Below, piece after piece: positions 1 to 56,571 of a DNA stretch of 56,571 nt. Within the stretch, counting starts at the first letter, position 1; each line of letters begins with the position of its first letter. The position numbers and the translations under genes were made by a program. The notes beneath the pieces were generated by a model, which made no database searches, was not told the origin of the DNA, and was given only the letters and a program-made list of their open reading frames with translations. The stretch comes from a virus (lineage: Duplodnaviria > Caudoviricetes): positions 1 through 56,571 of IMG/VR virus record IMGVR_UViG_3300042197_000691. The stretch is one strand, 5' to 3'.

Positions 1-1
1 T

Positions 2-427
2 GATTTAAAAGAAGCAATACAAACTATTGTTTGGAATTATGGTAAAGAAGTAACTAATTGGTTTCAGACTGACGGATTTTCTGGATCATATCAACTAGCA
101 TATGCTAGTGATCGTAGTTGGATACACACCGATCATTTCAATAAGTGGGCAGCAGTTTTATACTTAACACCTGATGCTCCATTAACTGGTGGAACATCAT
201 TGTATATGTACAAAGAAAATGGCGCCACTACTTCCACTGAAATGGGTGATCGTTCTTATGATGCGTCGGATGTTACCAAGTGGTATAAGTATGATGTAGT
301 CGCCAACCGATACAATAGATTGGTAATGTATCGTGGAGATTTATTTCATATGAGTAATGATTACTTTGGCAGCACACCGCAAGATGGAAGATTATTTCAA
401 TTGTTCTTTTTTGATACACGAATATAA
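2..427 (+). CDS. 2OG-Fe(II) oxygenase-like protein (DUF6445-like), 5' truncated
   Basis: Frame is open from base 2 (DLKEAIQ...SWIHTDHFNKWAAVLYLTPDAP...YNRLVMYRGDLFH). HxD...H facial triad; paralog of the next gene. Confidence 0.8.
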   Translation, partial: DLKEAIQTIVWNYGKEVTNWFQTDGFSGSYQLAYASDRSWIHTDHFNKWAAVLYLTPDAPLTGGTSLYMYKENGATTSTEMGDRSYDASDVTKWYKYDVVANRYNRLVMYRGDLFHMSNDYFGSTPQDGRLFQLFFFDTRI

Positions 428-975
428 TGAAAACTAATGTAATTATCACTGATAATTTTTACAGTAATCCCGATGGAGTTCGTAGTTTTATACTTCAGCA
501 AGAATTTAAACAATACAAATATCCTGGTCTAAGAACAAAAAGTTTTCTTACGGCTGATACAAAAGAAACAATTCAAAAGTTATTATTAAACGCTGGTGGA
601 TTAGTTACTAATTGGAATCAAGAAGACGGTTTAACTGGATCATTTGAATTAGCCACAGCCCTTGATCGTAGTTGGATACATACTGATCATTTTAATACTT
701 GGGCAGGTGTACTATATTTAACACCTGATGCGCCTTTAGACAGCGGTACTGGAATATATCAGTATAAGAAAACTGGAGCAACTATTGCTAGCCAATTAGA
801 TTCATATGAAGCACTAGATATGACCAAGTGGGAACTATGTGATGTAATCGCAAACAGATATAATAGACTGGTATTATATAGAAGTGAAATGTTTCATACA
901 AGTATAAACTATTTTGGATCTGATCTTCAAACAGGCAGACTATTTCAATTATTCTTTATAACAACACAATTTTAA
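427..975 (+). CDS. 2OG-Fe(II) oxygenase-like protein (DUF6445-like)
   Basis: IITDNFYSNPD N-terminus, WIHTD, VLYLTP, NRLVLYRSEMFH, GRLFQLFF motifs. Confidence 0.8.
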   Translation: MKTNVIITDNFYSNPDGVRSFILQQEFKQYKYPGLRTKSFLTADTKETIQKLLLNAGGLVTNWNQEDGLTGSFELATALDRSWIHTDHFNTWAGVLYLTPDAPLDSGTGIYQYKKTGATIASQLDSYEALDMTKWELCDVIANRYNRLVLYRSEMFHTSINYFGSDLQTGRLFQLFFITTQF

Positions 976-978
976 ATC

Positions 979-1509
979 ATGATAAACAGAGTATCAAATT
1001 TCTTGGAAGACGAAGTTCTTAATTCTCTGCGACAGAAATTTGAACAAAGTAGAGGTACGCCATCGTTTGAAGTCAATAATATGGGAAGATGGGGTGCTGG
1101 CTTAGAAAGTGGATCTTTTGGGCCAGTATTAATATTGCCATTGAATGAGTATAAAGAATATTTTTTAGAAAAATACAAATCTGTTCATCCGGATTTTGCT
1201 GAATATAAAAATTTAACATGTTTTATGCACATTTGGTTACCTGGATCTCAGATAAATTTTCATCATGATGATTCTGGAGACAGCGGCAATCCACGCTTAA
1301 GTAGTACGATTTATATTAACGAACGTTGGAACTGGAATTGGGGTGGATTATTTTTATATGACGATCCAGATACTGGTCAAGGTTGGGTATACCCACACTC
1401 TAACAGTATGGTTTGGTTTAGGCCGCCAATATATCACGCAACATCAATGATAACTATGAATGCTGAATTTCCTAGATTAAGTATTCAGTTGTTTTTCAAC
1501 AAGTATTGA
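979..1509 (+). CDS. prolyl 4-hydroxylase-like 2OG-Fe(II) oxygenase
   Basis: FHHD, IYINERWNWNWGG, IYHAT, PRLSIQ motifs of the P4H-like fold. Confidence 0.8.
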   Translation: MINRVSNFLEDEVLNSLRQKFEQSRGTPSFEVNNMGRWGAGLESGSFGPVLILPLNEYKEYFLEKYKSVHPDFAEYKNLTCFMHIWLPGSQINFHHDDSGDSGNPRLSSTIYINERWNWNWGGLFLYDDPDTGQGWVYPHSNSMVWFRPPIYHATSMITMNAEFPRLSIQLFFNKY

Positions 1510-1935
1510 ATTCGTAGTCAATGTTTTTAATTTAGATAAAATCACTGAAGAACCGAGTGTTTTTTCAACGCCTGGATGAAGTGGTCTAGGCAATCCATCA
1601 AGTGAAACCCAACAATAACCTTTGTGTTCAGCATTCAAAACTGGAATAAATTCCTCATCCACATTGATTAAGAATGTATGATACACAAATACACCACTTT
1701 CGCTGGTATATTGTTCTATAGGAATTATCTTAGCATCTTTTACTACGCCACCTAATTCCTCACTGATCTCACGCACTAGACCATGCTCAATAGATTCGTT
1801 GTGTTCTATTTTGCCACCAACTAATCCCCATGTGCTAGGAAATTTTCCAGTGTTTCTGTTCAAAAACAAATATCGTTTAGTTGATGTGGCATGTATCAGT
1901 GCGCCACATCCTTGTTTTAAATTATTAGCTGCCAT
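1477..1935 (-). CDS. Nudix hydrolase
   Basis: Nudix box GGKIEHNESIEHGLVREISEELG. Confidence 0.9.
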   Translation of the reverse strand: MAANNLKQGCGALIHATSTKRYLFLNRNTGKFPSTWGLVGGKIEHNESIEHGLVREISEELGGVVKDAKIIPIEQYTSESGVFVYHTFLINVDEEFIPVLNAEHKGYCWVSLDGLPRPLHPGVEKTLGSSVILSKLKTLTTNSILVEKQLNT

Positions 1936-3533
1936 TTTCCTGCTGGGTAATATCCCTCATAACTTTTTGACCATGCACTGCCATTCCAACGATATTGTGT
2001 GCCAGTTGTTAGATTAGTAACATACTGCGAGACAATTTCATTTCTACTATCAAATACTACCGACCAATGTTGACCTGTAAATTCAATGATGTCGTTTTTA
2101 ACCGCTTCAAGTGGCGTATCATCAATGCCAGTCCAATTATAGTAGGGTACTACGTTAGAATCAAGAACATAATCGTTTGCCAACAAGTACCTGGTGCCAA
2201 CTGCTAAGTCTTGTAGTGAGTAATTTGGACGACTAATCATAGGATCAATGATCGCATTTATTGGATCAAGGCTATTTGTAGGCAGTGAATCAACATCTGG
2301 TGACCATAATAGTGTTGTATCATCAATTGGATTATATGCTACTGTGCCTACTATAATTGTATCATCTGGTAGTTCAAGTTTAACTGTGCTAGTGCCATTG
2401 ATCAAATTGCCATAAATGTTCACTATATCACGCCATGGCTCATTGGCACCAGTTTTTGTAGTTACTCCGGTGAATACTATTCTGTCTCCCACATTACCCG
2501 TAACAACATTGCTAGTTGTTACTGTATCGCCACTGACTGATATTACTGTACAGTTCCCTACGGTTTGAATACTGTTTGAAGTTATACTGGTTATGTATAG
2601 ATCACTTACTATCATGCCAGGTTCAACACCATCAGCATCAGTTAAGAATACTGTGGTATTGGCAGAAATATTGCCTGCTAATTCTTTTACAACCTGTGTG
2701 CCAAATTTGTCATCTACGGGTTGATTGTTCTTGACCAATCTCAATTGATTGTCTAACAAAATTACGCCGTACTGTAGTGGAGTTATATACTGTCTACTTA
2801 GTAAATTAGCATCATCATAGATGGATTCATCAATGTTGCCATTCGCATCAAATATGTTAGCAATGATTTTTTGAATCACACCTAACTTACGAACTAGAGC
2901 AGGAGCACTGATGAATATTGGTAATTCAAAGGTTAACGTAGCAACATCTATGTCAATATTTGTGCCAACTGGAACCGTTCTTGAACTCCATGTTGTTTGA
3001 GTTAATAGCACATAGGTAATACTTGTCCAATCAATGTAGTTATCTGTAGATTGAATTTCAAGTGCGGGATTAAACAGTGTACTAATTTGCTCTATGATTT
3101 GTAATTTTTGTTCTGTGTTACTAGTCCAAATATCCAATTTCAGTGTAAGACGATAAGGAACAGGCATTAGTCTTTCAACAGTTAGAACATCACCCTGTGT
3201 AGTAGAGTAATCGCCAGTAAGTGGATCGTAGTATCGTTCACGCACATTTAATTTACCAACATAAGTTGGATTTTGAACACGTTCACGATCATATGCTAAA
3301 TCGCTAATATATACAGCCATTGCTGGTGTACTGTTCATTGTGCTTTCACTATTTTGTTGAATAATACTTGCAACCTGTCTACTGCTGTCGCCATATATAA
3401 CAGGCACTCGTTGTAAGGCAGTTACACCATTTCTATCTTTGCCAAATTGAACTTGAAAATTACTGATCATTCGTATGAACTGAACGATATAACGTCTTAT
3501 TTGATTATCGTAGAAAAACTGTTGAAGTTGCAT
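1917..3533 (-). CDS. gp15: tail completion / sheath stabilizer (T4 gp15-like) with C-terminal extension
   Basis: N-terminus FFYDNQIRRYIVQF...RVPVIYG and PVPYRLTLKLDIWT...QIIEQISTLFNP resemble gp15; adjacent to a neck gene. Confidence 0.7.
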   Translation of the reverse strand: MQLQQFFYDNQIRRYIVQFIRMISNFQVQFGKDRNGVTALQRVPVIYGDSSRQVASIIQQNSESTMNSTPAMAVYISDLAYDRERVQNPTYVGKLNVRERYYDPLTGDYSTTQGDVLTVERLMPVPYRLTLKLDIWTSNTEQKLQIIEQISTLFNPALEIQSTDNYIDWTSITYVLLTQTTWSSRTVPVGTNIDIDVATLTFELPIFISAPALVRKLGVIQKIIANIFDANGNIDESIYDDANLLSRQYITPLQYGVILLDNQLRLVKNNQPVDDKFGTQVVKELAGNISANTTVFLTDADGVEPGMIVSDLYITSITSNSIQTVGNCTVISVSGDTVTTSNVVTGNVGDRIVFTGVTTKTGANEPWRDIVNIYGNLINGTSTVKLELPDDTIIVGTVAYNPIDDTTLLWSPDVDSLPTNSLDPINAIIDPMISRPNYSLQDLAVGTRYLLANDYVLDSNVVPYYNWTGIDDTPLEAVKNDIIEFTGQHWSVVFDSRNEIVSQYVTNLTTGTQYRWNGSAWSKSYEGYYPAGKWQLII

Positions 3534-3535
3534 GA

Positions 3536-4918
3536 TTAATTGTCCGCTTTAGGTGTCAATGCCTTACTAAGGCTTTGTCTAGATGGTAGCGTTTGTCCAC
3601 TATCATCAACATATGTGTCTGTATTATTCACAAATAGGCTACGTTGTGTTCTGTTATTTGGTCCTGGAGTTAGATCAGTACGTACACTGTCTTCAATCTT
3701 TGCCCAACGTGAGCCGTCATATCTAAACAGTCTGTTTGGCACATAGTCTGTTCGCAAGAAATAATTGCCTATTTGTGGATTCGTAGGGAATGTTGTGCCA
3801 GCACTGACTGGCCAACCGTTAGGTGGTGTGCCATCACCACCCAGATATGCTGGTATATTAGTGTCTGGTGTTGTTGGTGCTACTGCTGCGAAGTTTCTGG
3901 TTGAGTTTACACGCAGATTTCTAGTGTTGACTTGTACGCCAGTAGGATCGCCAGGAGAACCATCTGGATTCAATGGCAATACATATAGTTCATCTACGTT
4001 TGTGCCACTCTTTGGTACATCAATTTCTGCCTGTTCAATAACGGCATCATTTATTTCTAATAGTTTATCTAACGTGCTCAAGTAATTACTAAATGGTGTA
4101 CTATTACCATTTACCTGTTGATTTGAAATTTGATCTAGGATGTCTTTATATTCTTGACTATCTACTAGAGGATTTAATTTAACTCTAGACAGATGCGGCC
4201 ACCATGTTTGACTAAAACCCTCAGCAGCAAATGTTACTTCTTCTACCACATAATATCTTTTTAATATGTTTGGAATATCATTATCTATTGGGTAAAAATC
4301 TTTTTTATGTTGGAGTTCTACCACGTCACCACTCATTATTTTTCTACCCAAATACTTTACAGTATCAGTTAGGTGAAAAGTCATATATAGTGTATCAGCA
4401 CTCATGAATATACCAAATTGAGATAAGTTAAAATCGTTATCACTTACTGTATATATACCACGTAGAGTATAAACACTAGTATCGTATTTTCTATCCCGAT
4501 TTTCTAAAAATAATAAATCTTGAATATTTGTAGCAGTTTGATTTAGATAATTTGGCTTTGTGGCATCATTCCAGTATATATTAACGGATTGGCCTGATGA
4601 TATAGTATCTGTGATGTTTGAAGTTAATGTTATAGTATTTGTGGTAGTATTTGTAGTGAATATTACAGTGTTAGCGGCAATACCAATGCCACTTACTGTT
4701 TGCCCAACTTCTAGTGTAGAGATATTGCCAAAAGTTAGTGTATTACCACTACTAACTGTAGTAGTTGTTATATAAGTATTAGATTGAGTCAATGGACCTA
4801 AATATTTGTGTAGCAATACACCAGTGCCGCCAAGAGTAAATTGTTCTGATATTAATTTATCAAAATATTTGTAGTCCAGAGAATGTCGACCATCTTTCCA
4901 AAGACTTAAACGTGGCAT
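3536..4918 (-). CDS. gp14: neck protein (T4 gp14-like)
   Basis: LSQFGIFMSADTLYMTFH...GDVVEL...YVVEEV pattern; synteny with the gp15-like gene. Confidence 0.65.
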   Translation of the reverse strand: MPRLSLWKDGRHSLDYKYFDKLISEQFTLGGTGVLLHKYLGPLTQSNTYITTTTVSSGNTLTFGNISTLEVGQTVSGIGIAANTVIFTTNTTTNTITLTSNITDTISSGQSVNIYWNDATKPNYLNQTATNIQDLLFLENRDRKYDTSVYTLRGIYTVSDNDFNLSQFGIFMSADTLYMTFHLTDTVKYLGRKIMSGDVVELQHKKDFYPIDNDIPNILKRYYVVEEVTFAAEGFSQTWWPHLSRVKLNPLVDSQEYKDILDQISNQQVNGNSTPFSNYLSTLDKLLEINDAVIEQAEIDVPKSGTNVDELYVLPLNPDGSPGDPTGVQVNTRNLRVNSTRNFAAVAPTTPDTNIPAYLGGDGTPPNGWPVSAGTTFPTNPQIGNYFLRTDYVPNRLFRYDGSRWAKIEDSVRTDLTPGPNNRTQRSLFVNNTDTYVDDSGQTLPSRQSLSKALTPKADN

Positions 4919-4923
4919 AATAA

Positions 4924-5592
4924 TTATTCCTTAGATTTATTATTTATCGCTAATAATACGTTACAATTATCTCCATGCCATCTAATTAAATTTGTTTTGC
5001 CTTTTCCTTGTTTGCCACAATTAGGACAAATGTAAATAAACATATCGGCTTTTTTCTTAGCACTAAATTTAGCACGTTCTTCTATGGTCCATCTTTGATT
5101 AGAAGAGTATTTCATTTTTTCTCGGGTTTCATTGGAAATAGGTTTATATTCTTTATTAAAGTTTTTTCCTGTACGAAATTCAGACATTTTTTTGCGTTGT
5201 TCTTCGGACCATTTTTTACCGTAATTGTAATTTTTTTCTCCCGTCAATGTCCCCTTCATGGCAATACTTCTTAATTGAGCACATTCTATTTTAATTTTCT
5301 CAAATGCGCGGGAGTTAATATATCTATTCTCAGATAATAAATTTCCCATAGCGTGTAATGCGTAACACATTTTTTTTCTATATTCACCATCGACCATTTT
5401 AGTTAAAAGCCAATGACAAACAAAATGTTCTCTAGCAGTCAATTTTACTAAATTTATTTTATTATTAGAACCGCCTAGACTTTTTGGTATAATGTGATGT
5501 TTTTCGAAATATTCTGCTACCAATATTCTATTTTGTGCTCGATTTATTATTTGATAATACCAATTAGTATATTTATTTTTGATAAATATCAT
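4924..5592 (-). CDS. free-standing HNH homing endonuclease (MobE-like) with NUMOD3 repeats
   Basis: EKHHIIPKSLGGSN...NLVKLTAREHFVCHWLL; NYNYGKKWSEEQRKKMSE. Confidence 0.88.
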   Translation of the reverse strand: MIFIKNKYTNWYYQIINRAQNRILVAEYFEKHHIIPKSLGGSNNKINLVKLTAREHFVCHWLLTKMVDGEYRKKMCYALHAMGNLLSENRYINSRAFEKIKIECAQLRSIAMKGTLTGEKNYNYGKKWSEEQRKKMSEFRTGKNFNKEYKPISNETREKMKYSSNQRWTIEERAKFSAKKKADMFIYICPNCGKQGKGKTNLIRWHGDNCNVLLAINNKSKE

Positions 5593-5654
5593 TGCTGATG
5601 CTCCCTTTAAGCGTTAGAGTAGTTGGGATTGACCAGATCCGCGAACTACATCTT

Positions 5655-5660
5655 TATTTA
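5655..5660 (-). promoter_or_regulatory. T4-type late promoter (TAAATA) for the HNH/neck operon
   Basis: GATAAATA on the minus strand, about 60 nt upstream of the HNH start. Confidence 0.5.
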
Positions 5661-5726
5661 TCAAACTTAGTAGATAAGCGTGGCACTTTGTAAGTCCTTG
5701 AATGTGTTGTATTTATGCTAAACCTG

Positions 5727-5755
5727 TTGACAGGAATGTTAGGCTCTGATAAGAT
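5727..5755 (+). promoter_or_regulatory. sigma70-type early promoter
   Basis: TTGACA-N17-TAAGAT with a TG extension, upstream of a GGAG RBS and the 5787 ATG. Confidence 0.65.
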
Positions 5756-5786
5756 ATGTTTTTGTTCGTAAAACGGAGTAGTTCTC

Positions 5787-6962
5787 ATGGCAGTTGTCGC
5801 TGGAATCAAGATCAAAGCCAAGCCGTCTAAGGCTCGTAGTGTTGCTTTTTTTGATGAAAAGTATACGGGTTCTGAGCCGCTGTGGCCCGCTGATGCTGCT
5901 GAATGGCCTCAAGAAAAGTTTGACAGCCAACTGCGTCGTTCTTTTTATTACTACAATTATTACTACACCGTTAAGTCGGCTCGTAAACACCTGAATGAAT
6001 GGGTCAGGAAGTCTGGCCTCTTTACCAAGGAAGAAGCCCGATCGTTTGACCGTATTTCTGATAAGTTTGTACCCATGACGGCGGTCAGTCTGACTATGGC
6101 ACACGGCGTTGGTATGCCCTTTAAGGACCGTCATATTGAATTTTTGAGTACTACCGTTAAGAATTTGCTTGCTATGCATCGTGACGACGTGGATGAGCAA
6201 GAATCTGCCGAAGATGTTGCTCAAACACCTGTGATCAAGGTATCTATTCAAGATCGTCTGGCCGAAAAAACTGCTGAAAACATTGGCGAAATTGAAGGGC
6301 AGTTTGATAACATCATCAAGGGTGTCAAGAGTGAATTTAAACCTCATGATTTCTTGGTGGCTCGTAATGTTCCTCAAGCACAATTGGCTAAGTACGAGAG
6401 AGTATTTCAGTCTCGTAAAGAAGAAATTCTGTTGGCACAATCTAAGCAGGACGCTCAACTGGTAGAAGCCTATAAGCATTACAAGGCAGCCGACTTTAAG
6501 CGAGTTATCTCCTGGATTGATCTTTTGTTGGCTGCGATTGAACAATATCGTGGTGTCAAGAAGGCAACCAAAAAGGCGCGAGTAAAGAAGGCTCCTACCA
6601 AGCAAAAATTGATTGCCAAGTTGAAGTATGCCAGCGAAAACAAGGAATTGAAGGTAGTCAGTATCAATCCGATGGACATCATTGGTAGTACGGAATTGTG
6701 GGTTTACAATGCCAAAACTCGCAAAATCGGTAAGTATGTTGCTGCCGAATTCAAGACCTTGAGCATCAAGGGTAGTTCAATTGAAAACTACGATGAAGTC
6801 AAGAGTGTGTGTAAGACCCTTCGTAAGCCTGATGAAAAACTCAAGGAATTTGCTAAGGCTGGTAAGATTCAACTGAGGAAGTTTTTGACTGAAATCAAGG
6901 CAGTTGAGAGTAGGATGAATGGCAGGATCAATGCTGATATTCTGCTGCTGAAAGTATCCTAA
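5787..6962 (+). CDS. hypothetical protein (Lys-rich C-terminus)
   Basis: 391-aa ORF with RBS, its own promoter and a downstream hairpin; more GC-rich codons than its neighbours. Confidence 0.8.
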   Translation: MAVVAGIKIKAKPSKARSVAFFDEKYTGSEPLWPADAAEWPQEKFDSQLRRSFYYYNYYYTVKSARKHLNEWVRKSGLFTKEEARSFDRISDKFVPMTAVSLTMAHGVGMPFKDRHIEFLSTTVKNLLAMHRDDVDEQESAEDVAQTPVIKVSIQDRLAEKTAENIGEIEGQFDNIIKGVKSEFKPHDFLVARNVPQAQLAKYERVFQSRKEEILLAQSKQDAQLVEAYKHYKAADFKRVISWIDLLLAAIEQYRGVKKATKKARVKKAPTKQKLIAKLKYASENKELKVVSINPMDIIGSTELWVYNAKTRKIGKYVAAEFKTLSIKGSSIENYDEVKSVCKTLRKPDEKLKEFAKAGKIQLRKFLTEIKAVESRMNGRINADILLLKVS

Positions 6963-6970
6963 TATTTTAG

Positions 6971-7006
6971 ACCCCGATAACATAAATACCGTTATCGGGG
7001 TTATTT
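6971..7006 (+). terminator. intrinsic terminator-like hairpin with a late promoter motif in the loop
   Basis: ACCCCGATAAC-ATAAATACC-GTTATCGGGGT followed by TATTT. Confidence 0.65.
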
Positions 7007-8161
7007 ATGACTGTAACAATACAACCAAACTTACAAAATGATCTATCACTAAGAACACAAAATCTTGGTGGTCCAGGGCCAATTAGTCAATCAAGTGCTA
7101 TTGATGCGGCTGGAAATATTCAAACGCTTAATCAACTACGCAATGAAATGGTTGATTACATGCGTTTACGTCTGGCTGACCAAATAGTTGATATTGAATT
7201 AGATAAAGAGCACTATGATTTAGCAATAAAACAGGCTCTGATAAAGTACAGACAAAAGGCATCTAATGCTGTAGAAGAAAGTTATGCTTTCTTAGATTTA
7301 TTGCCAGAAGTCCAAGAATATATATTGCCTAACTACATCATGGATGTTAGGCAGATATTCAGACGTGGCATAGGTAGTACTACTGGTACTACTGCTAGTC
7401 AGTTTGAGCCATTTGCCAGTGGATACTTGAATACATATATGTTAGTAGCTGGCAGAGTTGGCGGTCTGCTAAACTATGAACTATTCACGCAGTATCAAGA
7501 GTTAGCCATGACCATGTTTGGCGGTTACATGAATTACACTTTTAATCGTGTAACCAAGAAACTTACATTAGTTAGAAAAATGCCTGACTATGGGCATACA
7601 TACTTTTCAATCAACACGTTAACCAGTGCTGGAACTGTAGCAAATTCGGTAATCACAATTAGATTGAATAGTCCTGTTACTCTGGCGGCAAATAATAGTT
7701 TATATATTGAGAATTGCCCTGTTTCTGGATATAGTGGTCAATATACGGTAACATCTGTAGATAGTTCTGGTACTATAATTACAGTAGTGGCCAATCAAAG
7801 TTTAGGTGCTACAAGTGTTACTGGCTTTAATTTAAGTCAAACCAAAATATGGAGTCCAGAAGTAGATGGATTGAATAGCAGCGAAAGTGTATTATTATGG
7901 ATTTATAATCATAAACCAGATAGTATGTTATTGAGTGATCCACAAGTATATCCATGGCTACAAGAATATGCTTTGGCATTCGTTAAGAGTATTCTTGGTC
8001 AAGCTCGTGGTAAATTTGCCAGTATTGCTGGTCCACAGGGTGGCGGCCAATTAAATGGAGCAGCATTATTACAGGAATCACAAGCGGAAATGGAAAAACT
8101 AGAAGAGGAATTGAAGAACTATGTTGATGGCTCGCAGCCTTTAACATGGGTCATTGGATGA
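7007..8161 (+). CDS. gp13: neck protein (T4 gp13-like)
   Basis: YMRLRLADQIVDIELDKEHYDLAIKQAL and WLQEYALAFVKSILGQARGKF...PQGGGQLNG motifs. Confidence 0.8.
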   Translation: MTVTIQPNLQNDLSLRTQNLGGPGPISQSSAIDAAGNIQTLNQLRNEMVDYMRLRLADQIVDIELDKEHYDLAIKQALIKYRQKASNAVEESYAFLDLLPEVQEYILPNYIMDVRQIFRRGIGSTTGTTASQFEPFASGYLNTYMLVAGRVGGLLNYELFTQYQELAMTMFGGYMNYTFNRVTKKLTLVRKMPDYGHTYFSINTLTSAGTVANSVITIRLNSPVTLAANNSLYIENCPVSGYSGQYTVTSVDSSGTIITVVANQSLGATSVTGFNLSQTKIWSPEVDGLNSSESVLLWIYNHKPDSMLLSDPQVYPWLQEYALAFVKSILGQARGKFASIAGPQGGGQLNGAALLQESQAEMEKLEEELKNYVDGSQPLTWVIG

Positions 8162-8763
8162 TGCGTAAAATTATTGGATTTGCTGGATTAATCGGCAGTG
8201 GTAAAAATACTGCTGCTGCCTACCTGATTGAAAAACATGGATATATTGGATTGAGTTTTGCTGGCGCAGTAAAAGATTGTCTATCAGTAATATTTCATTG
8301 GGATAGAGAATTATTAGAGGGTAATACCCAGGAATCTAGGCGTTGGCGTGAAACTGTGGATAGTTATTGGGCAAAAAAATTAGAAATTCCATATTTCACA
8401 CCACGATATGCCATGCAGAACGTAGGGACTGACTTGTTTAGAAACAAGTTTAATGATAATTTTTGGGTTTATAGTTTAGAGAAAAAAATAGATAGTATTG
8501 ATACTAACATTGTTGTTAGCGATTGTAGATTTCCTAATGAAATTGATATGATTCGTTCTTTAGGAGGTAGAGTATACAGAGTAGCACGCGGAGAAGATCC
8601 AGTATGGTTAAGTATTGCCAGGCTATATCCTCAAAAAATGTGTGAGTTATATCCGGGTGTACACGCTAGTGAATATAGTTGGGCAACGGTTGAATTTGAT
8701 TGCGTTATAGACAATAGTAGTACAGTTGACAATTTTATTTCGCAAATAGAAAAGATAGCATAA
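8158..8763 (+). CDS. deoxynucleoside monophosphate kinase (T4 gp1-like)
   Basis: IIGFAGLIGSGKNT P-loop; TPRYAMQNVGTD; VVSDCRFPNE; HASE. Confidence 0.9.
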   Translation: MMRKIIGFAGLIGSGKNTAAAYLIEKHGYIGLSFAGAVKDCLSVIFHWDRELLEGNTQESRRWRETVDSYWAKKLEIPYFTPRYAMQNVGTDLFRNKFNDNFWVYSLEKKIDSIDTNIVVSDCRFPNEIDMIRSLGGRVYRVARGEDPVWLSIARLYPQKMCELYPGVHASEYSWATVEFDCVIDNSSTVDNFISQIEKIA

Positions 8764-8847
8764 TAGTCTAACATTTTGTAGTCAAGCCGCTATAATTTCT
8801 CATAAACGATAAATAAGTTTATCAGTCTTATGAGGAACAAGCAACAG

Positions 8848-9555
8848 ATGTATTATATTGTATATAAAACCATTAATAAAATTAATGGTAAATACTATAT
8901 AGGAAAACACGAAACTGAAACACTGAGTGATGGATACTTAGGTAGTGGCCTTCTGCTTAAAAAAGCCATAAAAAAGTACGGACATGAAAACTTCAGTAGA
9001 GAAATTCTATATGTTTTTGATAACAAAAACGAAATGGAAGCCAAAGAGCGAGAAATTATAACAGAAAGTATGATCAGTGATTCTTCTTGTTATAACATTG
9101 CTATTGGTGGACAAGGCGGCAATTTAGGACCAATGGTTAATAAAAAAATTGGCAAAACAATGTCAAAACTTCTTAAGGGCAAATCAAAAACAAATAAACA
9201 TATACAGGCGATTAAAGATAGCAAAATCGGATATAAACCTTCAAGCGATACGGTAATCAATATGACAGTTAGTTCTCGTAAATATTGGGAAGATTTAAGC
9301 CCTGAAGAAAGACAGAAAAAACAAGCCAGAATAGGTGATAAAAATGGCTTTTTTGGAAAAAAACATTCAGAAGCAACTAAAGAAAAAATTAGATCAACCA
9401 TAGGTAACAGTCGCCAAGGGTGTAATCACCCTCAAGCCAAGACGATAACAATTGACGGCGTAACTTACGCTACAAGAAAAGAATGTATGATCGCATTGGG
9501 ATTGAATAAAAGATCATTTTATAAATTATTAGGAGAAAAAGAATGGCAATCGTGA
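8848..9555 (+). CDS. GIY-YIG homing endonuclease (Seg-like)
   Basis: IVYKTINKINGKYYIGKH...YLGSG; NUMOD3-like FFGKKHSEATKEKI. GAGGA RBS before the 8848 ATG. Confidence 0.88.
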   Translation: MYYIVYKTINKINGKYYIGKHETETLSDGYLGSGLLLKKAIKKYGHENFSREILYVFDNKNEMEAKEREIITESMISDSSCYNIAIGGQGGNLGPMVNKKIGKTMSKLLKGKSKTNKHIQAIKDSKIGYKPSSDTVINMTVSSRKYWEDLSPEERQKKQARIGDKNGFFGKKHSEATKEKIRSTIGNSRQGCNHPQAKTITIDGVTYATRKECMIALGLNKRSFYKLLGEKEWQS

Positions 9556-12500
9556 GCCCTGGCGTACAAGTTACAGTAATAGATGAAAGCAACTATGCAC
9601 CAACTGCTGTAGGTACGGTTGCTTATGTATTATTGGCAACCGCCGAAAATAAAGCAGCACCTGGCGGCACAGGCATTGCCCCAGGAACAACCGCAGAAAA
9701 CGCAGAAAAGATATACACAATTACCAGTCAGCGTGATTTATCAACGACATTCGGTGATCCAATATTTAAAACAACCACGGGCGGTTCAGCAATCAATGGT
9801 GATGAACAGAACGAATATGGTCTTATGGCTGCATATAGTAGCCTGGATGTTAGCAATACCATGTATGTTCAACGTGCTGATGTTGATCTATCAGAATTGA
9901 ATGGTACTACAATCAGACCACTAGCCGATCCAAATAATGGATCATTGTGGTTAGATACAGCAACAACTAATTTTGGTATTTACGAGTGGAATTATTCTAC
10001 AAACGAATTTACACAGCGTATACCTACTGTTATTACATCAAACACGTTACTTGCTGTAGATTCGTTTACACCTAACGTTGATATCGGATCAATCGGTGAT
10101 TATGCGGTAAATGCGATTAATCCAAATAACGCGGTATTCTATAAAGCGTATAACAATACATGGCAATTAGTTGGTAATACTGGATGGCAAAGTTCTATTC
10201 CATCCGTTACTGGAAATGTTACAAATCCAGTAATTGTTGCCAATGCTACAATAAACATTAATGGTACAAATATAGGATTAACTGCTAGTGACACACTATC
10301 TACTGTAGTTGGTCTTATTAACAGTGCGGGAGTCCCTGGTATATTTGCCAGAGCAGCAAGCAATCAACTTGTAATTTCAGCGAATGCCAGCGCAACTGGT
10401 AGCAATGCTAATATTACATCTATTAGTGGTAATGCTCTGAGCACTTTGGGTATTGCTGCTGGTGTTTATCCAGCGGCTGCAACTGCCTTTTCTCCGTACA
10501 ACACGGTACCATCTTGGCAAGGTCAATCAACGCCAGCAGCAAGTAAGCCGACTGGAAGTATCTGGCAAAAAGTTAGCGCATTGGGCAGCGGCGTGAACAT
10601 GATTGTTAAGGAATACAATTCATCAAGTGGAACTTGGAATCAATTAGTTGTAAACTCTTACGCAAATGTATTTGCGGCTTCATATAATTTAGATCCAACT
10701 GGCGGCGGTTTGAACATAGCACAAGGAACCGTTTTCAACCAGTACAATTCGTATGGAAATGATACTGTTGCTAGTTATCTATGGAGAAAACGTGTTTCTG
10801 GTACAACTGTTGCAACAGGTAGTTTAACTACTCCAGTTGCTCCTGGAGCAAGTTCCGATTTTACACTAACAACTAGACCAAGTCCTACCTCGGCTAATAC
10901 AACTGCTTACACTGTTACGATTTCTACTGGAACAGTTGCTGGATTTATACAGGCCGTTGCTGCGGCAAATATACCATATGTTTCAGCAGCACTTTCTAGC
11001 ACTGGTGCAATGACGTTAACACATTCCCTTGGCGGAGATATGTTGCTAGTTGATGGAAATGGTACACCACTATCAAACGTAGGTATTACCACTGCTGGGA
11101 CAAACATTTATGCCACACCTACGTTGGGTGATTCTGCTATCGTGGCAACAAATTGGCAGCCGCTTGAAGATGTACCATACGAGGCAAGTGTATCGCAACC
11201 ATTTATTGCTCCAGTAAACGGATCATTATGGTACTACAATACACCTAATCGTGTTGATATAATGATCAACAACGGTTCAGCGTGGGTAGGTTATAAAACT
11301 CTAAGTTCTGATATTAGAGGTTATAATTTAACAAACACTAATCCAAGTGGTGTAATATTATCAACAACTCCTCCTTCTAAACAAGATGATGGAGTAACAA
11401 ACGTTGTATATGGCGATTTATGGTTAGACACTGGAGATCTGGAAAATTATCCTGTAATTTACAGATATCAAAGAGTTAATGGAATAGATCAGTGGGTACT
11501 GATTGACAACAAAGATGCTGTTAGTCAAAATGGTATATATTTTGCTGACGCTCGTTGGGCACCTACAGCAAGTGTAGATCCGGCGTTAGATGCAATACCA
11601 TCAATTACTAGTATGTTAACTAGTAACTATGTTGATTTAGACGCTCCTAGTCCTCTACTATATCCAAGAGGTATGTTGTTATTCAATACCAGAGCAAGTG
11701 GTTATAACGTAAAGCAGTACACAGTTAATTATTTTACTGCTGCTAATTATCAAGGCGCGGCAGCATATGATGCTAATACGCCAACTGATATTACAAAACT
11801 ACCATTATATTCATCTGCTTGGGTAACTCGTGTTGGATTTGAATTAGATAGCGGTATACCTAACTTTGGTCGCAAAGCACCACGTGGAATAGTTGTAGCA
11901 GCACTAAAGGCGGCTATAGACGGTAGCGACATAATTCGTGAAGATGGCTATGGTTTTAATATAATGGCATGTCCAGGATATCCTGAATTAATACCTAATA
12001 TGATTGCGTTAAATAATTCAAAAGAAAATACGGCATTCATTATAGGTGATACTCCATTACGTTTACAAGGTAATGGTACTGATATACAGGCATGGGCTCA
12101 GAATCAGAACAATGCTTCAAGTACTGGCGAAAATGGACTAGTAACTACTGATCCTTATGTTGGTGTATACTATCCAGCAGGTCAGACCAATGATTTAAGT
12201 GGTAATAGTATAGTTGTACCAGCAAGTCATGCGGCACTAAGAACTCTTATACGTAGTGATAATGTAGGTTATCCTTGGTTAGCGCCAGCAGGTACTCGTC
12301 GTGGATTAATAGATAATTTTAATTCTATAGGCTACATCAGTTCATCAAATGGTCAATTTATAACTATTGGTGTAAATCAGGGTTTACGTGATGTACTTTA
12401 CGAAAACAAGGTTAATCCTCTTACTTTCTTACCAGGTAATGGGTTACTTGTATACGGTCAGAAAACATTAAGCGCAACACCTAGTGCTTTAGATAGAATA

Positions 12501-12845
12501 AATGTAGCCAGATTGGTTAACTATCTACGTAGACAATTAAACATAATTGCTAGACCATTCTTGTTTGAACCAAATGATCCAATAACAAGAAATGCTGTAC
12601 TTGCTGTTGTTAATAGTTTACTAACTGATTTAGTTGCCAAGCGTGGTGTAACAGACTATCTAGCGGTATGCGATGCTACTAACAACACACCTCAGCGTAT
12701 AGCAAATAACGAGTTGTATATAGATGTGGCAATACAGCCAACCAAGGATGTTGAATTCATTTACATCCCAATTAGACTTAAAAATCCTGGAGAGATTCAA
12801 GCAGGTAATTTAGCATCGTCAGCAGCAGTGGGAGCAGGAGCATAA
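9543..12845 (+). CDS. gp18: tail sheath protein
   Basis: MAIVSPGVQVTVIDES N-terminus; PWLAPAGTRRG, YGQKT, SALDRINVARL, FLFEPND, CDATNNT, EFIYIP motifs. Confidence 0.95.
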   Translation: MAIVSPGVQVTVIDESNYAPTAVGTVAYVLLATAENKAAPGGTGIAPGTTAENAEKIYTITSQRDLSTTFGDPIFKTTTGGSAINGDEQNEYGLMAAYSSLDVSNTMYVQRADVDLSELNGTTIRPLADPNNGSLWLDTATTNFGIYEWNYSTNEFTQRIPTVITSNTLLAVDSFTPNVDIGSIGDYAVNAINPNNAVFYKAYNNTWQLVGNTGWQSSIPSVTGNVTNPVIVANATININGTNIGLTASDTLSTVVGLINSAGVPGIFARAASNQLVISANASATGSNANITSISGNALSTLGIAAGVYPAAATAFSPYNTVPSWQGQSTPAASKPTGSIWQKVSALGSGVNMIVKEYNSSSGTWNQLVVNSYANVFAASYNLDPTGGGLNIAQGTVFNQYNSYGNDTVASYLWRKRVSGTTVATGSLTTPVAPGASSDFTLTTRPSPTSANTTAYTVTISTGTVAGFIQAVAAANIPYVSAALSSTGAMTLTHSLGGDMLLVDGNGTPLSNVGITTAGTNIYATPTLGDSAIVATNWQPLEDVPYEASVSQPFIAPVNGSLWYYNTPNRVDIMINNGSAWVGYKTLSSDIRGYNLTNTNPSGVILSTTPPSKQDDGVTNVVYGDLWLDTGDLENYPVIYRYQRVNGIDQWVLIDNKDAVSQNGIYFADARWAPTASVDPALDAIPSITSMLTSNYVDLDAPSPLLYPRGMLLFNTRASGYNVKQYTVNYFTAANYQGAAAYDANTPTDITKLPLYSSAWVTRVGFELDSGIPNFGRKAPRGIVVAALKAAIDGSDIIREDGYGFNIMACPGYPELIPNMIALNNSKENTAFIIGDTPLRLQGNGTDIQAWAQNQNNASSTGENGLVTTDPYVGVYYPAGQTNDLSGNSIVVPASHAALRTLIRSDNVGYPWLAPAGTRRGLIDNFNSIGYISSSNGQFITIGVNQGLRDVLYENKVNPLTFLPGNGLLVYGQKTLSATPSALDRINVARLVNYLRRQLNIIARPFLFEPNDPITRNAVLAVVNSLLTDLVAKRGVTDYLAVCDATNNTPQRIANNELYIDVAIQPTKDVEFIYIPIRLKNPGEIQAGNLASSAAVGAGA

Positions 12846-12846
12846 T

Positions 12847-13467
12847 ATGGCAGTTTCTTCGTTAACAAGATTTACCGTTCCTCTAGGAGGTAATCAAAGC
12901 GCATCAACACAGGGCTTATTAATGCCTAAACTTAAGTTTAGATTCAGAGCCTTGTTTGATAACTTTGGGGTAAGTAATCCAAAAACAGAACTCACTAAGC
13001 AAGTGATTACGTTTGCTAGACCCAGTGTGACTATGGAGCCAATCGAGATACCTATCTACAACAGTAGAATTTATCTTGCTGGTCGTCCATCATGGAGCAC
13101 TAGTGCTATCACCTTACGTGATGATGCTGGTGGTAATGTAAGTAGACTAGTCGGTGAACAACTACAGAAGCAATATGACTTCTTAGAACAAGCCAGCGCA
13201 AGTAGTGCTATTGATTATAAGTTCCAAACAGTGCTAGAAGTACTTGACGGTGCTAACGGCGCTACTGAGCCAACAGTGTTGGAAGCGTGGCGCCTAGAAG
13301 GTTGCTTCTTAAGTGAAGTAAACTATCAAGACATGGATTACGGCAGTAATGAACCAGTTACCATTCAAATGACTCTACGTTACGATAACGCTCTACAAAC
13401 TACTGGTGGCGGTGTCGGCACTACTGGCTTAACTCAATTCAATCCAGCATCTTCTATAACTGGATAA
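12847..13467 (+). CDS. gp19: tail tube protein
   Basis: Directly follows the sheath; RIYLAGRPSW, WRLEGCF, TLRYDNA. Confidence 0.85.
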   Translation: MAVSSLTRFTVPLGGNQSASTQGLLMPKLKFRFRALFDNFGVSNPKTELTKQVITFARPSVTMEPIEIPIYNSRIYLAGRPSWSTSAITLRDDAGGNVSRLVGEQLQKQYDFLEQASASSAIDYKFQTVLEVLDGANGATEPTVLEAWRLEGCFLSEVNYQDMDYGSNEPVTIQMTLRYDNALQTTGGGVGTTGLTQFNPASSITG

Positions 13468-13488
13468 TGAGATTTTTATCTTAATATG

Positions 13489-13516
13489 AAAAAGGCTCTG
13501 TAAATGAGCCTTTTTT
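13489..13516. terminator. bidirectional intrinsic terminator
   Basis: AAAAAGGCTC-TGTAAAT-GAGCCTTTTTT. Confidence 0.8.
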
Positions 13517-13532
13517 GTTGATAAATAATGTT

Positions 13533-16040
13533 ATGTCTTTATACAGTTCAAATCTTAGTCCATTACAACCTGGCGAATATACCCAGCCGTACAAACATGC
13601 TACAAAGTTATTTCTAGCAGATACGTATAGATTAGCGCCTAAACAAAGTTTTCTATACTATGTTGTTTTTGAAGTAGATCCGTCACAAACTGAACTAGGT
13701 AGTGGTATACTGAATAGTGCTCTAGAATTTGCTAACAGATACGAAGCACTAGAAAATGGATTATTAGTAAAAGATATTGAACTGCCAAAATTCAGTATTG
13801 GAGTTAAAACTCTAAATGCTTATAACAGAAAGAACATAGTTCAGACAAATATTACATATGATCCTATCAGCGTGACATTTCATGATGATGCTGCTAATGT
13901 TATAACAAAGTTTTGGAATGATTACTACACATACTATTTCAGAGACAGTGACTATACTGTATCTAGTTACGGTGTGCCAGAAAAATATGATAGACGTAGA
14001 TTAAGTGGCTGGGGTTACTCACCACGAAATGGATCAACAAACACTTTCTTAAAAAGCATACGCATATTCAGTTTACACAACAAGAATTTTACGGAGTATT
14101 ACTTAGTAAATCCAGTAATAAATTCATGGCGTCATGGGCGACATGAGGCATCATCTAACAGTGGGATCATGGAAAATACCATGACTGTTACGTATGAAAC
14201 GGTAAAATATTTCACTGGATTTATTAACCCTGTAAATGTAGACGGGTTCAGTTTATTACACTATGACAATGAAAAGAGTCCTATCGCCGGTAAATTCTTA
14301 GGTGATATCAGTGTAACTGGCGCCTTAAATGCTATAGATGGCGCACCAAAAGACCTGCGTAAGCCAGATAATTCACAGGGAGCAGGCGGCCCATTAAGTA
14401 GTTTACTTACTGTTTTTAGAACATATCAAAATCTTAAAAATGCTGATTTGAATGCAGCAGCGGCTACCAGTATAGCAGCAGCAGGAGCATCAGTATTAAA
14501 TGGTGTATTGAATGGCTCAGTGGCATTTCCAACTGATAGCACAAATACATCTAGAGTTTTTACTAATTCAACCACAGGATCTTCTGGATATGCCAACAGT
14601 GGTAGATCTAATGCGGTAACATTTGGCACTATTGCTGCTGGAATCGCGCTAGGGGCCTCAATTAATTCTGGAAATGACAAATTAAATCAATTACGAAATA
14701 CATATAGCAGGGGAATTAATAATTCATTAGGAGGAGCAATTCCTGCGTCAGGAGAATATACTAGAGTATACGATGTAGTCGGTGGTAATGGTGGTATTTA
14801 TGTTGACCCAAGTTCTATGCAGCCAAGTACTGGAACATCTACCGCCTATGTTTTTGATAACACTGGTGGAATTGTAAATCAATATCAAGTAGCAGGCACT
14901 ACTGATAAATCATACGATCCAAATGATGCTAGTTTAAATCTTTCGTATACTCAACGTACTACCGATGCAGCAGGCAGAGATGTAATAGTAGCAACATATC
15001 AAGACGGAACCAGAGTGACCTTTGATGAACAATCTGGAGATACGCTTGATGTATCTAATGGTTCTAATAATTCTAATTTTCTGGGTTTAAATACAAATAT
15101 AAACAATACATTTACTGATACAAGATCATTATATGCTTCTGGTCAACAAGTAGCAACAAATGCTATTCAAACTATAACTAATCCAACTACTGGAATTATC
15201 TCAGCAGTTGCAGGAATTACATCTGGAAGAGTTGTAGATACGGTTGCTGGCTTAGCCGCTGGCGCTGTAGGATCCGTGATTGCTGGCCCATTCGGTGGAA
15301 TAGTTGGTAGTCTTGTAGGCAGAAGTTTAACTAACGAATCGGCCACTACTTCTGGAAATCAAATAGGTCGCGCAGTTTCCGGTGGAATAACACCAGTTAT
15401 AGATAGAGTTACTGGAGATGTACGTCAGGGTATCAATAATTTAACAGGTGCTATACAAAATGTAGTAGGTAGTTGGACAGGTTTAGGTGGATTTAATATA
15501 AATTCTCCCAACGATAACTTAATAAGTACTGCGTTCAATCCAGATGGCAGTAAAGTTGAAACTTACAAGAATGGAGATATTCTTTTTACAGATCAAGATG
15601 GTGGTCAAACATTCACTAAGGGAACGTCAAACTTTGGACTGACTAGTTTCGTTAATAGTATATTTGGCCAAAATAGAGATGCGACTGGTCCTGCGTTTGG
15701 AGTTGAATTCGCATCTATATGGACGGATGGCAGTGGTAATCCAATTGTGGATAGCAGTGGCAATTATGTTACTACGGCTGGTGACAGAAGTTTCTTACCA
15801 GAGACACCAAGTGCTTTCGCAGCAACTTTTGATCGTGAAGCACAAGATGCTATTTCTGCTATTGAATCAGCAGTGGCAGCAGATGCTTACGATCAAGAAG
15901 CAAGAGATGCTATTTCTGCTATTGAGTCAGCCGTTTTTGGTGGTAGTGATCCTAGTGCATATAGTGACGCTACTGATTCTTACGGTAGTTATAGTGATTA
16001 TGGATCATTTGCCGATAGTTTAGGTGATTTCCCAGGGTAA
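13533..16040 (+). CDS. tube-fold baseplate protein (gp54/gp48-like N-terminus) with long Gly/Ser/Thr-rich extension
   Basis: LVKDIELPKF...YDPISVTFHDD...MTVTYE resembles the tube fold. Start placed at the ATG 5 nt after TAAATA. Confidence 0.6.
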   Translation: MSLYSSNLSPLQPGEYTQPYKHATKLFLADTYRLAPKQSFLYYVVFEVDPSQTELGSGILNSALEFANRYEALENGLLVKDIELPKFSIGVKTLNAYNRKNIVQTNITYDPISVTFHDDAANVITKFWNDYYTYYFRDSDYTVSSYGVPEKYDRRRLSGWGYSPRNGSTNTFLKSIRIFSLHNKNFTEYYLVNPVINSWRHGRHEASSNSGIMENTMTVTYETVKYFTGFINPVNVDGFSLLHYDNEKSPIAGKFLGDISVTGALNAIDGAPKDLRKPDNSQGAGGPLSSLLTVFRTYQNLKNADLNAAAATSIAAAGASVLNGVLNGSVAFPTDSTNTSRVFTNSTTGSSGYANSGRSNAVTFGTIAAGIALGASINSGNDKLNQLRNTYSRGINNSLGGAIPASGEYTRVYDVVGGNGGIYVDPSSMQPSTGTSTAYVFDNTGGIVNQYQVAGTTDKSYDPNDASLNLSYTQRTTDAAGRDVIVATYQDGTRVTFDEQSGDTLDVSNGSNNSNFLGLNTNINNTFTDTRSLYASGQQVATNAIQTITNPTTGIISAVAGITSGRVVDTVAGLAAGAVGSVIAGPFGGIVGSLVGRSLTNESATTSGNQIGRAVSGGITPVIDRVTGDVRQGINNLTGAIQNVVGSWTGLGGFNINSPNDNLISTAFNPDGSKVETYKNGDILFTDQDGGQTFTKGTSNFGLTSFVNSIFGQNRDATGPAFGVEFASIWTDGSGNPIVDSSGNYVTTAGDRSFLPETPSAFAATFDREAQDAISAIESAVAADAYDQEARDAISAIESAVFGGSDPSAYSDATDSYGSYSDYGSFADSLGDFPG
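15831..15934 (+). repeat. two-copy intragenic repeat, 60-bp period (DxEAxDAISAIESAV)
   Basis: GATGCTATTTCTGCTATTGA occurs twice, 60 bp apart. Confidence 0.8.
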
Positions 16041-16044
16041 TTGT

Positions 16045-16371
16045 ATGGATACACAACAGTATTTTAATAACTATTTCAAACCAAAAACGGAGATAAGCGA
16101 AAGTACAAATGACGCTATACTCAGTTACTTTGAACAACAAACTGGAAGTACAGAAACGGCCAAACAATTGGTACAGATAATAATTGATACTGCTACGGCG
16201 CAAAACATAGATCCACTAGCAGTGTTAAACACCTTTGTAAATTTGAAAACTTCAGAGTTAAGTCCTATTTTAGCATTATATTTAAACTCCAGCAGGGCAA
16301 ATACCAGTTATCTAGGTGTAAAAATTCAACCTAAACAAAGTCAATTCGTCACACGAAGCATAGTCAATTAA
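16045..16371 (+). CDS. hypothetical protein (virion module)
   Basis: ORF tightly packed between its neighbours. Confidence 0.65.
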   Translation: MDTQQYFNNYFKPKTEISESTNDAILSYFEQQTGSTETAKQLVQIIIDTATAQNIDPLAVLNTFVNLKTSELSPILALYLNSSRANTSYLGVKIQPKQSQFVTRSIVN

Positions 16372-16372
16372 C

Positions 16373-16807
16373 ATGGCAAAATACGCAAACGGATTCTATA
16401 CAGTAAAGAACCCAGAAAAATACGTTGGTAAAAAACAACCACACTATCGTTCATCATGGGAATTCGCTTTCATGAACTTTTGCGATAACAATCCAAATGT
16501 ACATCAATGGGCAAGTGAAGCAATACACATAAACTACCGAAATCCATTCACTGGGAAGAATACCATATATGTACCAGACTTTCTAATAGTGTACGTTGAT
16601 CAAAATGGTAACAAGCACGGTGAAGTTATTGAAATTAAGCCACTTAAAGAAACGACAATGGAATCAGCAAAGACCAAACGAGACAAAGCAATGGTTGCTC
16701 TTAACTCATGTAAGTGGGAAGCAGCAAGAAAATTCTGTGCCCAACAGGGGTTAACGTTTCGTGTGGTGAATGAGAGCGACATATTTCATCAAGGCAAAAA
16801 ACGTTAA
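16373..16807 (+). CDS. gp4: head completion nuclease (T4 gp4-like, TnsA-type PD-(D/E)XK)
   Basis: KNPEKYVG, YRSSWE, WASE, YVPDF, EIKP, KWEAA motifs. Confidence 0.88.
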   Translation: MAKYANGFYTVKNPEKYVGKKQPHYRSSWEFAFMNFCDNNPNVHQWASEAIHINYRNPFTGKNTIYVPDFLIVYVDQNGNKHGEVIEIKPLKETTMESAKTKRDKAMVALNSCKWEAARKFCAQQGLTFRVVNESDIFHQGKKR

Positions 16808-16822
16808 TTGAGGAGAATCAAA

Positions 16823-17293
16823 ATTACTAAGAAACTGGAATCACTATTCAATTTGCCATCAAATGAAGATGTAGATGATGTAAATACGATCATTGAAGAA
16901 AACAAAGTCATCATAGAAGAAATAGATCAAGCAATAGATAAGATTGATGCGGCATTGCCAGAAGTTCGTGGACTAGATGCTACTGAACAAGAAATGGATG
17001 AGTTAGCAAAATTAGCCACTGACAAGTTTAATGACTTGATGGATCTTGGCATGAACATGGAAGCACGATTCAGTGGCACAGTGTTTCAAACTGCTGGTGT
17101 ATTGTTAGGACATGCTATTACTGCTAAACAGGCAAAACTGGACAAAAAATTGCGTATGATTGATCTTCAACTAAAGAAACAAAAGATGGATCTACAGTAT
17201 AAAGACGAAAAAGGTGCTCCAACTGTTGAAGGCGAAAGTAAAATTATGGACAGAAATAGTCTATTAGCAGCGATTCTAGGCAAAACACCGTAG
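16823..17293 (+). CDS. coiled-coil protein, possible terminase small subunit; probable ATT start
   Basis: GAGGAG RBS lies 7 nt before the in-frame ATT-ACT-AAG. Helical acidic protein; the function is inferred only. Confidence 0.55.
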   Translation: MTKKLESLFNLPSNEDVDDVNTIIEENKVIIEEIDQAIDKIDAALPEVRGLDATEQEMDELAKLATDKFNDLMDLGMNMEARFSGTVFQTAGVLLGHAITAKQAKLDKKLRMIDLQLKKQKMDLQYKDEKGAPTVEGESKIMDRNSLLAAILGKTP

Positions 17294-17334
17294 TAAAATT
17301 GTAATTTGTATAAATACTCAATATAGGAACGCAC

Positions 17335-17934
17335 ATGAAGAGTTTTAAATCATATTTAACAGAAAGTCAACATACCTATGACTTCAAGGTACGACTTGCT
17401 TGTGAACTACCTGACGATATGATGGGTAAAATCAAGACAGTACTTGAAGCATATAAAGTTGCTACAGTTAGTAAACCAAAAAGATTGCCTATACAGGAAA
17501 CTCCTGAATTTCCTAGTCTAGGTCCAGTTGAAATTCACATGTTTGATGTAAGTTTACATTATCCATGTAACGACGAACAAGTTAGAACACTGATCGCTGA
17601 ACGTTGTGCTTTAAGTCCAGCAATGGTAAAAGTCACACCAGCACATAGTCCATATGAAGCGGTTGCTGCTGGACTAGAGCGTAGCAATGTGGGTGATAGC
17701 AGAGAAAGTGTTCTATTACAAGCAGAAATGAAGACAGAAAAGGTATTACCTACACTAGTGGGCGATGCTAGAATTCCTGAGTTGATCAAGGAATTAGAAG
17801 AAACAAGAAAATATGAATACAGTAAAGTTGCTGGTGGAGTCACAAAGAAATCACAGACAACTGATGATGTGCCTGTTGGAAAAATTAGCCCATTAGGTTC
17901 ACACAAGCCAAAATTACCAACGGTAAAGAAATAA
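17335..17934 (+). CDS. hypothetical head-associated protein
   Basis: MKSFKSYLTE N-terminus typical of T4-like internal head proteins; TATAAATA upstream. Confidence 0.6.
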   Translation: MKSFKSYLTESQHTYDFKVRLACELPDDMMGKIKTVLEAYKVATVSKPKRLPIQETPEFPSLGPVEIHMFDVSLHYPCNDEQVRTLIAERCALSPAMVKVTPAHSPYEAVAAGLERSNVGDSRESVLLQAEMKTEKVLPTLVGDARIPELIKELEETRKYEYSKVAGGVTKKSQTTDDVPVGKISPLGSHKPKLPTVKK

Positions 17935-17951
17935 CTCGGAAAGATAACACC

Positions 17952-19874
17952 ATGAGTAACAATATATACGACATCATGAAAAAACTAAACGCAGTATCTG
18001 AACAGGATGCTGCGCCTGTAAGCAAGCAAGGCAGTACGCTACTTGAAAGTACTATGAAAGAAGTACTTAATGAAAAGTACATGGGTTTTGATAAAACAGT
18101 TGCTGCTATCAAAAAAGGTGGTAGTGCTAAAGATCCAGAAGCAGTTGCGGCTAGCATAGGTCGTAAAAAGTATGGTAAAGAAAAATTTCAAGCAGCGGCT
18201 GCTAAAGGTAAAAAGTTGTCCGAAAGGACATGGACAGATCCAGAAACAGGTGAATTTCATGGTTCGTTGGCTTCTACTCTTCAGCCAAATACTCCTCAAT
18301 CCTCAGCGCCATCGCTTCAGCAACAGATGGCAGATCAAGCCGCTCGTCGTAGACAATCCATGGGATTACAGCCTAAACAAGAAAGTGAAACTTTTAACGA
18401 AGACGATATGGAAGAAGGTAATATGTTTACTGGCAATTTAGCCAAGGCTCGTGCGGCAGGCAAAAAGCGTGCTGATCTGGACGGTGATGGCGATATGGAA
18501 ACTGTGCGTGAAGGTGCCAAGCCGGACTATATTGATTTGGACAAAGATGGCAATCGTAAAGAATCCATGAAGAAGGCGGCTGCTGATAAGAAAAAACAAG
18601 GTGTGGCGGAAGGCACCAAGGAAACATCAACTGGTCGTGTTCACAAGGCCGAACCAGGCGGCTATGGTCGTAAGGATGACGAAGATGAGGACAAGAAAAA
18701 AGATAAAAAAGCAGAACCAGCAGTAAAGCGTGGTCGCGGTCGTCCTAAGAAAGATGCCGATAGTGAAACTGGTGAAGTAAAGAAGTGGGACACAGATACT
18801 CTACAGAGTTTGATTGGAGGCAGTGTACCAAAGAAACTGCCAGGTAAAGCCAGCGTCAAACACAAAATCAAAGACGAACCAGATGAGAAGTTAGACGAAG
18901 TAGCGCCACCAGGAGCAAAAGCGGAACGCATGGTCAAGCATATCAAAAAGGGTTATGCCAAAGATGGCAAAGTAACACCAAAAGAAAAAGGCATTGCCTA
19001 TGCTACAGCATGGAAAGCAAAGAAAGCAGGTAAAGTAGAGGAATCTATTCCACCTGGTTTCCCACGTGAACTAGCAAAGAGAATTTATGAACATTATGCC
19101 GGTGATATCAATAGTACACTAAACGCAATGTGGAATGTACATAATACGGTCATGGAAAGTAAAGTTTCCCGCAGCAAGAAAAAGTTAAGTGAAGGCATGA
19201 CTTTTGAACAATCAACCACTAAGCCAGCGATGGGTACATACAAGGGTGGTGTATGGACTGCTGATCCTCCAAAGAAAGGTGAAGTAGGTGTTCCTGCTCC
19301 TTCTCCAGATGAAGGCGCTCCAGCATCATCACCCGCTAAAAAGCGTCCAGCACCCAAAGCAGCCAAAGAAGATGTTAGTGAAAACAAAGAACTATCTGAT
19401 GTCTTAAAATTAGCAGGCATGGTCGAAGAATCAGTTAAAGTTGATGAATGCGGTATGAGTCCTATCAGTGGAGCATATGGTGATAGTATGGCCAATACTG
19501 AAGGTCGTATGAGTATCAGCACTAACATGAGCACTGACGGGAACAAAACAGTAACGATCACAGCAGATGGCGATGCAGCCGGTGATTTAATGAAGATGTT
19601 GAAGTTAGCAGGCATAAACTCAGACGGAGGTGAGGACACCGACGTTGAAAAAATGTCGGAAGAAAAGGATGATAGATACGAAGCCAATACTACTCCAGAA
19701 GAAGAGGTATTACCCGTTCAAACACAATTAAAGGGCGGTAATGGAGAAGTGGCTGGAAAAGAAAAGAAAATGACTCCTCATGGTTATAAGTTTGCGGATA
19801 ATCCATTAGCAATGAAAGAAAGCATGACTCTGAAATTGATGAAAGAATACGAGAGTATAAAGAAAACAAAATGA
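17952..19874 (+). CDS. large charged internal head / prohead-core-like protein
   Basis: Lys/Glu-rich; repeated (L/V)xE motifs; AT-hook-like KRGRGRPKK; DxDxDG motifs. Confidence 0.6.
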   Translation: MSNNIYDIMKKLNAVSEQDAAPVSKQGSTLLESTMKEVLNEKYMGFDKTVAAIKKGGSAKDPEAVAASIGRKKYGKEKFQAAAAKGKKLSERTWTDPETGEFHGSLASTLQPNTPQSSAPSLQQQMADQAARRRQSMGLQPKQESETFNEDDMEEGNMFTGNLAKARAAGKKRADLDGDGDMETVREGAKPDYIDLDKDGNRKESMKKAAADKKKQGVAEGTKETSTGRVHKAEPGGYGRKDDEDEDKKKDKKAEPAVKRGRGRPKKDADSETGEVKKWDTDTLQSLIGGSVPKKLPGKASVKHKIKDEPDEKLDEVAPPGAKAERMVKHIKKGYAKDGKVTPKEKGIAYATAWKAKKAGKVEESIPPGFPRELAKRIYEHYAGDINSTLNAMWNVHNTVMESKVSRSKKKLSEGMTFEQSTTKPAMGTYKGGVWTADPPKKGEVGVPAPSPDEGAPASSPAKKRPAPKAAKEDVSENKELSDVLKLAGMVEESVKVDECGMSPISGAYGDSMANTEGRMSISTNMSTDGNKTVTITADGDAAGDLMKMLKLAGINSDGGEDTDVEKMSEEKDDRYEANTTPEEEVLPVQTQLKGGNGEVAGKEKKMTPHGYKFADNPLAMKESMTLKLMKEYESIKKTK

Positions 19875-20578
19875 AAATAAATGAAATCGTATTAACAGAA
19901 AATCGTATTGCTGTAGGCGACAGTTTCGGTATAGAATTGGGTGACCTTCTTATTGAAACTGGCGTCGTAGGATTTATGCCTGATGGTGTTATAGTTGAAT
20001 CCGATTCTGCTGTGTTCAACTTTTTAAACAAGCATGGAATGCTAGATACAAAAATGGTATTCACCGAAAGTCGTATGGCAGAAGTTGATACCATTTTTCA
20101 GAATTTAGCACGTGGTGAACGTGGTATTACGGACGTAATGAATAATCCAGAAAATGCTGAAGAAAAGTACGCATCAACTATTCTTCAAGATATGTTTGAT
20201 GAAGTGGTCATGGACTATGATTTAGATCCAAGATTAGATCACGATAAAATAATGGACGTTCTTACCGATAGAATACACGATGAGTATATTGAAGACGATG
20301 GTGAAGATTCTACGAGAATTAATCCCCCAATAGTCCAAGAGGCAGAATATCAAGGCAGAAAAGTATCACTTGGTAAGCCAATGAAGGGCGATGTTAAAAA
20401 GTCCAAAGTTTATGTAAAAGGTCCTAAGGGAAATGTAGTAAAGGTAAACTTCGGCGACAAAAATATGAGGATTAAAAAATCTAATCCTGCCCGTAGAAAA
20501 AGTTTTAGAGCAAGACATAATTGTGATAATCCTGGCCCCCGCTGGCGCGCCAGGTATTGGAGTTGTAGAGCGTGGTGA
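19871..20578 (+). CDS. hypothetical head-associated protein
   Basis: MKINEIVLTE N-terminus; basic C-terminal domain RRKSFRARHNC...ARYWSC. Confidence 0.65.
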   Translation: MKINEIVLTENRIAVGDSFGIELGDLLIETGVVGFMPDGVIVESDSAVFNFLNKHGMLDTKMVFTESRMAEVDTIFQNLARGERGITDVMNNPENAEEKYASTILQDMFDEVVMDYDLDPRLDHDKIMDVLTDRIHDEYIEDDGEDSTRINPPIVQEAEYQGRKVSLGKPMKGDVKKSKVYVKGPKGNVVKVNFGDKNMRIKKSNPARRKSFRARHNCDNPGPRWRARYWSCRAW

Positions 20579-20582
20579 TTAT

Positions 20583-20966
20583 ATGAAAATCAAAGAAATA
20601 ATTTCTGAAGACGCAGTTGGTAGTACACCAAAGAGATTTCAACAATCTACCGCTGGTTTAAACAAATTCAGAGATAAAAATTTTGCTGATAGAGTATATG
20701 AACTCAACAGAGTAATGATGGCAGTTGCTGCTGCCGATGGTAGATCACCATTACGTCCAGAAATTGATGCCGAATCATGGGCTGGCAGAAATAATATAGC
20801 AGTACCATATACAGAAATTGAACAAGAAATGCTCAAACAAGCCTACGGTGCTGTAGGATCACACTATGAAGATTTAAATAAAGGTGATCTTCGTAGTCAA
20901 GAGATGAAGTCAACTAATAAAGTAAGTCCGGTAGCCAAGAAAAAAACTAACAAGTGGGGCGTATGA
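20583..20966 (+). CDS. hypothetical protein
   Basis: MKIKEIISE N-terminus similar to neighbouring late proteins. Confidence 0.65.
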   Translation: MKIKEIISEDAVGSTPKRFQQSTAGLNKFRDKNFADRVYELNRVMMAVAAADGRSPLRPEIDAESWAGRNNIAVPYTEIEQEMLKQAYGAVGSHYEDLNKGDLRSQEMKSTNKVSPVAKKKTNKWGV

Positions 20967-21166
20967 CGGACGATCTACAACAGTTAAAGTATCTTGCTGG
21001 TATTACTAATAAGCCTAATTGGACAGTATATGAAGGTAGTAATATCAGTTATACAGGCACCGAAAAAGCAGAATTGATGCGTAAGCATGATATAAAACCC
21101 GGCACTCAAGCCTGGTTCAAGTTATGGTTCTCACTACCTAAACTCACGGGAGAAAAGCCCATCTAA
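20963..21166 (+). CDS. hypothetical protein
   Basis: Overlaps the previous stop; LKYLAGI motif shared with other late ORFs here (LKLAGI, KQLAGL). Confidence 0.6.
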   Translation: MTDDLQQLKYLAGITNKPNWTVYEGSNISYTGTEKAELMRKHDIKPGTQAWFKLWFSLPKLTGEKPI

Positions 21167-21192
21167 GGGTAGATTTCATAATAAATATAATT

Positions 21193-22746
21193 ATGGAATC
21201 AATACTAATTAAGAAGCCAAATCTTCAAGAATCTTACACTATAGATCAAATAGGTGAGATTCTTAAATGCGCTGATCCTGTAACTGGTCCAGCATACTTC
21301 TTAAGTAATTATTTTTATATACAACATCCAGTCAAAGGTAGACTGCGTTATTCACCATTTGACTATCAAAAGCGTTTAGTTGATTCTTACCACAAATACA
21401 GATTTAGTATAAGTTTGATGCCCAGACAAACGGGCAAATCAACTACTGCCGCCGGTTACTTACTATGGTATGCTATGTTTGTACCAGACAGCACAATACT
21501 AGTAGCAGCACATAAGTATACCGGCTCCCAGGAGATTATGCAGCGTATAAGATATGGATACGAAAGTGTGCCTGATTTTATCCGTGCTGGAGTAACAACA
21601 TACAACAAAGGTAGTATTGATTTTGATAACGGATCAAGAATAGTCAGTACAACTACCACAGATAATACGGGTCGTGGTATGTCCATTTCGTTATTATATC
21701 TAGATGAGTTTGCCTTCGTTAAACCTCGTATGGCCAAAGAGTTCTGGACATCTATCAGTCCAACTCTAGCGACTGGTGGTAAGTGTATTATTACCAGTAC
21801 GCCAAACAGTGATGAAGATCAGTTTGCTTTGATATGGAAACAAGCAAATAAGTGTGTAGATGAGTGGGGCAATGAAACTGAAGTGGGCATAAATGGCTTC
21901 AAAGCATTCCGTAGTTACTGGAATGAACATCCAGATCGTGATGAAGCATGGGAAAAACAACAGCGAGCACAACTAGGTGAAGAACGTTTCCGTCGTGAAA
22001 TGAATTGTGAATTCATTATTGAAGAAGAAACACTAATAAATTCAATCGTGTTGGCAGAAATGGGTGGTATAGATCCATTAATAAAACAGGGTCAAATTCG
22101 TTGGTATAAAAAACCAGAAGCAAACAAAACATATATAGTAGCACTTGATCCTAGTTTAGGCACTGGCGGTGACCCAGCAGCAATACAGGTGTTAGAGTTG
22201 CCCACTATGTATCAAGTTGCTGAGTGGACACATAACAAAACACCTATACAGCAACAGATAAAAATAATGTCCGAAATAACAAAAGGGTTAGTAGAAATTA
22301 CGAATTCATCAAATACTGTTTATTATAGTGTTGAAAACAATACTATTGGCGAAGCGGCATTAATGGCAATTGCTGAACTAGGCGAAGAAAATATCAAAGG
22401 TATTTTTTTAAGTGAGCCAAAACGTGCTGGAGCCAGCAGAACATATCGTAAAGGCTTTACTACTACCAATAAATCAAAAATAGCAGCATGTAGTAAGTTA
22501 AAAAACTTGATAGAAAATAAGAAGATGGTAATAGCCAGTAAGAACTTAATAAGTGAATTTAAAACATTTATTGCTTCTGGTGCGAGTTTTCAAGCCAAGA
22601 TTGGCGAAACAGATGATTTAGTTATGGCACTATTGTTAGCAGTTCGTATGGCAACATTTTTGAGAGAGTTTGATGCTAATCTAGATGAACAGTTAAAAGA
22701 TAAATCAGATGATTTCATCATGCCTATGCCATTCATTATGGCTTAA
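21193..22746 (+). CDS. gp17: terminase large subunit
   Basis: Walker A MPRQTGKST, Walker B LLYLDEFAFV, ITSTPN coupling motif, RNase H ALDPS...DDLVMA. Confidence 0.95.
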   Translation: MESILIKKPNLQESYTIDQIGEILKCADPVTGPAYFLSNYFYIQHPVKGRLRYSPFDYQKRLVDSYHKYRFSISLMPRQTGKSTTAAGYLLWYAMFVPDSTILVAAHKYTGSQEIMQRIRYGYESVPDFIRAGVTTYNKGSIDFDNGSRIVSTTTTDNTGRGMSISLLYLDEFAFVKPRMAKEFWTSISPTLATGGKCIITSTPNSDEDQFALIWKQANKCVDEWGNETEVGINGFKAFRSYWNEHPDRDEAWEKQQRAQLGEERFRREMNCEFIIEEETLINSIVLAEMGGIDPLIKQGQIRWYKKPEANKTYIVALDPSLGTGGDPAAIQVLELPTMYQVAEWTHNKTPIQQQIKIMSEITKGLVEITNSSNTVYYSVENNTIGEAALMAIAELGEENIKGIFLSEPKRAGASRTYRKGFTTTNKSKIAACSKLKNLIENKKMVIASKNLISEFKTFIASGASFQAKIGETDDLVMALLLAVRMATFLREFDANLDEQLKDKSDDFIMPMPFIMA

Positions 22747-22763
22747 TTCTGATAAATAAAACT

Positions 22764-24143
22764 ATGGAAGAATTAGACAAAGTAGCAAAAGAATTATTTA
22801 ATAAAATCAGAAATAGATTTTCTGATCTAAGTATTGCTGACGAAAATTTAAAGAATACTCTTGATCCAGATAAGGCAAGATATTACTATTTTGATTTTCA
22901 AAGAGATGGCAAATCGCTAGGACACGTTAATATCTCTATTATAAACAATACACTCAAAGTGTACTATGATAGAAACATTGATAGATTTTTAGATCCATCA
23001 GATAAGCGTGAGTGGTTTGATTACCTAAAAAATTTACGTATGTTTGCTAAGAGCAATTATCCAACTATAAAGTCGTTTGACGTTCGTGATATTGATAAAA
23101 GCGGTTTGAACATCAAAGATCTTATACACATAAAAAGTACGGATAGTACAAAAAGCAAAAACGAAGTCAGTGAGTCAAAGCGTTATGGCACCAGTAAAAG
23201 TAGTTACGAAAATCTAGACAATGTAAAAATTATTGCTAGACACAACAAACCAATTCTTGATGATTCGGATCCTGCTGCTAGAAGTAGAAATATTAGTACA
23301 TTCTATGTTGAAAACGGCGAAGGTGAACGTTTTAAACTACCAGAAGGTACTACATTAAATGGTGCTCGTGTGTTTGCTCGACATGTAAAGAATGGCGGCA
23401 ATTTATACGACGATTTTGGTAACCATATAACTAAGATTGTTTCTGAAATGCGTGCTCTAAAAACATTTGTTAGAAATATGCGTGGCAGAACATTTGAAGA
23501 CGTTGAAACAAATCAGATGATTGAATCGGCTGTAAATTACTATGGTAAATTACATCGTGATTTGTTCACACTGCGTAGTCAGCGTGGCTATGAACAATAC
23601 AAAGATTTATGGACACCAGAAGCGGATCAAGATACCAGTGATGTTGATTTAAATGAACTTAAAGAGCGTTTTGTAAGGCGTATATTTGATGATAGGTTGA
23701 TGAATGCTCTGCCTATAGTTAAGCGAGCATATGAATCAGATATAGGCGGCATAGGTAAAGAGTTTGAATCATGGGCTAATGATATGTTAGAGGACATGAG
23801 TGCTGATGTAAATACTATGAGTCCAACGCCAAAACAACCATCGGACGATGAGTTTGATACTGATGTTGAACATTCTGATTTGTCTGATTTGCTTGATGAA
23901 AACAATTTTGATTACAAATTCATTGATGGAATATTCTACTTTACAAGCAAAGAAGAATTAGAGCGTGCCAAAGACATCATTGCGGAGCGTGATCCTACAA
24001 TGGAATTCCCACCCATGAAAGTTCGTAATGAAAATTATGGTTCATATGGTAGTAGTACATTTGATAGAGAATTGTCAAACGGCAAAGGTGTTATGGAAAG
24101 CGATCTCCTGAGCATCAAGCAACTTGCGGGTTTAGCCAAATAA
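22764..24143 (+). CDS. hypothetical protein
   Basis: 459-aa ORF following a TAAATA motif. Confidence 0.75.
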   Translation: MEELDKVAKELFNKIRNRFSDLSIADENLKNTLDPDKARYYYFDFQRDGKSLGHVNISIINNTLKVYYDRNIDRFLDPSDKREWFDYLKNLRMFAKSNYPTIKSFDVRDIDKSGLNIKDLIHIKSTDSTKSKNEVSESKRYGTSKSSYENLDNVKIIARHNKPILDDSDPAARSRNISTFYVENGEGERFKLPEGTTLNGARVFARHVKNGGNLYDDFGNHITKIVSEMRALKTFVRNMRGRTFEDVETNQMIESAVNYYGKLHRDLFTLRSQRGYEQYKDLWTPEADQDTSDVDLNELKERFVRRIFDDRLMNALPIVKRAYESDIGGIGKEFESWANDMLEDMSADVNTMSPTPKQPSDDEFDTDVEHSDLSDLLDENNFDYKFIDGIFYFTSKEELERAKDIIAERDPTMEFPPMKVRNENYGSYGSSTFDRELSNGKGVMESDLLSIKQLAGLAK

Positions 24144-24144
24144 T

Positions 24145-24173
24145 TTGATTTCCAGAGAGCAGCACTATACAAT
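24145..24173 (+). promoter_or_regulatory. sigma70-type promoter for the gp32 operon
   Basis: TTGATT-N17-TACAAT. Confidence 0.55.
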
Positions 24174-24296
24174 GCTGCCATGCCTAGAAAAATTAAGTTT
24201 TTACACCAAGTAGATAAATACTACTGTTACATCAATACAGGGTGTGTTGATGTATCTAGGCAATTAATCATGGTTTAACATTAAGGAAAAAATATC

Positions 24297-25316
24297 ATGG
24301 CAACAACATTAGCACAAATCAGGGCAAAACTACAAGAACAAGAAAACAAAATGTCTGGCACCTCAATGGGTTCAGACAACGGCATCTTCGCACACTGGAA
24401 TATGCCTGAAGGCACAACAACTCGCATCAGATTTCTCCCTGACGCAAATCCAAAAAATTCATTCTTCTGGCTTGAAAAATTCACTATCAAGTTACCATTC
24501 ATTGGTGTAAAGGGTCAGGCCGATAGCAAGACCGTTTATGTTCAAGTTCCATGTATGGAAATGTGGAATGAATCATGTCCTATTCTTACTGAAGTTCGTC
24601 CTTGGTTCAAGGATCCGAGCATGGAAGAAATGGGTCGTAAGTACTGGAAGAAAAAGAGTTATCTATTTCAGGGTTTCGTCCGTGAAAATCCTGTTCAAGA
24701 TGACAAGCAACCAGAAAATCCTATTCGCAGACTAGTAATCAGTCCTCAGATTTTCAATCTAGTCAAGAACGCAATTCTTGACCCAGAACTAGAAAACATG
24801 CCAACTGATTACGAGGCAGGTCTTGATTTCAATATCAAGAAGACCAGCAAGGGCGGGTATGCTGATTACAGCACCAGTTCATGGTCACGTAAGGAAAGTG
24901 CGCTAACACAGGGTGAGCGTGAAGCACTAGAAAAGTATGGTCTGTTCAATCTTGCTGATTTTCTACCAAAGAAGCCAACGGCCGAAGAAGTGAAGATCAT
25001 CAAGGAAATGTTTGAAGCAAGTGTAAATGGCGAACTATATGATGCAGAACGTTGGGCATCACACTTCAAGCCAGTTGGTCTGAATACTTCTGGGTCTAAG
25101 ACTAGCAGTGCCAAGGACTCTTACGATGAGGATGATACTCCTGTAGTAAAGACATCGGCTAAGCCAGCCGTCACTAAGCCAGTCGTTGCCGAAGTAGCAG
25201 ATGAAGATGATTCACCATTTGTGCCTGAGCAAAAAGCAACACCTAGTGTTTCAGCAAAGCCAGCACAACGTGCGGAAGATATTCTCGCTATGATCAGATC
25301 TCGTCAAAAGGCGTAA
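24297..25316 (+). CDS. gp32: single-stranded DNA-binding protein (T4 gp32-like)
   Basis: RIRFLPD, CPI, YWKKKSY, GLDFNIKK...YADYSTS; acidic tail; upstream of UvsX. Confidence 0.88.
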   Translation: MATTLAQIRAKLQEQENKMSGTSMGSDNGIFAHWNMPEGTTTRIRFLPDANPKNSFFWLEKFTIKLPFIGVKGQADSKTVYVQVPCMEMWNESCPILTEVRPWFKDPSMEEMGRKYWKKKSYLFQGFVRENPVQDDKQPENPIRRLVISPQIFNLVKNAILDPELENMPTDYEAGLDFNIKKTSKGGYADYSTSSWSRKESALTQGEREALEKYGLFNLADFLPKKPTAEEVKIIKEMFEASVNGELYDAERWASHFKPVGLNTSGSKTSSAKDSYDEDDTPVVKTSAKPAVTKPVVAEVADEDDSPFVPEQKATPSVSAKPAQRAEDILAMIRSRQKA

Positions 25317-25340
25317 AGTCATAGTAGTTGTGTAGTTTAT

Positions 25341-25369
25341 ACTCCGGCGCACTGCCGGAGTTTTTATTT
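25341..25369 (+). terminator. intrinsic terminator
   Basis: ACTCCGGC-GCACT-GCCGGAGT followed by TTTTATTT. Confidence 0.8.
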
Positions 25370-25387
25370 AATCTAGGAGAAAAAAAT

Positions 25388-25579
25388 ATGAGTAATCTTG
25401 TTCGTTTAAAGAAGGTGTCGGATTCTTTTACTATCAATCGTTATGACAATGGTTGGATGGTTGAAATCAGTGGTAAAAATTCCGATGATGATTGGTCAAC
25501 AGTAAAGATTGTCTGTAATACTGAGGATGAACTTGTCAAGTTGATCGCGGCATACAACAAATTAGAACTGGATCGTTAA
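25388..25579 (+). CDS. hypothetical protein
   Basis: AGGAG RBS before MSNLV. Confidence 0.65.
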   Translation: MSNLVRLKKVSDSFTINRYDNGWMVEISGKNSDDDWSTVKIVCNTEDELVKLIAAYNKLELDR

Positions 25580-25580
25580 T

Positions 25581-26612
25581 ATGACCAAGCCGTTTGATAT
25601 AGCAAAATTTAGAAAATCAGTAACAAAATCTATTGAAGGTCTAAGCGTAGGTTTTAATGACCCAACTGATTGGATAAGTACTGGCAGTTATGCTCTTAAC
25701 TACCTGATCAGTGGTGACTTCAATCGCGGTATTCCCATGGGCAAAGTTACTGTATTTGCGGGTGAGAGTGGCAGCGGCAAGTCATTTCTGTGTAGTGGCA
25801 ACTTAGTACGTAACGCGCAACAACAGGGCATTTATGTTATTCTTATTGACACAGAAAATGCTCTTGATGAAAGTTGGCTACACGCACTTGGAGTTGATAC
25901 CAGTGAAGATAAATTGTTGAAGTTGAACATGGCAATGATTGATGATGTTGCTAAACTTATCAGTGAATTTGTCAAGGAGTATAAAACAATGCCAGAAGAT
26001 CAACGTCCGAAGGTGTTGTTCGTACTAGACAGTATCGGTATGTTGTTAACGCCAACTGATGTAAATCAATTTGAGAGCGGCGATCTTAAGGGTGATCTAG
26101 GCAGAAAGCCGAAGGCACTAACTGCCCTAGTTCGTAACTGTGTTAACATGTTCGGTGATTTGAATATAGGATTAGTCGCAACTAACCATACTTATGCAAG
26201 TCAAGACATGTTTGACCCAGATGATAAGATCAGTGGTGGTCAGGGTTTCATCTATGCTAGCAGTATCGTAGTTGCTATGAAGAAGTTGAAACTAAAAGAA
26301 GATGAGGATGGTAATAAGATCAGCGAAGTACGTGGTATTCGTAGTGCTTGTAAGATCATGAAGACTAGATATTCAAAGCCATTTGAAAGTGTACAAGTCA
26401 AGATTCCTTATGAAACAGGTCTTAATCCATATAGTGGTCTAGTGGATTTGTTTGAGGGTAAGAACATTTTACAGAAAGATGGCAACAGTCTAAAGTATGT
26501 GAATGAAGATGGAGTAATTATCAAGCAATTCAGAAAAGCGTGGGAAAGAAACGAAGAAAATAGTTTAGACACAATTATGACCGACATAAGTAATAAAAAA
26601 ATAAAGGTGTAA
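25581..26612 (+). CDS. uvsX: RecA-like recombinase UvsX
   Basis: ISTGSYALN, AGESGSGKS P-loop, IDTENA, VLDSIG, TNHTY, SGG. Confidence 0.93.
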   Translation: MTKPFDIAKFRKSVTKSIEGLSVGFNDPTDWISTGSYALNYLISGDFNRGIPMGKVTVFAGESGSGKSFLCSGNLVRNAQQQGIYVILIDTENALDESWLHALGVDTSEDKLLKLNMAMIDDVAKLISEFVKEYKTMPEDQRPKVLFVLDSIGMLLTPTDVNQFESGDLKGDLGRKPKALTALVRNCVNMFGDLNIGLVATNHTYASQDMFDPDDKISGGQGFIYASSIVVAMKKLKLKEDEDGNKISEVRGIRSACKIMKTRYSKPFESVQVKIPYETGLNPYSGLVDLFEGKNILQKDGNSLKYVNEDGVIIKQFRKAWERNEENSLDTIMTDISNKKIKV

Positions 26613-26619
26613 TCTAAAC

Positions 26620-26856
26620 ATGAATATTGAAACTGACGTTCTGATTGAAACTTATCAAACTCTAAAGCAATATATTCCAGCAAAAGATCGTCAAGAAGCC
26701 AGTGACACACTGATGAGTTATCTGGTAGATGTACTGTCTGATGAGCAACTTACTGAGTTCAAAGCATCGGATTCTTATACTAAGCGTAGTTATGATGAAT
26801 ATGCGGGAGAATCCGATGTAGATGACTTTGACTCAGATGAAGACTACGAAAATTAA
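26620..26856 (+). CDS. hypothetical acidic protein
   Basis: ORF between uvsX and uvsY. Confidence 0.65.
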   Translation: MNIETDVLIETYQTLKQYIPAKDRQEASDTLMSYLVDVLSDEQLTEFKASDSYTKRSYDEYAGESDVDDFDSDEDYEN

Positions 26857-27308
26857 TGTGGTATAATCAAATCATAAATGATTTAAGTAAATTGCCTGAT
26901 TTCATTTCCTATTACGAAAGCGAGTTAGGTCAGGCAAAACTTGAATGTTCAATACGTGGTAAATTAGAGCGTCAGGTTGCCGATTTACCTGGTATCACAG
27001 AGCAACGCTTCAATCAATTGCAGGAGATTGAGGCGGTGCTTAATTACTTAAATATTCAATTACGCAAGATTCGTCGTAAGCATTTTCAAAAATATTTGGA
27101 GTCTTATCCTCGTGCTCTAAGTAGTAGAGATGCTGAAAAGTACGTTGACGGAGAAGATGAAGTGATTGATTATGAAACCTTAATCAATGAAGTAGCACTA
27201 ATCAGAAACAAATGGCTAGGACTAATTAAGGGATTAGAAAGTAAGAACTTTATGTTAGGACACGTTGCTAGACTACGCACAGCAGGAATGGAAGATATAT
27301 CACTATGA
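26856..27308 (+). CDS. uvsY: recombination mediator UvsY-like
   Basis: Helical 150-aa protein near uvsX; AEKYVDGEDE...IKGLESKNF pattern. Confidence 0.7.
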   Translation: MWYNQIINDLSKLPDFISYYESELGQAKLECSIRGKLERQVADLPGITEQRFNQLQEIEAVLNYLNIQLRKIRRKHFQKYLESYPRALSSRDAEKYVDGEDEVIDYETLINEVALIRNKWLGLIKGLESKNFMLGHVARLRTAGMEDISL

Positions 27309-28075
27309 AAATAGTACTTGTTACGGGTGGATTTGATCCGCTACACAGTGGGCATATTGCTTACTTTAATGAAGCAAAAAAATTAGGCGATGAACTAATT
27401 GTAGGTGTTAACTCAGATGCGTGGTTAACTCGTAAAAAGGGTAAACCGTTTATGCCAGTGTGGGAACGAGAGGCAATAATCAGAGAGTTAAAGGTAGTTG
27501 ATAGGGTAGTTTTCTTTGATGACGACTATGACGCTGATGGCAGTGCTAAAAACTTCATCAAAGAAACACTAGAAATTTTCCCCGATGATGAAATTATTTT
27601 TGCGAACGGAGGAGATAGAACTAGTACCAATATTCCAGAAATGGACATTGAGAGTCCTAGACTGTCATTTGCGTTTGGTGTAGGAGGCGATAATAAGAAA
27701 AACTCCAGTAGTTGGATCCTATCTGATTGGCGTGCGCCGAAAACTGAACGAAAGTGGGGTCACTATCGTGTGATGTATGAACTCGATAAGTCAACAAAGG
27801 TCAAAGAATTAGTGGTTGATCCAAGTTCATGTTTAAGTATGCAACGTCATGCTAATCGTAGCGAAATATGGTTTGTTGCTGAAGGCGTCGCCAGTGTATA
27901 TACACTAAATCGTAGTACCGATCATGAACTTCAAACTCGTTTAGTAAAGCATCAACATTTGACTATTGCCAATAATGAATGGCATATGTTATGTAATGAA
28001 ACGGATACTCCATTGAAGTTAGTAGAGATACAGTATGGAGAAAATTGTGTAGAGGAAGATATAGAGAGAAAATGA
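27305..28075 (+). CDS. cytidylyltransferase-like (RfaE/TagD) domain fused to a type II mannose-6-phosphate isomerase cupin
   Basis: TGGFDPLHSGH, GVNSD, ANGGDR; C-terminal LSMQRH...RSEIW...EIQYG...EEDIER. Confidence 0.85.
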   Translation: MKIVLVTGGFDPLHSGHIAYFNEAKKLGDELIVGVNSDAWLTRKKGKPFMPVWEREAIIRELKVVDRVVFFDDDYDADGSAKNFIKETLEIFPDDEIIFANGGDRTSTNIPEMDIESPRLSFAFGVGGDNKKNSSSWILSDWRAPKTERKWGHYRVMYELDKSTKVKELVVDPSSCLSMQRHANRSEIWFVAEGVASVYTLNRSTDHELQTRLVKHQHLTIANNEWHMLCNETDTPLKLVEIQYGENCVEEDIERK

Positions 28076-29058
28076 ATACACTTGTAAAGCATGTTATTAA
28101 TAATGGTGGAGACATTTTTCCACTAATATTGCCAGCAAATATGACTGGCGGCACTGGTCTGATGAATCCTTCCGTTTTGATAGTCAATGGTAAAGTAATA
28201 GTCAATGTGAGGCATGTAAACTACACTTTCTATCATTCTGAGGCAAAATTATTTCAACATCCATGGGGACCATTAACGTATATACACCCAGAAAACGACA
28301 TGCATTTAAGAACAACTAATTATTATTGTGAATTAAATGATGATTTTTCTATTTCAAAAGCGACTAAAATCAATACCAGTAGATTTGATACTTATGAGCC
28401 TTTATGGGATTTCGTTGGCTTAGAAGATGCTAGGCTAGTTAATTGGGATAACAAACTATATGTAACTGGTGTTCGTCGTGACACAACTACTAATGGTCAG
28501 GGTAGAATGGAATTATGTGAAATTGTAGTTTCTGACGACGATGTTGTGGAAGTTAGTAGATTCAGAATTCCACCGCCAAAAGACCCAAATAGTTATTGTG
28601 AAAAGAATTGGATGCCAATCTTAGATCTTCCATATCATTATGTGAAATGGTCTAATCCAACTGAAGTTGTTCAAGTGGATCCTATTACTCAGACTTCTAG
28701 AACTGTTCATTTAGGAAATCAAATAGGATTGCCTAGAGATTTACGCGGCGGTAGTCAAGTAATTACACTAGATGATTACTATGTTACCTTAACACACGAA
28801 GTTGATTTATTCAACAGTGAAGTAGGTAGAAAAGATGCTCTTTACAGACATAGATTTGTTGTTTGGGACAAGTCTTGGAATTTTGTAAAAGTTACTAAAG
28901 ATTTTTCAATAATGGGAGCACACGTTGAATTTTCAGTTGGAATGTGTATTCATGGTAATGATATTTTGATAACATTTGGCTATCAAGACAATGCCGCTTT
29001 TATACTCAAGACACCCATTGATTCTCTACATACTTTTATAAACGCTAATTTAATATGA
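28072..29058 (+). CDS. beta-propeller glycosidase/phosphorylase-like protein (GH130-like)
   Basis: NPSV, GLEDARL, EKNWMP, RGGS, VEF...G, FGYQD motifs. Confidence 0.6.
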   Translation: MNTLVKHVINNGGDIFPLILPANMTGGTGLMNPSVLIVNGKVIVNVRHVNYTFYHSEAKLFQHPWGPLTYIHPENDMHLRTTNYYCELNDDFSISKATKINTSRFDTYEPLWDFVGLEDARLVNWDNKLYVTGVRRDTTTNGQGRMELCEIVVSDDDVVEVSRFRIPPPKDPNSYCEKNWMPILDLPYHYVKWSNPTEVVQVDPITQTSRTVHLGNQIGLPRDLRGGSQVITLDDYYVTLTHEVDLFNSEVGRKDALYRHRFVVWDKSWNFVKVTKDFSIMGAHVEFSVGMCIHGNDILITFGYQDNAAFILKTPIDSLHTFINANLI

Positions 29059-30332
29059 ACGATCTAATGTTTAAAAATTTACTTATTGACTATATAAATG
29101 ATTCTGAAAATTCAGATTTAAATTTCTCATTAGCATTATATTACTATAGTATAGGTCAGACAGCATCCGCTGTATCTTTTTTTATACGAACAGCCGAAAG
29201 AACTAAAGACGATTTACAAAAATATGAGTGTTTGTTGATGGCTGCTAAATGCTTTGAGCATCAGGGATCCAGAGCATTTTCAGTGAAGGGATTGTTACAA
29301 CATGCTCTATCGTTATTTCCTACGAGGCCTGAAGCATATTTTTTACTTGCCAAATATTATGAAGGAGAAAAAAAAGATGGCAGTTGGTTTGACTGTTATA
29401 TGATTTCTTCCATTGGTTTAAATGTAGTGAATTTTTCTTCTATACCATTATCAATTGATGTAGGTTATCCGGGTAAATATGCCTTGTTGTTTCAAAAAGC
29501 CTTGAGCAGTTGGTGGTGTGGTTTATGTGAAGAGTCAAGAACTTTGTTTATTGATCTATTGAAAAATTATACAATGGAGGAACAATTCAAAGTTGCTACC
29601 ATTAATAATTTAAAAATGTTCGGAGCATTTAATACCAAGCAAATAAATTATTATACCAAAGACAAGCATAAACACTTGAGAATTAATTTTAATGATTCTG
29701 AACTTATAGAAAAAAATTACTCAGAATCATATCAAGATATGTTTGTTCTTACTATGCTTGGCGGTAAAAAGAATGGCCACTATGTAGAAATAGGAGCCGG
29801 AAATTCATTTTATGGTAGTAATACTGCGTTACTAGAACAACAATATAATTGGAAAGGCGTATCTATAGATTTTAATGAAGATTTTGTTGCATCACATGCC
29901 AGAGAAAGAAAGAATCTATGCGTCCTTCGAGATGCAACACTGATTAATTACGATAGGTTTCTATCTGCATTAGATTTACCTACAACTATTGATTATTTAC
30001 AGATTGATTGCGATCCTTCTGACACTTCGTATAAAATTCTTACATCTATTCCATTTGAAAAATATAAATTTGCCGTTATAACATATGAACACGACGATTA
30101 TAGTGACGTAAATAATGTTTTCAAAGAAAAATCAAGAAAATATTTGAGCAGTTACGGATACGTTATGGTTGTCGGAGATATTGCTCCAGATGATTGGAGA
30201 AATTACGAAGACTGGTGGGTTCACCCTGATTTAATAAATCCTAGTATATTAAGTGCTATGTTAAATACAAGCAAATTAACTAAAAATGCTGAAGAATATA
30301 TGCTTGATAAACTAAATGACAAAAAAGTTTAA
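29055..30332 (+). CDS. TPR-like domain fused to FkbM-family methyltransferase
   Basis: PTRPEAYFLLA; SYQD, YVEIGAG...SNT, IDYLQIDCD, ITYEHD. Confidence 0.7.
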   Translation: MNDLMFKNLLIDYINDSENSDLNFSLALYYYSIGQTASAVSFFIRTAERTKDDLQKYECLLMAAKCFEHQGSRAFSVKGLLQHALSLFPTRPEAYFLLAKYYEGEKKDGSWFDCYMISSIGLNVVNFSSIPLSIDVGYPGKYALLFQKALSSWWCGLCEESRTLFIDLLKNYTMEEQFKVATINNLKMFGAFNTKQINYYTKDKHKHLRINFNDSELIEKNYSESYQDMFVLTMLGGKKNGHYVEIGAGNSFYGSNTALLEQQYNWKGVSIDFNEDFVASHARERKNLCVLRDATLINYDRFLSALDLPTTIDYLQIDCDPSDTSYKILTSIPFEKYKFAVITYEHDDYSDVNNVFKEKSRKYLSSYGYVMVVGDIAPDDWRNYEDWWVHPDLINPSILSAMLNTSKLTKNAEEYMLDKLNDKKV

Positions 30333-31875
30333 CAATTTTCCAACAGTATATTACCTAACGCTTAAAACATCTGTAGCACGACAAATGGATCTAGAAAGAC
30401 AGTTTCTAGATCGTGGTATCTCTCATAGAATGATTGAAGGATACGATGGAAGAAAAGTAGATATTAGGGAACAATTATCAATATCTGGCCCATATGTTGA
30501 TAAAAGTTTAATTTCATCGGAAGTCTTATCAGTATCTGTTTCACATGTAAACATGATTTATCGTTGGTATAAAGAAACCAATGAAGAATATGGATTTTTT
30601 TGCGAAGATGATATAAATTTTTCGTTAGTGGATATTTGGAATTTTGAGTGGCAGGAGTTTATGGAAAATCTGCCCTCTGATTGGAAAGTTATTCAACTAT
30701 CACTGATAAAGGAAACACCGGTAACGGGCAGTGATATGAGAATGAGAAGAAAGCGTTGGAATGATTGGTCTTGTTGTGCTTATATATTAAAGAGAAGTTA
30801 TGCTGAAAAGATAATCAGTGATTATTATAATGAAAGCACGAATACTTACACATTAGATATTAAAGACACTAATCATCATCCAATACCAGAAAATCTGGTA
30901 TACCCGGGTAATTATCGTCAATGTTATGTAATGCCTTTTTTTACAGAAAATAGAAATCATATTTCAACATTGATCAGGGACAAAGATGAAAGTCGTAGAA
31001 TAAAAAACATGCAAGATCAAAGTAGTTATTTCATAACTACATGGTGGCAAGAAAATGGTAAAAATATTAAAATCAAGGAGTTAATAATGGTAGACAAGAT
31101 ACCAGTAATTGGAGCAGCAGTAGTAAACAGTACATATTGGATAGCAAGACTTCTAATGAGTGTAGACTATCCAGTAGAAAATTTTGTTATTATTAACAAC
31201 AATGGCAGAGGTCAAATTGACGAAGAATTAGACCGTCTAGCAAAAATTAAACACAAGTATATTGATAAAATTAAAGTTGTTCATATGCCATCTAATATAG
31301 GCTGTGCTGGAGCTTGGAATTTAATCATTAAGTCTTATATGTTGGCGCCATATTGGATTATAACAAGTGATGATGTAGCATTTGGCCCAGGACTGCTTAA
31401 AGAAATGGTAGATAATTTAAACAGTAATCCTAACATAGGTATGATTCATCCACGTGCGGGAGATTTTGGAATAGGAGCATGGGATTTATTTTTAATTCGT
31501 GAAAATATTGTTAAAATATTTGGTCTTTTTGATGAAAATACATATCCCGCTTATTGTGAAGATGCTGACTATATTATGCGTATGGCACATCGACCAATAA
31601 TGAAAGTAGTTGGGTTAGAAGGTAAGTATATGCACGGTGACGCTGATAGTAGTGAATATTATAAGAGTGGTAGTCAGACTCAAAAAAATGAAGATGGGTT
31701 AAAGGAAAAATTTGATCATTCAAATGATTTAAATATAGAGTATTTAACTAAAAAATGGGGTCCAGGTTGGCGCAATCTAAATCCAACATTTAATGTATTT
31801 GAAGGTCAGGAAAAGCCTATCTCAACTACTACATGGGATCTTGAGTTTGTAAGAAGAAAACACTTAGGATTTTGA
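30316..31875 (+). CDS. double glycosyltransferase (GT25-like plus GT2-like)
   Basis: VYYLTL...SH...CEDD (GT25); NIGCAGAWN...DD...FDENTYPAYCEDAD (GT2). Confidence 0.75.
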   Translation: MTKKFNNFPTVYYLTLKTSVARQMDLERQFLDRGISHRMIEGYDGRKVDIREQLSISGPYVDKSLISSEVLSVSVSHVNMIYRWYKETNEEYGFFCEDDINFSLVDIWNFEWQEFMENLPSDWKVIQLSLIKETPVTGSDMRMRRKRWNDWSCCAYILKRSYAEKIISDYYNESTNTYTLDIKDTNHHPIPENLVYPGNYRQCYVMPFFTENRNHISTLIRDKDESRRIKNMQDQSSYFITTWWQENGKNIKIKELIMVDKIPVIGAAVVNSTYWIARLLMSVDYPVENFVIINNNGRGQIDEELDRLAKIKHKYIDKIKVVHMPSNIGCAGAWNLIIKSYMLAPYWIITSDDVAFGPGLLKEMVDNLNSNPNIGMIHPRAGDFGIGAWDLFLIRENIVKIFGLFDENTYPAYCEDADYIMRMAHRPIMKVVGLEGKYMHGDADSSEYYKSGSQTQKNEDGLKEKFDHSNDLNIEYLTKKWGPGWRNLNPTFNVFEGQEKPISTTTWDLEFVRRKHLGF

Positions 31876-31876
31876 T

Positions 31877-32569
31877 ATGAAAAATTGGTATCTGCCTGCA
31901 CAAAATATAGAACCTGTTGAGTCACCTGATATTAATGATTTAAGATCAAAAATTAAAATAACATCTGACTTACAAAAAAACAAACGTGCTTTTGTAATAG
32001 ATAACTTCTATGAAGATCCACATCTGGTGAGACAATATGCTCTACAACAAGAATTTTTTGATGATCCTGGATATATTGGACGACGAACCAGAACTCAACA
32101 CCTATTTCCCGGTATGAAAGAAATATTTGAATCAATTATCGGTGAAAAAATTAGTGAATGGGAAACATATCCCATGAATGGTAGATTTCAGCACAACTGG
32201 GCTGGTGAAAAATTAGTATATCACTGTGATCATCAACGATGGGCTGCTATGATATATTTAACTCCGAATGCTCCGCCAGAAACGGGTACTACCATGTATC
32301 GTCATAAAGAAACCAAAATACATCACAATTCACAAATAAATTGGGCAGCAGGTGATGGTAATCGCGTATTTAATCAAAAAACATTTTTAGATAGAACTCC
32401 ATATGAGGCTGTGGACGTATTTGGAAATATATTTAATCGTTTAGTAATTTTTGATGGCGGTTGTATACATGCCGCCTCTGAGTATTTTGGAAGTAATTTA
32501 CAAGATTGTCGTTTATGGCAGATGTTTTTCTTTGACGGTGAGGTTTCAAATATTCATATGGGTGCTTAA
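31877..32569 (+). CDS. 2OG-Fe(II) oxygenase-like protein (DUF6445-like)
   Basis: VIDNFYEDP, YHCD, IYLTP, NRLVIFD...H; paralog of the genes at 2-975. Confidence 0.8.
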   Translation: MKNWYLPAQNIEPVESPDINDLRSKIKITSDLQKNKRAFVIDNFYEDPHLVRQYALQQEFFDDPGYIGRRTRTQHLFPGMKEIFESIIGEKISEWETYPMNGRFQHNWAGEKLVYHCDHQRWAAMIYLTPNAPPETGTTMYRHKETKIHHNSQINWAAGDGNRVFNQKTFLDRTPYEAVDVFGNIFNRLVIFDGGCIHAASEYFGSNLQDCRLWQMFFFDGEVSNIHMGA

Positions 32570-32592
32570 TGTGATTATTAATAAATATGTTT

Positions 32593-34164
32593 ATGAGACA
32601 ATATATTAATATACTAGACAGTTTACTAACAGAAAGTCGTGGATTAGGAGCACGTAGAGCCGGCGAAGAATTTGTCAGCACTAGTAATCCTAATGAAAAG
32701 ATTTATGTGAACTCAGTTCGTTTTTATCCAGAAAACGCAACAGAATATCCATCATATGAGGAAATGATTGCTGATCTGAAAGAACGAATGAATAACATTG
32801 CAGGAGCGTCAGTTGATTTAATTGGCAAATTTAAGTCTACCGATCGTGCTTATGGTATTGCTATATTTGATAATCCACAGGGTGGCCGTCTAGCATTCGT
32901 TAAGCCGTATGCCTCTATAAAATTGGACCCAACTGAAAACAAGTGGGATAATCAAACTGGTATACCAGGCTACAAGTACAACAGTAAAAGTGCCGCAAAG
33001 ACGCAGGCAGGATTAACACCGCAAGATATATTGACTAAGGAAAGTAATCTTAGTCCTAGTGATATTGTTACTCAGATAGCAGAAAAATTTGGTGCTGATA
33101 GTCCATTAACAAAAGTAGCACGGGATATAGCACGCGGTGTTAAATTACCGATTACTGTAGACGCACCGCCAGGAATTAGTTTTACAGCATTCCGTGATTA
33201 TTTCTGCGAATTACTACACCCAATCGCACTGCAAACAGGCAATTATCGTGGCAATGCTGGCCAGGCAGCAATGAAGTTTTTAAATCAAGATGGATTTGAT
33301 GGTACTACAATTAACTTTGGCACTGATAAAACTGAAGGCCTAAGCGACAGTATACTAATTTCAGATGACGGCAAAAAGATTAAAGTCAGTAGTAAAGGTG
33401 CGGGCGGCGCCCAAGCAAGTGCTAAAAATTTGTTAGATGCGGTAAATGAATTACGTGGTAGTAATCCAGGGTTGGCTAGAAAACATCGTGAAGTAATAGA
33501 GGTCATTCAAGAAATGGTCAGTGCGGGTCAAGCTGGCGCTCCATTAGTTTTGGGTGTTAAGTATGGCATCATTGACAGTGGTGACGCTGATGTCATCAGA
33601 AGCCTTAAGGGTGGAGCCAGAGTGCCGCTAAAGGCAGTAGATAATATGAACTTTAGCGCAAAGTTGAAACAGTTAATACTAAACAGAAAAACAGATGATC
33701 CCGCAAATGTAAATTTGTACTTTCATGCTCTGGCAGCGGTAGCACACAAAGTGGCAGAACACGTAAATGATAAAACTAACTTCGGTGATGCCGCTAGCGA
33801 TATTTTGAATAACGGTGCTTTGATTCAAGTATATACAACTGCTAAGGAATCAGATGATCGTTGGACAATTGAAGAGTTTCGTACTGTGTTCCCAAGTAAT
33901 ACTGTTACTGGAGTGAAATTCAGTGCCAGCAAAACATATTACAGTACGGGTATCAAGGGAAATTTTACGTTTAAGATATTGAAGAATGGTGCCAAGGACG
34001 TTGAGGATGACACTGATGCTATTGCAGATATGTCCAGTAGTCCAAAGTATAAGAGTCCAGAAGAGATTGGCGACGAAACATATGGTGTAAGTGGTATTAC
34101 TGCTAAATCATATCGTCGTGGTTCAGATGATGATCTAGAAAGCTCGCCTCGACAACGTAGATAA
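32593..34164 (+). CDS. hypothetical late protein
   Basis: MRQYINILDSLLTE N-terminus; ATG 5 nt after TAAATA. Confidence 0.7.
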   Translation: MRQYINILDSLLTESRGLGARRAGEEFVSTSNPNEKIYVNSVRFYPENATEYPSYEEMIADLKERMNNIAGASVDLIGKFKSTDRAYGIAIFDNPQGGRLAFVKPYASIKLDPTENKWDNQTGIPGYKYNSKSAAKTQAGLTPQDILTKESNLSPSDIVTQIAEKFGADSPLTKVARDIARGVKLPITVDAPPGISFTAFRDYFCELLHPIALQTGNYRGNAGQAAMKFLNQDGFDGTTINFGTDKTEGLSDSILISDDGKKIKVSSKGAGGAQASAKNLLDAVNELRGSNPGLARKHREVIEVIQEMVSAGQAGAPLVLGVKYGIIDSGDADVIRSLKGGARVPLKAVDNMNFSAKLKQLILNRKTDDPANVNLYFHALAAVAHKVAEHVNDKTNFGDAASDILNNGALIQVYTTAKESDDRWTIEEFRTVFPSNTVTGVKFSASKTYYSTGIKGNFTFKILKNGAKDVEDDTDAIADMSSSPKYKSPEEIGDETYGVSGITAKSYRRGSDDDLESSPRQRR

Positions 34165-34182
34165 TTGATTTTCAAATAGTTA

Positions 34183-35094
34183 ATGAATAGTAAATTTATA
34201 TTAAAAAATTATGATGTAGTATTTTTAAGTTATGATGAGCCAAATGCAGATAGAAATTATCAGCATTTACTAACCATAATTCCATATGCCAAAAGAGTTC
34301 ATGCTGTTAAGGGTAGTGACAGTGCTCATAAAGCATGTGCTAAAATATCTAATACTGATCGTGTAATAATTATAGATGGCGATAATCATTTGATTGAATC
34401 GCCTACTAATCAAATAGTAGAGATATCTGATATTGAAAATTCCAAGAAAATAGTATTAAGTTGGGCCAGTAAAAACATCATTAACGGGCTATCTTATGGT
34501 AATGGTGGAATAAAATGTTGGGATACACAACAATTATTAGATAATAAAACTCATGAAAATTCTGATCCATCCGACGTAAAAAATCAAATTGATTTTTGTT
34601 GGGATCTAAATTACATAGCGATTGATAAAAATTATAGCGTAATATATAACAATGGATCTAGACTTCAGGCATTTCGTGCTGGATTTCGTGAAGGCGTTAA
34701 GTTAATGCTAGAGCAAGGTTGTAGAATAGAAAATTTTATACCCAAAAGTCGTGGTAATTTATTCAGACTAAAATCATGGTTATCTACTGGCAAACATGTT
34801 GAAAATGGCATATGGGCTATATATGGTGCCTGGCATGGTCTATATAATGTATGTAATATAAATTGGGATATAACAAATGTCAGAGACTTTGATTATTTAA
34901 ATAAGTATTTTTATACTAACATAGATTCGGTAACAGAAGATCAAATTGATGGAAACATTAAACTATTAAAAGAAAGTATACCTCAGTATTATAGAATGAT
35001 ACCAATTTTTAATGCAACAGACAGTGAAAACATTGCTGCAAATCAAACAAATCCAATAAGACAAAAAGAAACTGTAAAAATATATTATGAATAA
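34183..35094 (+). CDS. glycosyltransferase-like protein (GT-A, DxD)
   Basis: VVFLSYDEPNA, AH, IIDGD, YGNGGIK, AFRAGFRE. Confidence 0.6.
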   Translation: MNSKFILKNYDVVFLSYDEPNADRNYQHLLTIIPYAKRVHAVKGSDSAHKACAKISNTDRVIIIDGDNHLIESPTNQIVEISDIENSKKIVLSWASKNIINGLSYGNGGIKCWDTQQLLDNKTHENSDPSDVKNQIDFCWDLNYIAIDKNYSVIYNNGSRLQAFRAGFREGVKLMLEQGCRIENFIPKSRGNLFRLKSWLSTGKHVENGIWAIYGAWHGLYNVCNINWDITNVRDFDYLNKYFYTNIDSVTEDQIDGNIKLLKESIPQYYRMIPIFNATDSENIAANQTNPIRQKETVKIYYE

Positions 35095-35776
35095 TTTGTA
35101 CGATGTCATCATGATAACTTATGATGAACCCGAAAAAGAAAAAAACTGGTCCCTACTGAAATACAAAATCCCAAGAGCAAAAAGAGTAGATGGAATAGTG
35201 GGCATTCATCAAGCGCATATAGAGGCAGCAAAACTTGTAGATACTGATATGTTTTGGGTTGTGGACGGAGATGCGATAATAGAAGAAAACTTTGATTTTT
35301 CGTTCGTGTTAGATAAGTCAGACGACGTTGTTAGAGTGTGGCGTTGTAAGAATCCCATAAATGATTTAGTGTATGGTTATGGTGGGGTAAAACTTTTACC
35401 TAGGCTTCAAACATTAAACATGTCACTAAGTAAGCCAGATATGACTACAAGTATAAGCAACAAATTTATACCAGTAAAGGTATTAAGTAACGTTACAAAA
35501 TTCAACGTTGATGAGTTTCATACTTGGAGATCAGCATTTCGTGAGTGTTGTAAATTAGCCAGTAAAGTAATTGATCGTCAAAAGGATCACGAAACTATTG
35601 ATAGATTGAATGTGTGGTGTACAGTTGGCCATGATCGTGAATATGGCAAATTTGCCATAGATGGAGCAATTGCTGGCAGACAATATGGTGAAATTCATCA
35701 AAACAATATTGAGGCTCTTAAAAAAATAAATGATTTTCAATGGTTAAAGGAAAAATATTTTGAATACTATAAGTGA
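35087..35776 (+). CDS. glycosyltransferase-like protein, paralog of the upstream gene
   Basis: ITYDEP, AH, VVDGD, YGYGGVK, WRSAFRE. Confidence 0.6.
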   Translation: MNNLYDVIMITYDEPEKEKNWSLLKYKIPRAKRVDGIVGIHQAHIEAAKLVDTDMFWVVDGDAIIEENFDFSFVLDKSDDVVRVWRCKNPINDLVYGYGGVKLLPRLQTLNMSLSKPDMTTSISNKFIPVKVLSNVTKFNVDEFHTWRSAFRECCKLASKVIDRQKDHETIDRLNVWCTVGHDREYGKFAIDGAIAGRQYGEIHQNNIEALKKINDFQWLKEKYFEYYK

Positions 35777-36614
35777 AATTTTAAGAAATATTTCAAAGTT
35801 AGCCGAAATAGATAGTTCATTAGTTGAAAATGTATCCAGGCAACTTACTAAGTTAGCCGAAATAGATAGTTCATTAGTTGAAAATGTATCCAGGCAACTT
35901 ACTAAGTTAGCCGAAATAGATAGTTCATTAGTTGAAAATGTATCCAGACAATTAACTAAGTTGTCTGAATTAAGAAATAATAATATTGATGTATTTTTGA
36001 CACAATCTGTAAAAGCATTAAATCAATATCCTGCTTATAAAAACAATTTACTTGACAGTATTTCAGATGGACAAAATTTAAGTAAAAATTGGCTAGTTGA
36101 GGAGTTAAATGGCAGAAACTTAGGCAACGTATTATTGTGTGCTGGTTGGTATGCGATGCTGCTAATTGACCAACGATTGAAATTTACTCGTTGTGTTAGT
36201 GTAGATATTGATCCTATTTGTGAGCCAGTTTCTAAAATTTTACATAAGCATTTAGTTATAGATGGTTGGAAATTTCAAGCAGTAACTAAAAATATTCATA
36301 GTATTAACTATCGTAAAGATATTTTTTCAGTAACCAGAGGTGATGATAGTACCGCAGAATTCACAATGATTCCTGATACTATTATTAATACTAGTTGTGA
36401 ACATATTGAAAATTTTAGTGAATGGTATAATTCAATTCCAAATGGTAAGTTAATAGTTTTACAAACTAACAATGGGTTTGATATACCCGAACATGTTAAT
36501 TGTGTTAGCAGTTTAGCGGATTTTGAAAAACAAACTCCAATGTCTGAAGTATTATATTCTGGCGAACGTGAAATGCCAAAATTTACTAGATACATGAAAA
36601 TAGGAATCAAATGA
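35760..36614 (+). CDS. SAM-dependent methyltransferase-like protein with N-terminal tandem repeat
   Basis: SKNWL, CAGWY, VDIDP, IINTSCEH motifs. Confidence 0.6.
   Translation: MNTISEILRNISKLAEIDSSLVENVSRQLTKLAEIDSSLVENVSRQLTKLAEIDSSLVENVSRQLTKLSELRNNNIDVFLTQSVKALNQYPAYKNNLLDSISDGQNLSKNWLVEELNGRNLGNVLLCAGWYAMLLIDQRLKFTRCVSVDIDPICEPVSKILHKHLVIDGWKFQAVTKNIHSINYRKDIFSVTRGDDSTAEFTMIPDTIINTSCEHIENFSEWYNSIPNGKLIVLQTNNGFDIPEHVNCVSSLADFEKQTPMSEVLYSGEREMPKFTRYMKIGIK
35796..35957 (+). repeat. 3 x 54-bp tandem repeat (KLAEIDSSLVENVSRQLT)
   Basis: Two identical units; the third differs only at synonymous positions. Confidence 0.95.
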
Positions 36615-36835
36615 ATCTAGATTTATTAGATTTAAGAACTCTCCAAATTGAGTGTGCGAGAGCAATAACTACAATTGAAGCAACTAATAATAAATTAAGT
36701 CAATTCAACAAGCAGGCTCATCACAATAGTCAACAGTGGTATAAGGCAGTCATCGGTTGGTACATAGATCAGTACGGAGATCTACCCAGTAAGGTTGGTC
36801 CAGGAAAAGAAGTAAAGATATTACGCGATGTATAA
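36611..36835 (+). CDS. hypothetical protein
   Basis: Overlaps both neighbours, consistent with translational coupling. Confidence 0.6.
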   Translation: MNLDLLDLRTLQIECARAITTIEATNNKLSQFNKQAHHNSQQWYKAVIGWYIDQYGDLPSKVGPGKEVKILRDV

Positions 36836-37904
36836 ATTAGATCAAATACGAATGATTCATCTAGAAATTACACAAGCATGTCAGGCAAGTTGCCCTATGT
36901 GTGATCGCAATCAAAACGGTGGAGCGTTAAATCCTCATATAGATTTAAGTGAACTCACGTTAGATGATTGTAAAAAAATATTTGAACCTAATTTCATAAA
37001 ACAGTTAAACACTATGTATATGTGCGGCAATTTAGGTGATCCAATTATCGCTAAGGATACATTAGAAGTGTTTAGATATTTTAGAGAACATAATCCAAAA
37101 ATGTGGCTAAGTATGAACACTAACGGCGGGGCGAGAGATCAGCAATGGTGGAAAGATTTAGCAAATATTTTTGGTAGATATGGCACCGTTATTTTCAGTG
37201 TAGATGGTTTAGAAGACACAAATCATCTATATAGACAGGGTGTAAACTGGAATATAGTTGAGCGAAGTATGAAGTCTTTTATATCTGCCAGTGGTCGTGC
37301 TAGATGGGATTTTTTAATATTTGAACATAATCAACATCAAGTAGAAAAAGCCCGAGAACTAAGTGTCGAGTGGGGATTTGAGAAATTCGTTGCCAAGAAA
37401 TCAGGTAGATTTATTACCTCAAATAATGAAATAAAAGATTCACATCAATCTATTAATAAAAAGGGATTTAAAACAATAGAAATTAAAAAGCCAGAAGAGC
37501 ATTATCAAAATTCCGCATTAAAGACTCAAACAACTTTGATTGAAAAATATGGTTCAATGGACAATTACTTTGATAGTACGCATATAGAATGTAAAGTAAA
37601 AAAAGACGGTAACTTATTTATTACCGCTGAAGGATTAGCATTGCCCTGCTGTTGGACTGCCGGTAGAATGTATAAATGGTGGCATAAAAATCCTAGAATT
37701 GAACAGATTTGGGATTTTATTGATGCTGTTGGTGGTAAAGAAAAACTTAATGCCAAATATGGCCTAAATAAAGTTTTTGATAGTGGAATATTTGAACTGA
37801 TCGAATTCAGTTGGAAAAAATCTAGTGTGACAGATGGAAAATTAAAAGTGTGTGCAATGAAATGTGGAATTGAATTTGATCCTTTTGGAAAACAATTTGT
37901 TTAA
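36828..37904 (+). CDS. radical SAM protein with SPASM/twitch-like C-terminus
   Basis: CQASCPMC; GNLGDP; TNGG; SVDG; LPCCW...CAMKC. Confidence 0.88.
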   Translation: MYKLDQIRMIHLEITQACQASCPMCDRNQNGGALNPHIDLSELTLDDCKKIFEPNFIKQLNTMYMCGNLGDPIIAKDTLEVFRYFREHNPKMWLSMNTNGGARDQQWWKDLANIFGRYGTVIFSVDGLEDTNHLYRQGVNWNIVERSMKSFISASGRARWDFLIFEHNQHQVEKARELSVEWGFEKFVAKKSGRFITSNNEIKDSHQSINKKGFKTIEIKKPEEHYQNSALKTQTTLIEKYGSMDNYFDSTHIECKVKKDGNLFITAEGLALPCCWTAGRMYKWWHKNPRIEQIWDFIDAVGGKEKLNAKYGLNKVFDSGIFELIEFSWKKSSVTDGKLKVCAMKCGIEFDPFGKQFV

Positions 37905-37915
37905 TTTATAAAAAT

Positions 37916-39313
37916 ATGACCTTACCTTCAAAAACATTTTGTATTCTTCCTTGGATACATTTAAGTAGTCGCCCAGATGGAAAAATGAGAACTTGTTGTA
38001 CAAGCAATGCTAGTAGTGTTCAAAGTGCCGACAGTTCAATAAAAATAGGTGGTGGAGAAGTTGGTGTACTAAAAAATGACAATGGAGAAAGTGTTAATTT
38101 TAATACTACAAGATTAGAGGAAGCATGGAATAGTTCTTATATGCGTAATGTAAGAACAATGATGCTTAAAGGAGAAAAGCCAGCAAGTTGTTTAAAATGC
38201 TACAAAGAAGAAGAATCAGGACACTTAAGCAAAAGAAATTGGGAAACAGAATATTGGTCAAAAAGATATGATATATCTGAACTCATAAAAGAAACAGATG
38301 ATCAAGGTAATATTCCTACTAAAATAAGATACATTGATTTAAGACTTGGCAGTAAATGCCAATTAGCATGTGTAATGTGTAGTCCTCATGATAGTAGTAA
38401 CTGGATACCAGAATGGAATAAACTTTATCCTTTAATACAAAATAAAAATTTAAAACAAAGTTCTAGTTGGAATAATAAAGGGTTAAGTAATGGAAGCAGT
38501 TATAATTGGCATAAAAACAATCCTCAATTTTGGAAAGATTTATTTGATCAAATTCCAAATATGTATCAATTATATTTTGCTGGTGGGGAAAGTTTAATTA
38601 TTGATGAACATTATGATTTGTTGGAAGCATGTATTAAACTTGGATATGCAAAAAATATTGAACTTCGTTACAATTCAAATGCGGTAGAATGGAGAGACGA
38701 TTTATTTGATTTATGGTCAGAATTTAAAAGAGTAAGATTTCATTATAGCATTGATGCTTACGGAGAACAAAATGATTATATCAGATATCCAAGTAAGTGG
38801 AAACATCAAGAAGAAGTATTTTGGAAATTAGATAATACAACTGAAAATGTTGAAATTACGACCGCAACTACTCTTATAGCATTAAATATTGCTTATATAC
38901 CTGAATTTTTACAATGGAAAGTTTCACAAGGATTCAAGAAAATAAATAAATGGCCATTGGGCGCAGGTGGAATTAACATGCACTTTGCATATTGGCCACC
39001 CCAATTAAATGTTAAAGTTCTTCCGTCACATGTAAAACAAATAATTACTAAAAAATATGAAAATGAATTTTATCCTTGGATTGAAGAAAATTGGAATAAA
39101 TTTACGGGAGTATCGGAATCCGAAATAACTAAAGAAATGTTTTTAGATGCTGCTTATGGAATCAAAAGATTTAAGGGTATTATTAAATTTATGAATTCAG
39201 AAGATTGGAGTTCAAGACTTCCCGAAACTAAAGAATACATTCAATTATTAAATAATCAAAGAAATTGGAATGACAAATTTTTAAATGTTTTCCCGATTTT
39301 TAAATTCATATAA
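37916..39313 (+). CDS. radical SAM protein with N-terminal twitch domain
   Basis: CILPW...TCC...CLKC; CQLACVMC; AGGE; SIDA. Confidence 0.88.
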   Translation: MTLPSKTFCILPWIHLSSRPDGKMRTCCTSNASSVQSADSSIKIGGGEVGVLKNDNGESVNFNTTRLEEAWNSSYMRNVRTMMLKGEKPASCLKCYKEEESGHLSKRNWETEYWSKRYDISELIKETDDQGNIPTKIRYIDLRLGSKCQLACVMCSPHDSSNWIPEWNKLYPLIQNKNLKQSSSWNNKGLSNGSSYNWHKNNPQFWKDLFDQIPNMYQLYFAGGESLIIDEHYDLLEACIKLGYAKNIELRYNSNAVEWRDDLFDLWSEFKRVRFHYSIDAYGEQNDYIRYPSKWKHQEEVFWKLDNTTENVEITTATTLIALNIAYIPEFLQWKVSQGFKKINKWPLGAGGINMHFAYWPPQLNVKVLPSHVKQIITKKYENEFYPWIEENWNKFTGVSESEITKEMFLDAAYGIKRFKGIIKFMNSEDWSSRLPETKEYIQLLNNQRNWNDKFLNVFPIFKFI

Positions 39314-39403
39314 TATTATTATATATATTGACAATGTATTTTTAATAAATTTTAGCACACTGTCTACATTCAATAGAACACATCAAAATAATGGAATTAA
39401 AAT

Positions 39404-40645
39404 ATGAGTTTTTGCGCGATAAATGATAAAACAGAAAATCAACTAATGGTAATATGGGATTTAGGAAGAAAATGTACATATTCTTGCAGTTATTGTCCAC
39501 CTCATAGAAAAAACAATTGGAGTCCTGTAGCACAATTAGATGAACTAATAAAAACAGCAGATTCGTTAGACAGATATGCTAATATATATAACAAATATAG
39601 AAAAATACCATTTAAAACATCTTGTAGTTTTACGGGTGGAGAACCCACAGTAAATCCTGCGTTTTTTGAATTTTTAATTTATCTACAGCAACATTATCCT
39701 CATTGGAAAAGAACAATAACTACAAATGGATTTTATAGTGAACGTAAACTACGATTAGTTATGAATAACACACAGTTCACTACTTTAAGTTATCATTGCG
39801 AAGGAACTATAGAACAAAAAAAACGAGTTATAGAAAACATTCGTATTATGAACGAAGAAAAATACGGATTTAAAGTAAACGTAATGTTTCATGAAAACGA
39901 AAATTATTTTCGTGAATGCGTGGAACTCTGTGAATGGTTTAACGAATTAGGAATTAAATATACTCCAAGGATCATTGGTGATGAAGGTAATGTAAAACGA
40001 GGAATTCAAGATAAAACAGTGCATACGTATACAGAAGAACAGATGGATTGGTTTAAAAATTACTGGAATTTAAAAAATAAAAAAACTCTTTTTGGTTCGT
40101 CCGTGACGAAAAATATTGAGAGTACTTTCACAAAAGAGTCTTCTAAAAAAATTGTAGGTCAAAGTATTGGTCGCCCTTGTTGTGGTGGGCGTGATATGGA
40201 AATTCTTGAAAATAATGATTGGACTCCTACCAAATTTGTGACCAACAATAATTTTCAAGGTTGGAATTGTATGATTAATTGGTACTTTTTATATATTCAT
40301 CAAGAAATTAACAAAATTTGGCATCATCAAACATGTCAAGTAAATCTCGAAGGCAAAATTTCTCCTATTTCGACAGTGGATAAATTTGATAAATATTGTG
40401 ACTCTTTAGAAAATACTATTAACAACACGAGATCAATTCCTTACATCAGATGTCCAAAAACATATTGTGGTTGTGGACTATGTGCTCCTAAGGCAAAAAA
40501 TGATACAATTGCTGAACAACTTTTTAAAAGTCACACAATTGACTTAGAACCTAAATTTATAGAACAACAAAAAGAAACTTACAGCGGATCTTTAAAAGAT
40601 TTGGTATATGCTCATGATAAAGAAAATGGTAATGAGACAATCTAA
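39404..40645 (+). CDS. radical SAM protein
   Basis: CTYSCSYC; TGGEP; TTNG; Cys-rich C-terminus CPKTYCGCGLC. Confidence 0.88.
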   Translation: MSFCAINDKTENQLMVIWDLGRKCTYSCSYCPPHRKNNWSPVAQLDELIKTADSLDRYANIYNKYRKIPFKTSCSFTGGEPTVNPAFFEFLIYLQQHYPHWKRTITTNGFYSERKLRLVMNNTQFTTLSYHCEGTIEQKKRVIENIRIMNEEKYGFKVNVMFHENENYFRECVELCEWFNELGIKYTPRIIGDEGNVKRGIQDKTVHTYTEEQMDWFKNYWNLKNKKTLFGSSVTKNIESTFTKESSKKIVGQSIGRPCCGGRDMEILENNDWTPTKFVTNNNFQGWNCMINWYFLYIHQEINKIWHHQTCQVNLEGKISPISTVDKFDKYCDSLENTINNTRSIPYIRCPKTYCGCGLCAPKAKNDTIAEQLFKSHTIDLEPKFIEQQKETYSGSLKDLVYAHDKENGNETI

Positions 40646-40714
40646 AAAAGATTGAAATTTTTTGGTTGAATTTTTAATTAAATTAAAACAGCAAAAACTT
40701 ATAGATTTATAAAA

Positions 40715-41401
40715 ATGATATTTAAAACGGAAGATCAAGAAGTAAATTTTTCTATTCCAAAAAATTTTACAAAAATAGCAATAAATTGCAGTGGCGGAGC
40801 CGACAGCAGTATACTTTTGTATACTTTAGTAAAATATTTGGAAAAAAATGATAGAACAGATAATAAAATAACTGTTCTGACATGTGCTAACAATTTAAAA
40901 AATAGATGGAATGCTAGAAATGCAACAAGTGTAATTAATTTTGTAATTGAAAATACAAAAACTAATTATATAGATTCTCATATATGCTATTATCGAGATG
41001 TTCAAAAACCTGAATATTTTCACGAAATTGAATACGATTTGTTTAAAAATAAAAAGATTGATTTAATTGTTAGTGGAGTAACAGCAAATCCCCCTACTGG
41101 AGTTACACTATTAAACATAAATAATCAATTAATTAATTTATCTGACAAAGCATTGCCTAAAAGAAATGGCAGAGATAAAAATCCATGGTATAACAATAAT
41201 ATAGGATCTTGGTATTTTCCTTTTATAAACGTAGATAAAAAAATAATAGCAGAAATTTATCAATATTTTGGTCTTACTGATACATTATTATCTCTTACAC
41301 GAAGCTGCGAAGCAATAGAAAAAAATTTAAAAACATACGAACAGCCATGTGGAACTTGTTGGTGGTGTCTAGAGAGAAAATGGGCGTTTGGTAAATTTTA
41401 A
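40715..41401 (+). CDS. QueC-like PP-loop ATP pyrophosphatase
   Basis: SGGADS PP-loop; TRSC...PCGTCWWCLER zinc motif. Confidence 0.75.
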   Translation: MIFKTEDQEVNFSIPKNFTKIAINCSGGADSSILLYTLVKYLEKNDRTDNKITVLTCANNLKNRWNARNATSVINFVIENTKTNYIDSHICYYRDVQKPEYFHEIEYDLFKNKKIDLIVSGVTANPPTGVTLLNINNQLINLSDKALPKRNGRDKNPWYNNNIGSWYFPFINVDKKIIAEIYQYFGLTDTLLSLTRSCEAIEKNLKTYEQPCGTCWWCLERKWAFGKF

Positions 41402-41468
41402 CGTGATGCAGGACAATATAATATAGATTTAAAATTCTTTCTTCTCATAAATTATTTAAAAAATGTAA

Positions 41469-42032
41469 ATGAAAAAAATTCTTATTACGGGAAATAAAAA
41501 TTACGGCATTGCCAAAAGTTTATATGCTCTATATCCAGATGCTACATTTGCCAGTAGAGAAAGTGGTTTTGATTTGACAAACTCAGTAGGTCAGAACAAA
41601 TTAGCAGAAATTGCTATTGAACATGATGTGTTTATTAATTGTAGTGCTCTGTGGAAATTCAATCAAACAGTTTTATTGGATACGATATATAAAAAGTGCA
41701 TAGAAAAAAATCATAGATTACATATTATATGTATAGGTAGTACCACTGATCGTGTAAAAAATGGTAAAGCATGGTTGTACAATGCTGAGAAGAAAGCATT
41801 ACGAGATTACTGTAATACATTAGCATTAGGAGGTGTGTGGGGTTCAGGTCCAAAAGTTACTTATATCAGTTTTGGCACGCTGGATAACAATCAACACAAG
41901 CATCCAGATAGAAGATGTATGAGTATTGATGACGCAGCGCAATATATAAAATGGATCATTGATCAACCGTCTACGATAAATATAAACGAAATTAGCATTG
42001 ATCCTATGCAATACAGTTATTGGCATGAGTAA
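41469..42032 (+). CDS. short-chain dehydrogenase/reductase-like protein
   Basis: ILITGNKNYGIA, DVFIN, IGS, YNAEK (YxxxK). Confidence 0.75.
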   Translation: MKKILITGNKNYGIAKSLYALYPDATFASRESGFDLTNSVGQNKLAEIAIEHDVFINCSALWKFNQTVLLDTIYKKCIEKNHRLHIICIGSTTDRVKNGKAWLYNAEKKALRDYCNTLALGGVWGSGPKVTYISFGTLDNNQHKHPDRRCMSIDDAAQYIKWIIDQPSTININEISIDPMQYSYWHE

Positions 42033-43140
42033 AGATTTGTCCTGGAGTGAATATGATTTCACTAAGATACCGTTCAAAGACATCGTAAGTTTTGGTCAAC
42101 GTAGTTTACTTTATCGGGATTTATTCACAGTCAGTTGGCTATTAGGTAGATATTGTAACTATCGTTGTAGTTACTGTTGGCCATATGCTCGCAGTGATAC
42201 AAAAGATCATAGGCCCACGGAGTTGTGTTTAACGACTATAGATGAAATCAAACGTCAAGCAAGAGATAATGGTTTTAACAGTTTTCACTTTAGTTTAAGT
42301 GGCGGTGAACCTACGTTTCATCCGGGATATTTAGACATTTTGAAATATCTGGCTGATGATGTTGGTAATACCAATTACACAAGTATACATATGACTAGTA
42401 ATTGTAGTAGGCCAATTAAGTGGTTTGAAACGTATGTAGATTATGCCAAAGCATTTCATAGAGCAAGCATTACAGCAAGTTTGCATACAGAACATGTAAA
42501 TACGCCGCAGAAAATGCAAGAGTTCGCTGATAAACTTATATTATGCCAAGAAAATGATATTCAAGTGACCATTAACATGGTCATGGTTCCAGAATGGTTT
42601 GATCGTGATTATGATAATGCCTTGTTTTTTCATAATCAAGGAATCAATGTTACCCTTAAACCCCAAAGTGATTCGACGGCCAGTAAAGTTGTGGATGGGT
42701 ATACTGACGAACAAATGAAGAGATTATGGAATGGTATGCCTCAAATGGGTTACACAGAAATTAAAAGAAAATGGTCTAATAGACCTATAAATAAATTTGA
42801 ATCGTTAACAAAGACTACCACTGACAGCAGTACAGTGCCATCTCATATGCAGGTAGAGTTCACTGATTCGTCTGGCAAGAAATGGTATATGGATCAAGCT
42901 GAAAGATTTAATGCATTTGGATTTAATAAGTTCAAAGGATGGTTATGTAACAGTGGATATCAGGGGATTATCATCAGAGAACCAGATGGTAGCATAAAAC
43001 GTAGTTATAGTTGTTGGGACAAGCCTCTGGGCAACATTGAAACTGGTTTCAAATTATTTACTAAACCTACTGTATGTATGACTGAAAGTTGTGTTAGTAG
43101 CGCCGATAGTAAAATACCAAAAAAAATTTATCAAAGTTAA
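42025..43140 (+). CDS. radical SAM protein
   Basis: CNYRCSYC; SGGEP; TSN; ASLH. Confidence 0.88.
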   Translation: MSKDLSWSEYDFTKIPFKDIVSFGQRSLLYRDLFTVSWLLGRYCNYRCSYCWPYARSDTKDHRPTELCLTTIDEIKRQARDNGFNSFHFSLSGGEPTFHPGYLDILKYLADDVGNTNYTSIHMTSNCSRPIKWFETYVDYAKAFHRASITASLHTEHVNTPQKMQEFADKLILCQENDIQVTINMVMVPEWFDRDYDNALFFHNQGINVTLKPQSDSTASKVVDGYTDEQMKRLWNGMPQMGYTEIKRKWSNRPINKFESLTKTTTDSSTVPSHMQVEFTDSSGKKWYMDQAERFNAFGFNKFKGWLCNSGYQGIIIREPDGSIKRSYSCWDKPLGNIETGFKLFTKPTVCMTESCVSSADSKIPKKIYQS

Positions 43141-43184
43141 AATACCAACATTAATATTTAATAGCATAAAAAGAGAATATAATT

Positions 43185-43640
43185 ATGATGTGTGTAAAAA
43201 ATCTTTGTATAAAAAATAATAATTTACCAATAATACCAAATGAACTTATAAGTTCTTTAGAAGAAATAGAAAAATTAAAAAATTGTTTCCCCGATAAAGA
43301 TTTTAATCATACTTATGCAAGTTATGAAGTTCCGAATGAATTGGATAAATTTTTACAAAATTTTTTTGATTATCCTATCGTAGTGCGGTATCAAGTTATT
43401 AAAAAAAAATTACCAATTCACATTGATGTCAATACGAAGGCTAAGTTTAATTATTTGATAAAATCAGGTGGTAATCAAGTAACAACTAGATGGTGGGATG
43501 ATGATAAAAATCCAACAAAGAAGTTACAAGAATGTGAAATGAAAGAGTTAGAATGGTACTATTTAAAAGTAGATGTGCCACATGACATTTCAGAAATTGA
43601 AAATACTAGAATTAGTATTACGATTAAGATAAATAATTGA
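43185..43640 (+). CDS. cupin/2OG-Fe(II) oxygenase-like protein
   Basis: PIHID...VPHDI...RISITI. Confidence 0.6.
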   Translation: MMCVKNLCIKNNNLPIIPNELISSLEEIEKLKNCFPDKDFNHTYASYEVPNELDKFLQNFFDYPIVVRYQVIKKKLPIHIDVNTKAKFNYLIKSGGNQVTTRWWDDDKNPTKKLQECEMKELEWYYLKVDVPHDISEIENTRISITIKINN

Positions 43641-43641
43641 T

Positions 43642-44379
43642 ATGATAAATATATCCAATAATCTAGAAAATTTAAAATTTAACTTTTTGAAGTATGGTCT
43701 AACTTATTTCGAAAATAGTGAATATTCTAATTTTCAGATATCTTCAGTTTTGGGAATTCCATTTAAATATCGCCCTGATAAAAGTCCATATTATTTTATG
43801 GATAACGAAGGTTATGAGTTAAGGATATCGAATGTTGAAGGAATTTTAGGTAATTCTGAAATTTATTGGCATCAGGATCATTCACATAAAAAAGGAACAT
43901 GGTATGGTGGAGTATTACGAGGAATTAAAAACTCACATTTAAGCTCAACTACATTTTGTGATTTGGAATTATTGTATAATGATTTAAGTGATTCTCAACG
44001 AAAAAAAGCAGAAACTGTGAAAATTAAACAAACGATTAATAAAAAATATGAAAATTTAGAACAATTTAGCAAAGAAGCATGTCATATGGACGCTATTGAT
44101 TATCGTTTAGCAAAAAAAACAGTAATGCGTAATATGATAGTTGTTCATCCTGTTAAAAAAACAAAAATGTTATTTTTATCGCCTGAATTTGCTGTTCTTG
44201 AAGAGCATGATTTATCATTTTTTGAAGAAATAATAAATTTAGCAGATAAAGAAAAGTATCATACTATATTTGATTGGAAAGATGGAAATATTTTAATTTT
44301 TGATAATATTAAGTTTATGCACAAACGAAATTCTTTTATAGGTAACAGAATATTAACAAGAACTTTATTTCAAATTTGA
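43642..44379 (+). CDS. TauD/TfdA-family dioxygenase
   Basis: WHQD, TTFCD, VHP, WKDGNILIFDN...HKR...RILTR. Confidence 0.85.
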   Translation: MINISNNLENLKFNFLKYGLTYFENSEYSNFQISSVLGIPFKYRPDKSPYYFMDNEGYELRISNVEGILGNSEIYWHQDHSHKKGTWYGGVLRGIKNSHLSSTTFCDLELLYNDLSDSQRKKAETVKIKQTINKKYENLEQFSKEACHMDAIDYRLAKKTVMRNMIVVHPVKKTKMLFLSPEFAVLEEHDLSFFEEIINLADKEKYHTIFDWKDGNILIFDNIKFMHKRNSFIGNRILTRTLFQI

Positions 44380-44948
44380 TTTATTTTGTTCATGTAATTT
44401 TCAAAACTAGTATTGACATTAATTATTAAATGAATTCTATCTTCTTCTCCATTGTTTTTTACACAATGTTCGTATGTAGTGTTTAATGCATAAAATTTTC
44501 CTACTTCAAATTTTCCAGGAACAATTTTGCCATCATGTTTATAAAAATAAAAACATTTAGTATTAGTAATAATAGGTAAATGAACCCTTGTGATGTTTTC
44601 ACAATTATAATCAATATGCCATGGTATTATAATACCTTTAAATAATTTACTAAATCTCACTTTACTAGTCCCGAAACCTAAAGAAACCTTATTGATTATT
44701 TCTAAAATAGAAGTCGGAATATTTTCTTTCAACACAAAATTATCGGCACCTAAGTTTGCACGGTCATTTCCTAAATCATCAATTACATCAAAATCTGGAG
44801 ATTTTGAATTTTTCATATAACTTAGTCCTGCTGATTTATAAATTTTTTCATGATTTTCATGTTTACAAAAATATGGCAAATTTAAAGAATATTCTAAAAT
44901 TTCTTTTAAATCATGAGATGAAACAAAAAAAGGTAATTTTTTATACAT
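44370..44948 (-). CDS. aspartyl/asparaginyl beta-hydroxylase-like oxygenase
   Basis: WHID, RVHLPIITN, EHCVKNNGEEDRIHLII. Confidence 0.75.
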   Translation of the reverse strand: MYKKLPFFVSSHDLKEILEYSLNLPYFCKHENHEKIYKSAGLSYMKNSKSPDFDVIDDLGNDRANLGADNFVLKENIPTSILEIINKVSLGFGTSKVRFSKLFKGIIIPWHIDYNCENITRVHLPIITNTKCFYFYKHDGKIVPGKFEVGKFYALNTTYEHCVKNNGEEDRIHLIINVNTSFENYMNKINQI

Positions 44949-44950
44949 TT

Positions 44951-45553
44951 TTATTCTCTGTATAAATTATCTAACAATGAAAATTTATTATTGTTTCCTA
45001 TTTTAGAGTAACAAATATATTGAAATGAATTATCCATATTGCTAGGAGCAACTTGATATCTTTTATCTGTAGTTAACCAAACATATTTATTGCATAAAAA
45101 TGAAAAATTTAAATAATCTTTCATGCTGTTTAACTTGTAAATGGCATTTTTCCCTTCCCTAGTCATAAAAACAAAATCAATATTTTGTTTTAGACATTCT
45201 TCTATTTGCCTGGATACTATAATACCGGTTTCTGGCTTTAAGTATCTTCTCCCGTGTGATATTTGTCTCTCTCCGTTATCATCATATAAATTTGTGAATC
45301 GATTGAGTATTCTTGCATTATTTCCATAAAAAGACCGTTTCCAAACGCTGGTAAATGACATTAATTTTTCATTTCTATATAAAAAATTATAAGCGATTAC
45401 ATTATCAGTAAGCATTTCAAATGAATAAGCATGTTCTCTTTCGGGAGCAAATTTTTTAATCCATTCAATTACGAAATTGATGTTATCAACAACAGTATTA
45501 TTTAATTCTACATGTGTTTCTATTTTTATATCATTAAATATATCAGTTTTCAT
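44951..45553 (-). CDS. hypothetical protein (possibly GNAT-like)
   Basis: 200-aa ORF within the operon; ARILNRF and VFMTRE motifs. Fold call is weak. Confidence 0.55.
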   Translation of the reverse strand: MKTDIFNDIKIETHVELNNTVVDNINFVIEWIKKFAPEREHAYSFEMLTDNVIAYNFLYRNEKLMSFTSVWKRSFYGNNARILNRFTNLYDDNGERQISHGRRYLKPETGIIVSRQIEECLKQNIDFVFMTREGKNAIYKLNSMKDYLNFSFLCNKYVWLTTDKRYQVAPSNMDNSFQYICYSKIGNNNKFSLLDNLYRE

Positions 45554-46100
45554 AAGTTGAAATTATTAAAGAATAACGGTCTTCACTCCCGGCATTTACC
45601 GCTGTATGCCAAATTTTTGTGTTAGTGAAATATATATATCCATCTGATGGAATGTGAAAATTTAATAGATTGTTATTATTTTTATCCAAAAATGTCATAA
45701 ATGCAAATGAATTGGTTTTCATTGCTAAATGCCATCTAATGGTATAATCTTTATGAAAAAGTAAAGATGTTCCGGGTTTCATTTTTCTTATGGTCATTCT
45801 ACAAATATTGTATTCACTGTAATTTTTTAAACTTTCCCAAATCTCTTCCCAAATAGTATTCTTAAAATTATTATTTAAATTTGTGAATTTTTTTTCTTCT
45901 CTGACGGTTGTTCTAGACAGTTTATTTTTTGCTTTTATATTATACAATCCATCTTCTAAATTTTCACCACATAAAGATAATTGATTGTAATTTTCTAATA
46001 TTTTGCTCATGCCTTTATGTTCTAATATTAATTCTAGCCCCGCGATTATTTCGTTTATATCAAAATATAAGTTAGTTTTTTTAATAAAGTCGTTATTCAT
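45543..46100 (-). CDS. aspartyl/asparaginyl beta-hydroxylase-like oxygenase
   Basis: FHKD, RWHL, WHTAVNAGSEDR. Confidence 0.75.
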   Translation of the reverse strand: MNNDFIKKTNLYFDINEIIAGLELILEHKGMSKILENYNQLSLCGENLEDGLYNIKAKNKLSRTTVREEKKFTNLNNNFKNTIWEEIWESLKNYSEYNICRMTIRKMKPGTSLLFHKDYTIRWHLAMKTNSFAFMTFLDKNNNNLLNFHIPSDGYIYFTNTKIWHTAVNAGSEDRYSLIISTYEN

Positions 46101-47581
46101 GTTATATTAAAATTTTTAAAGTAGATTTTTATTTGTTCAATAGATTTATTTTTTACTAAAGACCAATCTATTATCCTTTGATGTTTTGTTACTAAATCAT
46201 CAATGGTATATATACCGGAAGTTATCAATGGAGCAAAATAGTGAAATGGGTTTACGCTATATAATTCTTGTTTTGGATCATCGTAACTGAATATTTCGTC
46301 AGTAAAATTTTTAGCCCGTTCAAAATTCCATCCAGTTTCTGCGTGAATCCAGTTCCCTTGTTTATCAAAAGTAAATCCATATTTAGTTGAATCTCGGTCA
46401 AACTCGCTCGTAGAAAATCGTTGATTGCTGAGTTTATGCCTAATAGCTAGAGGAACAAACGCCCAACTTGGAATTCCTATATCTTTTACAAATTGTTTAG
46501 ATTGAAGTATATCGTTTTCAGTTTCATATGGCAATCCTACTATAAAATTGGTATGAATTGTTATTTTTTTATTCCAACGATTTGAAAGTTTTTCTAAGAA
46601 TAATTTAGATTCCGGATTTGCATTAAATCCTTTTCCTATCAGTAAAGAATTTTTTTTATTAAAAGTTTCTATTCCTAAAAAAGCAGAGCGTATTGAGCAT
46701 CTTTCAATTAATTCTATAGTTTCTGGAAATCTAGCCAACAAATCATATCTTATATATGCTCCGAAACTTGGCTTAAATGGCAAACTTTCTACCATATCTG
46801 CAAATTCCCTCATTTTGTCGATGTTTTCATTAAAGGTACTGTCAATTAAAGAATAATATGTTGTTTTGTATTTTTCATAATGATAAATTAATTGATTTCT
46901 AATTAACTTCATGTCTCTAATGTAATCATTTTTCTTTTTTCCTAAATATTGAAAATCACAAAATTTACATTTAAACATACATCCTCTACTTGCTTCTAAT
47001 ATCATGGATTCCCCTGAAAATATGTAATCATTTTCAGCATGACGAAAATCATAATTTAAAATATGAAATTTATTGTAGGATGAATTTTTATAAATTTTAA
47101 TTTTATACGGAAGTTCTAATTCGTAAGGTGGTTCCCTACAATTTCCGTTGAAATAATCTAATAACTCTAATATTATGTTTTCCGCATATCCTTGAATATA
47201 TCCATCTAAAAATTCTAAATATGGTTTAACTTTAAAAAAAGAAATAGCACCACCTGCTAATATTTTTACATGAGGATAAGTTGTCTTTATGAATAAAAGA
47301 ACTTCATTTAAAGATTTGGTATCAGGATTATTCCAAAAAGTTAAGCTCAATCCAACAATTTTAGTTTTTTCATTTATTAATTGTTTAAGAATATTTTTTA
47401 TATTTTCTGATGAAACGTCATATTCTTTGGTACTGACAGTACTTAAAAAATCAATAACTTGACAGGAATAATTATTTTTTCTTAGTATATCGGCTAGCAG
47501 ATAACTACCAAAAGGTCTATCTATTTTGATTCTATTTTTTGAAATTTTAGATTGGTTTGTTGTTAAAAATATTACATCCAT
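46097..47581 (-). CDS. cobalamin-binding-type (class B-like) radical SAM protein
   Basis: N-terminal VGLS...GG domain; EASRGCMFKCKFC; DSTFN; LGIET; FIVGLPYET. Confidence 0.8.
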   Translation of the reverse strand: MDVIFLTTNQSKISKNRIKIDRPFGSYLLADILRKNNYSCQVIDFLSTVSTKEYDVSSENIKNILKQLINEKTKIVGLSLTFWNNPDTKSLNEVLLFIKTTYPHVKILAGGAISFFKVKPYLEFLDGYIQGYAENIILELLDYFNGNCREPPYELELPYKIKIYKNSSYNKFHILNYDFRHAENDYIFSGESMILEASRGCMFKCKFCDFQYLGKKKNDYIRDMKLIRNQLIYHYEKYKTTYYSLIDSTFNENIDKMREFADMVESLPFKPSFGAYIRYDLLARFPETIELIERCSIRSAFLGIETFNKKNSLLIGKGFNANPESKLFLEKLSNRWNKKITIHTNFIVGLPYETENDILQSKQFVKDIGIPSWAFVPLAIRHKLSNQRFSTSEFDRDSTKYGFTFDKQGNWIHAETGWNFERAKNFTDEIFSYDDPKQELYSVNPFHYFAPLITSGIYTIDDLVTKHQRIIDWSLVKNKSIEQIKIYFKNFNIT

Positions 47582-47605
47582 AATTTAGAAAATCATAATA
47601 AACTC

Positions 47606-48343
47606 TTAATCTTTTCTTATCAACTCTATGAAATCTGCTGATAAATCAAAAGAAGAATATCTAAAATTACTGGGGAAGGCATGATGATTATTATGAAATC
47701 CTCCTCCAAATGTTAATAAATTCATTATGAAAACATTTTTAGAATTATCATTGGTTTGATGTGTTTTTTCTCCGAAATGTTCATTATGTAAAATGTAATT
47801 GCCAATAATACTCATTATTGATGTTATTAATGTTCCACCTATTAAAAGCCCAAATGCTAATTCATATGAAATTAGTGATAAAAATGCATAACTTGACCAA
47901 TATAATACATAATAATATTTGTGAATAAACATTAGATAGTTATCTCGGCATAAATCTCGTGGATATGTAATATTATAAATTTTTTTTGTTTTAATTATTT
48001 GCCATTTCAATGTAGATTCCCATATTCCATTTTTGGGTGAATGCAAATCATTATCGGTATCTGAATATTTGTGGTGATGTCTATGTAATGCTACCCAAAA
48101 TAGAGGAGAACCATGACCGGACAATGTTCCCAAATAAATTATTAAAAAATTAAAAAATTTATTTAATTTGAACGATTTGTGTGATAGATAACGATGATAT
48201 CCTATCATATTACCAATAACTCCTATTACTATATATCCTATTATGACATATAGTAAAAACCAAATTGATAATGTAACAGTACAAAATGTTATAGCAATTA
48301 ATAGTATTAAAGGAAACAATAATTTTAAAAAATGAGAAGTCAT
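47606..48343 (-). CDS. membrane fatty acid (delta-9-type) desaturase
   Basis: His boxes YHRYLSH, HRHHH...HSP, HNNHH; hydrophobic helices. Confidence 0.9.
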   Translation of the reverse strand: MTSHFLKLLFPLILLIAITFCTVTLSIWFLLYVIIGYIVIGVIGNMIGYHRYLSHKSFKLNKFFNFLIIYLGTLSGHGSPLFWVALHRHHHKYSDTDNDLHSPKNGIWESTLKWQIIKTKKIYNITYPRDLCRDNYLMFIHKYYYVLYWSSYAFLSLISYELAFGLLIGGTLITSIMSIIGNYILHNEHFGEKTHQTNDNSKNVFIMNLLTFGGGFHNNHHAFPSNFRYSSFDLSADFIELIRKD

Positions 48344-48349
48344 AATACT

Positions 48350-49060
48350 TTACCTATTCTTAAATATATGAATTATCAATCCTCCAACATCACCGCTTCC
48401 AAATTTATAGTTTTTAGGATCATTATGATGATTTTTATGATACCCCTCGCCCCAAACTAAGTATGAAAGCAATCTATCATTGAACACTGTTCCCTTTCGA
48501 TGACTTATACTTACTATTGAACTTCCTGCGTTCCACAAAATCGCAGCAGGCGCTAACCATGCATATATTAAAGCATTAACATCTTGAAATATTAAAATCA
48601 TTAATATTCCCCATAGTAATGAAATTTCAAAATAAAATTTGTGTTGTAACAAATAAAACTTTTCTTTTAATAAATCTGGTACATATCTTAAATTAACTTC
48701 ACTAAACATACTTAAAAAGTGACAATAAAACCAAGATTTATACAATGGGCTATGCGGATCTTTCTCAGTATCAGTAAATCTATGATGTTGTCGATGAATA
48801 CTTACCCAACTAATTGCACTACCAGTCAGTCCTGAATTTGCAAAAATTACAAATAAGTATTCCAAGAACTTAGATGTAGACCATGATTTATGACTTAGTA
48901 GCCTATGATAAGTCATAGTCATTCCTAAACACCCGTTTAAAAAATAAACAAATATTGTTACTAGCCACCAATAAATATTACCGTAAAATAACATATATAT
49001 TAGAGCAGAGTGAGCAATAATTTGCGAAATTAGTAAATTTAATGGTGTTAGTGGTATCAT
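48350..49060 (-). CDS. membrane fatty acid (delta-9-type) desaturase
   Basis: His boxes YHRLLSH, HRQHH...DPHSP, GEGYHKNHH. Confidence 0.9.
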   Translation of the reverse strand: MIPLTPLNLLISQIIAHSALIYMLFYGNIYWWLVTIFVYFLNGCLGMTMTYHRLLSHKSWSTSKFLEYLFVIFANSGLTGSAISWVSIHRQHHRFTDTEKDPHSPLYKSWFYCHFLSMFSEVNLRYVPDLLKEKFYLLQHKFYFEISLLWGILMILIFQDVNALIYAWLAPAAILWNAGSSIVSISHRKGTVFNDRLLSYLVWGEGYHKNHHNDPKNYKFGSGDVGGLIIHIFKNR

Positions 49061-49101
49061 AATAAATATTTATCTACATTTTTTGATTGATCTAAAATTA
49101 T

Positions 49102-49458
49102 ATGCTAACGATAACGAACAATGCTGTACAAAAAATATCTGATATTCTTGTTGAAGAATCGCCAAATACAAAATTACGAATCTTCGTTCAAGGCGGAGGG
49201 TGTAGTGGATTCAACTATGGATTCACCACAGATACAGAAATAAATGAAGATGACTTCATCATAGAAAACACAAATGATACAGTAGTTACAGACAGTATGA
49301 GTATGCAATACCTAGCAGGTGCAACCGTTGATTATGTGGAAGATTTAATGGGTAGTAGTTTTAAAATAGATAACCCAAATGCTGAAACAACGTGTGGCTG
49401 TGGTAGTAGTTTCAACGTTGGAGAAGATTTTTACGATCAAGATTTTGATTTTCATTAA
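49102..49458 (+). CDS. erpA: A-type Fe-S carrier protein (ErpA/IscA, HesB family)
   Basis: [31 protein letters not shown]. Confidence 0.9.
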
Positions 49459-49506
49459 AAACATAGCATAAATACCACTATTATTAAGTACATACTAAAT
49501 ACTAAT

Positions 49507-49647
49507 ATGAAAAACTGTCCTAGACATCATTCACCATCAATACTTAGCAAATGGGAATCCCAGTGTGCTGAGATGGTGGCGCCCACATATTTTATTAGTT
49601 TACGTGACGGCGCCATCTCTAATATGAGAGAACCGTGTCGGGGGTAG
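49507..49647 (+). CDS. putative attenuator leader peptide (46 aa)
   Basis: MKNCPRHHSPSILSKWESQCAEMVAPTYFISLRDGAISNMREPCRG*. ATG lies 5 nt after TAAATA, as in four other late genes; the stop overlaps the antiterminator segment. Confidence 0.6.
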   Translation: MKNCPRHHSPSILSKWESQCAEMVAPTYFISLRDGAISNMREPCRG

Positions 49648-49682
49648 ATGAAACAAATAATATAATAAAATTGTAAAGTACC

Positions 49683-49716
49683 AAACCCCCGAAACCTAAA
49701 AAGTCTCGGGGGTTTT
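49683..49716 (+). terminator. intrinsic terminator with a competing upstream antiterminator (49638-49645)
   Basis: AAACCCCCGA...TCGGGGGTTTT; an identical TCGGGGGT occurs at 49638. Confidence 0.7.
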
Positions 49717-49720
49717 AACT

Positions 49721-49904
49721 TTGTGCTAGTGGGAAACGTGGTCCTAGTAGAGCACATAAAATATACTACAAAAAGGGCGGACTGCTGGATGAAAGTGTGG
49801 CGATAACACATAAGTACAAATAGCAGGTCAGGGTACAGCCCTGACATATCCAGAAACATTCTGGATATTCCAAAGTACATAGCAAAATGTGTATTTTGGA
49901 ATAT
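49721..49904 (+). ncRNA. putative structured RNA downstream of the attenuator
   Basis: Successive hairpins TGTGCT...AGCACA, GTCAGGG-TACAG-CCCTGAC, ATATCCAGAA/TTCTGGATAT, and a 17-bp stem at 49865-49904. Confidence 0.4.
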
Positions 49905-49910
49905 AAAAGT

Positions 49911-49939
49911 TTGACGGAATCTCCATCACCGTTTATACT
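49911..49939 (+). promoter_or_regulatory. sigma70-type promoter
   Basis: TTGACG-N17-TATACT. Confidence 0.7.
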
Positions 49940-49962
49940 ACTAAAAACTTACAAAGGAAACT

Positions 49963-50145
49963 ATGAAGTCAACATCAAATTATAAAATGAGTAAGCCACT
50001 AAAAATGCGTCTAAGTTCAACGATGTATCCACGGGATTTGCTCCAAAAGTGGAAACGTGCTATGATTGATAGTGAATTGAGCGCAGAACAAGCAAGCAAG
50101 ACCGCAGCAAAGCGTGAAAAGAATAAAGATGTAGAATCCGAATAA
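49963..50145 (+). CDS. hypothetical protein
   Basis: AAGGA RBS; follows a promoter. Confidence 0.6.
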   Translation: MKSTSNYKMSKPLKMRLSSTMYPRDLLQKWKRAMIDSELSAEQASKTAAKREKNKDVESE

Positions 50146-50153
50146 AATACTAT

Positions 50154-50228
50154 GTCAGGATGGCCGAGTGATTTAGGCAATGGTCTGCAAAACCGTCTAG
50201 GTGAGTTTGATTCTCACTCCTGACTCCA
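50154..50228 (+). tRNA. tRNA-Cys(GCA)
   Basis: Cloverleaf; anticodon loop CTGCAAA; T discriminator plus CCA. Confidence 0.88.
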
Positions 50229-50234
50229 AATATT

Positions 50235-50327
50235 AGAAGGTTGACAGAGAGGCCTATTGTCGCACATTGGAAATGTGATGGTCTGATAGTATCAGGCACC
50301 GGGGTTCAAATCCCCGACCTTCTGCCA
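50235..50327 (+). tRNA. tRNA-Ser(GGA)
   Basis: Loop TTGGAAA; long variable arm; GGTTCAAATCC T-arm; GCCA end. Confidence 0.88.
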
Positions 50328-50333
50328 AAAATT

Positions 50334-50699
50334 ATGTTAAAAGAATTCTATATTGACTCACAATATCTAGTAGATGTACCTACACATAAGATAATATCTA
50401 CATTAGAAAATCCAGCCGATCCCACACCAGAAGACTTACTTAAAATATTAAGTGACAAAGATGCCTGGCATATGTATAGTCATAAAGATCATGATGAATT
50501 TACTAGTTTACGCAATCAATTAGAAAAATTAGGATACATAAAAACAGAAAGAAATTGGTGGAACGGTGATCATGTATTAAAGAGTTTCAAACTAAATGGT
50601 TGGGTAATACGAAAGCATGGTAAATTTCCATGTGCTGCTGCTTTAGGTATTTCAATAAATTGTGCCAATAAAAGTGGCCGTAAGCGATTGTACTTGTAA
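50334..50699 (+). CDS. hypothetical protein
   Basis: Start moved to the ATG after the tRNA-Ser CCA (MLKEFYIDSQ...). Confidence 0.65.
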   Translation: MLKEFYIDSQYLVDVPTHKIISTLENPADPTPEDLLKILSDKDAWHMYSHKDHDEFTSLRNQLEKLGYIKTERNWWNGDHVLKSFKLNGWVIRKHGKFPCAAALGISINCANKSGRKRLYL

Positions 50700-50790
50700 G
50701 GGAAATCAAATTGTCTGGGACAGTCACTGCCTCGAAAACAGATGGACGCAGCAATCCTGTGTTGAGGTTCGATTCCTCGGTTTCCCGCCA
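50700..50790 (+). tRNA. tRNA-Ser(CGA), atypical D-arm and anticodon stem
   Basis: GGGAAAT/GTTTCCC acceptor; loop CTCGAAA; long variable arm; GGTTCGATTCC; GCCA. Confidence 0.7.
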
Positions 50791-50792
50791 AT

Positions 50793-50871
50793 GCCCAGGT
50801 GATGGAATTTAGGTATACATACTGTGTTGAGAACGCAGGTTGTGCAGGTTCGAATCCTGTCCTGGGCACCA
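50793..50871 (+). tRNA. tRNA-Leu(GAG), short variable loop
   Basis: GCCCAGG/CCTGGGC acceptor; loop TTGAGAA; GGTTCGAATCC; ACCA. Confidence 0.85.
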
Positions 50872-50872
50872 T

Positions 50873-50901
50873 TTGACTAAAATACAGACCAGTGTTATAC
50901 T
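50873..50901 (+). promoter_or_regulatory. sigma70 early promoter
   Basis: TTGACT-N17-TATACT with extended TG. Confidence 0.75.
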
Positions 50902-50937
50902 GTATTTGTTGTAGCGATGTTATAGAGGTTAAACCAA

Positions 50938-51210
50938 ATGCGTACCAAGACGATCATCAAAGGTTTCAAGAATAGCCAAAAGTTCAGATTCATTCTGACT
51001 GCGAATAGTGGTGAAGAAGTTAGCATGTACATGACTATTCAACAATTGTCGGATATGTGTGCTAACCGTGATACTAGGTTGGCAGTGTGGGATGCTCTGG
51101 GCCAATTGGCACGAGACCGTGATGAGGCAAAGTCTTGTGGCAAACCGTTGCCCACTGGCCTGGCCCGTAGTGCTTTTGTTTTCCGTCAGGTTCAGGTTGA
51201 TCTGCGTTAA
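50938..51210 (+). CDS. hypothetical early protein
   Basis: GAGG RBS; own promoter. Confidence 0.7.
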   Translation: MRTKTIIKGFKNSQKFRFILTANSGEEVSMYMTIQQLSDMCANRDTRLAVWDALGQLARDRDEAKSCGKPLPTGLARSAFVFRQVQVDLR

Positions 51211-51213
51211 TTT

Positions 51214-51242
51214 TTGACAATAAATCGGTGTAGTGTTATACT
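51214..51242 (+). promoter_or_regulatory. sigma70 early promoter
   Basis: TTGACA-N17-TATACT; shares AGTGTTATACTGTATTTGTTGTAGCGA with the 50873 promoter. Confidence 0.8.
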
Positions 51243-51269
51243 GTATTTGTTGTAGCGAAGGAGTCAATC

Positions 51270-51530
51270 ATGTCGTATGTTGTTTATCACAAGGCCAGCA
51301 CTCAAATTCTCAAGAGCTTTGATCTGGAATCCTCGGCAAAGCGTAGTGCTACCTGTATGAACCGTAATGCAGGTGATGTTCTGTACACCTATGCTGATCG
51401 TGAAACTTATGAAAAGCGTGTGGTCTATCGCAAGCAGGTTCGCAATCTGATGACTGGCGAAATGGTGGAGATTGATAGCAATACGCCGTGGTGTTGTAAT
51501 CCGGCGTCGGAAACATATTGGTCCATGTGA
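51270..51530 (+). CDS. hypothetical early protein
   Basis: AAGGAG RBS; C-terminal TPWCCNPASETYWSM. Confidence 0.75.
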   Translation: MSYVVYHKASTQILKSFDLESSAKRSATCMNRNAGDVLYTYADRETYEKRVVYRKQVRNLMTGEMVEIDSNTPWCCNPASETYWSM

Positions 51531-51555
51531 CAGAAAATACCAATTCTGTTATACT
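51527..51555 (+). promoter_or_regulatory. sigma70 early promoter
   Basis: GTGACA-N17-TATACT with extended TG. Confidence 0.65.
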
Positions 51556-51581
51556 GTATTCACAACACAAGGAGAAGTGAA

Positions 51582-51788
51582 ATGAACGAACGAATTAAGG
51601 AACTTGCCAATCGTGCTATGGTTGTGAGAGAAGATGGCTGGAGTGAGTTTGATGCTAATGTGTTCGCCGAGTTGATTGTTCGGGAATGTTGCGTAGTTAT
51701 GTTTGCTGATCCAAGGCTCGGAGATGTTAGATCAGCCACCCGTGGTTGTGCAAGATCAATCAAAGAACATTTCGGAGTCGAAGAATGA
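51582..51788 (+). CDS. hypothetical protein (MNERIKELA...FAELIVREC type)
   Basis: AAGGAG RBS; small phage ORF. Confidence 0.75.
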   Translation: MNERIKELANRAMVVREDGWSEFDANVFAELIVRECCVVMFADPRLGDVRSATRGCARSIKEHFGVEE

Positions 51789-52069
51789 AGGGTAATCTTG
51801 TTCATTCATATATTACTGGATTCAAATTCAATACCATCTATGGTGGCCAAAGTGAAGACTATTCTAGGTCAATTACTCAGATCAAATATTTAACTCCCTT
51901 GGCAGCACAAAGATGGCCCTGGATGAAAAACAAGTGGCAGGTCAGTGACCATCGTACTTGTTTTGGATACTACGATACTCTCAGAGAGGCAAAAGCACGG
52001 GCACAGGAATTGTGGCCAGGGTGTGGCTTCAAAACACCTGCGCAGTTCAGGGCTGAGGATAAACTATGA
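51785..52069 (+). CDS. hypothetical protein
   Basis: ATG overlaps the previous stop (ATGA). Confidence 0.6.
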   Translation: MKGNLVHSYITGFKFNTIYGGQSEDYSRSITQIKYLTPLAAQRWPWMKNKWQVSDHRTCFGYYDTLREAKARAQELWPGCGFKTPAQFRAEDKL

Positions 52070-52215
52070 GTTTTAGAACAGCATATTCCAGTTTTAAGAG
52101 TGGTCGTCGGCCATCTAAGCCACAAGGTCCAATTCGTGATCTTACGCCAGAACAATGGCAGAAACAAATGGACAAATACTATGTTCAAGAGATGCGTAAA
52201 AAGAATGGACGATAA
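52066..52215 (+). CDS. hypothetical 49-aa protein
   Basis: GAGGA RBS; ATGA overlap; MSFRTAYSSFKSGRRPSKPQG...; too short for the ORF track. Confidence 0.5.
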   Translation: MSFRTAYSSFKSGRRPSKPQGPIRDLTPEQWQKQMDKYYVQEMRKKNGR

Positions 52216-52220
52216 GGTGT

Positions 52221-52287
52221 TTGACAGTAAATAGAAACAGTGCTATACTGTGTTCATGCGTTGAGAAATCAACAAGTTCTTTAACAA
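52221..52287 (+). promoter_or_regulatory. sigma70 promoter with boxB-like hairpin and boxA
   Basis: TTGACA-N17-TATACT; GTTGA-GAAA-TCAAC hairpin; GTTCTTTAACAA. Confidence 0.75.
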
Positions 52288-52288
52288 T

Positions 52289-52478
52289 CTGTAGTGTGTT
52301 TTAGGCTGATGGCGACAAACGTCAGAAGGTCTGATTCTTGTCCCAACGAACCCTGTTGTCGCAGTGCTAAGTTGGAGTCCTAGTAGGTTAATTGGAAGAC
52401 CAACCGCAGATGTGCGGGAAGTTCGGGTTCAAGTCCCGACCAGTGTTTAACAAGACATCAGCCTAAAACGCATTACAG
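52289..52478 (+). ncRNA. stem-closed RNA cassette containing a pseudo-tRNA
   Basis: 23-bp closing stem CTGTAGTGTGTTTTAGGCTGATG / CATCAGCCTAAAACGCATTACAG with two G-U pairs; D-arm and T-arm inside. Confidence 0.6.
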
Positions 52479-52485
52479 ATAACAG

Positions 52486-52558
52486 TTGACAATAATTCAG
52501 AGGTAGCATATAATAGTGCATACGCTGAACGAACAGTCAGCAACAGTTCTTTATACAA
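52486..52558 (+). promoter_or_regulatory. consensus sigma70 promoter with hairpin and boxA-like element
   Basis: TTGACA-N17-TATAAT; GCTGA...TCAGC; GTTCTTTATACAA. Confidence 0.78.
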
Positions 52559-52626
52559 TTCGCAAGGTTTTTTGGTATCATGTCAACTAGACACTGGGTT
52601 TTCACTAGTGTTGTTGATGTGGCGTG

Positions 52627-52754
52627 ATATCATATTTGAGCGCATTTCTCGGGGCAACCTTCCCCCTAAACAGTCTTGACGGTAAGGCAGATCACAAACA
52701 TCAATGATGTTTTGATGCCAAGGCTGAGCGACGAAGTGTTCTCAAATATGGTAT
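52627..52754 (+). ncRNA. conserved-stem RNA cassette 1
   Basis: TCATA-TTTGAG-CGCATT ... AGTGTT-CTCAAA-TATGG. Confidence 0.6.
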
Positions 52755-52757
52755 AAC

Positions 52758-52843
52758 GGAGTGTTGGCAGAGCGGTCGAATGCGGGGGACTGTAAATCCC
52801 TTTCCCTAGTGACACGGTGGTTCAAATCCATCACACTCCACCA
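52758..52843 (+). tRNA. tRNA-Tyr(GTA)
   Basis: GGAGTGT/ACACTCC acceptor; loop CTGTAAA; long variable arm; ACCA. Confidence 0.9.
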
Positions 52844-52850
52844 AATATTT

Positions 52851-52952
52851 GGGTCGTAAATGGTGAGTATTTGGGTTCGATTCCCAACTCGGTATGGTAC
52901 TTGAAACTAGGCGACGGCTAACTCGAAGGTTCGATTCCTTCACGATCCACCA
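52851..52952 (+). ncRNA. tRNA-like RNA with two T-arms (Ser(TGA)-like pseudo-tRNA)
   Basis: GGGTCGT/ACGATCC-ACCA acceptor; TTGGG-TTCGATT-CCCAA where the D-arm should be; GAAGG-TTCGATT-CCTTC T-arm. Confidence 0.55.
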
Positions 52953-52958
52953 AAATAT

Positions 52959-53034
52959 AGACTTTAGAGTGATTGGAAATCCTATCTCCATCACACGGAG
53001 ATGTTGCGAGGTTTGAGTCCTCGATAGTCTACCA
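52959..53034 (+). tRNA. tRNA-Val(CAC), atypical
   Basis: TCTCC-ATCACAC-GGAGA anticodon arm; T-loop TTTGAGT; one acceptor mismatch; ACCA. Confidence 0.65.
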
Positions 53035-53045
53035 AGAATACTCTC

Positions 53046-53295
53046 GTACTCAATTCCCAGTCTGACGCATAGGTATAATTAATGACTGGGGTGAGGGTGC
53101 CGCACTTCAAGACCTGACAGGGGGACAAGGCACATAAACTGTCAAATCCTAGTAGACCGCTAGCGTTAACAAATGGTCAGGTTTGACCGGAACCTATAAA
53201 CGGTCAGTAGGTATGATCCACGGTTTAGTGGGGACCGAGGGTGTTGGTCTTTAAGTGCCAACAGGTCGTATCCGAGGAGGGGGTATACGACACCA
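53046..53295 (+). ncRNA. unknown ~250-nt structured RNA with putative pseudoknots
   Basis: Several hairpins; H-type pseudoknot at 53184-53212; ends in ACCA at the next cassette arm. Confidence 0.45.
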
Positions 53296-53373
53296 TAGTC
53301 AAGCACATTAAAACAAACCTGATCAGTTTGTCGTACATACTAAGATAAATGTATAGTGTGCTTGACTATGGTG
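53291..53373 (+). ncRNA. conserved-stem RNA cassette 2
   Basis: CACCATAGTCAAGCACATTA / TAGTGTGCTTGACTATGGTG. Confidence 0.7.
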
Positions 53374-53483
53374 AAGGTGTAATGAGAGAAGCACGGGATC
53401 GCCACATAAGTCTATGTCGTAAGACAACACTAGAAATAGTGCAATAGCGGTGGAACAAGGTTCAGGAGTGGTAAAAGCCCACA

Positions 53484-53610
53484 CACCATAGTCAAACACA
53501 TAATTCTGGTTCGACTCCAGACTCAAAATTCGATAAAGGATTTTGATGAAGGGATCGCCGTTGCATATGCGGGGGTTGGTTCAAGGCATTTTGTGTGTTT
53601 GACTATGGTG
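53484..53610 (+). ncRNA. conserved-stem RNA cassette 3 (contains a T-arm)
   Basis: CACCATAGTCAAACACATAA / TTGTGTGTTTGACTATGGTG; TCTGG-TTCGACT-CCAGA inside. Confidence 0.7.
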
Positions 53611-53656
53611 ATGAGAGTAATTAACTCAACATCAGAATCGGAAGTAATTACTCCGA

Positions 53657-53751
53657 TGACCCGTAGTGATGAAATGGTAGACATAGGCCCGTAGTGGGGC
53701 CGGTGGAAGTAGAAGCCACGTGCAGGTTCGAGTCCTGCCTACAATGGGTCA
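53657..53751 (+). ncRNA. Leu-type pseudo-tRNA
   Basis: Leu-like D-arm GATGAAATGGTAGACAT, long variable arm and canonical T-arm, but a 6-nt anticodon loop, bulged acceptor and no CCA. Confidence 0.55.
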
Positions 53752-53830
53752 CATAGTCAAACACATTACTGCCCTGTCTACTACGGGGCGGAGGGCTGTC
53801 GATTACGGTCCGTTAGTGTGCTTGACTATG
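53752..53830 (+). ncRNA. conserved-stem RNA cassette 4
   Basis: CATAGTCAAACACATTA / TAGTGTGCTTGACTATG; two GC-rich hairpins inside. Confidence 0.7.
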
Positions 53831-53950
53831 GTAATGAGCGATTAAGCAAGAACGTAGAGTATTGAGTACGGAAGGCATTTCGTATCAAGAGATAATTCAA
53901 TAGGTGTGCAAAGCTGATTTGAATCACGGAGTAGGGCTCCTCCTGCTCAT

Positions 53951-54023
53951 TACCATATTCAAGCACATTGCTACTGTACAAACAGTTTTCTAGATACGCT
54001 GGGCAGTGTGTTTGAATATGGTA
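53951..54023 (+). ncRNA. conserved-stem RNA cassette 5
   Basis: TACCATATTCAAGCACATTGC / GCAGTGTGTTTGAATATGGTA. Confidence 0.7.
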
Positions 54024-54140
54024 AGGTTCGAAACTTATCATTAAATGGAAGAAGGGTAACGGGTCCTAAAACCTTTCAAGGCACAAACGTTGGGGGAATC
54101 ATACCTCCTATGCTGAACCTGACAGTCTGGAAAGACAGAC

Positions 54141-54222
54141 ATCATATAAAACCACATTTGTCACACCCACTTGGTGTTAATGTGACCGCCTAACTGCGGG
54201 AGCGAGTGTGGTTTTATATGGT
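54141..54222 (+). ncRNA. conserved-stem RNA cassette 6
   Basis: ATCATATAAAACCACATTTG / CGAGTGTGGTTTTATATGGT. Confidence 0.7.
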
Positions 54223-54290
54223 ACGACGGGGGTGGTGAGTAGGTGTTGTCGTAAACACTGGGCACCGGGATTCCCCTCCCAGCAACACTG

Positions 54291-54452
54291 GGACCATATT
54301 CAAACACATTAGCCTACCCAAAGGCTTGTAGACAGTGGTTGGAAGGATCTACACTAGTGTTATCGCAAGCGGCAGGAACTATCCGAGTGGTGTCGGACCC
54401 TGCGGGGATTTCGAAATCCTCAGATGAACCGTAGTGTGTTTGAATATGGTCC
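54291..54452 (+). ncRNA. conserved-stem RNA cassette 7
   Basis: GGACCATATTCAAACACATTA / TAGTGTGTTTGAATATGGTCC; 120-nt multi-hairpin interior. Confidence 0.7.
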
Positions 54453-54536
54453 ATAATTTAGCACATACAGTTGCGCCCGATAGTAAGGGAGATAGCTACT
54501 AGAGTTGAAGCACTGTTTAAGTGTGCTAAATTATGG
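54451..54536 (+). ncRNA. conserved-stem RNA cassette 8
   Basis: CCATAATTTAGCACAT / GTGTGCTAAATTATGG; abuts cassette 7. Confidence 0.7.
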
Positions 54537-54684
54537 TTCTGAGTCAAAGTGCGAAGCCTAAGCAGCCCAACGATCAGGGTATACAGCATCCTACTACATC
54601 ATGGCTGATGGATCAAGGTAGGATAGCAGCAATATGACTGCTATTAAACAGATGATCGTAACCAACAAAATTTGTGAAAGACAC

Positions 54685-54752
54685 TTGACAATAATTCAGC
54701 GTTAGCATATAATAGTGCATACGCTGAAAAAAACAGCAAAGTTCTTTAACAA
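54685..54752 (+). promoter_or_regulatory. consensus sigma70 promoter with hairpin and boxA (near-copy of 52486)
   Basis: TTGACA-N17-TATAAT, then AGTGCATACGCTGAA; GCTG...CAGC; GTTCTTTAACAA. Confidence 0.8.
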
Positions 54753-54770
54753 GTTAGAAAAGATTTTTTT

Positions 54771-54846
54771 GCCCCGTTCGTCTAGCGGTAAGGACGCTGC
54801 CCTTTCAAGGCGGAGGTCACCGGTTCGAATCCGGTACGGGGTACCA
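54771..54846 (+). tRNA. tRNA-Glu(TTC)
   Basis: Canonical cloverleaf; loop CTTTCAA; ACCA. Confidence 0.92.
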
Positions 54847-54945
54847 TATCAAAACATATTGACGCTAGGCCGAAAGCAGTAAAGGACAAGTAACTGACTG
54901 GTTAAAACGGTTGACCTAGAATAGTTAGTATGTTTTGATATGGTA
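54842..54945 (+). ncRNA. conserved-stem RNA cassette 9, overlapping the tRNA-Glu CCA
   Basis: TACCATATCAAAACATATTGAC / GTTAGTATGTTTTGATATGGTA. Confidence 0.7.
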
Positions 54946-54960
54946 ATAAATGTTCATAGA

Positions 54961-55034
54961 GCCTCGTTCGTCTAATGGTAGGGCCGCGTCTTTACACGGC
55001 GCAGACGGCAGTTCGATTCTGTCACGAGGTACCA
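54961..55034 (+). tRNA. tRNA-Val(TAC)
   Basis: GCGTC-TTTACAC-GGCGC anticodon arm; ACCA. Confidence 0.85.
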
Positions 55035-55045
55035 TAAAGAATAAT

Positions 55046-55123
55046 CTGGGTGTATTGTCAGCCAAGTAGACGGCCTGCCTTGGAAGCAGGAGGACGCAGG
55101 GGCGGAGCCTGCCACCCAGACCA
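55046..55123 (+). tRNA. tRNA-Pro(TGG) with non-canonical T-loop
   Basis: CCTGC-CTTGGAA-GCAGG; T-loop GGCGGAG; ACCA. Confidence 0.75.
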
Positions 55124-55135
55124 TTGTGAAGATTA

Positions 55136-55210
55136 CTGGGTATATTGTCAACCAGGTAGACGGCCGGGCTTGGAACTCGGAGGCTGTAGGTTCGAATCCT
55201 ACTATCCAGA
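55136..55210 (+). tRNA. tRNA-Pro(TGG), second copy, no encoded CCA
   Basis: CCGGG-CTTGGAA-CTCGG; GGTTCGAATCC. Confidence 0.8.
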
Positions 55211-55252
55211 CACAAAGTAGATTTTGTATAAATACATGTAAGGAGAAATATT

Positions 55253-55918
55253 ATGTTCTATTACTTGTATGAAATCAGAAATAATTTGAATAACAAAATC
55301 TACGTAGGAGTTCATAAAACAAATAATATGGATGATGGTTATATGGGCTCTGGAAAAATAATCCAGAATGCTATTAGAAAGCACGGAATTGAGAACTTTT
55401 CTAAAGTTATACTTGAGACTTTCGAAAATTCAAAAGATATGTACGAAAGAGAATCTCAAATAGTAAATGATCAATTCTTATTAAGAGAAGATGTATATAA
55501 TCTTAGAAGAGGAGGTCATGGAGGATTTGAGTATATAAATAAAAACGGTATTAGTGTATTAATTTCTGAACAAAGAGAAAGAAATCCATCATTGATACAA
55601 AAAGCATCTATATTGGGAAATGAAGTAAAGAAAAATAAAGCTAAAAATGATCCAGTATATGCTGATTATTTGACTTCTATACGTAAAAAAGCAACACAAA
55701 AGTCAAAAGAAAATAATCCAAATGGAACATTTTATGGCAAAAAACATACAGCAGAATATAAAAAGTTTATGTCGCTGATCATGGCTGAAAAGCAATCAGG
55801 CTTAAGAAATTCACAATTTGGCACAATGTGGATAACTGATGGCACTGAAAGTAAGAAAATCAGTAAAACTGATGCCATTCCCGATGGATGGAAAAAAGGT
55901 AGAATAATGAAAAAGTAG
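55253..55918 (+). CDS. GIY-YIG homing endonuclease (Seg-like) inside the tRNA cluster
   Basis: YLYEIRNNLNNKIYVGVH...YMGSG; FYGKKH; WITDG...GWKKGR. TATAAATA and AAGGAG upstream. Confidence 0.88.
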   Translation: MFYYLYEIRNNLNNKIYVGVHKTNNMDDGYMGSGKIIQNAIRKHGIENFSKVILETFENSKDMYERESQIVNDQFLLREDVYNLRRGGHGGFEYINKNGISVLISEQRERNPSLIQKASILGNEVKKNKAKNDPVYADYLTSIRKKATQKSKENNPNGTFYGKKHTAEYKKFMSLIMAEKQSGLRNSQFGTMWITDGTESKKISKTDAIPDGWKKGRIMKK

Positions 55919-55947
55919 TTGACAGAAAAAGAAAAAATAGATACAAT
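55919..55947 (+). promoter_or_regulatory. sigma70 promoter for downstream tRNAs
   Basis: TTGACA-N17-TACAAT. Confidence 0.7.
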
Positions 55948-55957
55948 AGAAAACATT

Positions 55958-56032
55958 CGGTTCATGATGAAATGGTTATCATAGTTGACTTTTAATCAAT
56001 CTTTCCCGGTTCGAGTCCGGGTGAACCGACCA
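55958..56032 (+). tRNA. tRNA-Lys(TTT)
   Basis: CGGTTCA/TGAACCG acceptor; loop CTTTTAA; ACCA. Confidence 0.88.
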
Positions 56033-56040
56033 AAATTATT

Positions 56041-56117
<77 letters not shown>

Positions 56118-56126
56118 AAATGTTAA

Positions 56127-56245
56127 AGGATGCTAACAGCAATAATTTTATGGATAAACCACGTGAACGGTTCGACTCCGTAGTCGTCAAGCAATTGATG
56201 ATTTAGTGTAACGGTAGCACAGAGGTCAAAAATAAATAGCATCCT
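56127..56245 (+). ncRNA. YrlA-like Y RNA / circularly permuted tRNA mimic
   Basis: AGGATGCTA/TAGCATCCT closing stem; order inside is T-arm, acceptor stem capped by GCAA, then D-arm. Confidence 0.65.
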
Positions 56246-56265
56246 GATAAAGATGATACATACAG

Positions 56266-56503
56266 TATCATAAATTGTGTTGTTATGGAAAAACCCAGTG
56301 TTCACCTGGGTAATGCACTCTCACTGTAGGCTCTGGTTGCAAACATCCTACACGAGTTGTTGTCAGTGCATATGGGTCATGCCTGTATGTGCGTAACGAA
56401 AGTGGGTCAAAGTATCGACGGATACTCCATATAAGTTGACACGATAAAAGCAAACGGCAGTCGGGTTAGGGCTGTCCATAACATAACAATACAATTTATG
56501 ATA
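56266..56503 (+). ncRNA. stem-closed ~240-nt structured RNA
   Basis: 22-bp stem TATCATAAATTGTGTTGTTATG / CATAACAATACAATTTATGATA; multi-hairpin interior. Confidence 0.5.
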
Positions 56504-56505
56504 TT

Positions 56506-56571
56506 GGCCGATGGGACTGCATGGAGTGGTCGCCTCACTGTCACTGAGGAGAATCAGAGGGGATCGTTACC
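56506..56571 (+). tRNA. tRNA-Asp(GTC), truncated by the window end
   Basis: CCTCA-CTGTCAC-TGAGG anticodon arm. Confidence 0.7.

Follow-up and report, generated by a model that had tools for sequence, protein, structure and literature searches.

A cassette of about 450 nt (about 49467-49905) in the genome of a freshwater phage combines a leader open reading frame (ORF), a spacer, an intrinsic terminator and a 190-nt structured RNA into a single unit. Its reading frame is conserved in the absence of amino-acid selection, its alternative pairings are conserved and balanced in energy, and its folds covary. The interpretation preferred here, which is tentative, is that this mobile cassette might function in cis as a ribosome-dependent transcription attenuator. 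Sequence comparison indicates that it holds two new conserved structured RNA domains of uncultured freshwater giant phages, one of which doubles as an open reading frame that appears to be selected for openness only.

The stretch of DNA that was analysed, called the window throughout, is a whole IMG/VR record of 56.6 kb with an estimated completeness of 13%. Its genes include those for a tail tube, a very long tail sheath and a large terminase, besides several auxiliary metabolic genes, and it is thus taken to be a fragment of a very large myovirus. The source of the phage is fresh water (the samples holding it are freshwater and lake samples). To the right of the cassette is a region crowded with tRNA genes. 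An auxiliary-gene cluster at 37916-49458 codes for an IscA-like Fe-S assembly protein, a B12-binding radical SAM protein, a SPASM radical SAM protein and, on the minus strand, two fatty-acid desaturase-like genes. The features of the cassette and of its immediate surroundings are as follows.

49102-49458: IscA-like gene (Pfam Fe-S_biosyn), left neighbour of the cassette
49468-49475, plus strand: promoter-like motif CATAAATA at the left edge of the cassette, conserved in relatives
49495-49502, plus strand: second promoter-like motif, CTAAATAC, 12 nt 5' of the ATG, including TAAATA
49507-49647, plus strand: leader ORF, 46 sense codons and TAG
49515-49525, plus strand: 5' strand of the closing helix P1, codons 3-7 (RNAalifold columns 23-33, paired with 143-155)
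49531-49609, plus strand: internal hairpins P2 and P3 (RNAalifold), with compensatory changes
49635-49647, plus strand: 3' strand of P1, containing segment D (TCGGGGGT, 49638-49645) and the stop codon; also the 5' strand of the predicted antiterminator
49648-49681, plus strand: AT-rich spacer of variable sequence and near-constant length
49683-49716, plus strand: predicted intrinsic terminator with arms E (ACCCCCGA, 49685-49692) and F (TCGGGGGT, 49706-49713), then UUUU
49718-49905, plus strand: structured RNA domain, about 190 nt long and with four or more helices, predicted to be reached by read-through
49911-49939, plus strand: sigma-70-like promoter TTGACG-17-TATACT, 10 of 12 positions, conserved, right bound of the cassette
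49963-50145, plus strand: conserved gene of a 60-aa protein, 5' of tRNA-Cys
50154-50228, plus strand: tRNA-Cys
50235-50327, plus strand: tRNA-Ser

The leader open reading frame

The cassette is present in six further distinct contigs. Two of these (L087 and L088) were found among viral contigs with a pattern based on the geometry of D, E and F, and the other four (L093, L094, L095 and L096) among metagenome contigs by anchoring on the neighbouring 60-aa gene. L093 and L095 are full-length; L094 and L096 are truncated at the contig ends. There are thus five full-length copies (window, L087, L088, L093 and L095). The copies form three clades, namely the window, L088/L095/L096 and L087/L093/L094, and all comparative statistics given here rest on these three clades, which are few and related lineages.

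As had been described in an earlier note on this DNA, the box TAAATA (49496-49501) is followed, after 5 nt, by the ATG at 49507. The larger motif CTAAATAC is situated at -12 relative to the start and resembles ATAAATAC, located 5' of other genes of the window; another motif, CATAAATAC, is found at -39. Both upstream motifs are conserved, and ACTAAATAC is invariant in all five full copies. The sequence ATAAATA occurs 22 times on the plus strand and 9 times on the minus strand of the window. As ATAAATA(C) it is often found 12-26 nt ahead of plus-strand gene starts, with sites, for example, at 6982, 8809, 17309, 21181, 22752, 41976, 43629, 49468 and 55227. This motif resembles the T4-type late promoter TATAAATA. 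Judging by its motif, CTAAATAC is probably a promoter. Most genes of the window have no Shine-Dalgarno sequence, and neither has the leader ORF. Since the missing Shine-Dalgarno sequence and the ATAAATA-type motifs are typical of the genes of this phage, the start context of the leader is an ordinary one here. None of the folds pairs the first 22-25 nt or so of the RNA, which include the AUG.

The start, the stop and the frame of the ORF are kept in every relative that covers them, and its length is 46, 43, 43, 44 and 44 codons in the five full copies. Between the conserved ATGAAAAAC and the conserved CGGGGGTAG the frame has no stop codon in any of the five full copies; each of the five alternative frames there has 1-6 stops. 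The three clades are separated by about 70 substitutions across the tree, and 6-8% of the possible substitutions at variable sites create a stop. Upon shuffling of the variable positions the open frame survives in 5.6-6.8% of the trials per clade, and the product of the per-clade probabilities (0.056-0.068) is 2.5e-4. All three gap runs within the ORF (3, 6 and 3 nt) are multiples of three, and L094 has an additional in-frame insertion of TCG. Elsewhere in the cassette two of 13 gap runs are multiples of three, and 11 of the 13 are single bases. The probability that the frame has remained open by chance is estimated at roughly 1e-3 to 1e-4, by an arithmetic that runs over few, related lineages.

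The encoded peptide does not follow this pattern of conservation. The differences between copies are spread evenly over the codon positions (15/16/14, 22/19/20 and 12/14/11), the pN/pS ratio is 0.77-0.95, and the synonymous sites within the conserved nucleotide blocks are frozen too. Selection thus appears, from these comparisons, to act on the open frame and on the RNA sequence and not on the protein. An open frame that is kept while changes fall evenly on the codon positions is the signature expected of a regulatory leader ORF. No regulatory codon run is conserved; the sole tandem pair, CAT CAT, is found in the window only. The last two codons of the ORF, CGG and GGG, are rare in the window phage (0.5 and 3.1 per thousand). 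A Pfam search with the 46-aa product and the 60-aa product gave no matches. The idea of a type I toxin, which came from a match to the Rfam family ohsC, was ruled out, the peptide not being hydrophobic. A minus-strand ORF of 117 aa (49527-49880) had no Pfam match and was likewise ruled out, the reverse frames having 1-5 stops in the ORF region of all copies. Directly after the leader TAG, at 49648-49665 in the window, is a mini-ORF of 3-5 codons (ATG AAR CA. ...), the first 7-8 nt of which are conserved and echo the leader start ATGAAAAAC.

The earlier note had viewed the ORF as a codon sampler on account of its 46 codons, which include 37 distinct ones, all four Pro codons, all three Ile codons and five of the six Ser codons, and which specify all 20 amino acids. 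These counts are correct, as is the expectation of 32-33 distinct codons from a uniform draw of 46 (32.5 +/- 2.25). Under such a draw the probability of at least 37 distinct codons is 0.036, and that of all 20 amino acids 0.014; genes of the window have a mean of 26.8 +/- 2.7 distinct codons (278 windows of 46 codons), as against 37 in the leader. A fairer null, in which the variable positions are shuffled and open frames only are retained, gives probabilities for the amino acids and the distinct codons of 0.063 and 0.057 in the window, 0.22 and 0.19 in L088, and 0.27 and 0.39 in L087. In the relatives, the 43-44 codons include 31-33 distinct ones and specify 19 of the 20 amino acids. The diversity is therefore not above chance for an open frame of this base composition, and the design that had been read into it falls away. 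The codons of the leader are diverse because selection on codon usage and on amino acids is absent.

A different view of the same ORF is that of a small transcription unit of the "moron" type, whose RNA of about 215 nt would be a small RNA, a messenger for a fast-evolving micro-protein, or both; the terminator would then be leaky, and pairing between D and E would have no switching role. The promoter-like motifs together with a good terminator accord with this view, as do the movement of the cassette as a unit between different neighbours and the prediction of the peptide by gene callers in other assemblies (P0001, P0002 and P0003, found in protein searches). Dual-function small RNAs are a known case of a structured RNA that also carries an ORF. 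The pN/pS ratio and the even distribution of changes speak against a functional peptide, however, and such a unit leaves unexplained why 8 nt of the terminator arm recur, without variation, exactly at the stop codon, and why the downstream RNA, which lacks a conserved promoter, is always co-inherited. On balance the "moron" view is considered unlikely.

Fold of the ORF region and the competing helices

The fold of the ORF region was obtained by running RNAalifold on five sequences. Across the three clades 92% of the cells of this fold are paired, compared with 36-45% in slid controls, and seven pairs have changed on both sides. In the helices of P1, 100% and 87% of the cells are paired. P2 has a different sequence in each clade and retains its pairing through compensatory changes; P3 has the conserved sequence GGCGCCCRC...GYGGCG, a conserved loop and one exchange of A-U for G-C. 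At the end of the ORF, TTCGGGGGTAGATGAA is invariant although the codons that precede it vary. The segment 49490-49730 folds far better than its shuffles (z = -3.99). A loop-loop complementarity between the loop of P3 and the downstream RNA, noticed by eye, is inconsistent between clades and was rejected.

This four-helix fold is more elaborate than those of known leader-peptide attenuators, which counts against the attenuator reading. Folds with compensatory changes of this kind are typical of RNAs that bind a ligand or a factor. The region 49515-49647 could accordingly be a riboswitch-like leader that binds a small molecule, a protein or an RNA, whereupon P1 would be stabilised, D locked and the terminator formed, the open frame being secondary or serving another purpose. 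Such a leader would account for the multi-branched fold, the compensatory changes in variable stems, the invariant loop and junction nucleotides and the frozen synonymous positions, and the 3' strand of P1 is used a second time as the antiterminator strand, as is classic for the expression platform of a riboswitch. A riboswitch does not need the kept frame, though, which is improbable by chance. All Rfam families stay below half of their gathering scores here, no obvious regulated metabolic gene lies downstream, and the support for the fold, coming from three clades, is moderate. A low probability is thus assigned to the riboswitch-like leader.

The terminator is predicted from the sequence to have a stem of 10+2 bp with an energy of -17.4 kcal/mol, directly followed by the U-tract. 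It is not listed by a simple hairpin scan because its 13-nt loop is above the limit of that scan. The stem and the loop are 100% identical in all copies. The repeat that had been reported earlier is present: TCGGGGGT occurs at 49638-49645 and again at 49706-49713, and its complement ACCCCCGA at 49685-49692. D can therefore pair with E in competition with the terminator pairing E:F. The antiterminator D:E alone has an energy of -15.4 kcal/mol, compared with -17.4 kcal/mol for E:F. The antiterminator/terminator geometry proposed in the earlier note is conserved in relatives and balanced in energy. In all three clades the minimum-energy fold of a transcript that ends before F includes D:E. In the full transcript P1 and the terminator are favoured, and forcing D:E costs 1.3-6.7 kcal/mol. 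The terminator persists in the folding when a ribosome footprint at the stop codon is masked.

D, E and F are invariant in the relatives, and the distance between D and E is 44-47 nt in all copies. Because these segments never vary, they provide no proof of D:E by covariation (in helix 7, 12 of 12 pairs are invariant). The comparison with related phages that the earlier note had called for showed the ORF to be conserved, so that the note's refuting case of an unconserved ORF does not apply; it found an unremarkable codon diversity and gave no covariation of the antiterminator and the terminator. Among 102 terminator-like hairpins with perfect stems in the window and all loci, a repeat of the 3' arm 5-90 nt upstream is found only in the cassette family (8 copies) and in L089, which had itself been fetched with that pattern; about 93 unrelated hairpins have no upstream repeat of an arm. 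By this survey, the upstream repeat exceeds what chance would give.

In the attenuator reading, transcription would start at an ATAAATA-type phage promoter, and the first 25 nt or so of the RNA, being unpaired, would present the AUG of the 43-46 codon ORF. We infer that the leader is translated, and likewise the signal and the direction of the response. The peptide would have no function, and the position of the ribosome would be what counts. The last two codons and the stop (UCGGGGGUAG, with D) could pair with codons 3-7 to form P1, or D could instead pair with E, the 5' arm of the terminator about 40 nt downstream, to form the antiterminator. A ribosome at the rare codons CGG GGG and the stop would cover D, so that E:F would form and transcription would end at 49716. 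If the ribosome lagged or was absent, D would be free and would take E before F had been made. The RNA polymerase would then enter 49718-49905 and continue in the direction of the 60-aa gene and the tRNA genes. Besides the elaborate fold, several points count against this reading: the leader has no regulatory codon run, the U-tract comprises only 4-5 U, the terminator loop is more strictly kept than termination by itself needs, the 60-aa gene and the tRNAs have a conserved promoter of their own, and the close relative L092 does without the whole cassette.

The downstream RNA and the borders of the cassette

The earlier note had supposed read-through into the phage RNA genes. What read-through would enter first is the structured RNA at 49718-49905, and not tRNA genes. 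All cells of this domain (100%) are paired, whereas slid controls give 22-59%. It has four compensatory pairs and several G-U pairs that are sensible only on the plus strand. The domain and the leader co-occur wherever a contig covers both, and the aligned copies have no conserved promoter between the terminator and the domain. No Rfam family matches the downstream RNA. Over the region as a whole only tRNAs pass in Rfam. Matches to ohsC and His_leader are driven by the terminator and are far below threshold; His_leader (RF00514), whose gathering score is 49, reaches 19.1 bits in the window and 23.6-24.1 bits in L090.

The constant association of the two domains would also fit a single structured non-coding RNA covering some 430 nt (about 49480-49905). 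The frame would then be open by accident, and the "terminator" would be a hairpin within that RNA whose loop has a function. The invariance of this loop and the lack of a promoter between the domains agree with one long RNA. Large structured RNAs, GOLLD and ROOL, are known beside phage tRNA genes; no match to either was found with Rfam. A 189-nt contig assembled from an RNA library spans 49602-49790 and so bridges the hairpin. This contig is a weak hint of read-through RNA, DNA carry-over in the library being possible. The four sequencing runs compared with the window all consisted of assembled contigs, in which a stretch without cover carries no meaning. A frame held open against the odds, a hairpin with the complete anatomy of an intrinsic terminator and an AT-rich spacer of variable sequence between the domains all argue against one long RNA, which seems quite improbable.

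The earlier note had cautioned that sigma-70 promoters lie downstream, and a conserved sigma-70-like promoter is indeed situated at 49911-49939, ahead of the tRNA cluster. Since the 60-aa gene and the tRNAs have this promoter of their own, the tRNA genes do not depend on read-through, and the only dedicated target of the cassette is the structured RNA. In an extended form of the attenuator, the cassette would be a phage-borne sensor of translation capacity. Leader translation at normal speed would stop transcription at 49716, and crippled translation, for example upon cleavage or depletion of host tRNAs in defence, would lead to the antiterminator, to more of the structured RNA and to transcription into the tRNA cluster. 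If true, this would create a feedback loop between translation stress and the phage tRNA supply. The extended form is regarded as very doubtful.

The 60-aa gene differs from the leader ORF in that its pN/pS ratio, obtained by the same method, is 0.35-0.48 and its changes are enriched in third codon positions. It has 113 relatives in metagenome contigs, confirmed by tblastn. The protein is basic and contains the motifs YKMSK.LKMRL and WKRAMID, and its gene is directly 5' of tRNA genes in the window, L090, L091 and L093. Within the tRNA region of the window, the tRNA at 50793-50868 is found by Rfam and not by ARAGORN, and a tRNA that ARAGORN reports at 53660-53746, its type undetermined and its anticodon loop odd, is absent from the Rfam matches. 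A GIY-YIG (SegE-like) homing endonuclease gene, with TATAAATAC 5' of it, is located among the tRNA genes at 55253-55918. The tRNA clusters of relatives have weak matches of 37-39 bits to the tRNA-Sec model (gathering score 47) at L091 3094-3177, L093 891-974 and L090 2783-2866; these are probably tRNAs with a long variable arm.

Conservation of the cassette starts at about 49450-49467 and ends at about 49903. On the left, near-identical assembled contigs from other samples lose similarity left of 49450 and of 49467. On the right, L092 matches the window at 88% identity from 49903 onwards and lacks the cassette. The divergence at the border and the replacement in L092 show that the cassette is gained or lost as a unit, and its absence from such a close relative shows that it is dispensable. 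L092 has at the same site a different intergenic insert of about 200 nt (900-1095), which is richer in GC, has hairpin-like stretches and may be another RNA cassette.

A profile of the leader ORF peptide run against 1.84 billion cluster representatives found it nowhere outside the clade. When 80 viral loci were fetched by synteny with the IscA-like gene, the element was present in none of 85 loci by blastn, nhmmer or tblastn, and the 10 loci of this set that were examined for tRNAs had none. The 60-aa protein alone, used as an anchor in viral sequences, gave nothing; its alignment as a viral query recovered only L087 and L088, the same two that were returned by two more viral pattern scans. 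The hairpin pattern GATGGTGGCGCC...GGCGCCATC had five matches without further similarity, which were put down to chance. The terminator sequence had no match in prokaryote genomes, and the covariance models R1 and R2, run over 83 sources, detected no distant homologues.

Comparison with known systems

Ribosome-mediated attenuation is a textbook mechanism of amino-acid operons in bacteria, and some antibiotic-resistance genes are also known to use it. A literature search covering titles and the openings of abstracts returned no leader-peptide attenuator in a phage and none ahead of phage tRNA or RNA genes. If the attenuator model holds, the phage would read the state of the host translation machinery and adjust the output of its own non-coding RNA and tRNAs, and the cassette would be a compact natural part that reports translation speed.

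The likeness to trp- and his-type attenuators asserted in the earlier note is partial. As in the trp, his, leu, thr and pheA attenuators, the predicted structures follow the logic of 1:2, 2:3 and 3:4 pairing, with segment 2 masked by a ribosome at the stop codon and 3:4 being, in silico, an intrinsic terminator. The conservation of its frame also makes the ORF resemble the short leader ORF that is conserved ahead of the terminator in amino-acid attenuators. The cassette differs from them in having no run of codons for a single amino acid and no biosynthetic operon; its leader has 2-3 times their length and coincides with a fold of four helices. Since it lacks a regulatory codon run, a matching Rfam family and a biosynthetic operon downstream, the cassette does not belong to the trp/his family.

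Riboswitches with terminator platforms share with the cassette a covarying folded domain and a closing helix whose 3' strand competes for the 5' arm of the terminator. Unlike theirs, the domain of the cassette is an ORF that appears to be kept open by selection; it matches no class, and its neighbours do not suggest a ligand. The pyrBI leader of E. coli has an ORF of about 44 codons, close to the length found here. In pyrBI the distance between the ribosome and the polymerase decides on termination, and the ORF runs through the terminator, which is blocked directly, whereas the ORF of the cassette ends 38 nt before the terminator.

In its logic the closest known system is bmrB-bmrCD of Bacillus subtilis (PMC4191407). 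In that bacterial system, which has been shown experimentally, a leader of 53 aa senses slowed translation in general, its own translation and no particular amino acid being the proposed cue, and the target is an ABC transporter (PMC4191407). Both leaders are long (53 aa in bmrB and 43-46 codons here) and contain rare codons, and both have alternatives for a terminator, an antiterminator and an anti-antiterminator, which here would be E:F, D:E and P1 as predicted in silico (PMC4191407 for bmrB). Slowed translation favours the antiterminator in bmrB and is proposed to do so here. The structures of bmrB are situated within the coding region (nt 60-162), whereas the ORF of the cassette stops on the antiterminator strand and the terminator follows 38 nt on. 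The targets differ too, since the phage-borne cassette, as read from its sequence, would control a structured RNA and then tRNA genes.

Follow-up and report, generated by a model that had tools for sequence, protein, structure and literature searches.

Hairpins with a co-varying stem and exchangeable interiors occupy spacers in the tRNA operons of hundreds of uncultivated phages

What are nine RNA hairpins doing among the transfer-RNA genes of a giant lake phage? The window analysed here is the whole 56,571-nucleotide stretch of IMG/VR virus record IMGVR_UViG_3300042197_000691, and the hairpins lie on its + strand between 52630 and 54943 (Table 1). They share a stem of the form CCAUA-N6-CACAU(U) ... 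(A)GUGUG-N6'-UAUGG. An earlier note on this DNA, made from the letters alone, had described nine co-varying inverted-repeat pairs with a U-G wobble common to all of them, and both observations were borne out: an inverted-repeat search of the window recovered all nine arm pairs, core pairing is perfect in 7/9 (element 4 has one A.C and element 5 one G.U), and the apical U.G is present in 9/9. The motif proposed then also stands, although the actual stem is longer than first described, since it usually adds A(−1)/U(+1) and, above the wobble, a U-A pair to reach 17–20 bp. Likewise, the 5' arm pattern held overall, but elements 1, 6 and 4 begin TCATA or ACATA instead of CCATA; the interiors, originally put at 29–120 nt, measure 37–124 nt between the boxes.

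The arms follow one another in strict alternation on the + strand, with nine 5' arms (CATA-N6-[CG]RYAT) and nine 3' arms (GTRT[GT]-N6-TATG) between 52631 and 54942. The pattern CATANNNNNNCRYAT has 11 matches in the window, nine of them within the array, against an expectation of 3.32, and none of 100 shuffles reached 11. All eight window matches of GTRTGNNNNNNTATGG fall inside the array, where 0.30 would be expected; the ninth 3' arm, outside these matches, is GTGTT. Folding z-scores of the nine elements range from −4.7 to −7.9, and folding favours the + strand over the − strand in 7/8 elements folded both ways. The likeness of the arms also allows a 3' arm to pair with the 5' arm of the element that follows. 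In the window this alternative forms 14–16 of 17 pairs compared with 15–17 within elements, and from element 4 to element 5 it is better than the pairing within. Family-wide, between-element pairing amounts to 15.43/17 versus 16.50/17 within hairpins, and for 35 of the 72 pairs of neighbouring elements it equals or exceeds that of the weaker hairpin.

Table 1. Hairpin elements and associated features of the array
Feature	Position	Strand	Stem or core	Cargo	z	Model R1 (bits)	Remarks
Sigma-70-type promoter	52486..52514	+					12/12 consensus match only; ahead of elements 1–8
Element 1	52630..52751	+	UCAUAUUUGAGCGCAUU / AGUGUUCUCAAAUAUGG	90 nt	−5.17	21.9	6 nt upstream of tRNA-Tyr
Element 2	53293..53371	+	GUCAAG/CUUGAC	47 nt, two hairpins	−7.14	59.2	
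Element 3	53486..53608	+	GUCAAA/UUUGAC	91 nt	−7.92	44.2	cargo opens with a T-arm-like hairpin
Odd tRNA-like RNA	53660..53746	+					two-base 'anticodon' (ARAGORN); Rfam tRNA 21.2 bits; conserved in 4 other loci
Element 4	53751..53831	+	5' arm ACAUA; core with one A.C	49 nt	−6.35	41	sits behind the conserved odd tRNA-like RNA
Element 5	53953..54021	+	UUCAAG/UUUGAA (one G.U)	37 nt	−7.81	58.2	
Element 6	54142..54221	+	UAAAAC/GUUUUA	48 nt	−6.02	49.7	
'X RNA'	54220..54296	+					~77-nt conserved non-tRNA RNA ending ACCA; elements on both sides in the window and in 11 other phage loci
Element 7	54294..54449	+	UUCAAA/UUUGAA	124 nt, three hairpins	−5.82	50	
Element 8	54451..54536	+	AUUUAG/CUAAAU	54 nt	−4.70		not listed by R1
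Sigma-70-type promoter	54685..54713	+					12/12 consensus match only; ahead of tRNA-Glu and element 9
tRNA-Glu(UUC)	54771..54846	+					base of element 9 made up of its discriminator and CCA
Element 9	54844..54943	+	UCAAAA/UUUUGA	68 nt	−7.85	57.8	boxes CAUAU/GUAUG, a compensated change; opens with the CCA of tRNA-Glu(UUC) as bases 1–3

The hairpin is a member of a large family found in hundreds of uncultivated phage genomes. The strict pattern occurs in at least 120 IMG/VR stretches with interiors of 35–65 nt and in at least 120 with interiors of 66–96 nt, and the element-bearing phages carry T4-type genes. From cells the family is essentially absent: 596 Gb of cellular genome contigs contain 11 matches, and only 4 loci on 3 of these contigs lie in dense tRNA arrays. 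A 22-nt string from the window has no match in IMG/VR, a gapped pattern of the element 3 arms has none in the JGI metagenomes, and a looser arm pattern returned 8 loci, none of them a close relative. At the megablast and blastn sensitivity used, the element turned up in no laboratory phage; megablast of the region against cultured phages gave one 84-nt tRNA match only, and blastn of the Gln-element-Lys-element-His stretch gave 213 records, each with tRNA-only matches over at most 24% of the query. The literature covered, including PMC5737381 and PMC2864571 exclusive of supplementary motif lists, contains no description of the motif. Alignment A1 and model R1 define the family well enough for annotation.

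Across the family the helix, rather than any fixed core sequence, is conserved. Five or six of the six N6 core pairs form in 150/154 copies among the matches listed. In an alignment of 104 copies, 95.9% of cells are paired compared with 29–53% in slid-partner controls, and 0/500 shuffles matched the observed values on any of five measures. One core position in this alignment reads AU 49, UA 44, GC 7 and CG 1. The boxes co-vary too: in a relaxed scan (n=283) position 2 is CG in 229 and UA in 32 copies, position 14 is CG in 240, UA in 21 and UG in 21, and the U.G is preserved in 242/283. Moreover, the orthologues of element 8 (4 copies, the window included) carry one cargo on four different paired cores. 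The proposed + strand is right, but the wobble argument advanced for it fails for the commonest family variant, because the mid-stem A.C of that variant becomes G.U on the opposite strand. Strand is instead fixed by orientation relative to the tRNAs, as copies are co-oriented with the nearest tRNA in 154/154 and 118/118 cases, that is in all 272 scorable strict copies among the matches listed. Overall, the data bear out a non-coding array at the RNA level and on the + strand, in which different small structured RNAs share one co-varying stem.

The context of the hairpin is the tRNA operon, which the first reading had missed. The hairpin occupies the spacer between co-oriented tRNA genes, and its stem runs from the CCA end of the RNA before it to the 5' end of the one after it. 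Among the matches listed, the CCA of a tRNA forms element bases 1–3 in 96/155 copies, always at the same offset, and the next tRNA begins at the GG of UAUGG in 41/155 and directly after it in 5 more. The helix takes in the discriminator in 86/104 aligned copies. With no upstream tRNA, CCA is found in only 94/167 copies and paired alternatives such as CUA/UAG take its place; such elements number 58/155 and 36/119 among the matches listed, and in the window only 1/9 follows a tRNA. In the 97 elements that do follow one, the upstream tRNA is Lys(UUU) in 53, Gln(UUG) in 13 and Glu(UUC) in 7 (among the matches listed), although each makes up only ~4–5% of the 1859 tRNAs in these arrays. An independent sample gave 40, 7 and 15, respectively, of 83, again among the matches listed. 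This link is not predicted by the spacer-module model set out below and may partly reflect shared array ancestry.

In contrast to the stem, the interiors are diverse. Clustering of 163 interiors gave 112 clusters in which all nine window interiors are singletons, confirming that they are unrelated to each other. Cargo length runs from 5 to ~125 nt and is typically 35–95 nt; interiors of at most 30 nt are rare, with 22 stretches in all IMG/VR, most of which have 5–13 nt loops. The existence of short-loop hairpins means that at least some copies can do without cargo. Cargos fold only modestly better than shuffled sequences (mean z −0.63 for 112 representatives). Even where the upstream tRNA-Lys is 93–97% identical, interior identity exceeds 0.7 in 0/33 pairs. 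Element 8, on the other hand, has a cargo that is kept in 4 phages, and within this cargo the orthologues show 2 compensatory pairs. T-loop-like words are the commonest cargo 5- to 7-mers and occur in 9/112 clusters; no anticodon-loop words stood out among these 5- to 7-mers.

Among relatives, modules come, go and are exchanged precisely at the arms. Contigs of these relatives join 53486 to 53752, 54293 to 54451, 54140 to 54293, 54141 to 54451 and 53831 to 54044; through the joint of 54293 to 54451, element 7 is gone as a unit from one relative's contig, and one arm joint has 15 shared letters. In two runs the interior of element 3 (53502–53592) is replaced by 65 other letters. The arrays are mosaics of modules held in common with different phages, and the expectation that related phages keep the stem and exchange the interiors agrees with these swaps and with the cluster count.

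No known family accounts for the elements. Rfam searches, at the gathering score and, over 49800–56571, at E up to 5, assigned them to none, and the weak miRNA-type matches on three elements at E up to 5 (21.3, 21.3 and 20.3 bits) are attributable to chance. Nine related loci yielded 110 tRNAs, one GOLLD and one group I intron, with the elements themselves unmatched; as anticipated, no Rfam or transposon family matches the stems of the window array or of these loci. Nor are the elements tRNA-like: ARAGORN recovered 0/283 at default and 90% thresholds and 4/283 at 80%, and Rfam gave no tRNA match on them. A self-cleaving ribozyme was likewise rejected, with no ribozyme family found (E up to 5 in the window array, gathering score in the nine loci), 112 interior clusters and loops of 5–13 nt. 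The stems hold neither promoter nor terminator; the two consensus promoters fall outside them, and + strand terminator-like sites coincide with no element. An array-linked RNase H-like protein (PF04308) is present in 10/18 records but in only 3/5 of the complete genomes, too few for an obligate partner. Other neighbouring ORF families each occur in at most 28/120 loci among the matches listed, and the small ORFs adjoining the window array have no Pfam match.

Several RNAs nevertheless offer partial parallels. The RNase III stalks of rRNA operons and phage T7 early transcripts are also long helices built from flanking sequences in a polycistronic transcript, extending over about two helical turns with wobble or mismatch positions, and the stems of 9/9 elements, at 17–20 bp, are of about this length; the phage stem, however, brackets small unrelated cargos in up to nine repeats, is conserved in sequence across hundreds of phages and begins exactly at a tRNA CCA end, and its cleavage is only putative. 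RNase III was found in 0/17 element-bearing phage records (5 complete), so cleavage of that type would need the host enzyme. RNase III reads the shape of double-stranded RNA more than its sequence, and the conserved stem sequence is not explained by such a host enzyme. Mini-III prefers the word ACCU in double-stranded RNA, from which the stem ends ACCAUA/UAUGGU differ. The RNAs from the 3'ETS-leuZ and internal spacers of E. coli tRNA operons work as single-stranded sponges, by way of Hfq and base pairing. Like them, the hairpin is a candidate functional RNA in a transcribed spacer, presumably freed by tRNA-processing enzymes, but it is a phage-borne closed hairpin with a shared stem and variable structured top. 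Y RNA and YrlA combine a stem of the 5' and 3' ends, containing a conserved Ro (Rsr)-binding helix, with a variable, sometimes tRNA-like module, and the general plan and the T-loop-like words recall them; at E up to 5, however, Rfam places neither Y_RNA nor YrlA on the elements, and TROVE (Ro) is found in 0/17 phage records. Theta (HDV-like) ribozymes also lie directly beside phage tRNA genes, and the part of PMC10879173 that describes them reports a conserved catalytic fold, a proposed role at the tRNA 3' trailer and encoded CCA in only 4.5% of their tRNAs, whereas the hairpins lack a conserved interior, include short-loop forms and lie in arrays where 1830/1869 tRNAs encode CCA. GOLLD and ROOL, in the portion of PMC5737381 that covers them, are structured RNAs near phage tRNAs, of >400 nt, single-copy and conserved in architecture. 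They resemble the hairpin as structured RNAs in this setting, and a GOLLD lies within the array of one relative (L246), but the hairpin is a short stem with exchangeable cargo.

The explanation we favour, at a probability of about one half, casts the hairpin as a module of the transcribed spacers in phage tRNA operons, with the helix as a common processing and stability handle and the cargos as independent small structured RNAs. Each hairpin would be made within a polycistronic tRNA transcript, with which the two + strand consensus promoters are compatible. The helix pairs the discriminator and CCA of the upstream RNA with a UGGU abutting, or forming, the 5' end of the next. Spanning the last bases of one RNA to the start of the other, it fills the spacer exactly, and could define and insulate the ends of both neighbours. 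RNase P may free the 3' side by cutting between UAU and GG, and the 5' side may be freed by an endonuclease after CCA or by a double-strand cut in the stem, with a stable capped hairpin as the product. A reader of the conserved stem sequence is presumed. The apical cargo would be traded between phages by recombination at the conserved arms.

It is possible, though we think it unlikely, that the function lies in the helix alone, which would serve as a double-strand cleavage site (RNase III-type or other) or would insulate the folding of its neighbours, and that the interiors are drifting, recombining filler. The stem length suits a double-strand RNase, short-loop hairpins occur, interiors are unrelated even beside near-identical tRNA-Lys and their mean folding z is small; yet deletion bias should shrink filler, and interiors of at most 30 nt are far outnumbered by each longer class, while spacers of just 0–15 nt serve for 823/1749 tRNA-to-tRNA junctions in these arrays. 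The conserved cargo of element 8 and a stem sequence conserved beyond the needs of a shape-reading RNase also argue against a pure spacer. tRNA-Lys(UUU), Gln(UUG) and Glu(UUC) are common anticodon nuclease targets, and the helix, by pairing their discriminator and CCA, could keep them as inactive precursors until cut, thereby timing or protecting them. Their frequency upstream in both samples and the discriminator within the helix fit such a cis-acting lock, but the tRNA counts are phylogenetically non-independent, many elements, including eight of the nine in the window, have no tRNA upstream, and the variable cargo is given no role, which makes the lock improbable.

Exchange at the arms raises the alternative that they are chiefly short DNA homologies by which T4-type phages shuffle small-RNA genes, a function compatible with an RNA role. 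The joints of the relatives, the mosaic arrays and the T4-type genes accord with this, and there is a precedent for ORFs in the PeSL cassettes of T4-type phages, where, in the sections of PMC2839356 and PMC4122927 on the cassettes, a promoter and stem-loop terminator flank the ORFs and the repeated short motif similarly bounds module insertion, deletion and replacement. The phage stems, unlike PeSL, are without promoter or terminator; small RNAs lie beside or inside them, and their covariation is of the RNA type. Since recombination alone explains neither compensated core changes within one hairpin nor the strict tRNA co-orientation and preserved U.G, we give it little weight as the chief function. 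A mobile palindromic element, or an integron-like attC hairpin inserting beside tRNA genes, seems highly improbable. Inverted-repeat ends, conserved outer boxes, a variable centre and many copies per array would suit it, and the strand-specific imperfections may resemble those of attC sites. The copies in one genome, however, have no common interiors (9/9 singletons), which speaks against a MITE-like element. The boxes CCATA/TATGG and CACAT/GTGTG differ from attC core sites, the 'cassettes' are RNAs and not ORFs, and an integrase-type tyrosine recombinase (PF00589) was found in 0/17 records and 0/5 complete ones, with the control positive in 14/14 genomes, all of which speaks against an attC site.

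A phage tRNA array is commonly taken to be a list of tRNA genes, whereas here a sizeable share is a second RNA class, with a conserved helix and exchangeable tops, that adjoins other non-tRNA RNAs ('X RNA', odd tRNA-like RNAs and, in a relative, GOLLD). If the helix of the proposed spacer module is a processing handle, it would illustrate how phages use tRNA enzymes to mature RNAs other than tRNAs. Should the cargos prove active, they would amount to a small-RNA repertoire of a new type in the conflict between phage and host, and the Lys/Gln/Glu(UUN) link would be a testable lead on the deployment of phage tRNAs against anticodon nucleases. A bolder and rather doubtful version takes the stem as a universal display handle and the array as an RNA cassette system, in which a fast-turning cargo library (aptamers, decoys or regulators against host factors) would be carried by lake phages and traded at the arms, expressed from tRNA operons and matured by the host tRNA machinery; through its preference for positions behind tRNA-Lys(UUU), Gln(UUG) and Glu(UUC), the system would then be tied to the anticodon-nuclease contest.

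RNA-labelled runs account for small shares only (0.05–0.11), and X20 and X23 are assembled contigs, which carry no start, end or strand information and in which uncovered parts of the window are uninformative. X23 contigs lie over 53063–53176.

The window carries genes of myovirus type (tail sheath, tail tube, large terminase and SSB), and spans an entire 56,571-base IMG/VR record, which CheckV rates as 13% complete; the phage itself must therefore be very large, and the record a piece of it. At about 49.8 kb, open reading frames give way to a + strand RNA region that reaches the window end, with a G+C content of 0.40-0.45 (mostly 0.25-0.40 in the rest of the window), 10 tRNAs identified by ARAGORN and several sigma-70-type promoters predicted by consensus match only. 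Elements 1-9, the hairpins under study, are located within this tRNA operon region. Nine 5' arms and nine 3' arms alternate there, on the + strand only. Matches to the 5' arm motif number 11 in the window where 3.32 would be expected, and those to the 3' arm motif eight where 0.30 would be; neither count was equalled in 100 shuffles. A repeat search recovered all nine of the inverted-repeat pairs listed in the earlier note, and a predicted fold was obtained for every element (z-scores −4.7 to −7.9). The stem, which had been described as shorter, measures 17-20 bp; it usually begins one base 5' of CCAUA, and a U-A pair sits above the wobble. As had been claimed, the variable six-base cores (N6) differ and yet pair with their own partners, perfectly in seven of nine cases, with a single A.C in element 4 and a single G.U in element 5. 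The U.G close to the apex is kept in all nine. The interiors are 37-124 nt long rather than the 29-120 nt or so first estimated, and they are indeed unrelated, each being a singleton when 163 interiors were clustered. Arms of neighbouring elements in the window can also cross-pair, forming 14-16 of 17 pairs (15-17 within elements); between element 4 (3' arm) and element 5 (5' arm) such pairing reaches 23 nt at 96%.

The helix is under RNA-type selection. Family counts rest on scans with the strict pattern CCATA-N6-CACAT-N(35-65)-GTGTG-N6-TATGG, in which the conserved stem words, or boxes, are fixed. At least 120 IMG/VR stretches match with 35-65 nt between the boxes (first sample), at least 120 with 66-96 nt (second sample), and just 22 with 0-30 nt. 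Bacterial and archaeal genome contigs totalling 596 Gb hold only 11 matching stretches, a rarity from which we conclude that the element belongs to phages; four of these loci, on three short MAG contigs, lie in dense tRNA arrays, and the other seven have 0-2 tRNAs. Among the matches listed for the first sample, 150 of 154 copies form five or six of the six core pairs, for which our own calculation gives a chance expectation of about 3%. In an alignment of 104 copies (A1: one per interior cluster plus six window copies), 95.9% of cells are paired, compared with 29-53% when the partner was slid by 1-3 columns, and not one of 500 shuffles attained the observed figure on any of five measures. One core position reads AU 49, UA 44, GC 7 and CG 1; another reads GC 30, AU 15, CG 6 and UA 4 with 49 cells unpaired, these being the A.C of the commonest core variant, UAAAAA/UUUCUA. 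Since the strict pattern fixed the boxes, box covariation was measured in a relaxed scan of the same loci (n = 283), which gave CG 229, UA 32 and UG 10 at position 2, CG 242 and UA 24 at position 12, CG 240, UA 21 and UG 21 at position 14, and UG 242, CG 29 and UA 9 at the wobble, position 16. A covariance model built from A1, an analysis that the earlier note had proposed, recovers eight of the nine window elements on the + strand (21.9-59.2 bits), with element 8 not among its matches and no other match in the window; it also finds many further diverged copies in 60 related loci.

The helix is co-oriented with the tRNA genes and lies downstream of predicted consensus promoters. The strict pattern reads on one strand only. 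Among the matches listed, all copies with a tRNA in their locus, 154 of 154 in the first sample and 118 of 118 in the second, share the strand of the nearest tRNA. It is this co-orientation that sets the + strand reading; the argument from the U.G wobble originally offered for it fails, because the A.C of the commonest variant is a G.U on the opposite strand, so that a wobble count does not fix the strand.

The spacer between two RNAs is filled to the base by the helix. Among the matches listed, the 3' end of the upstream tRNA predicted by ARAGORN falls exactly two bases into the element for 96 of 155 copies, so the CCA of the tRNA is the CCA of the element, and the downstream tRNA begins at the GG of UAUGG in 41 of the 155 and directly after UAUGG in five more. 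CCA is encoded by 1830 of the 1869 tRNAs of these arrays. Where there is no upstream tRNA, the first three bases are CCA in just 94 of 167 copies, the other starts being paired alternatives such as CUA/UAG, and the discriminator base is part of the helix in 86 of the 104 copies in A1. The CCA junction and its paired replacements thus indicate a helix built to start right where the upstream RNA ends. Among the matches listed, Lys(UUU), Gln(UUG) and Glu(UUC) account for 53, 13 and seven, respectively, of the 97 upstream tRNAs in the first sample and for 40, seven and 15 of the 83 in the second, counts that are phylogenetically non-independent; of the 1859 tRNAs in these loci, each of the three contributes no more than about 4-5%. 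An element follows 53 of 83 Lys(UUU) genes (first sample, among the matches listed). In the window, only element 9 has a canonical tRNA upstream (Glu-UUC), and elements 1-8 are preceded by non-tRNA or odd tRNA-like RNAs, several with an ACCA end.

The top of the helix is variable, sometimes conserved, and structured. The 163 interiors, or cargos, fall into 112 clusters, with a median length of 51 nt among the matches listed for the first sample; loops of merely 5-13 nt occur, rarely. One or two hairpins are predicted in 100 of the 112 cluster representatives, which fold modestly better than shuffled sequences (mean z −0.63), and T-loop-like words are found in nine clusters. Downstream of tRNA-Lys genes that are 93-97% identical, interior identity exceeds 0.7 in none of 33 pairs; with tRNA-Lys at least 97% identical, it does so in 35% of 23 pairs. 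Cargo can nevertheless be conserved, as in the orthologues of element 8, whose interior is kept at three other loci and has two compensatory pairs; this set contains four different cores, of which three pair fully and the fourth has a single A.C.

The hairpin is exchanged as a module. In assembled contigs of relatives from public metagenome runs (labelled freshwater or unspecified metagenome), we found what the earlier note had suggested looking for, conserved stems with swapped interiors, the joints falling exactly at the arms. One joint, 53486>53752, lies between two identical 5' arms with 15 letters shared, and at another, 54293>54451, element 7 is absent; further joints in these contigs are 54140>54293, 54141>54451, 53831>54044 and 53310>53814. 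Two runs keep both arms of element 3 but carry 65 other letters in place of its interior (53502-53592). BLAST against related loci shows the region to be a mosaic, which has single non-tRNA modules in common with different phages.

Of the known kinds, those nearest to the element are RNase III processing stalks, whose structural feature it shares, tRNA-operon spacer-derived small RNAs, whose positional feature it shares, and theta ribozymes, PeSL cassettes, Y RNAs and GOLLD/ROOL RNAs. Theta ribozymes adjoin phage tRNAs (PMC10879173), PeSLs are shuffling cassettes of T4-type phages (PMC2839356, PMC4122927) and GOLLD/ROOL RNAs are often close to tRNAs in phages (PMC5737381). The element lacks those defining features of ribozymes, tRNAs, attC sites, Y RNAs, PeSLs and MITEs that can be tested. 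It has no conserved interior able to form a ribozyme core, no direct repeats as in a CRISPR array, and no promoter or terminator inside the stems as in a PeSL. ARAGORN called none of 283 elements a tRNA, which rules out that identity, and there is no tRNA within 119 long interiors of the second sample. An Rfam check of the elements in the window array and related loci gave no family match. The arrangement was not found in cultured phages (INPHARED) at BLAST sensitivity, nor was a description of the element found in the literature searched. No gene for RNase III, a tyrosine recombinase or Ro/TROVE was found in 17 element-bearing phage records, five of them complete. An RNase H-like gene, PF04308, is present in the arrays of 28 of 120 loci (among the matches listed) and missing from two of the five complete genomes.

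We favour, with a probability of about 0.5, a tRNA-operon spacer hairpin that is co-transcribed and processed and in which at least some cargos are independent RNAs. The hairpin would be transcribed together with the tRNAs, and RNase P would cut between the UAU and GG of UAUGG wherever a tRNA comes next. A U at −1 is the base preferred by bacterial RNase P. The hairpin would then remain on the upstream RNA as a stable, exonuclease-resistant 3' structure; since exonucleases would be unable to remove it, its release would take an endonucleolytic cut, made just 3' of CCA or, by a double-strand RNase, across the stem, with trimming to follow. A putative specific reader is suggested by conservation of the stem sequence, by the retained U.G and by the position that is A.C or G-C. 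The RNAs between which the window hairpins lie are mostly not tRNAs, and RNase P and RNase Z would not be expected to recognise them; this location is consistent with a role in punctuation. Two observations, the length at which cargos are maintained and the covariation seen in one cargo family, suggest that some cargos, at least, are independent RNAs.

That the hairpin is a pure spacer seems unlikely to us, and the remaining probability goes to the other rivals: a lock on particular tRNAs, a DNA-level recombination module and a mobile element. There is a small though real chance of a categorically new system of RNA cassettes with handle and cargo.

Several other RNAs lie in and around the arrays (see table). 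X RNA contains an invariant GGGAUUCC plus a CAGCAACACUG hairpin, was not called a tRNA by ARAGORN or Rfam, and occurs in 12 phage loci, always with an element on either side. Another hairpin family with a conserved stem, AGGAU-NNN..WMCAGCA ... NNN-AUCCUG, has 33 matches in 24 of 267 sources, and a U run often comes after it. Its cargo, in the window copy and in one copy of L246 (a related tRNA-array locus), has a T-arm-like word and then a D-arm-like word, so this hairpin may be a permuted tRNA-like RNA. The stretch between tRNA-Tyr and tRNA-Val has two T-arm-like words and a 3' acceptor-like end (…ACGAUCCACCA), and may be a broken or unusual tRNA.

Features of the window in and around the RNA region (L-numbers denote related phage loci)
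Feature	Position	Strand	Remarks
Auxiliary-metabolism-type genes adjoining the array	46097-49458		B12-binding radical SAM protein; two fatty-acid desaturase-like proteins; HesB/IscA-like Fe-S cluster assembly protein
Unit with distinct 25-nt bracket stem	52287-52480		stem 92% complementary; weak tRNA-like match inside (52377-52447, 27.7 bits); just 3' of predicted promoter at 52221; conserved as a unit in L246, L227, L097, L086, L048
Predicted sigma-70-type promoter	52486	+	consensus match 12/12
Arms of elements 1-9	52631-54942	+	
Stretch between tRNA-Tyr and tRNA-Val	52844-52958		
Non-coding stretch	53040-53176		81% identity to L246 over 124 nt; preceded by promoter-like word
Odd tRNA-like RNA	53660-53746		two-base anticodon (ARAGORN); Rfam tRNA 21.2 bits, below threshold; 77-88% conserved in L109, L246, L227, L222
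X RNA	54220-54296	+	~77 nt; conserved; ends ACCA
Predicted sigma-70-type promoter	54685	+	consensus match 12/12
GIY-YIG homing endonuclease gene	55253-55918		within tRNA array; PHROG 314, E 1.4e-42
AGGAU/AUCCUG hairpin	56127-56255		
Conserved 240-nt stretch	56262-56503		conserved in L246 (83%), L024, L104; no convincing ORF or RNA family match

The GIY-YIG gene is reminiscent of SegB in the tRNA region of T4. Two short assembled contigs of a metatranscriptome-labelled run cover the non-coding stretch between 53040 and 53176 at a depth of about 19-24. L246 has several non-tRNA modules in common with the window, and its array includes a GOLLD RNA (2411-2870 of that locus, 225 bits) with a tRNA embedded. 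Another related array, L046, contains a group I intron (13185-13378, 53.4 bits), and ARAGORN identified tmRNA genes in several, for example L014, L030, L032 and L057.
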